NCBI GenBank assembly: GCA_965224025.1 | Contig: OZ245033.1 | Location: forward strand, 2,912,001 to 2,976,000 | Direction of reading: 5' to 3' | Source: Candidatus Multivorans sp. | GTDB lineage: Bacteria; Acidobacteriota; Thermoanaerobaculia; Multivoradales; Multivoraceae | Length of the DNA stretch: 64,000 nt | Part shown: one piece after another, positions 1 to 64,000 of the stretch | How positions within the stretch are numbered: the stretch's first letter is position 1 | Layout: each line of letters opens with the position of its first letter | Made by a program: the position numbers and the translations under genes | Notes under the pieces: generated by a model | Database searches by the model: none | What the model was told of the DNA's origin: nothing | Seen by the model: only the letters and a program-made list of their open reading frames with translations

Positions 1-1334
1 TGGTCGACCCGCTGGGCCGGGGTATGGGAAGTCTGGATGCGTCTCAGTAGCGTGTCGACGGTCCTGGCCTTGCGCTTCATCCCGGGCGTGTTCATCATCA
101 TCTTGGGGAGGGCTTGCGCGATATGAACGGCGAGGGCGCGCTCCTTGTAGGCGACCAAGTCCTGAATGAGGTCCTGCGACTCCACTCCGATGGTGAGCGG
201 GGAGAGCTGCGTGTTGACCAGGAGACGGCAGGACCGGGCCGGTATGAGATCGCCCACCTCCCAGTTCGCAAGGTACGTTCGAAGATAGGCATACAGTCGA
301 TCGAGTTGTCCGGCGAGCCTGCCGCGGGAGTATCCGGGCGACATGGCCTTGCGGAGTCGAAAATGATCCGCGCCGTCCAGGGAAGGCATGACGCCGGACG
401 CGCCGTAGACTTTCTCGAAGTCGTTGAAGTAGTCCTTCGTTCTCAGGTACATGCGCCCGCGCTTGTTGACCCATTGATTCACGTCGGTCCCCGCCATGCA
501 GATCATGCGCTCCCCGATGGGTGGGCGGAGTTCGAATACAGGCCCGAACTCTTGCGCCAGACTCGCGAAGAGTGCCGGAACATTGCCGTCGCGGGCATGT
601 TCGTTGAACGGCAACCTCCGGAATGGAACGGTCGGAATCTTCTTCGTGAGAGCCGAGTGCCGTCGGATCGGCTCCGCGATGTTCTGGGCCACTGCCTCGG
701 CGATGGAACGCCCGATCAGGTCCATCTTGCAGACCAGTTCGATCCGTTCCTCCGCCTCTTCGTCGATCTGGAAGATGAAGCGCGGAACGTCGCAGGCGTT
801 GACGATGCAGAGAACGATGATGTCTCGCGGATCCGGGATGTCGTCGTTGAAGATGACGTTGGCGATTCGGTCCCGAATGAACTGGCTCGCCGTGCCTTCG
901 CCGGATTGGCCGTGCGCGTCCGCCTGCCAGCCGCTTCGCGGAAGGGTCCAGAAGTCGCCGTCGTGGTGCTGGAGGATCTTCCGCTCCACCAGGCGGTCGA
1001 GGGTGAGATCGACGACGGCCTCGGCCTGTGGCGCGAGCCGTTCGATCCAGTAGCGGGCTGTCCGCTGGGTCTGCGCCTCGGCCAGCTCCTTGAGAATCGG
1101 ATCGAGAGCCGGGTCTCCCGTTTCCGTCGCGTCCATGAGATAGAGAGCTTCCGGGTCCGTATCGATGCGCGACTGAAGGGAGAGTTCGGCAAGGACCGCC
1201 CCGGCAACGGCGCAGTGCAGGTGCCAGCCGGGGACCTGATGGAAGTAGCCGTTCTCCTCGTTGAGGAGCATCAGAATCAACTCGTCCGTGAGAGTCAGTC
1301 CCTGGCTCGCGGGAATTGCGGAGGTGGTAGTCAT
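1..1334 (-). CDS. GPP34 (Golgi phosphoprotein 3-like) domain fused to cytochrome P450; 3' end lies beyond the window's left edge
   Basis: Manual translation from ATG at 1334. MTTTSAIPASQGLTLTDELILMLLNEENGYFHQVPGWHLHCAVAGAVLAELSLQSRIDTD is GPP34-like. It continues into PALFASLAQEFGPVFELRP...MPSLDGADHFRLRKAMSPGYSRGRL, the P450 N-terminal/C-helix signature. The frame reads open to position 1; the heme-Cys motif is outside the window. Confidence 0.78.
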   Translation of the reverse strand, partial: MTTTSAIPASQGLTLTDELILMLLNEENGYFHQVPGWHLHCAVAGAVLAELSLQSRIDTDPEALYLMDATETGDPALDPILKELAEAQTQRTARYWIERLAPQAEAVVDLTLDRLVERKILQHHDGDFWTLPRSGWQADAHGQSGEGTASQFIRDRIANVIFNDDIPDPRDIIVLCIVNACDVPRFIFQIDEEAEERIELVCKMDLIGRSIAEAVAQNIAEPIRRHSALTKKIPTVPFRRLPFNEHARDGNVPALFASLAQEFGPVFELRPPIGERMICMAGTDVNQWVNKRGRMYLRTKDYFNDFEKVYGASGVMPSLDGADHFRLRKAMSPGYSRGRLAGQLDRLYAYLRTYLANWEVGDLIPARSCRLLVNTQLSPLTIGVESQDLIQDLVAYKERALAVHIAQALPKMMMNTPGMKRKARTVDTLLRRIQTSHTPAQRVD

Positions 1335-1384
1335 TTGGTGGCCTTGTTCGGGAGGGTCGGAACCAGTCCGGGTCGTCGCGCTGC

Positions 1385-2224
1385 CTATGCTGCCTCAAGG
1401 GCGGGACCGCGGGCCCGGCGCCGAGAGGTCAATCGAACGTGAATCGTATACAGGGACGGTACGAGTAGCATCAGAAGAGAGGTCGTGATGGCGATGCCGA
1501 AGCCCAGCGAAGCGGCGAACGGGACGAGGAACTGTGCATGGACGGCGTCTTCCAGAATGAGTGGCGTGAAGCCGAGGAAGGTGGTGAGCGAAGTGAGCAT
1601 GATCGGTCGGAAACGCCCCTTCGCGCCTTCGATGATCGCGGTCCGGGCTGAGGAGCCCTGTCCGAGTTTCTGGTCGATGAAATCGATCATGACGGTGGGA
1701 AGCGCTGTGAACTCGTCCTTGATCTGGTACGCCAGTTCCTTCAGGGAGCGCTCGGACACGGCGCCATGGACGATCAGGCGCATCATGCTCTGGCGGTTGG
1801 TCATCTCCCGGATTTGGGGACGGTCTGCTTCGGCCGGGAAGGACTGGATCCGGTCAACCGCGGACTCGATGTCGTCCAGCGCCTTGGCCATATCCGTTCC
1901 CGAACTCACTTCAACTCGAACCGAGGCCATTCCGGGAGCGGCCACGGACTTGACCGCCTTGACGTCGTCCAAGCCACTGACCTCGTCCTCGATCCTGAGG
2001 ACGATGGACTCCTCGACCTCCTCCGGTGTGGCACCGGGATAGGCCATCGAGACCTCGATCTGGAAGAAGGGCACCGTGGGCCAAGCCTCGCGCTCGATCC
2101 CGGTAAACGAGACGAGGCCTGCAGCGATGATCGCCAACATCAACAGGTTGGCCGCAACACCGTTGCTCGCCATGTAGGCAATTGGTCCAGGCCGTTCGCC
2201 GTGGCTGCTGTCGTTGGAAGTCAC
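1385..2224 (-). pseudogene. AcrB/MdtC-type RND permease with a large in-frame internal deletion
   Basis: The N-terminus (VAANLLM...YPGATPEEVEESIV) joins at ~1690 directly to the last helices (MIDFID...AIIEGAKGRFRPIMLTSLTTFLGFTPL). 279 aa versus ~1000 aa typical for the family. Confidence 0.8.
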
Positions 2225-4209
2225 TTGTGTGCCACAACTTTACCGCGATGGCCGCGGCTCGGCCCTCGGCACTGGAACCGCACCCGCAGGCCGCCGTTGA
2301 TCACGCGCCCGTGCAGGGGCGCCCAGGCATCGACGGTCCAGCGTCCGTCGGGTGCGCGGTCCGGGCGCAGCGACGAGTGCCACCGGTGCTGCCGCACGTC
2401 GGTGAGGTTCTCCAGGTTGACGAAGAGGCGGACCGGTCCGAACCGGCGTTCCAGCAGGACGCCGACCACCGTGTACGGCTCGCTGGTGTTGCGATAGGGG
2501 TTCGCCTCGAGCCGCTGCTCTCCCGTGTAGTACACCTCAAGGCCGATCCGGCCGTCCTCGTTCTCGGCCATGGCGACGGCGCCGAGGCTGTGGCGCGGGG
2601 TCTGCGGCACGTCGAAGGTCGCGTCGCCGACCCGCTCGCGTGAGCGAACGTGGGTGTAGGTGGCGGTGACGGCGAACGGCGGCCGGCGGTACGTCCCGAG
2701 CAGCTCCACGCCGACGTTCCTGGTGGGATGGTCGAGGTTGCGCAGCACGAACGTCTCGCGGTCGACGTGCAGCGGGTCGGCGATGCGTGATGTGAACAGA
2801 GTCGTGGTGAAGGCGAGCGGACCGTGGGTACGGGTGAGGTCGATCGAGGCGCTGCGGCCTCGTTCCGCCCGCAGCGGGCCGTTCACCATGAGCCGGGTCA
2901 GGCCGGCCGCCTCGGCCTCTTCCGTGAGCGGCGTCGGCCCGAAGAACCCGGTCCCGGCCGACATGCGCGTCGACCAGTCGCCGAACCGCAGGAGCACCGA
3001 GACGCGGGGGCTGAAGAACCAGCCGTACTCGCTGTGGCGGTCCGCACGGCCGCTGATCGACAGTGCCAGCCGCTCGTTCACGTCGATGTCGTCCTGGACG
3101 AACAGGCCCGGCGTCGTGAAGGAGTAACCGAAGCCGGGAACGTCCCTCGGTTCGTAGGTGTCGTGCTCGACCGCGGCGCCTGCGACCCAGGTATGCCGCC
3201 CCGCCGCTCGGCGCACCGTGACTTCCGCGAAACCTGTTTCATGGCGGTCGCGTTCCAGGGTCGTTCCGAACCGGTGTTCGTGCCGATTCCGCGCGATGGC
3301 GGCGCGTCCGTTGATGACGGAACCTCCGGCCACGGTCTGCCACAGCGCTCCGAAGTCGCGGCGGCGGGTGTCGAGGGCCTCGCGGTAGGGCGAACCGGTC
3401 GCAGTGAGCGTGTGGCCCGGCTCCGTGCCGCCGCGGCGGCTCTCGCGGGTCGCACCGGCTGTGAGCAGGAGCGACCGCCCCTGTCCGTCGTCCCAGAACA
3501 CCCGCGGCCGAACGACGCCGCGGGCGTAGCGGGCCATGTCCGCCCAGCCGTCGCCGTCGATGTCCGTGAGGCTCTGCCAGTGTCCGCCGCCGACGAGGGT
3601 CATCCCCCAGTTGCCGGACAGCGGGGTGGAAAGCCACAGCACACTGTCCGTGCCGTCCCGCGTCGACTGGTTGAGCAGGACCTCCCGCTCAGCCTCGTCG
3701 CCGGGCCGCCGCGACAGCAGGTTGACCACGCCGCCCATCGCGCCGGCGCCGTGCAGGGCGGACGCGACGCCCTTGATGACCTCGACCTGCCCCAGGTCCA
3801 TCGGCGGAATCTGGAGCAGTCCGAGGCCACCGGGCTGAGCGCCGTAGAGCGGCAAGCCGTCCGAGAGGATGCGCGTGTAGCGCCCCCGCATGCCCTGAAT
3901 GCGAACGCTCGCGGCGCCGAGCGAGGGCGACGTCGCCTGCACCCGCATGCCGCCCATCTCGTTGAGCATCATGACGATGTCACCCGGCGTCATGAGCATC
4001 TTCTCTTCGATTTCCTCCCGGTCGAGCACCTCGACCCGCATCGGCTGGTCCTCGATGCGGCGACCCGTGCGGGTGCTGGCGACCACGGTAACCTCTTCCT
4101 CGACGGTCATCTCCGGCTCGGATTCGCCCTGCGTCTGGTCCGTTTCCTGCGCCACGGCGTCAACGGACGGCGCGGCAAGCAGCAGGACGAGTGCGATCAG
4201 CCTCGCCAT
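2221..4209 (-). CDS. TonB-dependent receptor (plug + barrel)
   Basis: Signal peptide from ATG 4209, VTVVASTR box, plug motifs IQGMRGRYTRILSDG and VEVIKGVASALHGAGAMGGVVNL. The barrel end NGGLRVRF is followed by a 17-aa extension. Confidence 0.85.
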   Translation of the reverse strand: MARLIALVLLLAAPSVDAVAQETDQTQGESEPEMTVEEEVTVVASTRTGRRIEDQPMRVEVLDREEIEEKMLMTPGDIVMMLNEMGGMRVQATSPSLGAASVRIQGMRGRYTRILSDGLPLYGAQPGGLGLLQIPPMDLGQVEVIKGVASALHGAGAMGGVVNLLSRRPGDEAEREVLLNQSTRDGTDSVLWLSTPLSGNWGMTLVGGGHWQSLTDIDGDGWADMARYARGVVRPRVFWDDGQGRSLLLTAGATRESRRGGTEPGHTLTATGSPYREALDTRRRDFGALWQTVAGGSVINGRAAIARNRHEHRFGTTLERDRHETGFAEVTVRRAAGRHTWVAGAAVEHDTYEPRDVPGFGYSFTTPGLFVQDDIDVNERLALSISGRADRHSEYGWFFSPRVSVLLRFGDWSTRMSAGTGFFGPTPLTEEAEAAGLTRLMVNGPLRAERGRSASIDLTRTHGPLAFTTTLFTSRIADPLHVDRETFVLRNLDHPTRNVGVELLGTYRRPPFAVTATYTHVRSRERVGDATFDVPQTPRHSLGAVAMAENEDGRIGLEVYYTGEQRLEANPYRNTSEPYTVVGVLLERRFGPVRLFVNLENLTDVRQHRWHSSLRPDRAPDGRWTVDAWAPLHGRVINGGLRVRFQCRGPSRGHRGKVVAHK

Positions 4210-4257
4210 GGGATTCAACTGCGGGGTCAAAGGCTGACCTGGCACGGCGAGGCGCCC

Positions 4258-5232
4258 CTAGGCGAGCGCGGCCCTCCAGAACTCCATCATGTCCTCGTGG
4301 AACGCCTGTGCCTGGTCGCCGGCGGTGCCGATCCGCGCACCCCTGCGGCCGTAGGGCGACTTGACCTGGTAGATCATCGCGTCGCGTTCCGTGAAGCCCG
4401 GATCGGCCTTGCCGGTCACCGGATGAACGAGAGCGCCGTCGTCGCGGATGTAAATCGTCGGAGCGCCCGGGCTGACCGATGCGTCGGGGACGAGCTCGAC
4501 CGGCGTGTCGCGGTCGAAGCTGTGGTGCGTGTCCGGGAAGAGCCGGAAGCTCGCGTCGCATCCGCACAGCGTCATCGCGTGCATGTGGGCCTGGACCTGG
4601 AGCGGCAAGCACCATTCGTCCAGGTCGCCGATGACCGAGCGCACGACGGTGCGGCCGACATCGGGCCGCAGGAACTGCATGCCGGACCACGGGTACGCGG
4701 CGTAGATGGCGGCGAGCCCGGGCGCCCTCTCCGGGCCCACAATCGGCGTCAGGCAGGCCGCGGACAGGACCGCCGACCCGCCGCGGCTATGGCCTTGAGC
4801 GCCGATGCGCGCGGCGTCGATGTCCGCGTGTTCGACCAGGACCGTAGCGGTCGCGAGCACGTCCCAGGCGCTCGCCGCGAACGAGTACTGCGCCTGGTTG
4901 GCGACGGTCGAGGTGACGCCACGCGTGCCGAACGGGTCGATCACGCAGCAGGCGATCCCGGCCTCCGTGAGCAGGTCCGCCTTGGCGACGTGTGACGGCG
5001 CGACGCCGAGGCTTCCCGGCACGACGATCACGACGGGCCACGGCCCCGGTCCCGGCGGCAGGAACAGGCTGCCGAGGATCTCCGTTTCCGGCATGGCATC
5101 GGGCTCGGAGATTGCCTGGTGGAAGCCGGCTGGATCGGCGGTGTGGATGCGGAGCACTTCGCCCGCGATGCCGTTCTCGAGAACGACCGGCCCGTCCGTC
5201 AGGCTGACCGTCGCACTGCTGTTTGTTGGCAC
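4258..5232 (-). CDS. Dienelactone hydrolase-like alpha/beta hydrolase
   Basis: Nucleophile elbow GAQGHSRGG, IGDLDEW acid and HHSFD catalytic His; RBS GGAGG upstream. Confidence 0.75.
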   Translation of the reverse strand: MPTNSSATVSLTDGPVVLENGIAGEVLRIHTADPAGFHQAISEPDAMPETEILGSLFLPPGPGPWPVVIVVPGSLGVAPSHVAKADLLTEAGIACCVIDPFGTRGVTSTVANQAQYSFAASAWDVLATATVLVEHADIDAARIGAQGHSRGGSAVLSAACLTPIVGPERAPGLAAIYAAYPWSGMQFLRPDVGRTVVRSVIGDLDEWCLPLQVQAHMHAMTLCGCDASFRLFPDTHHSFDRDTPVELVPDASVSPGAPTIYIRDDGALVHPVTGKADPGFTERDAMIYQVKSPYGRRGARIGTAGDQAQAFHEDMMEFWRAALA

Positions 5233-5384
5233 TTGGCTACCTCCCTTGCGGTCCAGGCGGCCTGGGCCGCCAGCTTACGCTCTTGCATGGAACAAGAGCT
5301 TCACCGGGCCGGTCAGGGCATCGCGCTTAGGGCCCGCGGCGGCCCCGTAACCGCGTAGAGCGCCTCGCTCGCTGCGACGCCGTA

Positions 5385-5551
5385 TCTCTGGGTGCGCGGG
5401 TCATCTGACCCGCTGCCGCCGAAGGCGGCCAGAAACACGCGCCGGCCGAAGGACGGCTCCGCGCCGACGAGAGCCCACGTTTGCCGAGGACTGCGCACGC
5501 CGCTCCGCGGCGGCGCCAGGAAGCGGGCCAGAAGGCCCGCTCACCCAGAGA
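5385..5551. repeat. REP/REPIN-like element with two inverted ~30-bp palindromic units
   Basis: tctctgggtgcgcgggtcatctgacccgct (5385-5414) and agcgggccagaaggcccgctcacccagaga (5522-5551). Same family as the repeats at 51625-52052, including the gccgccgnaggcggcc hairpin. Confidence 0.75.
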
Positions 5552-5552
5552 G

Positions 5553-6215
5553 TAGGCGATTGCGGTCCCGCCCTGGATGTGCATCGAGCCGCCGTGCGCC
5601 GAGGGCCAGGCGTAGCGGCGGTAGAGGCCCTGGCCGCGCCAGTGGAGTCCGCCGGCGACGCCGTAGAGCTGCCGCACGACGAAGCAGATGTAAGGCGTCC
5701 GGGTCAGGTTGAGCGCCGTCACGACGCGGGCGCCCGCCCTCACGATGCCTAGCCGCTCCTGCGCGGGGCCGACGGAGAACCCGGGCTCGTCGGCGAAGTA
5801 GACGAGCGGCAGGTGGAAGGTCTCGCGGAGCTCCAGCAGCCGGAGCATCTTCTCGCCGGCTGCGATGTCCATCGAACCGCCGTTGAAGCGGGGGTCGTTG
5901 CTCATGACCCCGCAGGGTATGCCGTCGACACGTGCAAGCCCCGTCACGCGGGCCCGGCCGTAGTGCGGCCCGATCTCGAAGAAGCTGCCCTCGTCCACCA
6001 CGGCGCCAACGATCTCGTAGGGGTCGTAGGTTCGGCGCCGGTCCTGGGGCACCGCGGACAGCAGCGACTCGGCTCGCCGGTCCGGATCGTCGTCCGGCGT
6101 GACCTCCGGCGGAGCCTCCCAGACGCTGGAGGGCAGGTGCGAGAGGAACCGCCTCACCTGGCCGATCGCGTCGGCCTCGTCCTCGGCCAGGTTCATGACC
6201 ACGCCGTTTCTGACC
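5553..6215 (-). pseudogene. Acyl-CoA carboxylase carboxyltransferase fragment, truncated at both ends
   Basis: RNGVVMNLAEDEADAI...VDEGSFFEIG...GLARVDG...HLPLVYFADEPGF...YAWPSAHGGSM. The N-terminal half is missing, and homology stops at GTAIAY where the REP element begins. Confidence 0.75.
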
Positions 6216-6347
6216 TGAGTAGAGAAATTGGAGAAACCCGCAGAGATCTCGTGCGAGAAACGCTGCGCAAATCGGCGACCGAAGGGACGGCGTCAACAGG
6301 GTGTTGGCGGTACCAACGGGAATTTCGCGGAATCTGGCGGGACGTTT

Positions 6348-6809
6348 CTAGGCCGTGAGGTGCTGAATGATGACGTCGACGATGTCGTCCACGTAGTCGC
6401 GCCGCAGGCCGAGGAAGGGGCGAGCGGGGATCGTGGCCTCGATGCCGCGGCCGAACAGGTTGTCGTGCTCGTGGCCGAACTGATGGGTGGCGGCATAGAT
6501 GAGGTTGGTGCCGGCGACGGCGGAGGTGCGGTCGTGGTCCGAGTCGATGCTGCGCAGGAGGTCGCGGGTGATTTGGAGGATGGGACCGTCGCGGCCTGCC
6601 TTCTGGCGCCGCTTGAGCGTGGTGTCGGCGAGCGGCGCCCAGGGCGTACCGTCCGGACTTCGCTCGTTGGCGAAGGCGTCTTCGGTGGAGGCGACGAGGA
6701 TCTCGGAGATGCGCGCCATCGCGGGGCTCAGGTCCTGGGAATCGCGGGAGAGACGAGCCAGGCGCTGCCGGATCTCGGTGTCCTCGATGCGAATGTCGAT
6801 CTGGACCAT
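6348..6809 (-). CDS. Phage virion morphogenesis protein (Mu gpG / Phage_tail_S family)
   Basis: FANERSPDGTPWAPLADTT...ILQITRDLLRSI...GTNLIYAATHQFG...IPARPFLGL are family motifs. Confidence 0.87.
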   Translation of the reverse strand: MVQIDIRIEDTEIRQRLARLSRDSQDLSPAMARISEILVASTEDAFANERSPDGTPWAPLADTTLKRRQKAGRDGPILQITRDLLRSIDSDHDRTSAVAGTNLIYAATHQFGHEHDNLFGRGIEATIPARPFLGLRRDYVDDIVDVIIQHLTA

Positions 6810-6811
6810 GC

Positions 6812-6820
6812 TGTTAGAGT
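6812..6820 (+). promoter_or_regulatory. Putative extended -10 promoter (TGnTAGAGT) firing convergently toward the MuF gene
   Basis: tgttagagt is an AT-rich match in GC-rich context, ending 4 nt before the hairpin at 6825. Confidence 0.4.
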
Positions 6821-6824
6821 CGGA

Positions 6825-6931
6825 GGTGCCAACCGGGGATTCGCGTCTGGGACTCGCACTGCTCCTGCCGCAGAAGTTGCCGGCGGATTCGGGACAGAGG
6901 CAGGCTGCTGTTCCGCACGCCGGTTGGCATC
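6825..6931 (+). ncRNA. Candidate structured small RNA at the 3' end of the MuF-PBECR gene
   Basis: Closing stem ggtgccaaccgg (6825-6836)/ccggttggcatc (6920-6931). Inner stems gggac/gttcc and cctgcc/ggcagg. G-U pairs form only on the + strand. Confidence 0.4.
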
Positions 6932-8246
6932 AAGGGCGACGATACAGCAACTCGCCCTGCCTTCGCTTGTAGACCTGGGCGTGACGAGTGGTCGTAAAGA
7001 AGGTCCAGGCGATCCATGCCTGTTTCGGCTCGATGGAAATCACCGCTGTCCTGCCATCGTCGAAAGCACCGAGGAAGTGAGGGCGCAACACCGGTCCCTT
7101 CGCTTCGGTGCCGACCCAGGTGAGCCAGACCTCGTGAGGATTCTGCAGGGCCGGCAGGATGAAGTTGGCGAACTCGGCGCGACTTGGGTGCGGCGCGACG
7201 TGCTCGACGAATGCCTGATCGATCTGGACGTCTTCGAGGCCGGCGGGAGTCTCGACGGTGAGTATTGTGCGACGCAAATAGCCGGGCCTACGGCGGCTCG
7301 GCAAACCCAGGGCGGCGTAGATGTTCGCCATCGCCTCCGCGGACGTGGCCGGTGTGGACAAGCGCACGGCGCTGAGTGGATTCGCCGGCGGCCAACCGTC
7401 GGTCAACCCAAGGTCGCTCGGTCCCCGCTGGCCCGGTGCGACTCGTCTCAGGCCGAGCCAGGGCGCGGCGCTGCCGACGCCTCCAGGTGGCCCTCCAAGC
7501 GACTGAGCAGTCAGCCCCGGCCGGTAGTTCCATCCTGGGTCAGGCGCCATGAGGCCGCGGAAGCTGGTCGTCTCCACCTCGTGGCCGCCGGTGACGGTGT
7601 GATGGACCGGCGCGAAGTCGCTCGGCCGGCTGCGTACCACCTCCAGCCCCATCCTCTGAACATCGCGTGCGCTGAGAGCGCGCACCAGACAGCGGCAGTT
7701 CCAGCCGTTGGGCGGGAAATGGGTGTCCCAGAAGGGGTCGTTGTACCGGAACACCTTGTTGTCCAGGGCTGCGTGGGAGGGCCGGGTGCGGCTGTCGTCC
7801 ATCGCGTCGTACAACCAGAAGGGGCGATCGCCGGCGTTGGACTTCATGGCCTGGTAGCGGGACGCTGCCCTGGCGGTCGCTACATTCGTGCGAAGTATGG
7901 TCTTCAGTCGGTGGCGGCTGCCGAGCTGGACGATCTCGGTTTCGCCGGTGTGGGGGTTGACGCGCTCCTGCTTGCCCCACCAGCCCTGGTCTACCAGTTT
8001 CGGCGCCAGCTCGCGCTCGAACTGGCGGAACGTCTGTCCGTCGGCGAGAGCCTTGTCGACGGCGCCGCGGATGTCCTTGAGCAGATCCAGCCTCGCCGCC
8101 TTGGCGACGGTGAACGCCCTCGCGTGCTGCTGTTGCCACACCTCGGGCCAGTTCCAGGAGATCGCGTAGCCCTTGGACCGGAAATACTCGATCGCCCGCC
8201 GGGGCGGCAGGCTTACGGCGTGGCCGAGGTTGACCTCCTCGGGCAC
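6930..8246 (-). CDS. MuF phage head morphogenesis protein with C-terminal PBECR2-like nuclease (polymorphic toxin) domain
   Basis: MuF motifs AFTVAKA, RLKTILRTN, DSRTRPSH, HFPPNGWNCRC. C-terminal EHV...RAEFANFILPALQNPHEVW...WTFF...KRRQGELLYRR resembles PBECR2. GTG start at 8246. Confidence 0.82.
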   Translation of the reverse strand: MPEEVNLGHAVSLPPRRAIEYFRSKGYAISWNWPEVWQQQHARAFTVAKAARLDLLKDIRGAVDKALADGQTFRQFERELAPKLVDQGWWGKQERVNPHTGETEIVQLGSRHRLKTILRTNVATARAASRYQAMKSNAGDRPFWLYDAMDDSRTRPSHAALDNKVFRYNDPFWDTHFPPNGWNCRCLVRALSARDVQRMGLEVVRSRPSDFAPVHHTVTGGHEVETTSFRGLMAPDPGWNYRPGLTAQSLGGPPGGVGSAAPWLGLRRVAPGQRGPSDLGLTDGWPPANPLSAVRLSTPATSAEAMANIYAALGLPSRRRPGYLRRTILTVETPAGLEDVQIDQAFVEHVAPHPSRAEFANFILPALQNPHEVWLTWVGTEAKGPVLRPHFLGAFDDGRTAVISIEPKQAWIAWTFFTTTRHAQVYKRRQGELLYRRP

Positions 8247-8247
8247 G

Positions 8248-9267
8248 TCAGGCGGCGATCGGCAGCCCGCGGTCCAGGGCCGCCCGGACCGCCCGGCCGC
8301 CGGGGCCGGCACGGTACACGGCGGACAAGTCCAGCAGATCGACAGCGGACTGGTGGATCGCCTCGCCGAGCACGGCCTCGTCGCCCGGCGTGCGCTGGTG
8401 GCGGCCGAGCAGGCGGTACGGTGCCGACATTGAGTCGCCGGCCCGGCAGTCCCAGACAGGCCGGAGAGGGCGGGTGAGCGCGGCCAAATCGAGCCCGGCC
8501 GCTCGAGCGCGGCGCCACATCCAGGTCAGCGCCCGATCGGAGAGTCCCGTGTCGGCGCGGCCGCCACCGACGTCGCCGTGCACGCCCGGGAACCAGACCT
8601 GCTCCACGACCTGGTCGGCCTGCTCGCCAGCCCACAGACTGGGGGCGAACGGCCGGCGCTGCTCGTCAATCGCGACCGCGTGACAGGCGTGACGGATGTG
8701 GGCGCCGAGGCCGACGTCATGCCAGCGCCAACGCCGGGCGCCGACCCACCGCAGGCCGTCAATCGGCACGCCCAGGGAGCCCACCGTGTCCCAGACGCCC
8801 AGGAAGCGCACGCGGGCCCGCACGGGGCTCACCCTGGCCTCCCACTCTGCGACCTCCTCCGCGCGGCGCCGGCGATAGACGCCCATTGCTGCCCGGGCAA
8901 GCGCGTAGGCCGAGTCCCGCTGCGGCGGAATGCCCAGAAGACCGACCATGCCGGCGAGGCTGCGAGCAGTGTAGGCTCCGCGGCTGTAGCCGAACAGATA
9001 GAGATCGAGTCCAGCGCAGTAGTGCTTGATCAGCCAGTGGTACGCCTCCTCGACGTTGCGGGCCAGCCCGAGGCCGACGACGCCGCCGCGGAGACGATCG
9101 AACCGGCCGGTGCCCACGCCCTCGTCGTAGTAGACGTGCGCCGGCACGAACCGCTCGGCCGCGGCCGCAGCCGAACGGGTCATGGCCACGTTGGTGGGGT
9201 GTGGCGCGTCGGCCCTGTTCCAGGTGCCGTCGAAGCACATCACGAGATTCACCGACGGGACGCTCAT
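8248..9267 (-). CDS. DUF2235 / Tle1-like phospholipase (alpha/beta hydrolase)
   Basis: CFDGTWN, YYDEGVGT, LFGYSRGAYTARSLAGM, FLGVWDTVGSLG, HAVAIDEQR, QVWFPGVHGDVGGG. Confidence 0.9.
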   Translation of the reverse strand: MSVPSVNLVMCFDGTWNRADAPHPTNVAMTRSAAAAAERFVPAHVYYDEGVGTGRFDRLRGGVVGLGLARNVEEAYHWLIKHYCAGLDLYLFGYSRGAYTARSLAGMVGLLGIPPQRDSAYALARAAMGVYRRRRAEEVAEWEARVSPVRARVRFLGVWDTVGSLGVPIDGLRWVGARRWRWHDVGLGAHIRHACHAVAIDEQRRPFAPSLWAGEQADQVVEQVWFPGVHGDVGGGRADTGLSDRALTWMWRRARAAGLDLAALTRPLRPVWDCRAGDSMSAPYRLLGRHQRTPGDEAVLGEAIHQSAVDLLDLSAVYRAGPGGRAVRAALDRGLPIAA

Positions 9268-10364
9268 GGTCGGCTCGCTTGGTGGTGGACGCCGCCAGCG
9301 TCGATCCGCAAGTCGGCGGTCGTTTCATCGAGCCACGGGATCCAAGATCTGCGGCCGCTGTCTCCGTCTACGGCCTCGCACCCGCGGGCGTCCCACTGGA
9401 TCCGCGGCGCCCTCGACACTGACCGAAGAGGCGACACGGCCTGGATTGAGATTCCCCGCGAATCGAGCCGTGCCGCGGTCACCGCGCCCTTCTGCCAGCT
9501 CGTGGCCCTGTCGAGCGCCGCGAGGACGAGCCTTCCGCGCCGCTGGATGCGGACTCGCAGGTCGCCCCAGGTGCAGATATGCGACGACACGAGCCGCGTC
9601 GCGCACCGGCGGACGGCATGCGCCTCGCCGCGGACGACTCGACACAGCCTCTCCTGGACCGGCGAGCTCAAGGGCTGTCCGCTCAGCGCCAGGACCGTCG
9701 CCAGTTGCCGGCCGGAGATCGGCCGATCGTGGGCGGCGGGATCCGTCGGCATCGGGTGCCGGCGCTCCTGCCGCCGGGCCTTGGCGGCCGCGTGGCGGCG
9801 GGCGCCCGGCCATCCGATCAGCAGGCCGAGGAGATCGGTCGCGCCGCTGCTGAGAGCGACCCACCGACTGGCCCTCATCCCAACCGGACAGAGGTGCAGG
9901 TTGCGGACGCGGGCACGGACCGGCTCGCCGCCGTACTCTCCCGTCCGGACGCCCGGTCTGGACGGCACCGCCAGCATCGCCAGCAAGTCGCACCAATCGC
10001 GGACGGCACGGGACAGAGCCACCCGATCGGCGCCCCGCTCGGCGAGCGCCGCGCCGACAACCAGCGCCGCCAGCACCCGGGCGGTGTAGGTGGGGCTGTT
10101 CCACTCACGGAGCTGCCAGCCCTCGCGCTCGTAGCGGCGGACCCACTCCACCAAGGCCTCCCAGTCACCGAGGCCGGCCAGCAGCACAGGGCGGAAGTTC
10201 ATGCTGGTGTCGCGGTCCGTCGTCCGGAGGAGCAGGCCGTCGCGCCGGCGCTGGCCGCGGCGGCGGTCCGAGGCGAACGCCTCGGCCAGGTCTGGGCGGC
10301 CGTTCGCGCGCCAGTAGAGCGCGATATCGCCCAGGTCACGAGGGCCGACCTTAGTCGCCGGCAT
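9264..10364 (-). CDS. Hypothetical prophage cargo protein
   Basis: GGAGGA RBS before ATG 10364; ATGA overlap with the DUF2235 gene; no recognised motif. Confidence 0.5.
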   Translation of the reverse strand: MPATKVGPRDLGDIALYWRANGRPDLAEAFASDRRRGQRRRDGLLLRTTDRDTSMNFRPVLLAGLGDWEALVEWVRRYEREGWQLREWNSPTYTARVLAALVVGAALAERGADRVALSRAVRDWCDLLAMLAVPSRPGVRTGEYGGEPVRARVRNLHLCPVGMRASRWVALSSGATDLLGLLIGWPGARRHAAAKARRQERRHPMPTDPAAHDRPISGRQLATVLALSGQPLSSPVQERLCRVVRGEAHAVRRCATRLVSSHICTWGDLRVRIQRRGRLVLAALDRATSWQKGAVTAARLDSRGISIQAVSPLRSVSRAPRIQWDARGCEAVDGDSGRRSWIPWLDETTADLRIDAGGVHHQASRP

Positions 10365-10427
10365 CGGAATCCTCCGGCAGGCCGTGGATCGCCACGGCCG
10401 CGTTCGCCATCATCTGCGCCTGTTGCA

Positions 10428-11978
10428 TCAGCGTGATGCCTCCTCGGCCTCCAGCCGGCCCCACACCTGGGCCACGAACAGCACTCGCGCCAGGCGCTCG
10501 GCCAGCTCGCCGACGTCCATCTCCGGCCACACCGAGGCGAGGTCCGAGAGCAGCGCCTCGGGGTCCTCCTGCGCCCGGCGCAGGACAGGCTCGATCATCG
10601 GGGCCGCCATCTCGTCCCAGGCGTCGGCGTCGATCGCCGCCATCACCTGCTCGATCCGGTCGAGCTGCCGCTCCGCCAGGTCCACTTGCGTGATGTGGCG
10701 CGACGGCCGTTGTCGCGCGCTGCCGCGCCGCGACGCAAAGGGACGGTCGGCCCACGCCATCTCGGCGTCGGCGGCGCCGGCCCCGGGAGACGTCGGCGGC
10801 GCCGGCCGCTCCTCGCCGAGCTCCACGCCGTACGTCTCCTCGACGTAGGCGTCCGACAGGCGCCGCCCGCTGATATCGACGATCAGCTTGTCCCTTTCCG
10901 CCTGCACGAGGAGGTCCGGGTCCTCCTCCTGCACGCGGCGCAGGATCGGCACGGCCGCCCCGGGCCAGTTCCAGTCGACGATCCACCGCGCGACCTGACT
11001 CCGGAACGAGTCGTGGATCAGCCAGGCGTCCGCGGACACGATCTCCTGGCGGACGTCCATGTGGATCTCCGCTTGGGAGCGCGACGAACCGTCCTCGGAC
11101 GTCATTGTCTCCGAGAGCACCACCTGGGTGATCGCGTCGTTCATCCTGCCGTAGAAGGACTCGTAGTCCATCGTGCCGCCGGAGCGCTCCAGGAGCTCGA
11201 TCGTCGTCGAGTCCGGGACCACGACGCCGGAGTCCGTGTGCAGCGCCTTCACGGCCTCGAGCAGCTTCGCCTTGTCCGCTTCGCTCGCGGTGGGCAGGTA
11301 CCTTCCGACGCCCGTTGGCTGGCCAAACTTCTCCAGCGCCACCAGCCAGAACTCGGTCTGGTGGCGCTTGAACCAGACCGGCCAGTACAGCGCGTGCCCG
11401 AGGCCGCGGCCGTACGGCTCGTCCACGTGATCCGCGCCCGTTGATGTGGTCCAGAACTTCCGGTCCGGCAGGGGCTTGCCCGCGGCGTCCTTCACCGTGC
11501 GCAGCAGCAGCCGCCACCGCGTCGCTCGGCCGCCGTCCTCGGCGCGCCAGGCGAAGCGCCGCCGGTCGCGGGGGAGGATCGCTTCCGGCACGACGTGACG
11601 GCCGTCGCGCATCCACATGACTTCCGCGACGCCCCATCCATAGAGGGTGGCGTACAGCATCTGGTCCGTGATTGCGTCCCACGGCGACCCCCCGAGGACC
11701 TCCTCGAGCTGCTCGGCCGCCATCTTGTCCCGGCGCGTCTTGCCGCCCGGCAGCACTTGCGTCTCGCGGGCGACCAGCGCCGCACGGCGCTGCTGGTGCG
11801 TCGACCAGACCTTGTCGTCGCGGAGCAGATCCTCGTACAAAATATGGTCCGACCGGCCGCGCTCCCGGAGCACACGGTCCTGCGGCGCCAGCCACCACAG
11901 ACCGTCCACCCAGCCGCGGGTGATGTCGCGGCCGCTGGTGACGCGGGCGATCTCGCCCTGGGGCGCCCTGGCCACCAT
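10428..11978 (-). CDS. Mu gp29-like portal protein (DUF935)
   Basis: ATG 11978 overlaps the terminase stop (TGATG). YGWGVAEVMW, PYGRGLGHALYWPVWFKR, EKFGQP, SSRSQAEIH. Confidence 0.9.
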   Translation of the reverse strand: MVARAPQGEIARVTSGRDITRGWVDGLWWLAPQDRVLRERGRSDHILYEDLLRDDKVWSTHQQRRAALVARETQVLPGGKTRRDKMAAEQLEEVLGGSPWDAITDQMLYATLYGWGVAEVMWMRDGRHVVPEAILPRDRRRFAWRAEDGGRATRWRLLLRTVKDAAGKPLPDRKFWTTSTGADHVDEPYGRGLGHALYWPVWFKRHQTEFWLVALEKFGQPTGVGRYLPTASEADKAKLLEAVKALHTDSGVVVPDSTTIELLERSGGTMDYESFYGRMNDAITQVVLSETMTSEDGSSRSQAEIHMDVRQEIVSADAWLIHDSFRSQVARWIVDWNWPGAAVPILRRVQEEDPDLLVQAERDKLIVDISGRRLSDAYVEETYGVELGEERPAPPTSPGAGAADAEMAWADRPFASRRGSARQRPSRHITQVDLAERQLDRIEQVMAAIDADAWDEMAAPMIEPVLRRAQEDPEALLSDLASVWPEMDVGELAERLARVLFVAQVWGRLEAEEASR

Positions 11979-12782
11979 CAGGACACCCACCCGGCCAGGC
12001 CGTCTGCGGCGCCGCGCTGACCGCCGGTGATGAACGACCGGCGCCAGTCCTCGCCCGTGCTGACGCGCCCGCCGGCCGAGTCGGCCGTCGGCGGCCCGAC
12101 CGCCTGGCCGGCCGCCTGGCAGCCGAGCGCCAGCGCCACGACGCTGTCTCCGTGGCGGCCTCCGCGCGCGGTCTGACCGGCTGGGAGCTTCGGCGTCCCG
12201 TTGACGAGCTGCACGGCGCGGTGATCCGAGAGCACGTCGGCCGAACGGGGAATGACGATCTCGCCGTCGTCGACGCGCGCCTTGTACTTCGACATCCACT
12301 CCGCCCACCAGGGCTGGGTGATGCTGACCTCCTCGATCAGCGAGCCCCATTTGTCCGCCATCGCTTCGGCCACCGCCGAGCCGGCGCCGGTCGCGTCCAT
12401 CGCCGCGCCGCCGAACCGCGGCAGACGGCCGGCAATGTGATCGAGGACCTGGAACTGCTGGGCGTGCGGCACCCGGTGCAGCTCGAGCAGGAACGGGCAG
12501 CGCAGAGCGTTCCGGCCGCCAATCTCGATCGGCGCCACGACGCTCAGGGCGATCCGGCGCGCAAAGTCGAAGCCGAAGACGTGCCGCCGCTCGAGGTCCA
12601 GCCGCTCGAGCAGCGGATCGAGGTGCCCCGTGATCCATACGGCCATCTCCACGCGGCGGACGGGCTCCGGCGTGTCGTCCCAGGCCGCCGGCGCAGGGAA
12701 CTGGATCACGGGAGCGTCGTCGGCCATGCAGGCGTCGACCTGCGCGCGGCTGAAGTAGGCGCCGGCGCTCCTGGCCGGGACG
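11978..12782 (-). pseudogene. Mu gp28-like terminase large subunit, C-terminal nuclease half only
   Basis: GFDFAR, MDATGAG and RHGDSVVALAL motifs. The ATPase half is absent; upstream sequence is antisense of the Ig-repeat gene. Confidence 0.8.
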
Positions 12783-15700
12783 CCGACGAAGAGGCAGGAG
12801 GCGACCGGGTACACGTATACGGCTACGGACACGGACGGCGACGCCGCTTCGCTCTCCTTCACGATCGAAGTGGCTGGCAGGGCGTCGGACGATGCGTCGT
12901 TCGCGTCGTACGTCGACGTGCCTTCGACGATGGCGGCGGGTTCGTCGGCGACGGTAGCGGTGCGGATGCGGAACACGGGCACGACGACCTGGACGTCGGC
13001 GGGCGGCTACCAGTTGGGTTCGCAGCGCCCGCAGGACAACGTGACGTGGGGTTTGAGCCGGGTTGCCCTGGCGTCGGAGGTGGCGCCGAACGCGACGGTC
13101 GACTTCACCTTCGCGATCACGGCGCCGGCGACGGTCAAGGGGCACAACTTCCGCTGGCGGATGCTCCGCGGTGCGAGCGGCTGGTTCGGCGACAAGACGG
13201 AGCTTCGCGAGATCACGGTGGAGGCGGACGAGTCGCCGTCGTTCGGCGCGTCGAGGATCCCCGGGCAGACGTGGGTGAAGCAGGTTGCGATCGATGCCCT
13301 GGCGTTGCCCGCCGCAACGGGCGGCAACGGCGAGTTGACCTACGGGTTGGCCGGAGACCTGCCTTCTGGCGTGACCTTCGACGCTTCGACGCGCACGCTG
13401 TCGGGCACGCCGGCGAAGAAGCTGGCGGCGACCGAGTACGCGTACACGGCGACGGACCTCGACGGCGACGCAGCTTCGCTTCTGTTCACGATCGAGGTCG
13501 CCGGCAGGGCGAGAGACGATGCGTCGTTCGTGTCGTACGTCGACGTGCCTTCGACGATGGCGGCGGGTTCGTCGGCGACGGTGACGGTGCGGATGCGGAA
13601 CACGGGCACGACGACGTGGACGTCGGCGGACGGCTACCAGTTGGGTTCGCAGCGTCCCCAGGACAACGTGACCTGGGGTTTGAGCCGGGTTGCCCTGCCG
13701 TCGGACGTGGGGCCGAACGGGACGGTTGACTTCACCTTCGCGATCACGGCGCCGGCGACGGTCAAGGGGCACAAGTTCCGTTGGCGCATGCTTCGAGGTG
13801 CGGCCGGCTGGTTCGGCGACAAGACGGAGATTCACGAGATCGCGGTGAAGGACCCGTCGTTCGGCGACGCCACGATTCCCGACCAGACCTGGGCGAGGGC
13901 CGTGCCGATCGATGCCTTGGCGTTGCCCGAGGCGAGCGGCAGCGGCGGCGTGTTGACTTACGCGTTGACGCCTTCGCTGCCGGATGGCTTGACCTTCACC
14001 GCGTCGACGCGGACAGTGTCGGGCACGCCGACGACAGCGCGGGACGCCGTGGAGTACACGTACACGGCGACGGACATCGACGGCGATGACGCGACGCTTG
14101 CGTTCACGATTGCGATCGAGGCGGCCGAGACGGACGACGCCTCGTTCGAGTCGGTTTCTGGCGTGCCGTCGAAGATCGCCGCCGGCGGCACGGCGACGGT
14201 GACGGTGACGATGACGAACACCGGCACGACGACGTGGACGTCTTCCGCGGGCTACGGTCTCGGTTCGGAGAGTCCTCAGGACAACGACACGTGGGGTCCG
14301 AGCCGGGTTTCTCTGCCGACGGACGTGGCGTCGAACGAGTCGGTCGCCTTCACGTTCACGATCACGGCGCCGGAGACGACGGGTAGCTACACGTTCGCGT
14401 GGAGCATGGTGCGCGATCCCGGGGCGTGGTTCGGGTCCGGCACGGGGGACGTGACGATCGAGGTGGAGGACCCGTCGTTCGGCGACGCGGCGGTTGCCGA
14501 CCAGACGTGGGCGCAGGACACGATGATCGATGCGTTGACGCTGCCTGAGGCGGGCGGCAGCGGCGGCGTGTTGACCTACGCGTTGACGCCTTCGCCGCCG
14601 GATGGCTTGACCTTCATCGCTTCGACGCGGACACTGTCGGGCACGCCGACAGCAGTGCAGGGACCAACGGAGTACACGTACACGGCGACGAACGCGGGCG
14701 GCCGTGCGGCGACGCTTTCGTTCTCGGTCGCGGTGGCGCCGGCGCCGAGGGACGACGCGGTGTTCTTGTCCTACACGGGCGTGCCGTCGAAGATGGCGGC
14801 GGGCGGCGCGGCGACGGTGACGGTGACGATGCGGAACACGGGCACGACGACATGGACGTCTTCCGCGGGCTACAGGCTGGGATCACAGCGCCCGCAGGAC
14901 AACGAGACGTGGGGCTTCAGCCGGGTGTCCCTGCCGTCGGATGTGGCGCCGGACGCGACGGCCGCCTTCACGTTCACGATCACTGCGCCGGAGACGACGG
15001 GCAGCCACGGGTTCCGGTGGCGGATGATTCGGGATACGGACGGCTGGTTCGGCGGCAAGACGGAGGTTCGGACGATCGAGGTGGAGGACCCGTCGTTCGG
15101 CGACGCGACGATTTCCGACCAGGCGTGGGCGCAGAACACGGCGATGGAGGCGTTGACGCTGCCCGCGGCAAGCGGCGACGACGGGGGGTTGACCTACGCG
15201 TTGACGCCTTTCCTGCCCGACGGCGTGACGTTCAACGCATCGACGCGGACGCTGTCGGGGACGCCGACGGCAGTGCAGGAGGCCGTGGAGTACACGTACA
15301 CGGCGACGGACGCGGACGGCGACGCGGCGACGCTTTCGTTCGAGATCACGGTGGCGCCGTCGTCGTCGTCGTCGTCGTCGTCGTCGGCAGCCAGGGCGCT
15401 TCCGCCTCCGGCGCCGCCCGGCGTCTTCGACATGTTCGAGTACTGGCTGCCGCCGCGCGGCAGCGCTCTGACGGTACAGGCCCGCCTTCGGGACGGGCGC
15501 ATCGCGCCGGCCGAAGGTTCGTCCTACGTTCGTTCCTTCTGGCGCGGAGACCTGTGGGGAAGGAAGGTGGCTCTCCTGGGCGATCCGAGCGGCGAGCGCT
15601 ACGACATCTTCGAGGAGGTCGAGGACGGCCTCGACTACTGGGGGACGTTTGAAGGCGCCGCGGCAGGCGGCGAAGCCGGTCCTAGCGCGGCGCTTGACCG

Positions 15701-16631
15701 CCCCTTCCGCTGGATGAACCGCCTCATGGCGGTGGGCGATGTCGTGGAGAGTCAGGTGACCGGCCGGTTGCTGTCGAACCGCAGGCGGACGCAGGAGAGC
15801 GTCCTGGAGGCGACGATGCGGCTCGAGGTGGTGTCGCATCGCGCGTCGTTCACGATTCCGGCGGCTGACGGTGTGACGTTCGAGGACGTGCTGGAGGTCC
15901 GCTTCCGGTCGGACATCGAGCGGGCGGAGGCTTACGACACGTTCTACCTCGCCCGGGGCTACGGCGCGGTGTACTCGCGGCGGTCGGCGGTGGCCGCGCC
16001 GGGAGGGGTCGTCGAGTGGTGGGCGGTCGAGAAGGCGCTGACGCCGGTTGTCCCGGCGCCGCCGCTGGTTCCGTGGTTCGATCCGTTCTCTCCGGGCTGG
16101 CCGAAGACGGCGGTGCGGAACGGCAACCTGGACGATTCCGCAAACGGGGTCGAAGGCGGGCAGGTCACGAGCTCCGAGGCGCCGGGCTGGACGGCCGATT
16201 CGGGCGACGCGGTGATCGCCCGGCCGCCTTCGGGTCTCGCCGCGGGCGCCTGGAGCATGCTGCTTCGCGAGAGCGACGGCGGGGGCGACGGTGCGCCTGA
16301 CGCGGCGATCACCGAGGAGTGGATTCCGGTCGAGGGCGGGACGTACCAGCTCTCGGCGTGCATGCGGAGGGAGAGCGCCCGAGACAACGTGTTCCTGGAC
16401 TTCGACGACGGCAAAGGCCTGGACGCGGACTTCGCCGACGCCCACCTGGTGGCTGCTTCGACCGGCACCTGGGAGTGCCGGGCGGTGACGAAGTGCATCC
16501 CCGGCTCGGTGGGGGCGGTCAGGATCCGGGCGGCCCGGGACGGCGCGAACCTGGGCGACGCCTGGTTCGACCGGATCGAGTTGAAGCGGATCGCCGCCTG
16601 CGCGGAGCAGCCGGGGCACTCGCAGCCCTGA
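12771..16631 (+). CDS. Large Ig-repeat surface protein (alternating NBR1-like Ig and He_PIG-like domains, Ser9 linker, C-terminal CBM-like domain), 5'-truncated
   Basis: Four copies each of DDASF...MRNTGTTTW...GWFG and PSFGDA...LTYALTP.LPDGLTF.ASTRTLSGTPT. The frame starts mid-repeat after an in-frame TAG at 12756, with no signal peptide; first start codon is GTG 12870. Confidence 0.78.
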   Translation: MAGTPTKRQEATGYTYTATDTDGDAASLSFTIEVAGRASDDASFASYVDVPSTMAAGSSATVAVRMRNTGTTTWTSAGGYQLGSQRPQDNVTWGLSRVALASEVAPNATVDFTFAITAPATVKGHNFRWRMLRGASGWFGDKTELREITVEADESPSFGASRIPGQTWVKQVAIDALALPAATGGNGELTYGLAGDLPSGVTFDASTRTLSGTPAKKLAATEYAYTATDLDGDAASLLFTIEVAGRARDDASFVSYVDVPSTMAAGSSATVTVRMRNTGTTTWTSADGYQLGSQRPQDNVTWGLSRVALPSDVGPNGTVDFTFAITAPATVKGHKFRWRMLRGAAGWFGDKTEIHEIAVKDPSFGDATIPDQTWARAVPIDALALPEASGSGGVLTYALTPSLPDGLTFTASTRTVSGTPTTARDAVEYTYTATDIDGDDATLAFTIAIEAAETDDASFESVSGVPSKIAAGGTATVTVTMTNTGTTTWTSSAGYGLGSESPQDNDTWGPSRVSLPTDVASNESVAFTFTITAPETTGSYTFAWSMVRDPGAWFGSGTGDVTIEVEDPSFGDAAVADQTWAQDTMIDALTLPEAGGSGGVLTYALTPSPPDGLTFIASTRTLSGTPTAVQGPTEYTYTATNAGGRAATLSFSVAVAPAPRDDAVFLSYTGVPSKMAAGGAATVTVTMRNTGTTTWTSSAGYRLGSQRPQDNETWGFSRVSLPSDVAPDATAAFTFTITAPETTGSHGFRWRMIRDTDGWFGGKTEVRTIEVEDPSFGDATISDQAWAQNTAMEALTLPAASGDDGGLTYALTPFLPDGVTFNASTRTLSGTPTAVQEAVEYTYTATDADGDAATLSFEITVAPSSSSSSSSSAARALPPPAPPGVFDMFEYWLPPRGSALTVQARLRDGRIAPAEGSSYVRSFWRGDLWGRKVALLGDPSGERYDIFEEVEDGLDYWGTFEGAAAGGEAGPSAALDRPFRWMNRLMAVGDVVESQVTGRLLSNRRRTQESVLEATMRLEVVSHRASFTIPAADGVTFEDVLEVRFRSDIERAEAYDTFYLARGYGAVYSRRSAVAAPGGVVEWWAVEKALTPVVPAPPLVPWFDPFSPGWPKTAVRNGNLDDSANGVEGGQVTSSEAPGWTADSGDAVIARPPSGLAAGAWSMLLRESDGGGDGAPDAAITEEWIPVEGGTYQLSACMRRESARDNVFLDFDDGKGLDADFADAHLVAASTGTWECRAVTKCIPGSVGAVRIRAARDGANLGDAWFDRIELKRIAACAEQPGHSQP
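12889..15386 (+). repeat. Four intragenic tandem units of ~620 bp plus a (TCG)9 microsatellite
   Basis: Units begin near 12889, 13516, 14134 and 14752; TCG x9 at 15360-15386. Confidence 0.85.
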
Positions 16632-16733
16632 CGAACCTGGGGCGCCGGCTCACGAACTGTTGTCACCGAACGACGAGTTGCGGAGGTCGATCCGGACGGC
16701 TGAAGCAGACAGCCTGGTCCTGGCCTGGTCGGC

Positions 16734-16773
16734 GCCGAGAAGTGTTGATTTGCCAACACTTCTCGGCTAACAT
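16734..16773 (+). promoter_or_regulatory. Sigma70-like promoter overlapped by a perfect 14-bp inverted repeat (operator)
   Basis: gccgagaagtgttg-atttgc-caacacttctcggc; TTGATT (16745) and TAACAT (16768) are 17 bp apart. Confidence 0.55.
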
Positions 16774-16806
16774 GCTGCGGCCATGGGGGTCAGGAGAAGA
16801 AGACCG

Positions 16807-18137
16807 ATGACGCGACTTGTCGTCGGCGCCTTGCTGTTTCTCGGCTGTGTCCCGGAAGGAGATGCTGATTGGCCACAATGGCGTGGACCGGGAGGACTTG
16901 GGGTTTCAATCGCATCCGATCTTCCGGTTGAATGGTCGGATGCGGAGACGAACACCCGCTGGACTGTCGCACTTCAAGGACAGGGCAATTCATCTCCGAT
17001 TGTCGCTTTCAACACCGTCTATCTTACAGAGGCACGACGAGAGAATCCGGGCGAGACCCCCAAGAGATTCTCCAGATGGCTCCTGGCCGTTGACGGTGAG
17101 AAAGGCGCGGTGAAGTGGGAGAAGCGAATCGTAACCACCGATGCAGAACCGAAGCACCGGCAAAACACATTCTCCAGTCCAACTCCGGTTGCTGACAGAC
17201 ATGGTGTGTACGTTATTTCGGTGCTCATCTCGCTCGTGTACTCCACGCAGGAGATGTTGACTGGCTGGTTGAGGTGGACCCGGACTACGCTGCCACTTAG
17301 CGCTACGGCGCGGCGAGTTCTCCCGTACTCGCTACGGATGTCGTTATCGTCCTGCAAGACCGCGAGTGGGGCTACGGGCAGCGACCTTCTCACGTAGGAT
17401 GGATTGCCGCTTTTGACCGTGGCAACGGCGCGCTCCGATGGAAGCACGAGTGGGCGGGCCAAAAGGGGCCGTGCTGCACATACACAACACCCCTCATCGT
17501 GGGGAGCGGACACAGAGAGCGGCTGATCGTTGCCTACTCCTGGATCATGCGCGAATACGATCCGCAGACAGGCGAGGTTCTCTGGTCATACGAGTACACT
17601 GACGGTGGGTGGGCGATCAACCAGTTGGCCTCTAGCCCCGTCTTCGAGGATGACCTTCTGGTCGTTTCGGGCGGTGCTCACGCCGTCAAGTCCACTCAGG
17701 CATTCAGCTTCGTAGCGTCGGATGCGAGCAGCAGGCCGCTGTTGCTATGGGGCAATGAGCAGGCGGTGCCCGAAACCAGTTCCCCGTTGCTGATGGATGG
17801 AATACTCTACACGGTCACGGACAACAGGACCATGAGTGCCTACGATGGGCATACTGGTCGTCTCCACTGGCGGCAGAGGCTCCCTCCGAACGGTAAGTAC
17901 CAAGCCTCTCTTGTAGGTGGATCCGGTCGGGTTTATGCGGTCGCGCCCGACGGTGTCGCAGTAGTCGAGGCTGGAAAGGAGTTCAAGCTACTAGCGAACA
18001 ATGTTTCGAATGGCGTAATCAGCAACGGATCGCTCGCCGTCGGGGCTGAGTGCTTGCTGCTGCGGATGCAAAGCACCCTTCGCTGTATTGAACGCTCAGG
18101 ATCGACGGTCGAGTCAGATCAAACCCATCCCGGCTGA
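16807..18137 (+). pseudogene. PQQ-binding-like beta-propeller protein, disrupted
   Basis: DWPQWRGP, GNSSPIV, SSPTPVAD, SSPLLMDG. A frameshift at ~17214 and an in-frame TAG at ~17298 split it into ORFs 16783-17397 and 17499-18137. Visibly more AT-rich than the flanks. Confidence 0.75.
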
Positions 18138-18139
18138 AC

Positions 18140-18822
18140 CGGGCCGGCGCCGACAGCCGTGCAGGTGGACCTGGAGTTGCTGCGCGGCGCGCCGGCGCGG
18201 CTGGAAGTGCCGACTCCCGACGGCAGCGTCCTGTCCGCCGAACGGAGCGTGTTCGAGGACCGGGGCGGCGGCGACCTGATGTGGTCCGGCGGTCAGCCCG
18301 GCGCGGGGTACGACACGGTGGTGCTGACGGTGGAGGGCGGCCGGCTGGTGGGCCGCTTCGGGGCGGCCGGCGGCGGGGCGTACCAGATCCACGCGGAGCG
18401 GGACGGCCGCGGCGGCCGAGAACTGGGCTGGCCGCGGCGGCGCCCGCCGGTTCCTGCCGTTTCGATGAGGAAACGACTTGCCTTCAGGACTCGCGCTTCG
18501 AGGTGAAGGCGAACTGGTGGAGCGCAGACGGCGAGTCCGGAGCCGGGCGCGTGGTCTACGCGGGCACCAACGACTCGGGCCTGTTCCGGTTCTTCGACCC
18601 CTGAACTGGGAGATCCTGGTCAAGGTGCTGGACGGCTGCGGGATCAACGGGCGAATGTGGGTGCTGGGCGCTGCGACGACGGATCTGGGATACCGGATCG
18701 TGGTCACCGACGCGGTCACCGGCGAGTCGCGGTCGTACGTGAACGAGCCGGGCCGGCCGGCGCCTGCGATCGTCGATACGGAGGCCTTCTCCGGGGCCTG
18801 CGGCGGCGGCGCAGGGCCTTGA
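18140..18822 (+). pseudogene. Remnant of a secreted protein: metallopeptidase-like prodomain plus the Thermoanaerobaculia-type C-terminal domain
   Basis: CRFDEETTCLQDSRFEV...DSGLFRFFDP/NWEILVKVLDGCGINGRMWV...TTDLGY...DTEAF. Frameshift at ~18600; the central region and start are missing. Confidence 0.6.
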
Positions 18823-18916
18823 GCGGTGTGCCGGCGCGGTCGCCCCGCTGGGCCGGCCAGGGCGCAGCGGCTCGATGGGCGTTTGTTGTAAGTACGACTG
18901 GTAGCCTGCCCGCACC

Positions 18917-19285
18917 ATGCCAAGACACTCCGCGGCTCAGGTTCTTGCACTCCCGGCGATCGTCCTCCTCGCGGCCTGCGGCGTTTCCGCGCCGGTCGGC
19001 ACGCCGAACGTGCCGATGGGCTGGGGTACCCACCACGAACTCGAGCTCTACGTCGAGGCCGGCCTGACGCCGATGGAAACCCTCGTCGCGGCCACTGCCA
19101 CGGGCGCCGGCCGCGTGCCGCCGGTCGGCGAGGCGGACTTCGGCACGCTGACTGCCGGCATGAGCGCCGACCTGATCGTGCTGAGCGCCGACCCGCTGGC
19201 CGACATCCGGAACACTCTCCAGATCGACCGCGTGATGCTGCGCGGCGAGTGGGTGAACCGCGACGGGCTCCTGCCGTCGCCCTGA
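18917..19285 (+). pseudogene. Lipoprotein amidohydrolase with internal deletion (signal peptide fused to C-terminal ~95 aa)
   Basis: LLAAC lipobox joined at ~18987 to HHELELYVEAGLTPME...GTLTAGMSADLIVLSADPLADIRNT. Confidence 0.7.
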
Positions 19286-19397
19286 GACAACCCTGAAACC
19301 AGAACGGACCAGCGGGACGTCAGGGGGAGCGACCGATTCGACCGGGCTCCGGGCCGTACCCGGATGCCGACCGGAGGTCGGCGTACCCAGCGAGCGG

Positions 19398-21638
19398 ATG
19401 TGGGCGGTGGTGGCGGTGTACGGCTTGCTGGCCCTCGTCGCCCCGGCCGCGTCGGCGGCCGCTGCTCATCAGGACGGTTCGGGCGGGCCGACGCGGACGG
19501 CGGTCGTGACTACCGTGACGGCGCCGATCCTCATCGACGGCGTCCTCGACGAGACCGCATGGGAATCGTCGCCGAAGATCGGCAACCTGGTGCAACGCAT
19601 ACCGACGGAGGGCGCCGAGCCGAGCGAGAGGACGGAGGTCACGCTGCTTCGCGACGCGGACAACCTCTACATCGGGGTGCTGTGCCATGACTCCGAACCG
19701 CACAGGGTCCTCGCTTCGCAGATGGCCCGCGACGCGTCCCTGGGCCCCGACGACAGCATCGAGCTGCTGCTCGACACCTTTCGCGATCAGAGCAACGCCT
19801 TCTACTTTTCGACGAACCCGAACGGCGCTCTGGTGGACGGTCTGGTGTTCGCGAACGGAGAGACGAACGAAGACTGGGATGCAATCTGGACGGTCGCGAC
19901 GCGGCGCTCGGATCAGGGCTGGAGCGCGGAGTTCGCGATTCCCTTCAAGAGCCTGAACTTTCCCCCGGAAGGGACGGTCTGGGGATTCAACATCAGCCGC
20001 CAGATCCAGCGGAAGTTCGAGGAGGTCCGCTGGGCGGGCGCCCGCTTCGACGCGCAGTTCTTCCAGGTTTCGGAGGCGGGCGAGATCACCGGCATGGGAG
20101 GCCTCGAGCAGGGTCTCAGCCTGGATATCCGGCCTTTCGTCGCGGGCCGCTGGGATCACGGCGCCGCCAGCGGCGACGACAGCCTGCGCGGCAAGCCGGG
20201 GCTCGATCTGTTCTACAACCCGACCCCCAATCTGAAGCTGACCGCCACCTTCAACACGGACTTCGGCGAGACGGAAGTCGACGCACGCCAGATCAACCTG
20301 ACTCGCTTCTCGATCTTCTTTCCCGAGAAGCGGTCGTTCTTCCTGCAGGATGCCGGCGTCTTCAACTTCGCCACCACCGGGGTCGGTCAGCCGGGAGGAA
20401 TCCCCGACACGGGAGCGGAGATCTTCCCGTTCTTCAGCCGCCGGATCGGTCTGCTGGGAGGACGGGAAGTACCGCTGGACTACGGGGTCAAGCTGACCGG
20501 CAGGGTGGGCCGAACCGAGGTCGGCGTCCTCAACGTGGGCACGCGTGACACCTCATTCGTCGAAGACCAGAGCCTGTTCGTGGGGCGGGTCCGGCAGAAC
20601 TTCTGGCAGCAGTCCTACGTCGGCGCTCTCCTCACCAGCGGCAATCCGGCTCTCCCGGCTGACGCCAGCACGATGGGTGTGGACCTGCGCCTGGCCACCT
20701 CCGATGTCCTGGGCAGCGGCCGGAACTTCGTCTTCAACGCCTGGGGTCTCCAGAGCGACAACGAAGGGGTTTCGGAGGAAGGCACTGCCGGCAACGACGC
20801 GGCCTTCGGCTTCGCGGCGGCGTTTCCCAACGACAAGTTCGACGCCCAGGTTCAATGGCGCGAGATCCAGGAGAACTTCGATCCGGCGCTCGGTTTCATT
20901 CAGCGACGCAACGTCCGCATGTTGCGGCTCGGCGCCAGCTTCAACCCGCGGCCGAAGAACCAGTGGCTGGGCATCCAGCAGATGTACCACGACATCTTCT
21001 ACACGGAGTTCACGCGGCTCGACAACGGCTTGGTCGAGAGCCGGGACTTCTACTTCACGATTGTCGACTGGCATTTCCAGTCGGGGGACTCGCTGCACAG
21101 CCTGTTCGACGTGAACCTCAGATACGAGCGCCTGTTCGAGCCGTTCGAGATCTCTCCGGGCGTGGTCCTCCCGCCGGGCGAGTACGACTTCACGCCGCTT
21201 CGGATCTTCTTCAGTTCGGCGCAGAAGCGCAGGCTCCAGGGGAGCTTCGGAGTTACCTTCGGCAGCTTCTGGTCGGGAGACGCCGAGACGTACAGCGCGG
21301 GCCTGAGATACTCCGCGCCGCCACGGTTGACGATTCGAGTGAACACGAGCCAGACCTTCGCGCGCCTGCCGCAGGGTGACTTCGTCGCCAGGATTCACCG
21401 GGCGGAGGTCAACTACGCCGTCTCGCCCAGGCTGTCCTTCGCGAACGTGATCCAGTTCGACAACCGTTCGGGCAATCTCGGTTTCCAGGGCCGGGTGCGC
21501 TGGACCCTCGAACCGGGTAACGACATCTTCTTCATCTTCGGCCAGGGCTGGGTGCAGGAACTCGGCGAGCGTGGTTCCGACTTCCGGCGGCAGGACTCGA
21601 GGCTGGCCGCGAAGGCGCAGTACACGTTCCGGCTCTGA
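19398..21638 (+). CDS. CBM9-like / DUF5916 domain outer-membrane protein
   Basis: IDGVLDETAW, LLDTFRDQ, WSAEFAIPFKSL, NTDFGETEVD, FFPEKRSFFLQ, FFSRRIGL; ends KAQYTFRL. Confidence 0.82.
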   Translation: MWAVVAVYGLLALVAPAASAAAAHQDGSGGPTRTAVVTTVTAPILIDGVLDETAWESSPKIGNLVQRIPTEGAEPSERTEVTLLRDADNLYIGVLCHDSEPHRVLASQMARDASLGPDDSIELLLDTFRDQSNAFYFSTNPNGALVDGLVFANGETNEDWDAIWTVATRRSDQGWSAEFAIPFKSLNFPPEGTVWGFNISRQIQRKFEEVRWAGARFDAQFFQVSEAGEITGMGGLEQGLSLDIRPFVAGRWDHGAASGDDSLRGKPGLDLFYNPTPNLKLTATFNTDFGETEVDARQINLTRFSIFFPEKRSFFLQDAGVFNFATTGVGQPGGIPDTGAEIFPFFSRRIGLLGGREVPLDYGVKLTGRVGRTEVGVLNVGTRDTSFVEDQSLFVGRVRQNFWQQSYVGALLTSGNPALPADASTMGVDLRLATSDVLGSGRNFVFNAWGLQSDNEGVSEEGTAGNDAAFGFAAAFPNDKFDAQVQWREIQENFDPALGFIQRRNVRMLRLGASFNPRPKNQWLGIQQMYHDIFYTEFTRLDNGLVESRDFYFTIVDWHFQSGDSLHSLFDVNLRYERLFEPFEISPGVVLPPGEYDFTPLRIFFSSAQKRRLQGSFGVTFGSFWSGDAETYSAGLRYSAPPRLTIRVNTSQTFARLPQGDFVARIHRAEVNYAVSPRLSFANVIQFDNRSGNLGFQGRVRWTLEPGNDIFFIFGQGWVQELGERGSDFRRQDSRLAAKAQYTFRL

Positions 21639-21700
21639 GGCGGCGGGAATGAGAACGGGCCGCCGGTGGCTCGTGACGAGTCAGCAGCCACACCCGTCCT

Positions 21701-21724
21701 GTTGTCCACTGAACAGTTGACAAC
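21701..21724. promoter_or_regulatory. Imperfect palindrome upstream of the ATPase pair (possible operator)
   Basis: gttgtccactg-aa-cagttgacaac, 10 of 11 pairs; contains TTGACA. Confidence 0.4.
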
Positions 21725-21784
21725 GAATCTGTTGTGTGGTCTCATCTCCTGCATGTTCCACCGCAACTACGGAGCGCCCGAACC

Positions 21785-23027
21785 ATGAGATCGTCGACAG
21801 GACGTTGGGTATCTGGTGCCGACTTCTTCGGCCGCGAGGCCGAACTCCGTCAACTCAACACCTTGGTCAGGGAACGCAACCACGTCCTCCTGACCGGCCA
21901 GCGCCGTATGGGCAAGAACCAGTATCGTGCGCGAGCTTGGGCAACGTCTCGAGGCTGATGGTTGGCTCTTCCTCTTCGTGGACCTCGAGGGTGCAGGCAG
22001 CCCGGAAGACGCGGTGGCTGACATGGCGCAGGCCGTCTATGCGCACGCCGACGTCGCGCGTCGCTTTGCAGCCGGTGCCGGCCGTTGGTTTCGCCACCGG
22101 TTTGAGGAGGCTGGCGCGGCGGGCTTCCGTTTTCGCGTTCGGGCCGGCCTTGACGCGGGCAGTTGGCGTCGTCATGGCGAACGCCTGTTTCGAGAGTGCG
22201 GCCGTCACGACCGCTCAGTGTTTCTTGCACTCGACGAACTGCCCATCTTTCTCAAGCGCATGTGGCGTCAGGACGGTGGCCCGAGGCGTGTCGATGAGTT
22301 CCTCAGTTGGCTCCGCGGTGTGTTGCAGTCGATGGGCGACGGCGCCCCAGTACTTCTTGTATCGGGGTCGATTGGGCTGGAGCCTCTCCTACGCAAGATC
22401 GGGCTTCCGGACCGGATCAACCACCTCTACGCCGTCCGCCTGCCCCCGTGGGATCGCGATACCAGTATCGCCTGCCTTGAGCGTCTCGCCGAAAGCCATG
22501 ACCTCGACCTGGAGCACGGCGTCGCGGCAGCCGCGTACGAGGCCCTCGGCGTCGGTGTTCCTCACCACGTTCAGGGCTTCTTCGCCCGCCTGCGGGACTT
22601 CGCGACGATCAATGGGCGCCGCAGCGTGACGGTGGCCGATGTCCACACGGTTTACCGGAACGACGTTCTGGGCCCGTCGGGTCAGGCGGACCTGATGCAC
22701 TATGAGACCCGTCTCAAAGAGGCACTCGACGACGAGACCTTCGGCCTCGCCATGGAAATCCTGGCTGAAGCCGCCACACAGGGCACGTTCACACCGTCAG
22801 CGCGCTCCCGCCTGGTGCTTCTGTACTCCAAAGTCGTCGATGACGCCCAGGCGCGGGTCGCCGAGGCGCTGGACGTGCTCGACCACGACGGCTACCTCGA
22901 GCCGACCGCGGCCGGCTACCGGTTTCGACTCCGTCTTCTGCGGGACTGGTGGGTGGCTCGCTTTCGGGACCACCATGTGCCCCTCGAACAGCGAGCCGGA
23001 AGTGATTCCTCCGCCGCAGCTGCGTGA
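21785..23027 (+). CDS. P-loop AAA/STAND-like ATP-binding protein (frameshifted in Walker A)
   Basis: FFGREAEL...GQRRMGK. One extra A at ~21917; removing it gives GKTSIVREL. Walker B FLALDELP, LLVSGSIGL, C-terminal wHTH-like LDHDGYL. Confidence 0.75.
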
Positions 23028-25666
23028 TGAAGAGGCGCACCTCGGCCGTCGAAGACCGCCTGCCGACGATCCGTCGGTTCAACCCCGCGGTGCTTCAGTC
23101 CGATCAGGCTGTCATCAACCAGTTCGTCGTTCGGCACCACGAACTGTCCATCGCGTTGGATGTGCTGCGAGGCAACATCGAAGTCCCGTCATCCCAGCAC
23201 GCGCTCGTCGTGGGGCCCCGCGGTCGAGGAAAGACCATGCTCCTCGCCCGCGTCGCGGCGGAGATACGTACTGATGCGGCTCTGTCACAACACCTGATGG
23301 CCGTCCAGTTCATGGAGGAGAACCAGGAGATCTTCAGTTTGGCCGAGTTCTGGCTCGAAACGCTGTTCCAGCTTGCTGGTGCCGTTGCGCCCGGCGATGC
23401 CGCACTGGCCACTGAGTTGAGGGAGAGGCATGCTGCCCTTGCCGGGCGCTGGCGGGATCACGCTCTCGCCGACCTTGCTCGTGCCGCCGTGCTCGATGGG
23501 GCTGACCGTCTTGACCGACGGTTGGTGCTGATGATCGAGAACTTCCAGTCGCTTTGTCGGCAGGCTGACCCCGACTTCGGATGGCAGCTTAGGGAAGTCC
23601 TGCAGTCAGTGCCGGAGGTCATCCTGCTTGGCTCGGCTACAAGCCGCTTCCAAGCACTAGAGGATGTCGAGGAGCCTTTCTTCGAGATGTTCCGCATCGT
23701 AGATCTGAAGCCTCTCGAGACGGATGAGTGCCGGCGCCTTTGGGAGATGGCCCGCGGTGAACGGGTGTTCGCTTCCGATGTCAGGCCGCTCCAAATCCTG
23801 ACCGGAGGGAGCCCGCGCTTTCTCGTCTTCCTGGCTGGCTTCGCCCGTCACAAATCACTGGGAAGTTTGATGGAAGAAGTCGTCACCATCGTCGATCAAC
23901 ACACCGAGTATTTCCGCGGTTATCTAGACAATCTGCCGCGCGGCGAACGCCGGGTCTTCATTGCGCTGATTGACCTCTGGGCGCCTGCCACCGCCGGAGA
24001 AATTGCCGTGCGTGCCCGCATGGACATCCGGGTGGTGTCGACCATGCTGGCGCGGCTCATCAACAGGGGAGCCGTCTTGACGGATCCGAACAGTCCGCGG
24101 CGAGGGCGTCTCTACTCCGCCGCAGAGCCCCTGTACAGCATCTACTACAAGTTGCGTCGCGAACGGGATGGTGCCGCCGTCGTCGAGAGCTTGGTCCATT
24201 TCATGGTGGCCCTCTACGAAGTCGGCTTGTTCTGGCGCCTTCGGAACTCGTTGGCGGCTGAACTCTCCGATTCGGTCTCGCTTCACACCGGCTTCGAAAG
24301 GGCGCTTGAAAGGCGGCCGGCTGATCTCGATCTACCGTGCAGGATGAAGTGGGATGCGGTCGAGGACATCGTCGGGACTGCCCGAAACGATCGGCTTGCT
24401 GACGCCGAGATTCGGCTTGACAAGGAGATCGGCGAAGCCATCGATCGAGGCGCCTGGAAGGAGATCCACTCCGCCATCGACGGCTACGTTGCCGCGGTGC
24501 GGCCATTCAAGAGCGTCGACAACGACCACGACGCTGTCTACTTCGCACACATGCGCACGCTGGCTCACATGAATCTCCACGACTTCGCGAAGGTCATCGA
24601 GATCGCGCAGGAGACCATGGACCGCTTCCGCAACACGCGAAATGTCTTCGTCTGGTTTCGGTCGGCCAGCGTGCTGTTGCACAAGGCCGCCGCTCACCTG
24701 AATCTTGGCGACTATCCGGCTGCAGTTGCCGCAGCGAGTGAACTCATTGAGTGGGTGGCGGATGGTGAGGGCCCTGATGTCGAACGACTTGGCTCGCAAG
24801 CCCAGCTCTATTGGGCGAGAGCCGAAGCGGCTCAGGGCTACATCGGAGCGGCGTTCAGAAGGTTCGAGTCGCTGTTGGAGCGCTTTGGCAGTTCCGCGCA
24901 TGCCGATACGCGGAAGGTCGTCGTCAGGGCATTGCTCCTCTATGCGGAAACCATGCGAAGCGCACGCTGCGACACTCTGCGTATCAGCGCGCTTTACGAA
25001 GAGGCCGTCCACCGTATTGATGCGCTCGGCGTGGAGGAGGTTAGGGAGCTAGCCAGAGATGCCTTCCTGAACGCTGCTCTAGCGCGGGCGGACGTGGGCG
25101 ACTTCAATGGCGAGATACTCGCGTACCGGAAACTCATCGCCGTCTTCGAGTCCAGTGGCGATTCAGCCTTGGATGTCGAGGTGACAGTCGCGCAAGCCCT
25201 CATGAGCATGCGTCAGGCCGAGATGGGGAAAACCGAGCAAGCTCTCGCGGCGGTGCCGTCGCTCCGAGCCCGACTCCGGGCTGCGCCGGACGACATTCGG
25301 AAACGGTTCGAGTGGTGGGCGACCGGCGTCGCAGCAATGGCCAATACTGCGGGGGGTGACGGTGATGCGGCTCGTGAGGCCCTTCGCCGAACCTTCGCAG
25401 CGTTCCGGCCTTGTGACGAGTTGGCGACCCGGTTCATGCTTCGTTTCGTGTCTAACCTGCTGGCTGTCGGCGGCTCCGAATCCGACCTTCTCGACATCCT
25501 TGCCTCGGAACCCAGCGCGCCGGGAAACCTCGCACCGCTGATCGTCGCTCTGCAGCTATCGACCGGCGAGGCAGTCCGCGCCCCTGTAGAGATACTCGCA
25601 GTGGCGTCCGATCTGCGAAAGCAGATCGACGAACGCGCCGCCGAAGGCGGGCTGACGAGTTGGTAG
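23024..25666 (+). CDS. STAND-like ATPase with winged HTH and TPR-like C-terminal repeats
   Basis: QFVVRHHEL, GPRGRGKT, LMIENFQ, TGGSPR, HTH (TAGEIAVRARMDIRVVSTMLARL), then helical repeats. Overlaps the upstream stop codon. Confidence 0.8.
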   Translation: MMKRRTSAVEDRLPTIRRFNPAVLQSDQAVINQFVVRHHELSIALDVLRGNIEVPSSQHALVVGPRGRGKTMLLARVAAEIRTDAALSQHLMAVQFMEENQEIFSLAEFWLETLFQLAGAVAPGDAALATELRERHAALAGRWRDHALADLARAAVLDGADRLDRRLVLMIENFQSLCRQADPDFGWQLREVLQSVPEVILLGSATSRFQALEDVEEPFFEMFRIVDLKPLETDECRRLWEMARGERVFASDVRPLQILTGGSPRFLVFLAGFARHKSLGSLMEEVVTIVDQHTEYFRGYLDNLPRGERRVFIALIDLWAPATAGEIAVRARMDIRVVSTMLARLINRGAVLTDPNSPRRGRLYSAAEPLYSIYYKLRRERDGAAVVESLVHFMVALYEVGLFWRLRNSLAAELSDSVSLHTGFERALERRPADLDLPCRMKWDAVEDIVGTARNDRLADAEIRLDKEIGEAIDRGAWKEIHSAIDGYVAAVRPFKSVDNDHDAVYFAHMRTLAHMNLHDFAKVIEIAQETMDRFRNTRNVFVWFRSASVLLHKAAAHLNLGDYPAAVAAASELIEWVADGEGPDVERLGSQAQLYWARAEAAQGYIGAAFRRFESLLERFGSSAHADTRKVVVRALLLYAETMRSARCDTLRISALYEEAVHRIDALGVEEVRELARDAFLNAALARADVGDFNGEILAYRKLIAVFESSGDSALDVEVTVAQALMSMRQAEMGKTEQALAAVPSLRARLRAAPDDIRKRFEWWATGVAAMANTAGGDGDAAREALRRTFAAFRPCDELATRFMLRFVSNLLAVGGSESDLLDILASEPSAPGNLAPLIVALQLSTGEAVRAPVEILAVASDLRKQIDERAAEGGLTSW

Positions 25667-25811
25667 CCCTCCCGCCTGCGTTCATTGGGCGCCCGCCGTC
25701 CCGCCCTGGCCGGCCGGTCGCCCGATTTTCACCAGCAAGTAAAGCCCATCGCGCCTTGTTGGACGCGCGCGTCACCGCTCTCACTGCGACACGCTCTTCT
25801 GCCATGGGCTG

Positions 25812-27853
25812 CTAGCCGGAACTTCACGGTCGATTTCCGGCGTCGTTTGGCGGCAGATCGTTGATGGCAGTTGGTTTTCGGGCACTTGGGGCTGGTCCAG
25901 GAGCGGGATATTTGTTTACATGCAAATCAGTGCGAACATGTAGATAGATCTATGTATTACCGGTAGGATTCTCGCCACAGCCTGTTTACATGCTGGCTAA
26001 GGCGACATGTCCTTCCGCATCGATGTCATCTCCAACCGCGGCCGCTCGCCGCAGACTCTGCTCCGGCAGTCCTGGCGAGAAGGCAAGCGCGTACGACACA
26101 AGACGGTCGCAAACCTCACCAAGCTCCCGCCGCACGTAGTGGACGGATTCCGCGCCGTGCTCAAGGGCGGCGCCGTCTTCACCGTCATCGACCAGGCCGT
26201 CTCGATCCGAAGGGCCCTCCTGCACGGCCACGTCGCCGCCATCCTCGGCGTCGCCCGGAAGCTCGGACTCCCGCGCATCCTCGACCGCAAGAGCACACGC
26301 CGCGGCAAGCTCGCTCTCGCCGCCGTCGTCGCCCGCATCATCGACCCTGGCTCGAAGCTCTCCACCGCACGGCATCTCTCGCCGGATACGGCCGCCTCGA
26401 GTCTCGGGACCGTCCTCGGACTCGGGCGCGTCACCGGCAACGAGATGCTCGCCATGCTCGACTGGCTTCACTCTCGGCAGCGTCACATCGAAGCCAGTCT
26501 CGCGAGGAGGCATCTCGCCGGAGGCACACTGATCCTCTACGACGTCAGCTCGAGCTTCGTGGAGGGCAGATGCTGCCCGCTCGCCGCCTTCGGCCACAAC
26601 CGGGACGGGAAGAAAGGCAAGAAGCAGATCACCTACGGGCTTCTCTGCAGCGCCGACGGATGCCCAGTGGCCGTCGAGGTGTTCTCCGGCAACGTCAGCG
26701 ACCCGTCCACGGTCAGCGCTCAGGTGCTCAAGCTCCGCAAGCGCTTTCGCATCGAGCGGATCGCGCTCGTCGGGGATCGGGGCATGCTCACCAGCGCGCG
26801 CATCCGCGAGGACGTCGAGCCCGCCGGCCTCGACTGGATATCGGCACTGAAGACGACCGAGATCCGAAAGCTCCTCGTCACGCGAGACCCCGAGGAGAAT
26901 GCCCGGCCGCCGCTTCGCCCGGAGGATCTCGTGGCCGATCAGGTGGCCGAAATCACCAGCCCGGACTTCCCCGGCGAGCGCCTCATGGTCTGCTTGAACC
27001 CGCGTCTGCGTGAAGAACGGGCGCGAAAACGCGAGGACCTGCTTGCAGCAACCGATGCCGCCCTCGCCGAAATCGACGCAAGTGCCCGGAGGCGACGGCC
27101 CGGAGCAAGCAACCGAGACCGCATCCACGCCGCGGTCGGCGAACAGGCCAACCGGTGGAAGGTGCGCAAGCACTTCGACATCGAGGTGCGCGACGACGGA
27201 ATCAGTTGGGAGCGCAAACAGGAGAAGATCGACGCCGAGGCCCGGCTCGACGGCGTCTACATCATACGCACCAGCCTCTCGGGCGCCGCCATCGACGCCG
27301 AGCAGACGGTCGAGGCCTACAAGGCGCTCGCACGCGTTGAACGAGCCTTCCGGGCGATCAAGACCGACCGCCTCCAAGTGCGTCCGATCCATGTCTACGC
27401 GGAGAACCGGGTACGGGCACATGTCTTCCTCTGCATGCTCGCCTGGTACCTGGAATGGCACATGCGCCGCACGCTCGCGCCGCTCCTCTTCGAGGACGAC
27501 GATCCCGAAGGTGCCCGCGCCAAGCGATCCACACCGGTCGAAAAGGCTCGACCGTCCGACAGCGCCAAAAGGAAGACCGCATCCAAAACCACGCCCGACG
27601 GCCTCCCCGTCCAGGCCATGTCCGATCTCCTGAACCACCTCGGAAGCCTGACCCTCAACGAGGTCACCCTCCCAGGTCAGCCCGACAGCCGGTTCATGGT
27701 CACCGCCGAACCGACGCCACTACAGGAAAAGGCCTTCCAACTCCTCAAACTCCCAGCGAAACCCGTGTTTACAGCAGTCTGACACCGCAATCTGGAGATC
27801 CTGCCCGTGTCTACTGCCGCTTCTGCGTCCAGGCCAAGTGAAGTTCCGGCTAG
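25812..27853 (+). mobile_element. IS1634-family insertion sequence
   Basis: Perfect IR ctagccggaacttcac (25812-25827)/gtgaagttccggctag (27838-27853), extendable by 4 bp. No exact target duplication seen. Confidence 0.9.
26007..27782 (+). CDS. IS1634-family DDE transposase
   Basis: KTVANLTKLP, LYDVSSSFVEG, GHNRDGK, VGDRGM, YKALARVERAFR, VRAHVFLCMLA. Confidence 0.92.
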   Translation: MSFRIDVISNRGRSPQTLLRQSWREGKRVRHKTVANLTKLPPHVVDGFRAVLKGGAVFTVIDQAVSIRRALLHGHVAAILGVARKLGLPRILDRKSTRRGKLALAAVVARIIDPGSKLSTARHLSPDTAASSLGTVLGLGRVTGNEMLAMLDWLHSRQRHIEASLARRHLAGGTLILYDVSSSFVEGRCCPLAAFGHNRDGKKGKKQITYGLLCSADGCPVAVEVFSGNVSDPSTVSAQVLKLRKRFRIERIALVGDRGMLTSARIREDVEPAGLDWISALKTTEIRKLLVTRDPEENARPPLRPEDLVADQVAEITSPDFPGERLMVCLNPRLREERARKREDLLAATDAALAEIDASARRRRPGASNRDRIHAAVGEQANRWKVRKHFDIEVRDDGISWERKQEKIDAEARLDGVYIIRTSLSGAAIDAEQTVEAYKALARVERAFRAIKTDRLQVRPIHVYAENRVRAHVFLCMLAWYLEWHMRRTLAPLLFEDDDPEGARAKRSTPVEKARPSDSAKRKTASKTTPDGLPVQAMSDLLNHLGSLTLNEVTLPGQPDSRFMVTAEPTPLQEKAFQLLKLPAKPVFTAV

Positions 27854-27943
27854 CAGCTGGTGCGTGGGTTGGTCGTTCCGAACGCCGGTGTGACAGCATT
27901 CGGAGTGTAGGCACCGGGTAGCCCCAGTCATCGGAGGCAGTTC

Positions 27944-28552
27944 ATGAGCATTCTCACCATCGTGGTTCTGGCCGGTCTGGTCCTCCTCGCCGTCATCTTC
28001 GGTGCGTCGCTGATCGGGACCTTCAACAAGCTCGTCACGCTGAAGAACCGCTACCAGAACGCGTTCGCGCAGATCGAGGTCCAGCTCAAGCGGCGCTACG
28101 ACCTGATCCCGAACATGGTCGAGGTGGCGAAGGGCTACATGAAGCACGAGCGGGAGACCCTGGAGGCGGTGATCCAGGCCCGGAACATGGCCGCCGGCGG
28201 ACTGGAGCAGGCGGCCGCGAACCCAGGCGACGCCGCGGCGATCCAGGGTCTCGCCTCGGCTGAAGGCGTTCTCACCGGCACCCTCGGCCGCCTCTTTGCG
28301 TTGGCTGAGGCCTACCCCGATCTGAAGGCCAACCAGAACATGATGCAGGTGAGCGAAGAGTTGCGCTCGACGGAGAACAAGGTCGCTTTCTCGCGCCAGG
28401 CGTTCAACGACGCCGTGACCGTGTACAACACGTTCAAGCAGAGGTTCCCGGCGGTAATGATCGCCGGGATGTTCGGTCACGGCCAGGATGCGACGCTGCT
28501 GGAGTTCGACAGCGAGGCGATCGCCGAAGCGCCAGAGATTTCGTTCGAGTGA
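27944..28552 (+). CDS. lemA: LemA family protein
   Basis: N-terminal TM helix, QIEVQLKRRYDLIPNMVE, EAYPDLKAN, ENKVAFSRQAFN. Confidence 0.93.
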   Translation: MSILTIVVLAGLVLLAVIFGASLIGTFNKLVTLKNRYQNAFAQIEVQLKRRYDLIPNMVEVAKGYMKHERETLEAVIQARNMAAGGLEQAAANPGDAAAIQGLASAEGVLTGTLGRLFALAEAYPDLKANQNMMQVSEELRSTENKVAFSRQAFNDAVTVYNTFKQRFPAVMIAGMFGHGQDATLLEFDSEAIAEAPEISFE

Positions 28553-28674
28553 GCCGGTTTGGGCGGCGGTCCCGTGCCCGGCGCTCTGTCGCGGATGCGG
28601 GCAAGATGCCCGCGTTCCCAGGGCGGAGGATTCTGCGCTGCTAGAAGCGTCTTCAACACGATCTGGGTAGTGCG

Positions 28675-30594
28675 ATGGCCACCGACTTCTTTCAGCAACA
28701 GGACGCGGCAAGGCGGGGCACGACCCGGCTCGTCGTGCTCTTCGCGCTGGCCGTGCTGGCGATCGTGGTCTCGGTCGAGCTCCTGCTGGCCGCCACGACG
28801 GGGTTCCTCGGCCGCGATCCCGAGACGAACGAGGTCGACTGGACCGCCGTCGCCGACCCTCGGCTGCTGATCCTGGCCACCTTTGGCACCCTGGTCGTGG
28901 TCGGCGGGGGGAGCCTGTACAAGATCGCCCAGTTGCGCGGTGGCGGCAGGGTGATCGCCGAGGAACTGGGCGGCCGGCTGGTGGACGGCAGCACGTCGGA
29001 CCCGGTCGAGCGCAGGCTGCTGAACGTCGTCGAGGAGATGGCCATCGCCTCGGGCACCTCGACGCCGCCGGTTTACATCATGGATGGCGAAGCGGGCATC
29101 AACGCGTTCGCCGCCGGCTTCGCGCCGCAGGATGCGGTGATCGGCGTGACTCGCGGGGCGGCGACGTCACTGGACCGCGACGAACTGCAGGGCGTGATCG
29201 CCCACGAGTTCAGCCACATCCTGAACGGCGACATGCGGCTCAACATCCGCCTGATGGGCCTGCTGCACGGCATCTTCCTCATCGGGATGATCGGCTACTT
29301 CGTCCTGCGGATGTCGTTCTACAGCGGCGGCGGTCGTTCCAGAGACAACAAGGGTGCGCTGCCGATCCTCGCGTTCGGCGCCGGACTCGCGGTCGTCGGT
29401 TTCGCCGGCACCTTCTTCGGCAACCTGATCAAGGCCGCGGTCAGTCGGCAGCGCGAGTTCCTTGCCGACTCCTCGGCCGTGCAGTTCACGCGGCATCCCG
29501 GTGGCATCGCCGGCGCGTTGAAGAAGATCGGCGGCTTCGTGACCGGCTCGAAGGTGGAGAACCCGAACGCTCCGCAAGCCAGTCACATGTTCTTCGGCCG
29601 GGCGACCTCCGGCTTCAGCGCGATGTTCTCCACCCATCCACCGCTGGGTGAGCGGATCAGGCGGATCGATCCGTCCTGGGACGGCGAGTTTCCGGAGTTG
29701 CCCGAGGCTGGCGATCGTGTTCCAGTCGGCTCGCCGGGGGCTGCTGGCTTCGCGGGGGCCGAAGCCGGAGGGGCCTCCAGTCCGGACATCTCGAGCGCGG
29801 TCAACCAGGTCGGCCAGCCGACGCCGGCGCACGTCGAGTACGCGGCGAAGCTGATCGACCGCCTGCCTGAACCGGTCGTCGCGTCTGCACACGAGCCCTA
29901 CGGCGCCCGCGCCCTCGTCTATTCGCTCCTGCTCGACCGCGATCCTGGATCGCGACGGTTGCAGCTTGCCCACCTCGAAGCCGCGGCGGACGACGGTGTC
30001 TACGAAGAGACCGTGCGGTTGGCTCCGCTCGTCGAGCGGCTCGATCCGAGAATGCGTTTACCGGTGCTCGAGATCGCTCTCCCGGCGCTGCGCGCCCTGA
30101 CCTCGCGGCAGTACCAGCGATTCCAGGAGAACGTGGTCGAGCTCGTGGCAGCGGACGAGGTCATCGACCTGTTCGAGTGGTCGCTTCAGCGCATCCTGCT
30201 GCGAGACATGCAGGCCTCCTTCGGGCGATCCGGGCCCACGCGTGTGCGGCACCGTTCGGTCAAAGCGGTGCAGTCCCCGCTGGCGGTGCTGATGTCGGTG
30301 CTGGCGTACGTCGGCCATCGGGATCGGCAAGCGGCCGAAGGGGCGTTCGCGGAAGGGTGGCGCGTTCTGCCGCTTCCGGACAGGGGTTTGCTTCCGCACG
30401 AGGAATGCGGCTTCACAGCACTCGATGCGGCTCTCGTTGAACTGGACCGGGCCGCGCCACAGGTGAAGAAGCGCGCCCTGGAAGCGGCGGTCGCCTGCAT
30501 CACCGCCGACCGGGAGGTCACGGTGGAGGAGGGCGAACTCCTGCGGGCCGTTGCGGCCTGGATCAACTGCCCGATGCCGCCGATCATCGGGTAG
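28675..30594 (+). CDS. M48 (HtpX-like) zinc metallopeptidase, long form
   Basis: NVVEEMAIASG, INAFAAG, HEFSH, SRQREFLAD, THPPLGERI; typical LemA partner. Confidence 0.9.
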   Translation: MATDFFQQQDAARRGTTRLVVLFALAVLAIVVSVELLLAATTGFLGRDPETNEVDWTAVADPRLLILATFGTLVVVGGGSLYKIAQLRGGGRVIAEELGGRLVDGSTSDPVERRLLNVVEEMAIASGTSTPPVYIMDGEAGINAFAAGFAPQDAVIGVTRGAATSLDRDELQGVIAHEFSHILNGDMRLNIRLMGLLHGIFLIGMIGYFVLRMSFYSGGGRSRDNKGALPILAFGAGLAVVGFAGTFFGNLIKAAVSRQREFLADSSAVQFTRHPGGIAGALKKIGGFVTGSKVENPNAPQASHMFFGRATSGFSAMFSTHPPLGERIRRIDPSWDGEFPELPEAGDRVPVGSPGAAGFAGAEAGGASSPDISSAVNQVGQPTPAHVEYAAKLIDRLPEPVVASAHEPYGARALVYSLLLDRDPGSRRLQLAHLEAAADDGVYEETVRLAPLVERLDPRMRLPVLEIALPALRALTSRQYQRFQENVVELVAADEVIDLFEWSLQRILLRDMQASFGRSGPTRVRHRSVKAVQSPLAVLMSVLAYVGHRDRQAAEGAFAEGWRVLPLPDRGLLPHEECGFTALDAALVELDRAAPQVKKRALEAAVACITADREVTVEEGELLRAVAAWINCPMPPIIG

Positions 30595-30783
30595 GGCCTC
30601 CCGCAACGCACTACGCCCCCCCCCCGGAATCCAGCGCGGTACTCGCTGGCGCGCCCTGGAGCTGCATTCTCGGCGCGCTATGCTCCGCCTTTCTCCTGAC
30701 ATTGAAAAGGCGCGCTCGTGCGGACAAGGAGCGGCCTGTATCAAGCAAGGCGACCGAGGGGACCTCTTGGCGCGGTTCTACCC

Positions 30784-31227
30784 ATGAAACAGGCCAGCTT
30801 CGACACCCTCACGGCTCGCCAACGAAGCGAGCGCATGAGTCGGGTCCGCTCCAAGGATACGAAGCCCGAGATGCGTGTTCGCCGGCTCGTCCACGGCCTC
30901 GGCTACCGCTACCGCCTTCACGACAAGAACTTGCCGGGCTGTCCCGATCTCGTATTTAGGTCGCGACGGAGAGTCGTCTTCGTTCACGGCTGTTTCTGGC
31001 ATCGGCACGATGGGTGTTCCCGGAATCGCACGCCGAAGTCGCCCGAACGGCGTGGTTTTTGGCTTGAGAAGCTTGAAGGCAACGCTCGGCGCGACCGGAA
31101 GAACCAAGCAGCGCTTCGGGGAATGGGATGGCGCGTTCTCGTCATCTGGGAGTGCGAAACGAAGGACCTTGGCCGCCTTGCGAACCGGGTCAAGGCGTTC
31201 CTCGGTTCGTCCCGAGTCGGTCGGTGA
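30784..31227 (+). CDS. vsr: Very short patch repair endonuclease
   Basis: RSERMSRVRSKDTKPE, LPGCPDLV, FVHGCFWH, GWRVLVIWECE. Confidence 0.93.
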   Translation: MKQASFDTLTARQRSERMSRVRSKDTKPEMRVRRLVHGLGYRYRLHDKNLPGCPDLVFRSRRRVVFVHGCFWHRHDGCSRNRTPKSPERRGFWLEKLEGNARRDRKNQAALRGMGWRVLVIWECETKDLGRLANRVKAFLGSSRVGR

Positions 31228-31798
31228 AAGCGCGTAGGCGCTCTTTGGCCGCTGCCTTGCTTCGTGGCTGAAGCTGCGCGGCCCATCTTCTGCCGGGATG
31301 AAGGGTGTCCCACCAAGGGCATAGCGCTTGAATCCGTCCCTTGCCCGGGTCGTGGAGACCGAACCCTTCAACGCAGACGTTCCAACAGGGTTGGTAGTGC
31401 TCGACCAGGAACCGCTCCGCCATCGTGATCCAGAGAGGGACAACCACGAGGTGGCGGCATTTGAAGTCGTCCACGCGAAGATTGATGGCGGCGTGCAAGG
31501 AGTTCGCATGCTGCCGGATGCGATTGTAGAGGACGGGGGCGGCCTCATCCGGCGTCTGGCCTCCCTTTCTCGCGCCTGGAGGCACGGCCTTGCCGACGTA
31601 GATTGGACGGACCGCATCCGAGGAGCGCAAGGCCGCGTACGGCTCGTAGTCGCCGTCATAGAACAGCGCGTAGACGCCGGGGCCGTTGAATCGCTCCGCA
31701 AGCGGCAGGTTCACGGGCCTTCGATCCATGAGCTCCCGAACCAGGTTGACGGTCAAGTTCCCGTAGTCGAGCGGATCGTACGGCTTGGGTTCAGGCAT
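31190..31798 (-). CDS. Eco29kI-family GIY-YIG restriction endonuclease
   Basis: GPGVYALFY, PIYVGKA, LYNRIRQH, AERFL, PCWN...GFGLHDPGKGR, WDTLHPGR. Confidence 0.88.
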   Translation of the reverse strand: MPEPKPYDPLDYGNLTVNLVRELMDRRPVNLPLAERFNGPGVYALFYDGDYEPYAALRSSDAVRPIYVGKAVPPGARKGGQTPDEAAPVLYNRIRQHANSLHAAINLRVDDFKCRHLVVVPLWITMAERFLVEHYQPCWNVCVEGFGLHDPGKGRIQALCPWWDTLHPGRRWAAQLQPRSKAAAKERLRAFTDRLGTNRGTP

Positions 31799-32945
31799 GC
31801 CGGGGGACCAAGCTGGCGGCGATGCTCTTCGCCAACGTGGCGGCGAGTTCCCTGGGCACGGCGTTGCCGAGTTGTCTCATCGTCTCCGTCCAGCTTCCCG
31901 TGAAACGCCAAGCGTCTGGGAACGTTTGGACCCTCGCCGCTTCCCGCACGGTCAGGTAGCGCACCGTTCCATCCGAGAACGCGATCATGTTCTCTCCGCC
32001 TGGAACTCCGTGGACCCCAGCTTTGAGCGTCTTCGCGGGCAGGTCGAGCGGGCTTCCCGTGTGTCCCGGATAGGCGCGGGCGCCCGGCTGAAGCCGGTGG
32101 AACAATGCGTCTGGTTGTTCGCCGGACGGCCTGGGCCTCGGCAGGTCCGATATCGAGTCGCGAAGCGTGGTCCATGGCTTCCGCGGCGGCGGGAACAGCC
32201 GGCTGACCGTTCCCGCCAGTCTCGCGGGAGGGTCGGGTTGGTCAAGACCGCGCGCCTCCCAGTACTCGCCCGACACCCATTGGTCGTACTGGAGCCTCTC
32301 GCGAGAGTGAGTCGCCTCGGGGAAGTGCCACTCCGTGTCGAGGTCGTGCCGAAAGCCGACTACGAACACCCGTTCGCGAGTTTGCGGAACGCCGTAGTCC
32401 GCCGCGTTGATCAGGCGACGGACGATCCGGTAGTGAAGCCCCTCCCGACTTCCCCGAGTATGAACGTCCTCCAGTCGGGCAAGATGATCCTCCCAGGTGT
32501 CACCCGATCGCCGGGGAACGTCGGGATGCCGCAGCCGCAACTCCACGTAAGAGAGGTAGTTCTTGAAGGTCTTGCGCGTCAGCCCCTTGACGTTCTCGAA
32601 CAGGAACGCGGCGGGCCGCACTTCACGAATGGCGCGGATGAACTCGGGGATCATGTCTCGCCCGTCGTCCATCCCTCGGTGTTTTCCGCCAATGCTGAAC
32701 GGCTGGCATGGAGGCCCGCCCGCCACCAGTTGAGCGGAGCCGAATGATGCGTAGTCGCGTGTACGCACGTCCCCTTCGACAATGGTCCAGTCAGAGACTC
32801 CCGGAACGGTGTCGTGGCGGACGTTCTCCCGAAGTGTCCTGCAGGCATCGCGGTTCCAGTCCAGGAGGGCGACGTGCTTGAAGCCGGCGGCGTGCGTTCC
32901 GAGTGCGAGTCCGCCCGCTCCCGTGAACAACTCCAATGACTGCAC
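31791..32945 (-). CDS. DNA (cytosine-5) methyltransferase
   Basis: LFTGAGG, GGPPCQPFS, FENVKG, YGVPQTRERVF, VREAARVQTFP, LGNAVP. Confidence 0.95.
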   Translation of the reverse strand: MQSLELFTGAGGLALGTHAAGFKHVALLDWNRDACRTLRENVRHDTVPGVSDWTIVEGDVRTRDYASFGSAQLVAGGPPCQPFSIGGKHRGMDDGRDMIPEFIRAIREVRPAAFLFENVKGLTRKTFKNYLSYVELRLRHPDVPRRSGDTWEDHLARLEDVHTRGSREGLHYRIVRRLINAADYGVPQTRERVFVVGFRHDLDTEWHFPEATHSRERLQYDQWVSGEYWEARGLDQPDPPARLAGTVSRLFPPPRKPWTTLRDSISDLPRPRPSGEQPDALFHRLQPGARAYPGHTGSPLDLPAKTLKAGVHGVPGGENMIAFSDGTVRYLTVREAARVQTFPDAWRFTGSWTETMRQLGNAVPRELAATLAKSIAASLVPRHA

Positions 32946-33006
32946 CTCGCGTCTCCTTCCCCGTTCCGTGGAATCTTACCCGGCCTTGGCCCGATGCCGC
33001 CCGTCC

Positions 33007-34272
33007 TCACGCCTCCCGCACCCACCGGATCAACTCCCGCAGGTTGGGGCGGTTGCCCTGACTGAGGATGCCGACCTTGTAGATCCTGCCCGCCACCCAG
33101 GCGGCGCCCCAGACGGTCACCGCCATCAGCACGATCGAGAGGGCGACCATCCAGGCGGGTACTTCGCCCATGACGGCTCGCGGGTACATCATGATTGGGC
33201 TGAAGAAGGGGAACAGGGCGACCCAGTTCATCCAGGGCATGTTGTTTCCCTGAAACGTCATCATCTGCATCATGAACGGGACGATGATCACGATGATGAG
33301 CGGCGTCTGCGCCTGACCGGCCTCCTGCAGGTTCTTGCACATGGCGCCGACCGCGGCGAACAGGCTCGAGTAGAGGAAGTAACCGAGCAGGAAGAAGATA
33401 ACGAGCAGGGCGATGGCGCCAGGGTCCGGCAGGTACTGCCGGACCTGCCCCAGCTCTTCGAGATCCGGCGCCGCGGCGATCAGGCCGGGAAGCGCCAGGC
33501 CGGCCAGCAGGGCCACGCAGCCGATCCAGATGGCTACTTGGGTGAGGCCGACGGCGCCGACCCCCACGATCTTGCCCAGCATGAGCTGCCACGGCCGCAG
33601 CGACGAGATCACCAGCTCGACGACCCGGCTCTGCTTCTCCTCGAGCACGGATTGCAGCGTCTGTGCGCCGTAGGCGAGCATCATGATGTAGAGGATGAGG
33701 CCGCCGGCGATGCCGGTGATCATCCCGGAGATGCGTTCGGCTTCGGCTTCCTCCGCTTCGGCCTCGTCGAGGCCCACGGGCTCGTACTCCAGCGAGCCGC
33801 CCTCGAACAGCCTTCGGACCGCTTCGCCGTCCTCGATCTGACTTAGACGCAGGTCGACGATTTCCTCGACGATCGCCGAACGCATCAACTGGGAACGCAC
33901 GCTTCCCGGCGGTTCCTTCGCCCGGTAGTGGAAGACGGCTTCGCTGGCCGTCGTGTCGTCGAGAAGGATGTAGGCCTCGAGTTCGTCGTCGAGCACCTTC
34001 TGGTCCAGCTCCTCGGTGCCGGTCCCGGGCGCCGCGAGTTCCACGTCGTATCCCGCCTGATCGAGGGCTTGCTGGACGCGTTCGCCGAGTTGTCCGCTCT
34101 GGTCGACGAGGGCGATCTGCCGCTCCGACTGCTCGGAGAGGAACGCCACGAAGCCAACCACCGCCATGATGCCGATCATGAGCAGCGGCATGCCCAGTGT
34201 CGAGAGGATGAACGCCCTGGTCTTCACCCGCTCCACGTACTCCCGCCGGATCACCGACCAGACCTGCTTCAC
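33007..34272 (-). CDS. ABC-2 exporter permease (NatB/YhaP-like)
   Basis: IRREYVERVKTRAF, EEKQSRVVE, GKIVGVG, multiple TM helices. Confidence 0.88.
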   Translation of the reverse strand: MKQVWSVIRREYVERVKTRAFILSTLGMPLLMIGIMAVVGFVAFLSEQSERQIALVDQSGQLGERVQQALDQAGYDVELAAPGTGTEELDQKVLDDELEAYILLDDTTASEAVFHYRAKEPPGSVRSQLMRSAIVEEIVDLRLSQIEDGEAVRRLFEGGSLEYEPVGLDEAEAEEAEAERISGMITGIAGGLILYIMMLAYGAQTLQSVLEEKQSRVVELVISSLRPWQLMLGKIVGVGAVGLTQVAIWIGCVALLAGLALPGLIAAAPDLEELGQVRQYLPDPGAIALLVIFFLLGYFLYSSLFAAVGAMCKNLQEAGQAQTPLIIVIIVPFMMQMMTFQGNNMPWMNWVALFPFFSPIMMYPRAVMGEVPAWMVALSIVLMAVTVWGAAWVAGRIYKVGILSQGNRPNLRELIRWVREA

Positions 34273-35216
34273 GACGCACCTCCCGCCGGCTGGGCCGTGT
34301 CGTCGTCGCCGGGGTCTCCGGCATGGCGCACGAAGATCTCGTGCAGCCGCGGCTCGAGCAGTTCGAACCGGCGCAGGCTGACACCTTCCGCGAGCACCGC
34401 CCCCAGAATCTCCTCCGGGCGCACACCGTCGTGCAGGGACAGGTGGAACGCGTCACCGACCTGCTCGACTTCCAGGACTTCCGGCCACGCGATCCGGGGC
34501 GCCTCGCCGTCGAACTCGACGGCCACGACACCCGTTCGCTCGCGGCGCTTCAACTCCTTGAGGTCGTCGTCGAGCACCTTGCGGGCCCGCGAGATGAGGC
34601 AGACGCGTTCGCAGAGCCGCTCCGCCTGCTCCATGAGATGAGTGGAGAAGAGGATCGTCTTGCCGCGCTCCTTCTCCTCGAGGACGATCTCTTCCAGCAC
34701 GTCCTGGTTGATCGGGTCGAGGCCGCTGAAGGGCTCATCGAGAATCAGCAGCTCCGGGTCGTGGAGCACCGTCGAAATGAACTGGACCTTCTGCTGCATC
34801 CCCTTCGACAGCGTCTGGACCTTCTTGGAGGCCCATTCGGTCAGGCCCAGGCGCTCCAGCCACTCCTCGGCCCGGGTGCGTGCCAGGGATCGTGCGACGC
34901 CGCGGATCTCACCGAAGAAGACGAGCTGATCCAGGACCTTCATCTTCTCGTAGACGCCGCGCTCCTCGGGCAGGTAGCCGACCCGGCTGCGTCTCTTGAA
35001 GTCGGGGGCGCCGCCAAAGAGCTCCACCCGGCCGCTGTCGGGCAGAAGGATGCCCATCATCATGCGGATCGTGGTCGTCTTGCCGGAGCCGTTGGGGCCC
35101 AGCAGGCCGTAGATCGTGCCGGGCTCGATCACGAGGTCCAGGTCGTCGACGGCCGTGTGGGCGCCGAACGTCTTGCGCACGCCGGTCAGGCGCACTGCCG
35201 TTCCGTTTTGAGTCAT
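34269..35216 (-). CDS. ABC exporter ATP-binding subunit
   Basis: GPNGSGKT, LSKGMQQK, ILDEPFSGLD, STH; ATG at 35216. Confidence 0.92.
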   Translation of the reverse strand: MTQNGTAVRLTGVRKTFGAHTAVDDLDLVIEPGTIYGLLGPNGSGKTTTIRMMMGILLPDSGRVELFGGAPDFKRRSRVGYLPEERGVYEKMKVLDQLVFFGEIRGVARSLARTRAEEWLERLGLTEWASKKVQTLSKGMQQKVQFISTVLHDPELLILDEPFSGLDPINQDVLEEIVLEEKERGKTILFSTHLMEQAERLCERVCLISRARKVLDDDLKELKRRERTGVVAVEFDGEAPRIAWPEVLEVEQVGDAFHLSLHDGVRPEEILGAVLAEGVSLRRFELLEPRLHEIFVRHAGDPGDDDTAQPAGGAS

Positions 35217-35314
35217 GAGGTCCTGCTTCCGTCCGTGGGGCGCAGAGAGGATAGCGCCCGATAGGCTGCCACGACACTCCCATAGCCTGCACAGGACAGA
35301 ACGGAGGACGCGAG

Positions 35315-36334
35315 ATGAAGAGATCACGGCGAGATCTGGTCGCGACGGCGAGCCTGGGCGTCATCGCCCTGGCCTTCGCGACGATGGCGGCGCCAGCCCT
35401 TGGCGAGGAGATCCGGCCCGGCGTCTACCGCACGCCCGACGCCCGGTTCGAGAACCTGCCCGACTTCGACTTCGAGCCCCACTACCTGGAGGTCGACGGC
35501 TACCGAGTCGCCTACCTCGACGAGGGGCCGGCCGACGGCGAACCGATTCTGCTGATCCACGGAGAGCCGACCTGGTCGTTCCTGTACCGGAAGATGATCC
35601 CGGTCCTGGTCGAAGCGGGCCATCGCTGCATCGTGCCCGACCTGATCGGCTTCGGGCGCTCCGACAAACCGGCGAGCATGGACACCCACACCTACAAGTT
35701 CCATGTCGACGCGATGACCGAACTGGTCGAGGCCCTCGACCTCCGGCAGGCGACCTTCTTCGGCCAGGACTGGGGAGGACTGATCGGCCTGCGGGTGGTG
35801 GCGGAGAACGAGGAGCGCTTCGCGCGAGTCGTCGTGTCGAACACCGGCCTGCCGGTCGGCGGGGCGGCCGGCCCGGAGGACTTCCCGAAAAACAGCGCCT
35901 TCATTCAATGGAAGCGCAGGAACCAGGCGATGATCGATCGCGGCGACATTCCCACCGGCCGCATGCTGGCGACCAACACCGGCGACCCGTCGATCGAGGC
36001 CGCCTACGATGCGCCGTTCCCCGAGCCGGCCTACAAGGCAGGCCCGCTGATCATGCCTCAGCGGGTGCCGGTCTTCGCCGACGATCCGGCGAACGAGGCG
36101 AATCGCAAGGCCTGGGAGGTGTTCGAACGCTGGGAGAAGCCCTTCCTGACCGCCTACGGCGACAGCGACCGGGTAACGCGCGGCGGCGAGAGACCGTTCC
36201 AGAGACGGGTTCCCGGCGCGCAGGGACAGCCCCACGTGACGGTCGAGGCCGCGGGCCACTTCATCCAGGAGACCCACGGCGAGGAACTCGCCCGCATCAT
36301 CAACGAGTTCATCGCCGCGAATCCTGTGGAATAG
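35315..36334 (+). CDS. Haloalkane dehalogenase with N-terminal export signal
   Basis: RTPDARFENLPD, HGEPTWSFLYRKM, PDLIGFGRSDKP, GQDWGG, AYDAPFP, AGHFIQE. Confidence 0.88.
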   Translation: MKRSRRDLVATASLGVIALAFATMAAPALGEEIRPGVYRTPDARFENLPDFDFEPHYLEVDGYRVAYLDEGPADGEPILLIHGEPTWSFLYRKMIPVLVEAGHRCIVPDLIGFGRSDKPASMDTHTYKFHVDAMTELVEALDLRQATFFGQDWGGLIGLRVVAENEERFARVVVSNTGLPVGGAAGPEDFPKNSAFIQWKRRNQAMIDRGDIPTGRMLATNTGDPSIEAAYDAPFPEPAYKAGPLIMPQRVPVFADDPANEANRKAWEVFERWEKPFLTAYGDSDRVTRGGERPFQRRVPGAQGQPHVTVEAAGHFIQETHGEELARIINEFIAANPVE

Positions 36335-36895
36335 ATGACTCCGGACCGCCGTCGTCAGATCAACGTTGCCCTGCTCCGGGGCATCAACGTCGGCGGCAAG
36401 AACAAGCTGCTGATGAGGGACCTGTCCACGATGTTCTCGGAGGCGGGGTGTGACGGCGTGCGGACGTACATCCAGAGCGGCAACGTGGTCTTTCGGGCGG
36501 GTCCGGCGTTGGCCCGCCGCGTGCCCGACCTCATCCGTGAAGCGATCGCCGCCCGGTTCGGCTACCGAGTTCCTGTGGTGACTCGAAGCGCCCGTGAGCT
36601 TGCCGCGATCCTTCGAGTGAACCCCTTTCTGGGACGCGGAGCGGATGCCGGCCAACTGCTTGTCGGATTCCTGGCGGACCTTCCGCAAGCTGCGGACGTC
36701 GACGGACTCGACCCCGACCGCTCGCCTCCCGACGAGTTCGCCGTGGTCGGTCGAGAAGTGTACTCGTACTGTCCGCAGGGGCTTGCGAGCACGAAACTCA
36801 CCACCCGGTACTTCGAGTCGAAGCTCTCTACGACCATGACCGCGCGGAACTGGAAGACGGTGATGAGGCTCCACGAGCTGGCCGGCGGTCTTTGA
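36335..36895 (+). CDS. DUF1697 domain protein
   Basis: ALLRGINVGG, TYIQSGNVVF, TARNWKT. Confidence 0.9.
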   Translation: MTPDRRRQINVALLRGINVGGKNKLLMRDLSTMFSEAGCDGVRTYIQSGNVVFRAGPALARRVPDLIREAIAARFGYRVPVVTRSARELAAILRVNPFLGRGADAGQLLVGFLADLPQAADVDGLDPDRSPPDEFAVVGREVYSYCPQGLASTKLTTRYFESKLSTTMTARNWKTVMRLHELAGGL

Positions 36896-37043
36896 AGCAC
36901 CGCGGACGGGACGCGGTATGCTCGCGCCCTTCTTTTTCGGTTACCTCAGCCACTACGCGGCACGATCGTGCCAGACGGCGTCGGCGTCGCCCGAGATCGG
37001 GGGCGCCGCCGGCGGAAACGGGGGCGACCTACCGGTTGGGGCC

Positions 37044-37076
37044 TTGACGAAAGCAGCTACTAGTAGCTACTTTCGT
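37044..37076 (+). promoter_or_regulatory. Toxin-antitoxin promoter with a 30-bp palindromic operator
   Basis: acgaaagcagctactagtagctactttcgt (37047-37076, one mismatched pair) spans TTGACG-18-TACTTT. ATG lies 7 nt after the -10, suggesting a leaderless mRNA. Confidence 0.7.
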
Positions 37077-37080
37077 GGCC

Positions 37081-37380
37081 ATGAGATCCGTAGGCCTAAA
37101 GACGCTCAACAGCAAGCTCAGCGAGTACGTCCGCATCGCTGCCGCCGGCGAGACCGTGCTGGTCACGAACCGCGACCGGGTTGTTGCCGAACTCGGCCCG
37201 CCGCGTCCTGACCGGAGCCCGAGGCTGGCCGACGCGGAGTTCGCCGAGATGGTGCGGGAGGGCATCCTGACTCCACGCGCGATCGAGCCGGGGTCGCGGC
37301 CGCTGCCGAAGCCGAAGCCGATCATGAGCTTCGAGGAGCTGATGGAACTTCTCGACGACGTGAGAAGCGATCGGTTGTGA
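37081..37380 (+). CDS. Phd/YefM-family antitoxin
   Basis: VGLKTLNSKLSEYVRIAAAGETVLVTNRDRVVAEL. Confidence 0.85.
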   Translation: MRSVGLKTLNSKLSEYVRIAAAGETVLVTNRDRVVAELGPPRPDRSPRLADAEFAEMVREGILTPRAIEPGSRPLPKPKPIMSFEELMELLDDVRSDRL

Positions 37381-37790
37381 TCTATGTCGACAGCTCGGTG
37401 GTGCTCGCGCACCTCCTTGCCGAGGTTCGGCGGCCACCGGATCGGGTCTGGGATGCCTCGCTCGTCTCGAGCCGCCTGCTGGAGTACGAGGTCTGGAACG
37501 TCCTGCACAGGCGCTTCTGCGCGGAATCCCATGGCGAGCGGGCCAGGGACCTCCTGGAGCGCATCGATCTGCTGAGGCTTTCGCCGCCGATGCTCGAACG
37601 GGCCCTGGAGCCGTTCGACGCTCCGCTTCGCACGCTCGACGCGCTCCATCTCGCGTCGCTCGACTACCTGAGGAAGGAGCGAGGATGGCGAATCGAACTC
37701 GCAACCTACGACCGGCGGATGGCGGATGCCGCGGAAGCCATGGGCGTCGTCCTCTTCGACCTTCAGGTGGAGCCAGCCAACGGCGCCTAG
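37377..37790 (+). CDS. vapC: PIN-domain (VapC) toxin
   Basis: IYVDSSV, LLEYE, LRTLDALHLAS, ATYDRRM; GTGA overlap with the antitoxin. Confidence 0.87.
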   Translation: MIYVDSSVVLAHLLAEVRRPPDRVWDASLVSSRLLEYEVWNVLHRRFCAESHGERARDLLERIDLLRLSPPMLERALEPFDAPLRTLDALHLASLDYLRKERGWRIELATYDRRMADAAEAMGVVLFDLQVEPANGA

Positions 37791-37866
37791 GGCCAAGGCG
37801 CCAAGCGGTCGGCCCTGGCTGGAAGTTGCCGTGTCCCGCTTGCGCGCTACGCGCCGGTCGGACAGT

Positions 37867-38136
37867 TCAGGGGATCAGCCGCTGAAGGGCGACCACTGTT
37901 CCGACGATCACGCCGCCCTGAATCCAGAGGGCGCGGTACAGGTCGGCGCGCAAGGCGGCCATGTCGGCGCGAAGGTCGGCACGAGTCGCCAGCAGGTCGG
38001 CGCGAGTCGCCAGATCGCCGACCGCTTCGGCCATCGCTTCGTCGATCGCGCGGGCATGGGCAGCCGCCTGGCGTTCGGGGACACCGGCCTCGGTCAGGGT
38101 CTCGGCAGTGCGGAGCGTGTCGGTCGCCGCGCTCAT
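37867..38136 (-). CDS. Small coiled-coil protein with C-terminal TM helix (DUF1640/CCDC90-like)
   Basis: DTLRTAETLTEAGVPERQAAA, repeated LATRADL heptads, hydrophobic tail. Confidence 0.65.
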   Translation of the reverse strand: MSAATDTLRTAETLTEAGVPERQAAAHARAIDEAMAEAVGDLATRADLLATRADLRADMAALRADLYRALWIQGGVIVGTVVALQRLIP

Positions 38137-38270
38137 CGCGGGACCTCGCTCTCCGAAGTCGTCGGTCGGGAGTGGTTGACGGGCATTTCTCCTCCGTCGG
38201 GGGGCGCGCGGCTACGCTAACGCGGCCCTCGGTCTCGCGCAAGCCTGACGGGCCCGGTCCCGAGGACTGA

Positions 38271-39692
38271 TCATCTCTCCGCCTGCAGTTCCCTGCCGAT
38301 CTCCAGAACGCGGTCCAGTACCTGCATGACGTCGTCCTCGGTGGTGCGGGTGTTCAGCACGCAGAACCTCAGTGAGAACCGGTCGCCGAGCCGCGTGGAG
38401 GCGATCATCGCGAATCCCGACTGGACGATTCGGTCCTGGATCTGGCGGTTCAGTTCGTCGAGGCGTTCACCCGAAACGGCTGGTTCCGCGTTGAGGCCCC
38501 GGTAGCGGAAACAGACCACGCCCAGACTCGGCGGCGCGAGAAGTTCCAGTTCGTCCTCGCGTGCAATCCTGTCCGCTGCCTCTGCGGCGATGCCGATCGC
38601 CCCGGCGATGGCTTGCCGGTGCGCGGCCAGGCCGTAGCGCTGGACCGACAGCCATACGCGGAGCGCGCGAAACGCGCGGGTGAGCTGGAGCCCGCGGTTG
38701 CAGAAGTTCACGTGCTGGGTGCCGAGATCGGTGTCCTGCATGTAGTCGGGCAGGATGCGAAAGGCGGACTCCAGGCGGGTGACGTCGCGGGCCATGAGGC
38801 AACCTGTCTCGTAGGGCTGCATGAGCCACTTGTGCGGGTCGAGCGTCACGCTGTCGGCCAGTTCAAGGCCTCGGAGCAGAGGTCGGGCTTCCGGATCGAG
38901 AACGGCGAAGCCGCCGTACGCGGCGTCGATGTGGTTCCAGAGCCCTTCCGTCCGAGCGATCTCCGCCAGCTCCACCAGGGGATCGATGGCGCCGGTGTTC
39001 GTCGTGCCGGCATTCGCCACGAGGCAGAACGGTTCCAGACCCGCCTCGCGGTCTCGGCGTACGGCTTCCAGGAGGGTCGCTGGGAGGATTCGGAATTCAC
39101 CGTCGGTGGCCAGGACCCGTATCCGGGCGGGATCGACTCCGGCAATCCGGGCGGCGCGTCCCACCGAGCCGTGGGCCTGGTCGGAGACGTAGACCGCGCC
39201 GCGCTGAGGGTTTCCGGCGGCCTCGCGCGCCGCAACGACGGCCAGCAGATTGGCGGCCGAGCCGCCGCTCGTAAACAGGCCGCCCGCGCCTTTCGGGTAG
39301 CCCAGCCAATCGCGAAACCAGTCGGTGACCGTGAGCTCGATCTGGGATGGTCCCGCGGACGCGAGCCAGGTCCCCTGGAAGACGTTGTACCCGCTGATCA
39401 GGAATCAGGCCAGCACGGAGGCCCAGGAGGGGCTGGCGGGGACGAAGGCGAGAAAGCGCGGGTGGTCGATCCGGGCCGCGAGCGGCATCACATCGCGAAC
39501 CACGGTCTCGAGCAGCGGATCGAGATCCCGCCCCTCCTCGGGAGGAGGTCCATGGAGCAACGCCTCGGTGACATCCCGCGGCGCAGTCTGGAACGCCTTG
39601 TCGTGCCCAAGTTCGCTCAAGCGCTCGACAATCGCGTCGACCACCCGGTAGCCGGACCGGCGCATTTCCTCCGGATCTTCAAGGATCGACAC
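38271..39692 (-). pseudogene. Group II PLP-dependent (aromatic amino acid-type) decarboxylase with one in-frame TGA
   Basis: HPRFLAFVP...SVLA*FLISGYN (TGA 39407-39405, same frame on both sides), TSGGSAAN, GTTNTGAID, HIDAAYGG, DPHKW. Confidence 0.8.
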
Positions 39693-39811
39693 GTCTTGTC
39701 AGACCTTCCTGGCCGCACCGGTTCTGGACCGACTCGCGGCGCGGCAGCTATCGTACAGCCCTGAGAACCACTGCCCTCCGCTTCCGCCCAGGGAGACGCC
39801 TTCTCCTTCTG

Positions 39812-40387
39812 GTGTTCGGCCTCTCCATGTTCTCCTCCCTCGTTTACGAGGTGGCCTGGTCGCGCTCGCTGTCTCTGGTTTTCGGGACGACGATCTACGC
39901 CTTCACCGCGGTCCTCACGGCGTTCATGGCGGGCCTGGCCCTCGGAGCGTACTGCTTCGGAAGAGTCGCCGATCAGACGAAGACACCCGTCCTGCTCTTC
40001 GCGAAGCTCGAGTTCGCCCTTGCCGCCTACGGTGTTCTTCTCATACCTCTTTTCGACCTCACGTACCGAGTCCGGTTGGCTCTGTTCAGCCAGCTCCAGG
40101 GATCTTCCGCGATGTTGTTCATCATGTTCAGCATCGTCTTCCTTCTTCTCATCGTGCCGGCGGGAATCATGGGCGCCACGTTCCCGCTGATGACGAAGAT
40201 CTACTCCAGAAACTTCGGCCGCGACATCTCGGACGTGTATGCGGTGGACACGATCTTCGCCGGCGCCGGCGCCCTGTGCGGCGGATTCCTCTTCCTGCCG
40301 TACCTGGGCCTGTCTCAAACGATCGTGCTGGCCGCGGCACTCAACCTGATGGCCGGCTTCGTGCTCTACCAGGGGCGTGAACGATGA
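39812..40387 (+). CDS. Membrane domain of the fused MFS/spermidine-synthase family (stand-alone)
   Basis: LVYEVAWSR, FMAGLALG, MGATFP; start position uncertain. Confidence 0.7.
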   Translation: MFGLSMFSSLVYEVAWSRSLSLVFGTTIYAFTAVLTAFMAGLALGAYCFGRVADQTKTPVLLFAKLEFALAAYGVLLIPLFDLTYRVRLALFSQLQGSSAMLFIMFSIVFLLLIVPAGIMGATFPLMTKIYSRNFGRDISDVYAVDTIFAGAGALCGGFLFLPYLGLSQTIVLAAALNLMAGFVLYQGRER

Positions 40388-42542
40388 AGCTGAGGGCGCT
40401 GCTTCTCGTTGCCTTCTTCTTCTCGGGCTTCGCCGCACTGGTGTACGAAGTCATGTTCACCAAGGGCTTGATTCTGTTTGTGGGCGGGACGGTCTACGCC
40501 TACAGCTTGATCCTGACGGCTTTCCTCACGGGAATGGGCTTCGGCAGCCTGTTGGCGAAGCGCTTCCAGAAGACGGATCTCGCCACGCTGTTCGCGTACG
40601 TTCAGCTCGGGATCGGCGCCTACGGTCTTCTGTTCGTGCCGATCCTGAACAACCTGGATGTCGCGTACCTCGAGATCTACAACATCTCGCGCGGCAGCTT
40701 CGGTGTCTTTCACTCGCTCCTGCTTCTCCTCGCCTACTTGGTCCTCCTCGTGCCGACCCTGCTCATGGGGATGACCTTTCCGGTCGTGAGTCGGTTGATC
40801 ACCCGGTCCCAGAAGATCGGCACGGATGTCGGGAAGCTGTTCTGCGTCAATACTCTGGGAGGAGTGGCCGGCGCCTTTGTGGGAGGTTTCGTGCTGCTGC
40901 CGGGGATCGGCCTGGAGAGGGCGATCCTCGTCGCCGTCGCGCTGAACTTTCTCATCTCAGCCGTGGTCTTTCTTGCTGCCGGGAAGGGCGGCAGGGTCGC
41001 CTACGGCGGCGCCTGCGCCGTTGTGTTTGTTCTTGCCGCGTCCCTGTTCGACGCGAAAGTCGATCCCTACCGCTTTGGCGTCTACCACCAGCATGGGAGG
41101 TTCGAGGCCGCGAGCGACTATCGACAGGCCCTCGCACGAGAGAGAGGAGCCGCCGGAATAGCGTTTTCCGATTTTGGGCTGTACGGCTCCGTCGTGGTGA
41201 AAGAAGAGGGCTCCGTGAAGGTACTCATGATCGACGGGAAAGTCGACGCCGGAACGGGCCTGGACGTTCCTACCCAGCTCCTCCTGGGGTACATCCCCAG
41301 CCTCATGCACGCCGATCCGAAAGAGGTGGCGATCATCGGCCTCGGCAGCGGGATCACCTTGTCCGCGGTCCAGAGTTTCCCGTCGGTGGAGAGGATCGAC
41401 GTGCTCGAGCTGAACCCGACGGTCGTCGAGGCGGCCGGGTTCTTCGAGCTGGAGAACCGGAACGCCCTCGGCGATGAACGGGTGGAACTGACCGTAGGCG
41501 ATGCGAGGGACTATCTCTCCACGACCGAGCGGACCTACGACGTCGTCATTTCGGAGCCTTCCAACCCGTGGATCGATGGTGAGGTCTTTCTCTTCACGCG
41601 AGAGTTCTACTCCGTCGTCGCCGAGCGCCTCAACGAGGGAGGACTGTTCCTGCAGTGGATCGGCGCCTACGACTTCAATCCAGAGGATCTCAAGATCTCC
41701 CTCCGAACTCTCGAGACCGCATTCCCCTACGTGCAGGCCTGGGCCGACGCCAGAGGCGTGGATTTCTTCCTGCTGGCATCGAAAGAGCCCATCGTCAGAG
41801 ACTACGAGGGAATCGCGGCCGCCATGCGGGAACCGGTCATCCGTTCCGACATGGAGGCGATCTCCGCCCTGTCGAACCGGGCGCCGTTCACGGGTCCGGA
41901 CGTCTTCTTTTCGTTCTTCGTTGCCGGCGATGAGGCTCTCGACTCCTACGCCACGGGCGCGCCGGTCAACACGGACAACCGTCCGATCATCGAGTTCAGG
42001 ACCGCAAGGAACAGAGTGGGGCGCACAACGAGCAGCCTGGGCGCCATCCTCGACCATACGAGCGACGGCGGCCCCTCGACGGCGATCTCACCTCCCGTGA
42101 CCGATCCCGTCTCGGGTGACGCTCTGTCCTTCCTGGGCTTCGCGCGAGCCTCGACATGCCTCTGGCGGAGATCGAGTACGCCTACGAATACACCACTCGC
42201 GGTGAGGACCCCACGAGCCTCCGTCTGGCGCTCGAGCTGACGAAGCACGTCATCTTCACCGACGGACGGAAGCTGCTGGTCATCCGTGGACACCCTCGAG
42301 AAACGGCGCCACCGATCGAGGAGTTCGAGAGGATCGCTAGTTCCCTGGATTCGAATGTGCTGAGCACGATCGAAGTCGAGGGACAGACCAGGTACCTGAC
42401 CCGAGGCGAGACGATCTCGGCGATGCTGTGGCACTGCAACCGGCACCTGTACGTGACGTACTTCGAGCATCCGCCGGGAGCATCGCTGCCGTCGATGTTC
42501 GACACCCTGGCGGGTGTCAGTTGCGCTGTTCCTAGAAGGTGA
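40384..42542 (+). CDS. Fused membrane/spermidine-synthase-like methyltransferase; probable frameshift at ~42137
   Basis: SGFAALVYE, IIGLGSGIT, GDARDYL, YDVVISEPSNPW, FTREFY, NTDNRPIIEF. The C-terminus continues in ORF 42156-42542. Confidence 0.78.
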
Positions 42543-45321
42543 ACCCGACGTTGAACCGGTACTCGGACGGCCTCTGGTAGGCAATGTCGCCGCCGCCCCT
42601 TCCCGTGGGCAGGCCCGACACGGGATTGACGAACAACTGGGCGTCGTCGTTCAGCGCGTTGGCAAGTTCCGCGCCTACCTTGATCTCGTACTTGCCCTTG
42701 ATCGGCGGGAAGATCCAGCTCGCGTTGAGGTTGAGCTCCGTCGCGGTATCGAGCTGTCGGGAGCCTTGGGGATCGAGAAACTCCACGACTCTTTCCCTCT
42801 GGCCCGTCAGCGGGTGGGTTACGAAGACGTTCCGTTGGCTCTCCCATAGACGTCCCGTCCGAAAGCGGTAGTGGGCGCCCGTGGTCAGCGTGTGTTCGCC
42901 GATCGACCAGCGCTTGGCAGCGAGGACATTGAAGATCTCCGGGAACTCCGAGTTGTTGCCGATAGGACGGTTCCCTCTGTTGCGGGAGTTCACATCGCTA
43001 CTCCCGTCGGAGCCGAGGCCGCCGATGGCTTCGATGGCATCTTCGAAATCCTCGGTGCCTCTTGCCTCGCCCACGTACAGGTTGGCGCGCAGCGTCCAGT
43101 TGTTCCGGAAGTTGCGGTTGAGCTCGAGGATGATGCCCTCGTGCTCGCGAGTCAGGCCCAGGCGCGAAGGGACTCCGTGCAAGGCCGACAGCCTGTTGAC
43201 CTCGGCCTGGGTCCAGTTGGCGAGGGCGAAGCCCCGTCTTCCGTTTTCGTCGAACTGGATGCTCGTATCCCAGATGTTGTCGTTCTCGCTCACGGTGTAC
43301 ATGGCCTTGGCGACCCAGTTCCGGTTGAACTGCCAGTCGACACCGAGCGTGTACGCGTCGGAGTACTCGGGTTCCAGGTTTCTCGTTGCCTCCCTGCCGG
43401 CGCTGGCCACGATGGAGCTGCCCAGGATGTCGTAGTCCTGGGTCAGGGGATTCCAATCGAACACCATGCGCGTGTTCGTGCCGTTCGAGCCCTGGTCGAA
43501 GTTCTGCGTGAGACTCATGTTGAAGAGATTGAGATAACGCCCGGCCGTACCGCGGACCAGCAGCCTGCCGTCGCCATTGACGTCGTAGACGACACTCAAC
43601 CTGGGCGCCAGCTCGTCGTAGTCGTTGACCTGTTCCCCGGCGTTGTTCTCCATCGACTGGCCCTCGAGCCGCAGGCCCGCGGTAAGAACCCACTTGTCTC
43701 CGATGTCGATGCGGTCCTGGATGAAGAGGGTGTTCAACTCGCTCTCCCGGCGGAACAGGCCTCCATCCGGCGGCGCATAGACCGTAAAGGTCTCGGGAGT
43801 CGCGAAACCGCCGGGGAGGTCGTAGCCGAAACCGCGACCGCTGTACTCCTTCTCGGGCCAGTTGCGCGTATCGAGGCCCATGACGTGGCGCTCGGCGCCG
43901 AGCCTGAGCTCGTGGTTGTCGCCCGCGAAGATCGTCGCATAGGCGTTGATCTGCCGGCGGGGACCGTCCGTAAACCGGCCGGACAAGCCGCCAACGGTGC
44001 AACCGTTGTAGAAGAGGCGGCGGTCGAGGTCGTAGTAGCGGAAGTTGTTGCTACTCGGGGTGTTCGGGTTCCCGCCGGAGAGACTCCCCTTGCGATTGAG
44101 GCAGTTGTCGATGCGAATGTCCTCGCTGTCGCCAACCTTGAGTTCCGTGAAGACCTTCGGGGTGGCGGCCCAGTTCCACAACGCCGTGTTCAACTCGGCC
44201 GTCTCCTGGCGCCCGTTGAGGGTGAAGAGGTCCCCCGTCCGGTTGCCCCCGCCCTCGCGGTAGCCCGGGGTGCGCACATAGGTCGCGGCGAGCTGATGGT
44301 CGTCGCCAGGCTGGAAGTTGACCTTGGCGACCGTCGAACTCCCCTTGTAGCTCCAGTCGAAGACCGGATCCGCGATGACGTCCGGGTTGGAGTTGGTGCT
44401 GGCGCCCCGGATCCTGTTGTCGGACAGTTCGGCGTGGGCCGCGAAGAACCAGGCACGATCACGGTAGATCGGGCCGCCGAGAGCGGTCTCGTAGTTGTTG
44501 ATGATCTTGTCGGGACCCTCAAGATCGGGGTAGTCCCGGAATTCGCCGACCCACGCCTGGTTCTGAGCGACGTAGTGGAAGTCGCCATGGAACACATTGG
44601 TGCCCGACTTGACCACCGTGTTGATCGTTGCCGTCTGGGTGCGCCCGTACTCGGCGCCGCGGCCCTGGGTATGAACCTCCGTCGCGGCAACCTGCGTGGT
44701 CGCCATCCTGAACTTGAACACTCCGTAGTTGCCCGTGACCTGGCTGACATCGACGCCGTCGATGTTCACCGTGCCTCCGTCTCGGGGGCCGCCCATGAAG
44801 CTGTTGAGCCAATCCTGCTGCTTGGAGCCGGAATTGGCCGGCAGAACCGCCAGGCTGTTGACGTGGTGACGGGTGATGAAGGTCGTCAACTCCGCGGTTT
44901 CGGCGTCGATCCTCGCCGTCGCCCCGGGCTCGTACTTGTTGATCATGGGCGCTTCCGCGACGACCTGGATCTCCTCGGCTTCGCCTCCCCGCAAAGTGAG
45001 GTCGACGGCGCGGCGCTCACCCGGATCGAGAGTGACCGCGACCTGGTCGCTGGAGCCCAGGCCTTCGAGCTCGGCGCTGACCGTAAAGAGTCCGTCGAGC
45101 AGCAGACTGAAGCGAAACTCCCCGGCCGCGTCGCTGATCGCGTCCTTGGTGTTCTGCTGTCCGACGAGTTCCACACTGGCGCCCGGCAGTGGGTCTCCTT
45201 GGGCGTCGAGCACGCGGCCTTCGATGATTCCGGTCCCCGGACCGTCGGCCCACAGCGGCAAGGCCGCGCAGGCGACGATGGGGAGCATCCAGATGCTGCG
45301 CTTGAGGACGGCGATCTTCAT
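42532..45321 (-). CDS. TonB-dependent receptor with carboxypeptidase-regulatory-like N-domain (Oar type)
   Basis: GRVLDAQGDPLPGASV, AEYGR, KSGTNVFHG, GGPIYRDRAWFF, PRLSVVYD; terminal F. Confidence 0.88.
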   Translation of the reverse strand: MKIAVLKRSIWMLPIVACAALPLWADGPGTGIIEGRVLDAQGDPLPGASVELVGQQNTKDAISDAAGEFRFSLLLDGLFTVSAELEGLGSSDQVAVTLDPGERRAVDLTLRGGEAEEIQVVAEAPMINKYEPGATARIDAETAELTTFITRHHVNSLAVLPANSGSKQQDWLNSFMGGPRDGGTVNIDGVDVSQVTGNYGVFKFRMATTQVAATEVHTQGRGAEYGRTQTATINTVVKSGTNVFHGDFHYVAQNQAWVGEFRDYPDLEGPDKIINNYETALGGPIYRDRAWFFAAHAELSDNRIRGASTNSNPDVIADPVFDWSYKGSSTVAKVNFQPGDDHQLAATYVRTPGYREGGGNRTGDLFTLNGRQETAELNTALWNWAATPKVFTELKVGDSEDIRIDNCLNRKGSLSGGNPNTPSSNNFRYYDLDRRLFYNGCTVGGLSGRFTDGPRRQINAYATIFAGDNHELRLGAERHVMGLDTRNWPEKEYSGRGFGYDLPGGFATPETFTVYAPPDGGLFRRESELNTLFIQDRIDIGDKWVLTAGLRLEGQSMENNAGEQVNDYDELAPRLSVVYDVNGDGRLLVRGTAGRYLNLFNMSLTQNFDQGSNGTNTRMVFDWNPLTQDYDILGSSIVASAGREATRNLEPEYSDAYTLGVDWQFNRNWVAKAMYTVSENDNIWDTSIQFDENGRRGFALANWTQAEVNRLSALHGVPSRLGLTREHEGIILELNRNFRNNWTLRANLYVGEARGTEDFEDAIEAIGGLGSDGSSDVNSRNRGNRPIGNNSEFPEIFNVLAAKRWSIGEHTLTTGAHYRFRTGRLWESQRNVFVTHPLTGQRERVVEFLDPQGSRQLDTATELNLNASWIFPPIKGKYEIKVGAELANALNDDAQLFVNPVSGLPTGRGGGDIAYQRPSEYRFNVGFTF

Positions 45322-45561
45322 AGCTCCACCTCCATGAGTGTCCGACCCCGGGGTGGGAAGGGTCTAGCCCTCTTTGAAGGCCGGCTCAGCCCTGGTTTCC
45401 GCCATCATTAGCAGATGGTTGGTCGGGCGGCCGGCCGTTCGTCCTCGGGGCGGCTCCAACGTGGTTGGAAAGTTCTTCCGAGTGTAGCGGACGAATTGCG
45501 CCGCGTCTATCACCGATTTGACGTGCTCGCTGTAAATCGGGCTAACATCGTTGGTCCCACG

Positions 45562-47667
45562 ATGCAGGCTTCCATTCGCCTCGCGCTGCGCCTCGTCTTC
45601 GTCTGTGGGTTCGCGTCCGCCTCCGGCTCGGCGCAGCCGGGCGCGACCGGCGGCGACTGGCGCACCTACGCCGGCGACACCTGGGCGAGCAAGTACTCGT
45701 CCCTGGACGAGATCGACGCCGACAACTTCGGCGACCTGGAGATTGCCTGGCGCTGGAAGACGGCGGACACGCATCTTGTCGTGGCGGGCGATGGCGGCGC
45801 GTCGCTCGTGCCGTCGCAGGTCGTGTTCGACCGGGTGGCGGAGCAGCAGCCCGACCTGTGGCTGCGCGGTCCGGGGATCGGCGCGATGTCCTCGACGCCG
45901 CTCGCGGTCGACGGTGTGCTCTATCTGACCACGAGCGTCGAGCAGGCTGCGGCGATCGACGCGGGCACCGGCGAGACGCTCTGGGTTCATGACCCGCGCA
46001 CCTATGAAAGCTCCGCGCTTCCGACCAGCAGAGGCCATCGGGGGGCGGCGTACTGGGAAGGCGACGGCGAGGCCCGGATCGTCTGGGGAACCGGCGCCGG
46101 CTACCTGATCGCGGTCGACGCCAGGACCGGCGTACCGGCCGCGGAGTTCGGAGACAACGGACGGGTCGACTTCATCGCCGACCTGCCGCGCTCGCCCCGC
46201 GGGCAGCCCTTCCAGTTGCCGGTCGGCTCGCGGTCGGCGGCGCCGCTCATCGTCGGCGACGCGATCGTCGTCGGAACCAACCACACCGACTTCACCATTG
46301 CGAAGGAGGGGCCGCCCGGCTTCATCTTCGCCCACGACGTGCGCACCGGAGAGCGGCTGTGGGAGTTCCACATCGTGCCGCAGAGCGCCGACGAGTTCGG
46401 CGCCGACACCTGGGAAGACGAATCGTGGCGCTACACCGGCAACGGCAACGCCTGGGGCAATCTGAGCGCCGACCCGGAACTCGGCTACGTCTACGTGCCG
46501 ACCTCCGCGGTGGCCCCGGACCACTACGGCGGCCATCGCCCGGGCGACAATCTGTTCGCCAACAGCATCGTCTGTCTCGACGTCGAGACGGGGGCGCGCG
46601 TGTGGCACTACCAGCTCATCCATCACGAGGTCTGGGACTACGACAGCCCGACGGCGCCGAATCTGCTCGACATCACCGTCGATGGACGTCGTGTGAAGGC
46701 TGTAGCGCAGGTCACCAAGCAGGGGTTCGTCTACACCTTCGACCGGGTGACCGGCGAGCCGGTCTGGCCGATCGAGGAGCGCCCGGTGCCGACCGACACC
46801 GACCTGGAAGGGGAGGTCATGTCTCCCACCCAGCCGTTCCCGACCAGGCCGCCGCCGTTCGCGGTGCAGGGCGCCCGGATCGAGGACCTGGCGGACTTCA
46901 CGCCCGAGATCCGGCAGATGGCGCTCGAGGCCGTCGGCGAGTTCAGGCTCGGCCCGCTCTACACGCCGCTGTCGCTGCGCGGCACGGTCTTCCGACCGGC
47001 GGCGGGGGGCGGCGCCAACTGGTCGGGCGCCGCCGTCGATCCCGAAACCGGCGTGCTGTACGTCCCGTCCACCAATGGCCACTCGGTGATCCGCTTCCGC
47101 GACGGAGGGCCCAGCACCGACTTGCGCTACCTCGCCGACCGCACCGATCCCGTCGGCGGGATCATGCGCGGCCGCTCGACTCCCTGGGGACCGTTCGAGA
47201 CTGTCGCTCGGGGCGCCTCGTTTCTCGACGGAGGCAACCCGACCCGGCAGCCGGCGATGCCGCGGGGGCTGCCGCTGTGGAAGCCGCCCTCCTCGGCGAT
47301 GGTCGCCATCGACATGAGTCGGGGCGAGCATCTGTGGACGACCCCGCTCGGCAGGGGCGCCCGGTACCAGGACCACCCTCTGCTGCGCGATCTCGATCTG
47401 CCGCCGTTGGGTGGCGATCACAGCCGGGCCGGTTCGCTGCTGACGAGGACGTTGCTGATCCACGCGCTGAGCGGTGGGACCGACGACGGTCCGCAATTGG
47501 TGGCCTACGACAAGGACACCGGTGAGGAGCTGGCGGGGGTCGATCTGCCCGGCCGCGGTCTCGGTTCGCCGATGACCTACCTGCTCGACGGACGGCAGTA
47601 CGTCGCACTCACGGTCAGCGGCAGGGTGCCCGAGTTGATCGCCTACCGGCTGTCGGAGAGTCGATGA
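45562..47667 (+). CDS. PQQ-dependent dehydrogenase (glucose/quinate DH-like, no N-terminal TM bundle)
   Basis: YSSLDEID, GNAWGNLSADPELG, WHYQLIHHEVWDYD, KQGFVYTFDRVTGEP, GGANW, SPMTY. Confidence 0.88.
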   Translation: MQASIRLALRLVFVCGFASASGSAQPGATGGDWRTYAGDTWASKYSSLDEIDADNFGDLEIAWRWKTADTHLVVAGDGGASLVPSQVVFDRVAEQQPDLWLRGPGIGAMSSTPLAVDGVLYLTTSVEQAAAIDAGTGETLWVHDPRTYESSALPTSRGHRGAAYWEGDGEARIVWGTGAGYLIAVDARTGVPAAEFGDNGRVDFIADLPRSPRGQPFQLPVGSRSAAPLIVGDAIVVGTNHTDFTIAKEGPPGFIFAHDVRTGERLWEFHIVPQSADEFGADTWEDESWRYTGNGNAWGNLSADPELGYVYVPTSAVAPDHYGGHRPGDNLFANSIVCLDVETGARVWHYQLIHHEVWDYDSPTAPNLLDITVDGRRVKAVAQVTKQGFVYTFDRVTGEPVWPIEERPVPTDTDLEGEVMSPTQPFPTRPPPFAVQGARIEDLADFTPEIRQMALEAVGEFRLGPLYTPLSLRGTVFRPAAGGGANWSGAAVDPETGVLYVPSTNGHSVIRFRDGGPSTDLRYLADRTDPVGGIMRGRSTPWGPFETVARGASFLDGGNPTRQPAMPRGLPLWKPPSSAMVAIDMSRGEHLWTTPLGRGARYQDHPLLRDLDLPPLGGDHSRAGSLLTRTLLIHALSGGTDDGPQLVAYDKDTGEELAGVDLPGRGLGSPMTYLLDGRQYVALTVSGRVPELIAYRLSESR

Positions 47668-50264
47668 TGATGACGCGGTGCTCACGGAGCGTTCGTCGAC
47701 GCCGCGGCGTTCGGCTACGCCGCGGAGGCATGACTGCGGGCACCCTGGCGCTCGTCGCGGTGCTCTGCCTCCTTCCCGGTGCGGCTCCCGCGCGTTCGCT
47801 CGAGGCCGACGTCGAGCGTCTACTGGAGGTTTCGTGCCTTCGCTGTCACGACGTCGAGACCGAGACGCCGCTCGATCTCGAGAACCTCGACTACGACCTG
47901 GAGGATCGAGGGACCTTCCGGAAGTGGGTGCGGGTCTTCGAGCGTCTCGAGGCGGGCGAGATGCCTCCGCGCGGGACGAGGCGACCCCCGAGGCCGGTCG
48001 TCGAAGCGGCGCTCGGCGCGCTGGAGAGAGATCTGGAGACGGCGGACGTGGCGGCTCGCGCCTCCGAGCAGGCAGCGCCGCGCCGTCTGACGGGGCTCGA
48101 GTACGAGTACACCGTCGAGGATCTGCTCCTGATCGAGGAGACCCTGGCGCGCCTGCTGCCGGCCGAGAGCGCATCCGCCGGGTTCGACACGCTGGCGGCC
48201 GAGCAGGGGATCTCGGCGCTTCACCTGCGCAGCTACCTCGAGGCGGCCGATCGTGCGCTCGATGCGGCGATCCGGCTGGGCGGGCGTCCGGCGAGCGCGG
48301 CGTACCTGATCGACTACCCGAATCGCCCGTCGTCGTACCGCATGGTCCGCCAGAGCGTCAGCAAGAAGCTCGACGATGCCGTCGCGATGTTCGTCGATGA
48401 AGACCATCACAACACCAGCGGGTCCTTCTCGGCCAGAAACCTGAGGAGCGACAGCCACGGCTTCTCGGCCGCGCATCCGGGGCTGTACAGGCTGACCGTT
48501 GACGCCTATCCCTACCAGGCATCGACGCCGGTGACGCTCCTTCTCGTTCGTGCCAACCCGGACGGCGACAGGAAGTTGCTGGGCGCCTTCGACCTGGTGA
48601 ACGGGGAGTCCGGCACCTTCGAAGTTGTGACCTTCCTCCACCCGACCGACTACGTCTTTCCCGAAGTGGCCGACCTCGACTGGCACACGGAGGTCGAGGG
48701 CTTCTACGCGCCCGTCGAAGACTGGTCGGCAGCGGCCCAGGTCGTGGCTGCGGGGAAGGGCCTGGGCCGGCGGCTGCTCAACAACCGGCTCTATCATCCG
48801 ATCTTCTACCACCCCACCGAGATCCTTGTGGACGGGGCCGCCACCTACAAGGGCGAGGGCGTGGCGGTCAAGTCGCTCGCAATCGTTGGACCGCTCCTCG
48901 ATGCGTGGCCGCCGCCGTCGACGCGCCGGCTCTTCGACGGCATCGAGTTCGACTCGGCCGGCGATCTGAAGCTCACGAAGGATCCGTACGAGCACGTCGT
49001 GGATTTCGTCTCGCACTTCGTGCCGCTGGCGTTTCGACGGCCGGCCGAAGCGGGTGAGGTGGATGCGTTCGCGAGCCTGGCGAAGCCCGCGATCGCCGCC
49101 GGACGGGAGTTCGTCGACGCCGTCCGACTTCCGCTGCGCGCTGTCCTGAGCGCGCCGCAGTTTCTCTACCACGACGACCGGCCGGGCGAGCTGGACGACT
49201 TCGCGCTGGCGACCCGCCTTTCGTACTTCCTGTGGAAGAGCCTGCCGGACGAGGAACTTCTCGCGTCGGCACGGGAAGGCACGCTGTCGGAGCCGGAGGT
49301 GCTGGCCCGGCAGGTCGAGAGAATGCTCGATGACGACAAGGCGCAGCGCTTTGTCGCGGACTTCGTGGGTCAGTGGCTACGGCTTTACGAGATCGAGCTC
49401 ACGAGTCCCGACGAGCGGCTCTATCCCGAGTACGACGACCTGCTGCATCACGCACTCCAGGAGGAAACCAGGCTCTTCTTCGCCGAGCTCGTGAAGAGCG
49501 ACCTCGGAGTCCGGAACCTGATCGACTCCGACTTCACCTTTCTCAATCGCCGCCTGGCGGAGCACTACGGCATCCCCGGGGTCGAGGGGCAGCACATGCG
49601 CAAGGTGTCGCTGCCCGACGACAGTTTGCGCGGCGGCGTCCTGACGCAGGCCAGCGTGCTCAAGGTGACCGCCAACGGCACGACGACGTCGCCGGTCTTC
49701 CGGGGCAGCTTCGTCCTCTCGAACCTGCTCGGCCGGCCGCCGAATCCGCCGCCGGCGAACGCCGGTTCGGTCGAGCCCGACATCCGGGGTGCCACGACGA
49801 TCCGCGAGATCCTCGCCAAACATCGCCGGGATCCGACGTGCAACGTCTGTCACCGGGCCATCGACCCGCCGGGCTTCGCCCTGGAGGCCTTCGATCCCAC
49901 CGGCGGCTACCGGACGCGCTACCGCTCCAGCGGCGAAGGCGAACTGCCCACGGGGACCCTTCACGGTCGCCCGATTCTCGAGTACAAGGACGGACCGCCC
50001 GTGGATGCGGGTGGCGTCACCCCGGACGGAAGGCCCTTCTCGGGCATCGCCGAGTACAAGCGCCTCCTGCTCGCTGAAGAGGACCAAGTGGCTCGCCACT
50101 TCATCTCCCAGCTCGTCGTCTATGCGACCGGCACGGAGATCGGCTTTGCGGACCGCGACGAGCTGTCGCGGCTCGTCGCGCAGAGCCGCGAGGGCGGTTA
50201 TGGCGTGCGCACGATCATCCACAACGTCACCCAAAGCCCACTCTTCAGGGAGCGGCAACGATGA
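47664..50264 (+). CDS. DUF1592-family multidomain cytochrome c-like protein
   Basis: CLRCH, MPP, RRLT, LATRLSYFLW, QWLRL, TSPVFRG, CNVCH, IDPPGFALE. The true start may be ~47730. Confidence 0.88.
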   Translation: MMMTRCSRSVRRRRGVRLRRGGMTAGTLALVAVLCLLPGAAPARSLEADVERLLEVSCLRCHDVETETPLDLENLDYDLEDRGTFRKWVRVFERLEAGEMPPRGTRRPPRPVVEAALGALERDLETADVAARASEQAAPRRLTGLEYEYTVEDLLLIEETLARLLPAESASAGFDTLAAEQGISALHLRSYLEAADRALDAAIRLGGRPASAAYLIDYPNRPSSYRMVRQSVSKKLDDAVAMFVDEDHHNTSGSFSARNLRSDSHGFSAAHPGLYRLTVDAYPYQASTPVTLLLVRANPDGDRKLLGAFDLVNGESGTFEVVTFLHPTDYVFPEVADLDWHTEVEGFYAPVEDWSAAAQVVAAGKGLGRRLLNNRLYHPIFYHPTEILVDGAATYKGEGVAVKSLAIVGPLLDAWPPPSTRRLFDGIEFDSAGDLKLTKDPYEHVVDFVSHFVPLAFRRPAEAGEVDAFASLAKPAIAAGREFVDAVRLPLRAVLSAPQFLYHDDRPGELDDFALATRLSYFLWKSLPDEELLASAREGTLSEPEVLARQVERMLDDDKAQRFVADFVGQWLRLYEIELTSPDERLYPEYDDLLHHALQEETRLFFAELVKSDLGVRNLIDSDFTFLNRRLAEHYGIPGVEGQHMRKVSLPDDSLRGGVLTQASVLKVTANGTTTSPVFRGSFVLSNLLGRPPNPPPANAGSVEPDIRGATTIREILAKHRRDPTCNVCHRAIDPPGFALEAFDPTGGYRTRYRSSGEGELPTGTLHGRPILEYKDGPPVDAGGVTPDGRPFSGIAEYKRLLLAEEDQVARHFISQLVVYATGTEIGFADRDELSRLVAQSREGGYGVRTIIHNVTQSPLFRERQR

Positions 50265-51544
50265 ACCGACCCCTCGACCGACGCACCTTCCTCAGGACCT
50301 CCGGGGTCGCCTTGGCGCTGCCTCTCCTCGAAGCGATGAGCCCGGCCCTGGCCCGAGCGGCGATCCCGGCGCCCCGGCGGATGGTGACCGTCTGCAACGC
50401 ACTCGGCCTGCACCCGCCGTCGCTCTTTCCGGCCACACCGGGTCGGGACTACGAGACGACCGAGTACCTGGAGCTGCTTCAGGACCACCGGCGCGACTAC
50501 ACCCTGTTTTCGGGGCTCTCCCACCACGACCAGAACGGCCGCCAGGCCCACAGTAGCGAGGTCTCCTGGTTGACCGCGGCCCGCCACCCGGAGCTCGCCG
50601 GTTTTCGCAACACGATCTCCGTCGACCAGGTTGCCGCCGGGGAGCTCGGCTACGTGACTCGCTTTCCCTCACTCGTGCTGGGTACCGACACCACGGTTCA
50701 GCGCAGCGCCAAGGGCACGCAGAGCCAATCCTTCACGAGGCGGGGCGTCATGGTGCCCTCAGAAACCAGTCCCGCCAACCTCTTCGCCCGGATGTTCCTC
50801 ACGGGGGATGCCGACGAGGTCGAGCGGCAGAAACGGGATCTCGGCGACGGAAGCAGCATCCTCGACGGCCTGAGCTCGCAGCGAAAGACGCTCGACCGGC
50901 GCGCCAGCGCCGTCGATCGGGGTCGGCTGGACTCGTACTTCGAGGCCGTGCGCGCGGCCGAGAAGGGCATCACCGAGGCCCGGGCCTGGCTCGACCGGCC
51001 CAAGCCGCGGGTGGACCGCGAGCCTCCCGTCGATGTCCGGGAACGCCGCGACCTCATTGGTCGCGTCCAGTTGCTGATGGACCTCATTCCGCTGATTCTG
51101 CAGACCGATTCGACCCGCGTCGTCGCCGTGATGATCCAGGAGCTGCGGGAAGTACCGAAGATTCCGGGTGTCTCGGGGACGCATCACAACCTCTCGCACC
51201 ACGGTCAGGATCCGGACAAGATCGCGCAACTGCGGAAGGTCGAGAGGGAGATCGTCAAGTGCTTCGGCAGCCTTCTCGAACAGCTCAAGGGCGCCAGCGA
51301 GGGAGACGGCACGCTGCTCGACCTGACCGCGGTCCTCTTCGGCAGCAACCTCGGCAACGGGAACTCTCACGACACCCGCAACCTGCCGATCTTCCTCGCC
51401 GGCGGCGGCTTCGAGCACGGTCGCTACGTCGCTTTCGACAACGACGACAACGCGCCGCTCTCCAACCTTTACGTCTCCATGCTGAATCACATGGAGCTGG
51501 AAAGCGCGTCGTTCGGCCAGAGCACCGGCGAGCTGAGCTGGTAG
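50261..51544 (+). CDS. DUF1552 domain protein
   Basis: Tat-like DRRTFLR, LALPLLEAM, ISVDQ, TDSTRV, HNLSHH, GNSH, NLP. Confidence 0.9.
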   Translation: MNRPLDRRTFLRTSGVALALPLLEAMSPALARAAIPAPRRMVTVCNALGLHPPSLFPATPGRDYETTEYLELLQDHRRDYTLFSGLSHHDQNGRQAHSSEVSWLTAARHPELAGFRNTISVDQVAAGELGYVTRFPSLVLGTDTTVQRSAKGTQSQSFTRRGVMVPSETSPANLFARMFLTGDADEVERQKRDLGDGSSILDGLSSQRKTLDRRASAVDRGRLDSYFEAVRAAEKGITEARAWLDRPKPRVDREPPVDVRERRDLIGRVQLLMDLIPLILQTDSTRVVAVMIQELREVPKIPGVSGTHHNLSHHGQDPDKIAQLRKVEREIVKCFGSLLEQLKGASEGDGTLLDLTAVLFGSNLGNGNSHDTRNLPIFLAGGGFEHGRYVAFDNDDNAPLSNLYVSMLNHMELESASFGQSTGELSW

Positions 51545-51556
51545 GACGCTGGGAGT

Positions 51557-52113
51557 AAGGGTCGCCGGCCTGCGGCCGGCGGCAGTCTTTCTTCGGGCTT
51601 CGCCGCTCCGCGGCTTCGCCCGTGAGCGGACCAGAAGGTCCGCGCACCCAGAGATACACCCCGGTGCGGCGGAGTTCTCTACATGCGGGTGACCTGGCGC
51701 CGCTGCAAGCGTTACCAACTGCAGCAGGGCATCCCGCGGAACCCCACGCACGTTCTCTGGGTGCGCGGACCTTCTGGTCCGCTGCCGCCGGAGGCGGCCA
51801 AGTAAACGCGCCGCGAAGCGGCGACAAAGGTCGCCGGCCTTTGGCCGGCGGCTGCTTTCTTCGGGCTTCGCCGCTTTGCGGCTTCGCCCATGAGCGGACC
51901 AGAAGGTCCGCGCACACAGAGATACACCCCGGTGCGGCGGAGTTCTCTACATGCGGATGACATGACGCCGCTGTGGGCCCAGCCCAACTGCAGCAGGGCA
52001 TCCCGCGGAACCCCACGCCCGTTCTCTGGGTGCGCGGACCTTCCGGTCCGCTGCCGCCGCAGGCGGCCAGGTAACGCGCCGCGAAGCGGCGACAAAGGTC
52101 GCCGGCCTTTGGC
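51557..52113. repeat. Tandem ~269-bp REPIN-like repeat (two units plus a partial third)
   Basis: Each unit has agcggaccagaaggtccgcgcacccagaga and its reverse complement ~99 bp apart (51625-51654/51754-51783; 51893-51922/52023-52052). It lies between convergent genes. Confidence 0.88.
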
Positions 52114-52119
52114 TGACCC

Positions 52120-53268
52120 CTACCGACCTTCGGCCCACTCCTTCTCCAACTGCCGCGCCCCGCGCATCGTCATTCCCATCGAGTAGTTGCCTTCGTGGCA
52201 GGCGTACTCGTAGATGCGCTGGTCCGTGCGCAGCCACGGGAACGAACCGCCCCAGGTCGCCTCGTAGTCGGGATCGTCGACGCTGAACTCGTAGAACAGG
52301 TTGCCGTCTCCTTGGGGAGTCAGACGCTCGACGATGTGGAGCCCCTCGTGAGGCACGCCTGAGGAGCTCCCGGAGTTCTTCCGTCGCTCGCTCGCGGCCC
52401 TTGCCACGCCCTGGCGGCGGAAGTTCGTCGTGTCGACGACCAGCGTGTCGCCATCCCACCGGCCGATCGAGTCGCCGGCGTAGGAGAGCACTTCTTCCGG
52501 TTCGTGCTCCGAGTCGAAGCGGACGATGCGCGCCTCGTGCATCAGTTCCGCCAGGAACACGACATGGGTCGCGGTCTGGGTTATGCGGTAGTAGGCGCCG
52601 TAACCCCTTCGCAGGGTAGGGATGGTCGCCCGGTCGGAGTAGATGCAGCGCTCCCAGAGGCCGATCAGCTCCGGGTCGTCGAAGAGCCGGTGTTCCCCAT
52701 TCGTCGTCGGGATGACCCGGCCTCGCACGCCGGCGACTTCGTCCGCCTCCAGCCACTAGGCTCCGTCGGGATTCGGGGGGCCCATGCGATCGGCTGTCGT
52801 GAAAGCCGGCCGCCGTTTCTTTCCGGCCTCGGTGACCGCCGGCATGCGGCCGTTCGGCGGGTCGGTGAGGACCGAGTTCCGGTGCCTGCCGTCGACGGTA
52901 AAGACGATCGTGCCCATGTCGAGAAGCGCGAGGGCATTGCCGCCGGTGACCCGGCCGCTGCTGTAGCCGCCGGCCGGCGGGGGAGAACGATCCGGGTCGC
53001 CGGGGATGCCCTGCTGGGCGACCCTCGCGGCCATCGCCTCTTCGATTCTCCTCGCCTCGTCGGCGCCCATGTAGGGGTCGTTCCCGTACTTCGGATTGCG
53101 CGCGAAAGGCGTCAGCGTGTTGATGGTGTAGGTGCCGGAGAGATCCGGCTCGCCGCCCGGCATCCGTGGAATGTCGCCCGGCGCGGCCGGCGCGGCCGCT
53201 GCCACGAGGCTTGCGGCGAGCACTAACACCGCCTTCTTCGCCAGCCAGCGATTTCGGCTTCCCTTCAT
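52120..53268 (-). pseudogene. Secreted uncharacterised protein (PDLSG...GRWDGDTLVV...EYACHEGN family) with one in-frame TAG
   Basis: ORFs 52756-53268 and 52120-52728 share a frame, separated by TAG at 52758-52756 (likely TGG). Confidence 0.72.
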
Positions 53269-55403
53269 CCCTCGAGCTCGATGCGCTGCAGCGCGGCTTG
53301 GGTGAGGATCCGCAACTGATCCACGCCCTCGGCGCCGGCGTCGACGTCGATGACGATCGTGGTCCCGTCGGCGAGGATCTCCCAGGCGTCGGAGTCCGTC
53401 TCGCCGACGAGCGAGCCGCGATCGGCCGGGGTGCCGAACTCGGGGTCGGCGAAGGCGAGGAAGTCGCTGGCGGCGAGGCTCGCCGAACTCGCGGCGACGC
53501 CCAGGATGGGGTCGTCGAACGTGATTCCGACGCCGCCTGAGCCGGCCGCGGCGGTGGGGGCGAAGTGGAGGAGGAAGCTGTGAACGACGGTGCCCGCGGG
53601 TACGGTCGCTCCGTGCGGCGGGTTGCCGCCATCATAGGAGGCGGGGGCTCCGTCGGACTCGACTGCCAGGTCCTCGCCGAGGGTGGCGAACTGCCGCTCG
53701 ACGATCAGCTCCGGACGATCGACGGCGGTCCGGCGAGCGGCCGACAGATCGTCGGGAACGGTTTCGTGGCCGATGTCGCCGAGAACGTCGACGCCGTCCG
53801 CCGAGGCGATGCGCGCGTCGTAGTCGGCCCCTTCGCGGCTTCGGGCCGCTTCGACTTCGAACCAGTTGGTGAGGTCGTCCCGCAAGGACTGGAAGATGTT
53901 CTGGATCTCCGGCGTCTTCGAGCCGATGTCGGCGCTGGTGGCGACCGGCGTCTCTTCGCGCGGGTCCTCGATCAGGTCGTAGAGTTCCCACTCCCTGCCG
54001 CTGGTTTCGGAGATCAGCTTGTATTGGTCGTCGATGATCGACCGCTCGCCGCCGACCCTCTGCAGCATTCGGGTACGCCGGCTGTCGCAGTCGGTGTCTT
54101 CATCGTCGCCGCGCTCGGGAGTCGGGTCGCCGCAGTCCTCCCACCGGATGGGCCCCCTGCGCGGCGCCGAACGATCGCCGAAGAGGACCTCGGTCATCGA
54201 CTCGCCGTCGAGGGGCCGCGCGTCCGGCATCCCGATTCCCCAGATGTCCAGGAGCGTCGGCAGGTAGTCGCTGGTCGTCATCGGTGTCGAGGTCTCGCCG
54301 GGGGCGATCCGCCCCGGCCACTCGACGATTCCCGGCACCCGGACTCCGCCTTCCCAGAGGTTGCTCTTGGAACCTCGCAGGCCACCCTTGCCCTTGCTCT
54401 CGAACTCCATCCTCACCGAGCCCGACTGGCCGTTGTCGGACGTGAAGGCCAGGAGCGTTTCGCCCTCGACGCCGAGCTCCCGAAGGTGCGTCCGCAGGCG
54501 GCCGATCTCCGTATCCATCGCCGTGATGCTGGAGTAGTAGCGCGCCTCGTACTCACTCCACTCCGCCTGCTCCTCCGGCGTGTAGAACTCGTCGAGCGTC
54601 GCCTGGTTGAGACGGTGCGGGCCATGGGGTGCATGAAGCCAGACGACGGCGAGGAAGGGACGCTGGGCCGCGACCGCGTCGTCGATGAACCGCAGCGTCT
54701 CGCGGATGATGATCGCCGAGGCGTCGCCGCGCAGCTCCGGCAAGTCGGGGTCGACGTGCTCTCCGGGGCCGGTGTAGTAGCGGCCGCCGTGGAAGTTGCC
54801 CTCGCTGGGGAGCGGTCCCAGGGGGTCCTCCTTCATCGGCTCGAAGGTGGGCAGTGCCTGCTCGCTCGCCCAGACGCGGTCGTAGCCGTGGCTCCAGGGC
54901 GGGGAGTAGAACTCGCCGCCGTTCCTGTCTCGCAGCGTCCTGGTGAGATCGCCGAGGTGCCACTTGCCGAAGTGTCCGGTCGTGTAGCCCTGGGTCGCGG
55001 CGAGTTCAGCCAGCGTCAGCTCGAGGTTGCGGAGGGCGTCGTTGTATGCCCAGTCCACGCCGTTGCGGCGCGGCGCCCGGCCGGTGACGAAGGAGGCCCG
55101 CGTGGGGCTGCAGACCGAGCCGCCCGAGTACATGCGATGGAACTGGAGCCCTTCCTCCGCCATCGCTCGCAGGTTGGGCGTCCTGAGCTCGGGATGGCCC
55201 GGGAAGACGTGTCCGGGTGCGAGTTGCTGTGAGTACTCGACGGCGCCCCATCCCTGATCGTCGCTCATCATCAGAATGACGTTGGGCCGCGACGGAAACG
55301 GCAGAGGCGCTGCCGCTTCGTCCGCCACCGGCGTCGCGCAGCCACAGGCCGCGACGCCCGCGAAGAGCATCGCCCATCGAAGCGATTCGGGTGTTCTACT
55401 CAT
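53265..55403 (-). CDS. Lipoprotein sulfatase with extra C-terminal domain (copy 2)
   Basis: NVILMMSDDQGW, CSPTRASFVTG, GKWHLG, SDNG, WEGGVRVP, ELYDL. Confidence 0.9.
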   Translation of the reverse strand: MSRTPESLRWAMLFAGVAACGCATPVADEAAAPLPFPSRPNVILMMSDDQGWGAVEYSQQLAPGHVFPGHPELRTPNLRAMAEEGLQFHRMYSGGSVCSPTRASFVTGRAPRRNGVDWAYNDALRNLELTLAELAATQGYTTGHFGKWHLGDLTRTLRDRNGGEFYSPPWSHGYDRVWASEQALPTFEPMKEDPLGPLPSEGNFHGGRYYTGPGEHVDPDLPELRGDASAIIIRETLRFIDDAVAAQRPFLAVVWLHAPHGPHRLNQATLDEFYTPEEQAEWSEYEARYYSSITAMDTEIGRLRTHLRELGVEGETLLAFTSDNGQSGSVRMEFESKGKGGLRGSKSNLWEGGVRVPGIVEWPGRIAPGETSTPMTTSDYLPTLLDIWGIGMPDARPLDGESMTEVLFGDRSAPRRGPIRWEDCGDPTPERGDDEDTDCDSRRTRMLQRVGGERSIIDDQYKLISETSGREWELYDLIEDPREETPVATSADIGSKTPEIQNIFQSLRDDLTNWFEVEAARSREGADYDARIASADGVDVLGDIGHETVPDDLSAARRTAVDRPELIVERQFATLGEDLAVESDGAPASYDGGNPPHGATVPAGTVVHSFLLHFAPTAAAGSGGVGITFDDPILGVAASSASLAASDFLAFADPEFGTPADRGSLVGETDSDAWEILADGTTIVIDVDAGAEGVDQLRILTQAALQRIELEG

Positions 55404-55410
55404 GTCGAGG

Positions 55411-57411
55411 TCACGGCGCAGCCGGCAGGGCGAAGGCCACGAGCTGAGCCGTCTCCGGGCCGCCGCGCGCGGTTCTCGAGACCACCTTGCCGCCGGCGGG
55501 CACGACGATGTACTGGCGGCCCTGGTGCAGGTAGGTCATCGGTACTCCGTGCAGGGTGGCCTCGGTCTCCACCTCCGCCAGGAGCTTGCCGGTCGCCTTG
55601 TCGTAGGCCTGCAGGTAGCTGCCCCTGGCGGCTCGGGCGTCCCAGCTCGGCCAGTTCGGCACGTAGGTGATCAGCAGGGTCCTGGTGATGAGAAGCCCGC
55701 CCTCGCGGTTGCCGCTCGAGGGGCGGCTGCCGAGCGGGCCGAGTTCGAGATGCCGGATGGCGGGGTGGTCGGTCGGTCCCTCGCCGAACGGCGCCATCCA
55801 GGCGTGCTCGCCGGTGCGCAGATCGATGGCCGTGATGCGCTGATACGGAGGCTTGAGGAGCGGCAGTCCCTGGGGACTTCCGACACGACCGCCGCGGCTT
55901 ACCCATCTCCACTCGCTGCGCGCCGGGTCCGGGGGCGCGACCGCCACCCCGGTCGGCTGCGTTCGCGACTGGACGTAGAGGACGCCGGTCAAGGGATCGA
56001 GCGAGGCGCCGGGATGATTGGCTCCACCCGCCATCCCGGGCACCGCGAGCGTCGCCTGCTTTCCTCCCTCACCGCCGACGATGGGAGGCGTGAACATCGG
56101 TCCCAGGAGGAACTCCCCGGCGATCTCGAGCGCCTCCTTTCGCAGCTCGGGCGTGAAGTCGATCAGATCGTCGATCGTCACGCCCTGGAGATCGAAGGCC
56201 GCCGGTCTGGTCGGAAAGGGCTGGGTCGGCGCCGTCCTCTCCCCGGGCACCGTGGTCTGCGGCACCGGGCGTTCTTCGATCGGCCAGATGGGCTCGCCCG
56301 TGACCCGGTCGAAGACATAGGCGAAGGCCGTCTTGGACACCTGGGCGACGATCTTCCGCAACCGGCCGTCGATCACGACGTCGGCGAGAACGGGCGCGGA
56401 GGCGATGTCCCAGTCCCAGATGCCGTGATGAACGGCCTGGAAGTGCCAGACGCGCTCGCCGGTTTCGGCGTTGACGCAGAGCAGGCTCTCGGCGTAGACG
56501 TTGTTGCCGGGCCGGTGACCGCCCCAGAGGTTGCCGGTCGGCGTCGTGGTGGGGATGTAGACATAGCCGAGCTCCTCGTCGCCGGCCATCGCTCCCCAGA
56601 CGTTGGCGCCGCCAACCCACTTCCAGGAGTCGTTGTGCCACGTGTCGGTGAACTCCTCGCCCTCCTGCGGGATGGTGTGGAAGCGCCACTTCGGCTCGCC
56701 GGTACGGACATCGTAGGCCCGCACGTGGCCCGGCGGAAGACCCTGCTTCGTCGCCGGTGCGTCGGCGATTCGCGAGCCCACGACGAACGTGTCTCGAATC
56801 ACGATTCCGGGCGAGCCGGCGCTGATGTCCCGCTGGAAGATCTCCTCGCGGCCCAGCCGGTCGTCCGACAGGTCGACGATGCCGTCTGCTCCGAAGGCGG
56901 GGTCGGGGCGTCCCGTCGCGAGGTCCAGCGAGATCAGTTGCTTGCCGCTGGTGATGAAGATGATGCGCTCGTCCTCGCCGTCGGTCCAGTACTCGAGGCC
57001 TCGGGGAGTGGCGCCGTAGGCTCGCGGGAACTCGTAGCTCTTCGGGTCGTAGACCCAGAGCTCCGCACCGGTCGCGGCGTCGAGGGCCGCGATCTGCCAG
57101 AGGCTGGTCGCCATGTAGACCCGGCCGCCGATGTTGAGCGCCGAGCCGCGGAAGGTCCCGGGCTCCTCCCTCAGCTCGTGATCGGCCGACCGCCAGCGCC
57201 AGGCGACCTCGAGCCGCTCGAAGTTCGACGCATCGATCTGGTCGAGGGGCGAGTAGCGGGTGAAGGCGTGGTCGTGGCCATGGTGGCGCCACTCGGCGTC
57301 CGCTTCGCGTGACTCAGCGAGGGCCGCTGTTGCCATCGAGGCGGCCGCCAGCAGCGCCACGACAAGGCGGGCCTGCCAGATGGTCGAGCGCTGGCGAGCG
57401 TTCTTGTTCAC
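55411..57411 (-). CDS. PQQ-dependent dehydrogenase (copy 2)
   Basis: RYSPLDQID, GHVRAYDVRTG, WHFQAVHHGIWDWD, GGANH, VPMTY. Confidence 0.88.
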   Translation of the reverse strand: MNKNARQRSTIWQARLVVALLAAASMATAALAESREADAEWRHHGHDHAFTRYSPLDQIDASNFERLEVAWRWRSADHELREEPGTFRGSALNIGGRVYMATSLWQIAALDAATGAELWVYDPKSYEFPRAYGATPRGLEYWTDGEDERIIFITSGKQLISLDLATGRPDPAFGADGIVDLSDDRLGREEIFQRDISAGSPGIVIRDTFVVGSRIADAPATKQGLPPGHVRAYDVRTGEPKWRFHTIPQEGEEFTDTWHNDSWKWVGGANVWGAMAGDEELGYVYIPTTTPTGNLWGGHRPGNNVYAESLLCVNAETGERVWHFQAVHHGIWDWDIASAPVLADVVIDGRLRKIVAQVSKTAFAYVFDRVTGEPIWPIEERPVPQTTVPGERTAPTQPFPTRPAAFDLQGVTIDDLIDFTPELRKEALEIAGEFLLGPMFTPPIVGGEGGKQATLAVPGMAGGANHPGASLDPLTGVLYVQSRTQPTGVAVAPPDPARSEWRWVSRGGRVGSPQGLPLLKPPYQRITAIDLRTGEHAWMAPFGEGPTDHPAIRHLELGPLGSRPSSGNREGGLLITRTLLITYVPNWPSWDARAARGSYLQAYDKATGKLLAEVETEATLHGVPMTYLHQGRQYIVVPAGGKVVSRTARGGPETAQLVAFALPAAP

Positions 57412-59597
57412 TGTGCTCGCTGCAACGCCGCTTGGGTGAGGATCCGCAACTGATCCACGCCTTCGGCGCTGGCGTCCACGTCAACGACGATCGTGGTCCC
57501 GCCGGCGAGGATCTCCCAGGCGTCGGAGTCGGTCTCGCCGACCAGCGTGCCGCGATCGGCCGCGGCGCCGAACTCGGGGTTGGCGAAGGCGAGGGAGTCG
57601 CTGGCGGCGAGGCTCGCGGAGCTTGCGGCGACGCCGAGGATGGGGTCGTCGAAGGTGATCTCGACGCCGCCCAGGCTGGCCGCGGCGGTGGGTGCGAAGT
57701 GCAGCAGGAAGCTGTGGACGACCGCGCCCGCGGGTACGGTCGCTCCGGGCGGCAGGTTGCCGGCGTCGTAGGAGGCGGGGGCGCCGTCGCTGTCGACCGC
57801 CAGGTCCTCGCCGAGGGTAGCGAACTGCCGTTCGACGACCAGCTCGGGACGATCGACGGAGGTCCGGCGAGCGGCCGACAGGTCGTCGGGAACGGTCTCG
57901 TCGCCGACGTCGCCGAGAAGATCGACGCTGCCGGCGGCGGCGATGCGCGTGTCGTAGTCGGCGCCCTCGCGGCTGGCCGCCGATTCAACTTCGTACCAGG
58001 TGGTGATCTCGTCGAGGAGCGACGTGAAGACCGCCTCAACCTCCGGCGGCTTCGAGTCGATGTCGGCGCTGGTGGCGACCGGGGTCTGTTCGCGAGGGTC
58101 TTCGAGCAGGTCGTAGAGTTCCCACTCCCGGCCGCTGGTCAGGGAGATCAGCTTGTAGCGGTCGTCGAGGATGGAGCGCCCGCCGCCCACCCTCGTCAAC
58201 CCCCGGCCGCCGCGGCCACGGCCGGCGCTGTCGCAGTCCTCGGGCTCGCCGACTGCGCGTTCGGGAACGGGGTCGCCACAGTCGTCGAACCGGAGGCGTC
58301 CCAGGCGCGGCGCCGAGCGATCGCCGAAGAGAACCCCGCTCATCGACTCGCCGTCGAGCGGCCGCGAGTCGGGCAGGTCGAGTTCCCAGATGTCCAGGAG
58401 CGTCGGCAGGTAGTCGCTCGTGATCATCGGTGTAGCGGTCTCTCCGCGAGCGATTTGCCCGGGCCACTCGACGATGCCCGGCACCCGGACCCCGCCCTCC
58501 CAGATGGTGCCCTTGAATCCGCGCAGGCCGCCCTTCGCCTCCTCCCGATCGTCGAGCCTCACGGATTGCGAAAGCCCGTTGTCGGAGGTGAAGGTCACGA
58601 GCGTGTCGTCTTCGATGCCGAGCGTGCGCAGGTGCCCTCGCAGGCGGCCGATCTCCTTGTCCATCGCCGTGATGCCGGAGTAGTAGGCCTTTTCGTAGTC
58701 GTTCATCTGGCTCTGCTCCTCAGCCGAGTAGAACTCGTCGAGGGTCGCCTGGTCGAGGCGGTGGGGGCTGTGCGGCGGATGGAACCAGACGACGGCGAAG
58801 AAGGGCCGCTCGGCGGCGACGGCATCGTCGATGAACCGCATCGTCTCCCTGACGATGATCGCGGAGGCGTCGCCGGCGAGAGTGGGGGAGTCGATGTCGA
58901 CGTGCTGCTCGTGACCGGTCCAGTAGTGCGCGCCGATGTGATTCCCTTCGCTGGGTAACGGCCCGGCGGGGTCGATGCGCATCGGTTCGAAGGTCGGCAG
59001 CGCCTGCGGGGACGCCCAGGTGCGCTCGTAGCCGTGATGCCACGGCGCCGAATAGAAGTCGCCGCCGCTCCGGCCGAAGCAGCGGCCGCCGCATCGCGCA
59101 AGATCGTCCGCGTCGGGTTCGGGTGTCTTGTTCAGGTTGCCGAGGTGCCACTTGCCGAAGTGTCCGGTCATGTAGCCCTGGGTCTGGGCCAGTTCGGCGA
59201 TCGTCAGCTCCAGGTTGCGCAGACCGTCGTTGTACGCCCTGTCGATGTGGTTGCGGCGTGGAGAACGGCCGGTGACGAACGACGACCGGGTCGGACTGCA
59301 GTTCGAACCGTGCGAGTACATGCGGTGGAACTGGAGGCCGGCCGCCGCCATCTCGCGCAGGTTGGGCGTCTTGACCTCGCTGTGGCCCGGAAAGACGTCG
59401 CCGGGGGCGAGTTGCTGGGGGTACTCGACGTCGCCCCAGCCCTGATCGTCGCTCATCATGAGGATGATGTTCGGCCGCGGCGGAATCGATGCCGGCCCGG
59501 CCTCGTCGCCTGAAGGAGCCGCGCAGCCGCAGGCTGCGAGGCCGAGGATCAGCGCGCCCGGCCGGTGGAAGGCGGTACGTGAGACTCTGCTGATCAT
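57408..59597 (-). CDS. Lipoprotein sulfatase with extra C-terminal domain (copy 1)
   Basis: CSPTRSSFVTG, GKWHLG, SDNG; close paralog of 53265-55403. Confidence 0.9.
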   Translation of the reverse strand: MISRVSRTAFHRPGALILGLAACGCAAPSGDEAGPASIPPRPNIILMMSDDQGWGDVEYPQQLAPGDVFPGHSEVKTPNLREMAAAGLQFHRMYSHGSNCSPTRSSFVTGRSPRRNHIDRAYNDGLRNLELTIAELAQTQGYMTGHFGKWHLGNLNKTPEPDADDLARCGGRCFGRSGGDFYSAPWHHGYERTWASPQALPTFEPMRIDPAGPLPSEGNHIGAHYWTGHEQHVDIDSPTLAGDASAIIVRETMRFIDDAVAAERPFFAVVWFHPPHSPHRLDQATLDEFYSAEEQSQMNDYEKAYYSGITAMDKEIGRLRGHLRTLGIEDDTLVTFTSDNGLSQSVRLDDREEAKGGLRGFKGTIWEGGVRVPGIVEWPGQIARGETATPMITSDYLPTLLDIWELDLPDSRPLDGESMSGVLFGDRSAPRLGRLRFDDCGDPVPERAVGEPEDCDSAGRGRGGRGLTRVGGGRSILDDRYKLISLTSGREWELYDLLEDPREQTPVATSADIDSKPPEVEAVFTSLLDEITTWYEVESAASREGADYDTRIAAAGSVDLLGDVGDETVPDDLSAARRTSVDRPELVVERQFATLGEDLAVDSDGAPASYDAGNLPPGATVPAGAVVHSFLLHFAPTAAASLGGVEITFDDPILGVAASSASLAASDSLAFANPEFGAAADRGTLVGETDSDAWEILAGGTTIVVDVDASAEGVDQLRILTQAALQRAQ

Positions 59598-59631
59598 CTT
59601 GTGTACCTCCTCATCCCGTCGAGCGAAGTTG

Positions 59632-61626
59632 TCAGCGCTCCCTCGGCAGGGCGAAAGCCAACAGCTCGGCCTTCGCCGCCTCGATGCTCGCGTTCCTGCC
59701 CACGGCCCTGCCGCCCGGCTTGCCGCCAGCCGGGACCACGATGTACTGGCGCCCCTGATAGCGGTACGTGATCGGCACGCCGTGGAGCGCGGTGTCGGTC
59801 TCCACCTGCGCCAGCACCTTGCCGGTGGCCTTGTCGTAGGCGGTGAGGTAGCTGGCGGTCGCCGTCGGCGCGTCCCAGCCCTTCCGTTTGGGCGAGTGGC
59901 TGATGAGGAGGGTCCTGGTGACCAGAAGCCCGCCCTCGCGGGTGCCGCTCGAAGGGCGACTGCCCAGCGGCCCGAGGTCGAGGTGACGGAGCGCGGGGTG
60001 ATCGGTCGGGCCTTCTCCCAGCGGCGCCTGCCAGGCGTGCTCGCCGGTCTTCAGATCGATCGCCGTGATGCGCCGGTAGGGAGGCTTTGTCAGCGGCAGC
60101 CCCTGCGGGATCTTGAGCCCTCCGCCTCCTCCCGTCGACTTCTTCACGTAGCGAAACTCGCTGCGCGCGGGGTCCGGCTTCGCCAGCCCCCAGGCACCGA
60201 GCTGGGTCGTCGACTGGACGTAGACGATCCCGGTCAGGGGATCGAACGAGGCGCCGGGATGGTTCGCTCCGCCGCCTGCGCCGGGCGAAACGATCGTGCC
60301 GAGCTTGCCTTCCTCGCCGACGACGATGGAGGGCGTGAAGATCGGTCCGGTGACAAACGACTCGATGTAGTCGAGCGCCTCCTGGCGCAGCTCCGGCGTG
60401 AAGTCCATCAGATCGTCGACGGTCAGGCCCTGCAGATCGAACGCCGGCGGCTTGGTGGGAAACGGCTGGGTCGGCGAGAGCTTCTCGCCGGGCACCGTGG
60501 ACGGGGGAACCGGCCGCTCCTCGATCGGCCACAGAGGCTCGCCGGTGACCCGATCGAAGACGTAGAGGAAGGCGGTCTTCGCCGCCATGGCCACGGCCTT
60601 GCGCAGCCGGCCTTCGACGACCACGTCGACGAGGTTGGGGGCCGAGGCGTTGTCGTAGTCCCAGATGCCGTGATGCACGGTCTGGAAGTGCCAGACGCGC
60701 TCGCCGGTCTCCGCGTCGACGCATACCAGGCTCTCGCCGTACACGTTGTCGCCGTGTCGGTCGCCGCCGTAGTAGTCGCTCGACGGTGTCGAGGTGGCGA
60801 AGTAGACGTAGCCGAGCTCTTCGTCGGCGGCGAGCGGCGCCCACACGTTCGTGTTGCCCATCCACTTCCAGGAGTCGTTCTCCCAGGTCTCGGTGAAGTC
60901 GTCGCCTTCCTGCGGGATCGTGTGGAAGCGCCACTTCTGCTCGCCGGTGCGCACGTCGTAGGCGCGCACGTGGCCCGGCGGGATGCCTGTCTTTTTCGAC
61001 GGCACGTCGAAGATCCTCGAGCCGACGATGTAGGTGTCGCCGACCACGATGCCGGGCGAGCCGGCGCTGATGTCGCGCAGCCGGATACCGGGGCGTCCGA
61101 GGTCGTCGAGCGACATGTGGACGAAGCCCTCCTCGCCGAAGTCGGGATCGGGTTGCCCTGTCTCGAGGTCGATCGAGATCAGCAGCTTGCCGGAGGTGGC
61201 GAAGAGGATGCGCTCCTCCTCGCCGTCGGTCCAGTACTCGATGCCCCGTGGATTCGAGTACGCGGCCCTCGGCGCCTCGTGCGCCTTGGAGTCGAACGCC
61301 CAGAGCTCTTCGCCGGTTGCGGCATCGAGGGCCGCGAGTTGCCACAGCGTGGTCATCATGTAGACCCGGCCGCCGATCATGAGCGCCGAGCCGGTGAAGG
61401 CGCCCGGCTCCTCCCTCACGCGGTGGTCGGCCGATTTCCAGCGCCATGCCACCTCGAGCCGGGAGAAGTTCTCCCCGTCGATGTCCTCGAGCGGCGAGTA
61501 GCGGCTGAAGGCGTGGTCGCGGCCATGGTGCGGCCACTCGACGTCGGGGGCGCCGGATTCGGCGAAGGCGGCGGGACCAGACGATGCGGCCGCCAGAGCC
61601 GTCAGTACCGCGCAGGCAGCCCTCAC
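59632..61626 (-). CDS. PQQ-dependent dehydrogenase (copy 1)
   Basis: GTG 61626 overlaps the DUF6152 stop. RYSPLEDID, WHFQTVHHGIWDYD; paralog of 55411-57411. Confidence 0.87.
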   Translation of the reverse strand: MRAACAVLTALAAASSGPAAFAESGAPDVEWPHHGRDHAFSRYSPLEDIDGENFSRLEVAWRWKSADHRVREEPGAFTGSALMIGGRVYMMTTLWQLAALDAATGEELWAFDSKAHEAPRAAYSNPRGIEYWTDGEEERILFATSGKLLISIDLETGQPDPDFGEEGFVHMSLDDLGRPGIRLRDISAGSPGIVVGDTYIVGSRIFDVPSKKTGIPPGHVRAYDVRTGEQKWRFHTIPQEGDDFTETWENDSWKWMGNTNVWAPLAADEELGYVYFATSTPSSDYYGGDRHGDNVYGESLVCVDAETGERVWHFQTVHHGIWDYDNASAPNLVDVVVEGRLRKAVAMAAKTAFLYVFDRVTGEPLWPIEERPVPPSTVPGEKLSPTQPFPTKPPAFDLQGLTVDDLMDFTPELRQEALDYIESFVTGPIFTPSIVVGEEGKLGTIVSPGAGGGANHPGASFDPLTGIVYVQSTTQLGAWGLAKPDPARSEFRYVKKSTGGGGGLKIPQGLPLTKPPYRRITAIDLKTGEHAWQAPLGEGPTDHPALRHLDLGPLGSRPSSGTREGGLLVTRTLLISHSPKRKGWDAPTATASYLTAYDKATGKVLAQVETDTALHGVPITYRYQGRQYIVVPAGGKPGGRAVGRNASIEAAKAELLAFALPRER

Positions 61627-62056
61627 CGGTTCGGTGGCTCCGACGGGTCGGCTGAGTCTCTCGGCGCGCCGGTGCCGGACGAGCCCAGGAACAGCCTCTC
61701 CCCGTTCGTGTAGGTCACGGTGCGTCCCGCGCACTTGTTCGAGCGGTCCTTGGCCTGGAAACCGTCGACCACGATCTCGGTTCCCGGCAGCAGCGACTCC
61801 TTGGTGAAACCGCGACGGAACAGGCTGGGGGGCTGCCGCTCTCGACCATCCAGATCTCTGTCGAGCCGTCTTCTTTCGCCACCTCCATGTGGATCCACGC
61901 ATGCGGGTTGATCCACTCCATCCGGGTCACCTTCCCGGTGAGCTTGACCGGGCTGTCGGCATCGAACTCGGCCGCGAAGGCGTGGTGCGCCATCGCCGGC
62001 ACGGCGCCCACGAAGACGAAAGCGGTTGCGGCCAGAAGGGCCTTGGTGGGCACCAT
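61623..62056 (-). CDS. DUF6152 family protein; frameshift in a C-run at ~61830
   Basis: Signal peptide, then AHHAFAAEFD...GKVTRMEWINPHAWI...W.VESGSP; continues in another frame as LFRRGFTKESLLPGTEIVVDGFQAKD. Confidence 0.8.
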
Positions 62057-62073
62057 GTTGACCTCCTTTCGGG

Positions 62074-62919
62074 TCATTCGGGTTCTCCGCCCTTCCAGAC
62101 GCCCTTGCTCAAGTGGCGGTACATCAGCTCTTCCGCGAACACCACGCACTTGAAGTCGAGGAGCTGCATGTTCTCCTCGATGCGTCGATAGAGCGGAAAA
62201 CTCACCTTCCACGGGCGCGTGTAGGTCTTGGGATCGGTAATCGTCGCCTCGTAGTGGAGATGGTCCGACCCGGTCGCCGTGTAGCGCTCGAGGACGTGGA
62301 TCTCCTCGCTGTGGTGATTGCCGGAGCTGTCGAGCCAGGTGTCGCCTACCTGGGCGGAGACATCGATCACCAGGGTCTCTCCCTCCCAGTGACCGCGCGA
62401 GTGCCCCATCCAGTTGTCGCCGGGGCTCTCGAAGTCGGGCCGGTTCATGTAGACGATGCGGCTGGCGCTGGCGAACTCGTAGGCGAAAATGACGTTCTCG
62501 GGGCTCTGGATGATCTGGAAGGGGAAGGGCATGTAGTTGGCGCGGGGGATGCCGGGCATGAAGCACTTGATCGCCGGGTCCAGCTTCCACCACTGGGCGA
62601 GGTTCTCCTGCTGCTTCGCCCTCGCCGCCGTGGTGTAGGGGATCCCGCCGCCCTCGACGATGCCCAGGCCCCCGGGGACGGCGCCGAGCGCCCCCAGCTC
62701 GACGATCGGACCGTTGCGGGCGGCGTGGGCCTCGATGTCCCAGTGCGCCGTGGTCAAGGCCTGCCATATTCCGTTCAGGTCCGGCTCGCCGTCGCTCGTT
62801 CGCGGGGCTCGGTAGTCCTGCGCCTGGATCGCCGCCGCTGCCGTCACCGCAAGACCGACTGCGACCGTGGCAAGGAGTCTCGCGCCCCGCTTTCGGATTC
62901 GCACGTTCCCGCCTCTCAT
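62074..62919 (-). CDS. Secreted uncharacterised protein (PDLNGIW family)
   Basis: PDLNGIWQ, DPAIKCFMPGIPR, MGHSRGHWEGETLVID, ERY, DPKTYTRPW, FKC. Confidence 0.8.
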   Translation of the reverse strand: MRGGNVRIRKRGARLLATVAVGLAVTAAAAIQAQDYRAPRTSDGEPDLNGIWQALTTAHWDIEAHAARNGPIVELGALGAVPGGLGIVEGGGIPYTTAARAKQQENLAQWWKLDPAIKCFMPGIPRANYMPFPFQIIQSPENVIFAYEFASASRIVYMNRPDFESPGDNWMGHSRGHWEGETLVIDVSAQVGDTWLDSSGNHHSEEIHVLERYTATGSDHLHYEATITDPKTYTRPWKVSFPLYRRIEENMQLLDFKCVVFAEELMYRHLSKGVWKGGEPE

Positions 62920-63797
62920 TCGGGGTCGGCTTCGGAGGCCGCGGCGGCCTCCCGCTCGGAGACACGAGCGCCGCGCAGGATGTTTGCCATGTTGTAGTTA
63001 CCCTCGTGGCATGCGAACTCGAAGAGCGGCTCGTTCCGCTTGCCCATCGGCGTCCTCACGGTCCACGGCCTGACCCAGATCGGCGGATCGTCGATCGTCA
63101 CTTCGTAGAGCATCGTTTCGGGGCCGACTCGGGTGAACCGCTCGGTCACCACCAGCTCTTCCGAGTTGAGGGAGTGGAACCAGGTCTGCGGGGTCCCTCG
63201 CTGGTGGCTGCCGGCATACCCCTTGGGCAGGTAGTTCGTCGTCTCGACGACCAGCGAATCGCCTTCCCAGCGACCCCGGGAGTCACCGAGCCATAGCCCG
63301 ATCCTGCGATCGGGGTGAGGCGAACCATCGAGGGGGATGACACGCGCCTCGTGATACCACTCCATGACGATGACGACATGGTCCCTGTTCTGGACGAACT
63401 TGTAGTACTGGTTGAAGTTCGCCCGCACGGGCGCCCCCAGGGTCACGCAGCGCTCGCCCAGGGAGCGGTCCTTCCAGGTGTCGGCCGGATGCTCCTCCAG
63501 GTACTGCTGGAGCGCGTCCCAGTCCTTCTGCGCCTGCTCGGTCAGAGCCGGAATGCCGCCTTCGGGCGGGTCGATGACCAGATCGGAGAGTCTGGCGCCG
63601 CCGCGCGTGCCGCCGATCTCCACCCACACGCCACGCAGGTCGGAGTGGCCGTCCACGGTGCGGGGTGCCGTCCAGCCCGCTGGCGGTTCGGGAACCTCGA
63701 CGGGTCCGCGAGCCCTTCTCTGGGCCGCACCGACGCCGGGCAGCAGCAGTAGCAACGCGATCCCCGCCGCCAGGCGTCGCGAAGACGATCGGCACAT
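62916..63797 (-). CDS. Secreted uncharacterised protein (DLRGVW family)
   Basis: ERC, GDSRGRWEGDSLVVETTN, ERFTR, FEFACHEGNY; ATGA overlap with the next gene. Confidence 0.8.
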   Translation of the reverse strand: MCRSSSRRLAAGIALLLLLPGVGAAQRRARGPVEVPEPPAGWTAPRTVDGHSDLRGVWVEIGGTRGGARLSDLVIDPPEGGIPALTEQAQKDWDALQQYLEEHPADTWKDRSLGERCVTLGAPVRANFNQYYKFVQNRDHVVIVMEWYHEARVIPLDGSPHPDRRIGLWLGDSRGRWEGDSLVVETTNYLPKGYAGSHQRGTPQTWFHSLNSEELVVTERFTRVGPETMLYEVTIDDPPIWVRPWTVRTPMGKRNEPLFEFACHEGNYNMANILRGARVSEREAAAASEADPE

Positions 63798-64000
63798 CGG
63801 CAGCCTCCTGCGGGTTCTCGGCCGGTGCTCCCCGTCAGAGGCGCACTCGAAGAACGGCAGTTCGGTTTCCGCGGAGCTGCGCCCTGGGAGTGCGCCTTTG
63901 GTGCAGCCGACCAGCTATTGGATGGCAGTGGGTCGGCCTTTGAGACTATTGGACCTCCCGGCTTCGGTCAAACGCCGTGTGGAGAACGTCATGACCGGCG

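Follow-up and report, generated by a model that had tools for sequence, protein, structure and literature searches.

A conserved pseudoknotted element behind PBECR2 genes, a candidate RNA partner of a predicted phage nuclease

Results

Organization of the MuF-PBECR2 locus

The window, a 64,000-nucleotide stretch of DNA from a Candidatus Multivorans genome, carries on its − strand the gene for a minor head protein, MuF-PBECR2 (6930-8312), with Portal_Mu upstream and the virion morphogenesis gene gpG (Phage_tail_S; 6348-6809, − strand; PF05069, E 2.4e-33) downstream. The MuF-PBECR2 ORF counts 460 codons as listed; alignment with homologues suggests that the true start might lie ~22 codons further in. 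Two profiles match the protein: PF04233 (phage Mu F / SPP1 gp7 head protein) at residues 80-210 (E 7.3e-28) and PF18810 (PBECR2) at residues 360-458 (E 1.5e-15; the score of 57.9 bits exceeds the curated cut-off of 27.1). The latter match bears out the PBECR-type domain suspected at the C-terminus in the first-pass annotation of this DNA; no other Pfam match was obtained with the ORF at E ≤ 0.01. The PBECR2 domain (6939-7235, − strand) is a predicted metal-independent RNase. Two of its residues, His371 and Thr437, are invariant in an alignment of 11 homologues; in an AF2 model of moderate confidence (pLDDT 62.6), His371 falls within a helix and Thr437 on the last strand. The active-site rule by which these residues were singled out comes from Iyer et al. 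2017 (PMC5512222). A fold search with the model, weak as it is at this pLDDT, gave a best VIA-align Z of 3.6 and found no solved structural relative among 48,161 chains.

The gap between MuF-PBECR2 and gpG measures 120 nt (6810-6929), in agreement with the ~120 bp noted originally. The genome also contains another copy of the prophage, whose MuF protein ends in a different C-terminal domain and is followed, in the slot corresponding to the gap, by a 125-codon ORF beginning at TGATG. The two copies diverge over a segment that includes the element described below.

Folding of the gap element

A candidate non-coding RNA of ~107 nt was delimited on the + strand, the whole folded element spanning 6825-6931. 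It is closed by a stem, P0, found exactly where the first-pass annotation had placed it, in which GGUGCCAACCGG (6825-6836, + strand) pairs with CCGGUUGGCAUC (6920-6931, + strand), the second arm overlapping the MuF stop codon (6930-6932). The 12 pairs of P0 include G6826.U6930 and a perfect 10-nt core (6827-6836 with 6920-6929), and the stem appears in the MFE and centroid folds of the + strand alike. The two repeats remarked upon earlier each occur twice: ggattcg at 6837 and again at 6885, gggac at 6849 and again at 6891. The ggattcg repeat gives rise to helix Pa, where GGAUUCGC (6837-6844, + strand) pairs with GCGGAUUC (6883-6890, + strand) through 8 pairs; two of these are G.U, by virtue of which the helix forms on the + strand only. 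A small CUGC/GCAG hairpin (6859-6873) holds the sequence CCUGCC (6864-6869, + strand) in its loop. In hairpin Pb (6891-6914, + strand), GGGACAG (6891-6897) pairs with CUGUUCC (6908-6914) through 7 pairs, one of them G.U, and the 10-nt loop (6898-6907) carries GGCAGG (6899-6904). The inner stems gggac/gttcc and cctgcc/ggcagg that had been drawn as parts of a single long hairpin do exist, but since they cross (CCUGCC at 6864-6869 pairing with GGCAGG at 6899-6904) the structure is a pseudoknot and not one hairpin.

Folding energies were ordinary. At −51.2 kcal/mol, the + strand element scored no better than chance: its shuffles averaged −50.6 (z −0.15), 82 of 200 folding as well, and the − strand element gave a non-significant z of −0.26. 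Averaged over 33 lineages, z was −0.53 for the gene strand and −0.68 for the opposite strand, values that are not significant and do not separate the two.

A homologous block in the same genus

The window gap aligns with a ~115-nt block found behind stand-alone PBECR2 genes in 5 genomes of the same genus. The window and these elements have in common the sequences AGCCTGCC, GGCAGG and CGCGAAYCCCC, and neither CCUGCC nor GGCAGG varies between the window and the 5 paralogues. At the position of P0 the paralogues hold unrelated sequence, GCGCGCGUCGC/GCGACGCGCGC, the helix being replaced at the same place. Besides this replacement, the alignment contains three further compensatory pairs: helix Pa (columns 41-48 with 87-94) shows one, together with several G.U pairs, and hairpin Pb (columns 95-99 with 114-118) shows two. 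Comparative evidence of this kind establishes a conserved pseudoknotted fold for the gap element.

Elements of the same design in other bacteria

Gammaproteobacterial genomes (group A) carry, behind PBECR2 genes, an element unrelated in sequence to that of the window and built to the same design: a closing helix, two hairpins and a loop-loop pairing. In an unfitted MAFFT alignment of 5 group A sequences, two-sided changes affected 9 of 21 pairs. With 26 distinct rows, in an alignment that was fitted to the structure model, 90.9% of the cells pair as compared with 79.6% in shuffles, and two-sided (compensatory) changes are seen in 16 of 27 pairs; each figure was reached by 0 of 500 shuffles, and slid controls of the alignment stayed at or below 45% pairing. 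Five of the 6 pairs of the loop-loop interaction form in 15/15 sequences. RNAalifold, run on a MAFFT alignment of 15 sequences, returned the loop-loop pairing and part of P0 only, because P2 was misaligned. Outside group A and the genus, the groups comprise 2 to 4 sequences each and their helices were partly chosen by eye: in group B a single loop is enclosed by four distinct P1 helices, and UCGGGG/CCCCGA is present in 4/4 sequences; group C presents UGCGGU/ACCGCA versus UACCGU/ACGGUA. The proposal of an RNA partner had called for conserved, covarying structure downstream of homologues, and such structure is found in the genus and in groups A-C. The group A model (R1) detected neither the window nor groups B to E; the element subtypes share a design and not a sequence.

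The elements occur in runs of 1 to 4, many of them tandem, and in genome G634 the gene-plus-element units are themselves arranged in tandem. A resemblance of the RNA tail to the 3′ end of 16S rRNA, read by eye in some group A copies, is missing from the G634 copies and was discarded as a case of mimicry.

Linkage to PBECR2 genes

Of the 24 model hits in 5 whole genomes, 23 immediately follow a PF18810 ORF on the same strand, in runs of 1 to 4; a single group A copy (1/24) has no PBECR2 gene beside it. All loci examined had the element downstream of the ORF, the linked PBECR2 proteins ranging from 199 to 460 aa. It accompanies PBECR2 genes fused to MuF or not, with gpG following or not, and in 7/19 loci, where other genes separate it from gpG, it stays at the PBECR2 stop codon. 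Because the element is attached to PBECR2 regardless of MuF and gpG, it fits a partner of the nuclease and not a signal for the head genes. Genome comparison reveals a tight linkage between the element and PBECR2 genes. In phage Mu itself, whose F protein (gp30) has an inactive C-terminal PBECR domain according to Iyer et al. 2017 (PMC5512222), there is no gap, since gene F shares 4 nt with gene G.

No match was obtained by tblastn with the window domain or a group A domain against 50,697 phage records; PF18810 was found in 1 of 301 genomes of the order of G587, namely the query's own; and single-protein locus searches of genome and viral contigs returned no relative, an alignment-based search being needed. 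Five loci in viral contigs displayed the group A pattern; none was confirmed by the model and all were set aside as chance matches.

A conserved promoter-like signal on the opposite strand

An extended −10-like box, TGTTAGAGT, lies at 6812-6820 on the + strand, whereas the genes are on the − strand; as had been described, its end is 4 nt short of the first paired base, G6825. It agrees with the consensus hexamer at 4 of 6 positions, a consensus which may not be that of the host. The equivalent box in the same-genus paralogues, TGCTAGGGT/TGCTAGGAT, is also on the opposite strand and keeps TGnTAGnGT. From the usual distance between −10 box and start, we would place the 5′ end of the RNA at ~6826-6828. 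The convergent −10 signal recurs in homologues, where the first-pass annotation had suggested looking for it: 15 of 33 lineages have TGnTAnnnT on the opposite strand, at 81-181 nt past the stop codon, and 2/33 have it on the gene strand, shuffles averaging 2.4 lineages and reaching at most 7. Likewise, TAnnnT occurs 3-10 nt beyond the closing helix in 15/33 lineages on the opposite strand versus 4/33. By these counts the opposite-strand −10 box is conserved. In group A, positions 1, 2 and 6 alone of the hexamer are fixed, and the G634 copies add TTGACA at a distance of 16-17 nt (read by eye). A two-hexamer promoter scan of 6500-7300 returned no site, and no intrinsic terminator was found after the element on the + strand.

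The non-Watson-Crick pairs also bear on the strand. All 4 of those in the window helices are G.U on the + strand, as noted at the outset, and A.C on the − strand. For group A, a both-strand helix finder counted 36 A.C versus 6 G.U cells in the gene-strand orientation, and the fitted alignment 27 A.C versus 10 G.U; many of these cells are inherited from one event, and a rough estimate puts the independent events at 16 versus 6. The gene strand of this group is not devoid of G.U pairs. At locus L008, the loop-loop pairing requires a G.U pair on the opposite (candidate RNA) strand.

Discussion

A candidate RNA partner of the nuclease

We tentatively favor the idea that the gap is a small + strand non-coding RNA gene whose product serves as a dedicated partner of PBECR2, most likely as its antidote. 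The gene would be convergent with MuF-PBECR2 and start a few bases past the TGTTAGAGT box. The ~105-nt RNA would fold with P0 enclosing two hairpins joined by a CCUGCC-GGCAGG pairing between their loops, and the 3′ arm of the RNA would extend into the very end of the PBECR2 frame. Such an RNA could protect the gene's own host cell from the nuclease, preferably through direct binding to the protein, in the manner of a type III antitoxin albeit with no membership in that family; pairing with the mRNA would be our second choice. The reading also draws on phage Mu, which has an inactive PBECR and no gap, and on the sister prophage, which has another C-terminal domain and an ORF in the slot. Counting against it are the ordinary folding energies, the negative terminator and two-hexamer promoter scans, the 4/6 match of the −10 box, and the copies with no PBECR2 gene nearby, 4 of 9 strong ones in the genus and 1 of 24 in group A. 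That the element is transcribed, that the + strand is the one used, that the domain is toxic and that the RNA neutralizes it are steps which we infer. Of the four findings that the first-pass annotation had listed as fatal to an RNA antitoxin or partner, three were looked for and none was encountered, which leaves that idea partly supported. One of its premises, that a missing immunity gene is an anomaly, is weak: MuF-PBECR fusions are treated as virion-packaged effectors in Iyer et al. 2017 (PMC5512222).

The same + strand RNA might instead be a cis-antisense regulator, comparable to those of toxin-antitoxin (TA) systems of type I, directed against the 3′ end or the intergenic part of the MuF-PBECR2 mRNA. 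Pairing would trigger cleavage or decay and curb the nuclease, for example when it is expressed leakily in the lysogen. The RNA is convergent, fully complementary to a stretch of the MuF-gpG mRNA and reaches the stop codon; the opposite-strand promoter is conserved and stem-loops are common in antisense RNAs. Still, this regulation seems unlikely to us, as the loops pair with each other and would be hidden from the target, 4 genomes retain, at 95-97% identity, copies without PBECR2 that have no target in cis, and tandem runs of up to 4 copies better suit a need for dosage. Less probable again is that the functional molecule is the gene-strand (−) RNA, a structure in the late mRNA serving as 3′-end stabilizer, processing site or control of gpG translation. 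Four A.C mismatches in the window helices speak against it, as do the conserved T-A-n-n-n-T beyond P0, left meaningless on that strand, the upkeep of stand-alone, tandem and orphan elements where no gpG follows, and the lack of a terminator-like U tract after the element. In its favor, the element directly adjoins the ORF and shares its orientation, P0 taking in the last codons; several gpG genes begin 3-13 nt past the motif without a Shine-Dalgarno sequence; a few G.U pairs are found on that strand; and MFE z-scores do not tell the strands apart.

Neither a protein nor a DNA site accounts well for the gap. The initial statement that no immunity ORF is present calls for some qualification: a 38-codon frame (6814-6930, − strand), probably not a gene, fills the gap exactly, beginning with TGATG at the MuF stop codon and ending 4 nt before the gpG ATG. 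The frame is not conserved. It is very improbable that it codes for a 38-residue immunity or assembly protein coupled to MuF through TGATG, in spite of the 125-codon ORF, also with a TGATG start, in the same slot of the other prophage copy and of a GC3 of ~79%, above GC1 and GC2 (hand count). The conserved CCAGGAAAG of group A is read in three frames, some copies stopping early; among the same-genus paralogues the frame lacks a consistent start codon; a 67-aa version of the frame found no homologue among 5.8 billion proteins; Pfam gave no match; and such open frames are common at 67% G+C. We give the least credence of all to the element acting as DNA, be it an attC-type folded recombination site, a protein-binding palindrome or the scar of a cassette exchange. 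Its location directly after the stop codon, its imperfect dyad symmetry, the keeping of structure rather than sequence, the tandem gene-plus-element units in G634 and the divergence of this segment between the two prophage copies would suit a site of this type. But in the 5 elements tested neither strand had the attC core sites RYYYAAC and GTTRRRY, the association is with one gene family and not with varied cassettes, and the loop-loop pairing and the −10 pattern would go unexplained.

Comparison with known systems

In type III TA systems (toxIN, cptIN, tenpIN), an endoribonuclease gene is associated with a structured, pseudoknotted RNA, possibly in tandem copies, and with phages. The RNA derives from ~34-45 nt repeats, located upstream and on the same strand, that are cut out by a toxin of the ToxN/AbiQ class. 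The elements described here resemble these systems (see the abstracts of PMC12283969 and PMC13682666) in joining a (predicted) RNase gene to a pseudoknotted RNA, sometimes tandem and linked to phages. They differ in that units of ~105-130 nt lie downstream, apparently on the opposite strand and each with its own −10 box, and in that the protein has a PBECR2 domain, of predicted BECR fold and in many cases joined to a head protein, in place of ToxN, AbiQ, CptN or TenpN. The likeness to type III proposed in the first-pass annotation fails on gene order and toxin family. The type I pairs txpA/RatA and bsrG/SR4 of Bacillus prophages each have a convergent small RNA gene overlapping the 3′ end of the toxin gene, the toxins being small membrane peptides; to our knowledge, type I antisense RNAs are not noted for an internal loop-loop fold. 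Here too, the candidate RNA gene converges upon the 3′ end of a prophage gene, and its geometry, like its conserved −10 box, would be compatible with a type I antisense overlap. In contrast, the linked protein is a predicted RNase of 199-460 aa and not a small hydrophobic peptide, and orphan and tandem RNA copies occur.

The MuF polymorphic toxins with a protein immunity gene, presented in Jamet et al. 2017 (PMC5576092), share with the window a temperate-phage MuF head protein with an exchangeable C-terminal domain; in the window the slot behind the domain holds a conserved RNA fold and no conserved ORF. As for phage Mu gp30 (F), it has the same MuF and PBECR architecture followed by the G gene, and an RNA-binding role is predicted for its PBECR domain in PMC5512222. 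Unlike gp30, the window protein keeps the invariant His and Thr and is followed by a 120-nt gap before gpG. The element itself matches no Rfam family: Rfam 15 gave no match overlapping it at 6300-7500 with E up to 10, 0 matches in 20 loci at the gathering score, and one irrelevant match in 12 loci with E up to 1. In the literature searched, one paper mentions PBECR2, and no description of such an RNA was found.

Implications

PBECR domains form a large and wholly uncharacterized class of predicted RNases, on proteins that phages apparently pack into the virion and inject; the structured RNA is a candidate ligand, inhibitor or substrate mimic for them. It would represent a new RNA family absent from Rfam, with one design and several sequence-unrelated subtypes. 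If the RNA does neutralize the nuclease, the pair would depart from types I and III in three ways, namely a BECR-fold toxin, a convergent downstream RNA gene and an RNA with a loop-loop pseudoknot, and an RNA would be able to occupy the "immunity slot" of MuF polymorphic toxins.

More doubtful is a broader proposal, in which PBECR2 nuclease and pseudoknotted RNA make up an unrecognized two-part module, an RNase with its RNA antidote or cofactor, occurring in two forms. One form would be built into the head-gene cluster of Mu-like phages, and the other would be a free cassette in multiple copies, each nuclease gene being accompanied by 1 to 4 RNA genes. Orphans of the latter in nuclease-free genomes would then disarm, in trans, the PBECR2 effectors that incoming phages inject, which would amount to an RNA-based immunity to superinfection. 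The orphan copies of the genus are preceded by an AAA_16 gene, which is unrelated to the gene found upstream of stand-alone PBECR2.

A predicted PBECR2 nuclease domain in MuF and the gap that follows it

On the minus strand, the window (C1:2912001-2976000 of a 5.14-Mb genome with 67.6% G+C) carries a portal-containing ORF (Portal_Mu, 10428-13835), an ORF with no assignment (9264-10364), a Tle1-like hydrolase gene (8248-9267), the MuF gene (6930-8312) and gpG (6348-6809). The MuF protein matches the Phage_Mu_F profile (E 7.3e-28), and its residues 360-458 match PBECR2 (PF18810; E 1.5e-15, 57.9 bits against a cut-off of 27.1). In the sections of Iyer et al. 2017 (PMC5512222) that deal with PBECR domains, these are predicted RNases of the BECR fold, defined by a His in helix 1 together with a Thr or Ser at the C-terminal end, and are located in virion-delivered proteins; Mu gp30 is said there to contain an inactive copy with a predicted RNA-binding role. 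The window domain retains His371 and Thr437, both invariant in 11 homologues; a moderate-confidence model places His371 in a helix and Thr437 in the last strand. In a fold search of this model against 48,161 chains, the best Z was 3.6. The part of Jamet et al. 2017 devoted to MuF toxins (PMC5576092) includes a class of proteobacterial C-terminal extensions without known function.

The F and G genes of phage Mu overlap (16073-17392 and 17389-17859), whereas 120 nt separate MuF from gpG in the window (6810-6929). The first-pass annotation held that no immunity ORF is present. This is not literally true, since a 38-codon minus-strand frame fills the gap, from a TGATG start to 4 nt before the gpG start. 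A second Mu-like prophage segment of the same genome (L002, C1:2263904-2268369) is 96% identical to window 7675-12158. Its MuF has a different C-terminal part, with an HExxH string, followed via TGATG by a 125-codon ORF, and gpG begins 10 nt further. Thus, where the window has a gap, the sister copy has a protein gene in the slot. The 125-codon ORF has no Pfam match.

Fold of the element and its relatives within the genus

The stems named in the first-pass annotation are present: a 12-pair closing stem (6825-6836/6920-6931), a GGGACAG/CUGUUCC hairpin and the complementary CCUGCC and GGCAGG, along with both direct repeats and the putative extended -10, TGTTAGAGT, at 6812-6820. Their nesting into one long hairpin did not hold: since the GGGACAG hairpin has GGCAGG in its loop, pairing of this motif with CCUGCC makes a pseudoknot. 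All four non-Watson-Crick pairs (G6826.U6930, G6838.U6889, U6841.G6886 and G6893.U6912) are G.U on the plus strand and A.C on the minus strand. Folding energy was unremarkable on the plus strand (-51.2 kcal/mol against a dinucleotide-shuffle mean of -50.6, z -0.15) and on the minus strand of the gap (z -0.26), as were the mean z values over 33 lineages (-0.53 gene strand, -0.68 opposite strand). No Rfam family matches the element, and literature searches turned up no account of a PBECR2-linked RNA.

The PBECR2 domain occurs in 7 of 201 genomes of the order, all seven within the window's genus. A stand-alone PBECR2 gene, 53-54% identical, is also present in the window's genome and has orthologues in four of the seven. 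A nearly invariant block of ~115 nt lies 3' of all five stand-alone genes, constant despite differing ORF ends and unrelated flanks beyond. GCGCGCGTCGC...GCGACGCGCGC form its closing helix, with AGCCTGCC, GGCAGG and CGCGAACCCCC as inner blocks, and it ends in CCCTAGCATGG. The window gap aligns with this block and has the inner blocks in common with it; its closing helix (GCCAACCGG/CCGGTTGGC) occupies the same place with unrelated sequence. On the opposite strand, the paralogue TGCTAGGGT is the counterpart of TGTTAGAGT. Alignment of that strand (RNAalifold) yielded three helices in which three pairs are compensatory and many are G.U (-47.9 kcal/mol); the gene strand gave a different fold with no compensatory pairs (-43.9 kcal/mol). 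The hairpin with GGCAGG in the loop recurs at L008, a MuF-PBECR2 locus from a different genome of the genus. The loop partner there is CCUGUC, which pairs only through a G.U on the opposite strand (window plus).

When 42 genomes of the genus were searched by BLAST with the paralogue block, nine strong matches resulted, five with a PBECR2 gene and four without (L069, L071, L073 and L074, in G236, G332, G349 contig 3 and G554). The orphans are 95-97% identical to the gene-linked copies. Three of the orphans were inspected (L071, L073 and L074); they share one locus, ~145 nt behind an AAA_16/STAND-like NTPase gene and with no PBECR2 ORF. Judging from these four of nine sequences, the element can persist without the gene in cis. 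This fits a trans-acting RNA, yet also allows a PBECR2-independent function.

The same design at distant PBECR2 loci

Searches with an alignment of the C-terminal region recovered loci at 25-37% identity: 21 in species-representative genomes, two on viral contigs and 10 in metagenomes. A gpG homologue lies downstream in 19 of the 23 species-representative and viral-contig loci, after a gap of 90-180 nt in 12; other genes are inserted in seven. At low-G+C loci, stops occur in every frame of the gap, and a small protein is therefore not conserved. The gap sequences sort into groups, each with a stop-proximal closing helix (P0), two hairpins (P1, P2) and complementary loops.

The best-sampled set, group A, was found in gammaproteobacterial genomes. 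In an unfitted alignment, five of its sequences showed P0, P1 and P2, with two-sided changes in 9/21 pairs; P0 takes in the final two ORF codons. The same five were used to build a covariance model, which gave 37 strong matches among the loci collected, all on the gene's strand and many in tandem with ~200-nt spacing. In an alignment of 26 distinct rows, fitted to the model and hence biased toward pairing, 90.9% of cells were paired against 79.6% in shuffles, and 16/27 pairs had two-sided changes (each reached by 0/500 shuffles); slid controls gave at most 45% pairing. The loop-loop pairing CCUGG(U)/(A)CCAGG is invariant, five of six pairs being kept in 15/15 sequences. Of 24 model copies in five whole genomes, one stood alone; the other 23 were directly 3' of a PF18810 ORF, singly or in runs of up to 4. 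A PF18810 search of one order found the domain in 8 of 126 genomes; among these are stand-alone genes encoding 199-244 aa, with as many as seven in a genome.

Four tandem stand-alone PBECR2 genes lie at G634:C1:2735023-2739395 (L057, L062, L063, L065), each followed by 1-3 elements; in this genome a remnant of the gene's last ~10 codons precedes each extra copy. G629 has one PBECR2 gene with four tandem elements (L061).

Groups B and C are small, and their helices were picked by a simple helix finder and inspection. In group B, four different P1 helices (GGGAGG/CCUCCC, GAGAGG/CCUCUC, CAGGA/UCCUG and AUCGCCGG/CCGGCGAU) enclose a single conserved loop; in 4/4 sequences, UCGGGG of this loop pairs with CCCCGA further downstream. 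Group C pairs UGCGGU with ACCGCA in one form and UACCGU with ACGGUA in another.

Strand of the element

On the gene strand, the closing helix is followed at once by approximately AGTATAGCA, the complement of which is TGCTATACT. Group A variants of the hexamer are TATACT, TACGTT, TACAGT, TATAGT, TATAAT, TATGAT and TATGCT, only the T, A and last T being fixed, and 6-7 nt separate its end from P0. The G634 copies have TTGACA 16-17 nt upstream, as read by eye. Within 200 nt past the stop, TGnTAnnnT occurs on the opposite strand in 15/33 distinct lineages versus 2/33 on the gene strand (shuffles: mean 2.4, maximum 7). In at least 15/33 lineages, versus 4/33 on the gene strand, TAnnnT was located 3-10 nt past the best long-range helix near the stop; the count is a minimum, as several true P0 helices escaped the automatic choice of helix. 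With G.U and A.C scored equally, a helix finder returned 36 A.C versus 6 G.U cells in gene-strand orientation, and the fitted group A alignment 27 versus 10; many such cells are inherited from one change, and a rough estimate is 16 versus 6 independent events. A two-hexamer promoter scan found no site in window 6500-7300, and no terminator was found 3' of the element. Taken together, the strand bias of the -10-like box and the G.U/A.C counts favour, rather than prove, an RNA read from the strand opposite the nuclease gene (window plus).

A candidate RNA partner of the nuclease

On sequence grounds, a small RNA gene travelling with PBECR2 genes is the most parsimonious explanation. Such an RNA might be an antidote to the nuclease. 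This role would fit the protein ORF held by the slot in the sister prophage, the tandem and orphan copies, the absence of the element where the domain is inactive (Mu) and the compact fold. The RNA could act by antisense pairing or by binding the PBECR2 protein directly. Antisense pairing is the less favoured, as the hairpin loops appear to pair with one another and orphans lack a target in cis; for the same reasons, direct binding of the protein would be the favoured mode.

The first-pass annotation had likened the arrangement to a type III toxin-antitoxin system. Neither the gene order nor the toxin class is that of type III, and this assignment was rejected. Classical type I has a small-peptide toxin, which the PBECR2 protein is not, and was likewise rejected.

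Other features of the prophage segments

The cassette differing between the two prophage copies spans window 6521-7675, that is the MuF C-terminal part, the next slot and the 5' two-thirds of gpG; it contains PBECR2 and the RNA fold in the window, and the HExxH-containing domain and 125-codon ORF in the sister copy. At L005 (G349:C2), an opposite-strand tRNA-like T-arm sequence ~300 nt past the MuF-PBECR2 stop suggests an integrated element with this copy at its border.

The Tle1-like gene (T6SS Tle1-like phospholipase catalytic domain, PF09994, E 8.3e-67) lies between the portal and MuF genes and is identical in both prophage copies (L002 2228-3247); a head-gene cluster is an unusual cargo position for it. 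Window 12771-15365 contains an internal tandem duplication (13398-15365 versus 12771-14747, 80% identity; other offsets 74%), suggesting ~620-nt repeats within the long ORFs that precede the portal domain. The sequence at 6217-6521 (3' third of gpG plus 130 nt downstream) exists in three copies of 99.7-100% identity, the others at C1:2261898-2262202 and C1:2383033-2383336. The window prophage looks truncated, since a partial carboxyltransferase domain takes the place of protease and capsid genes beyond gpG. Within or beside the carboxyltransferase-like ORF (5327-6202), an element of ~60-200 nt at 5330-5560, with dozens of genome copies at 75-92% identity, looks like a REP- or MITE-type repeat.
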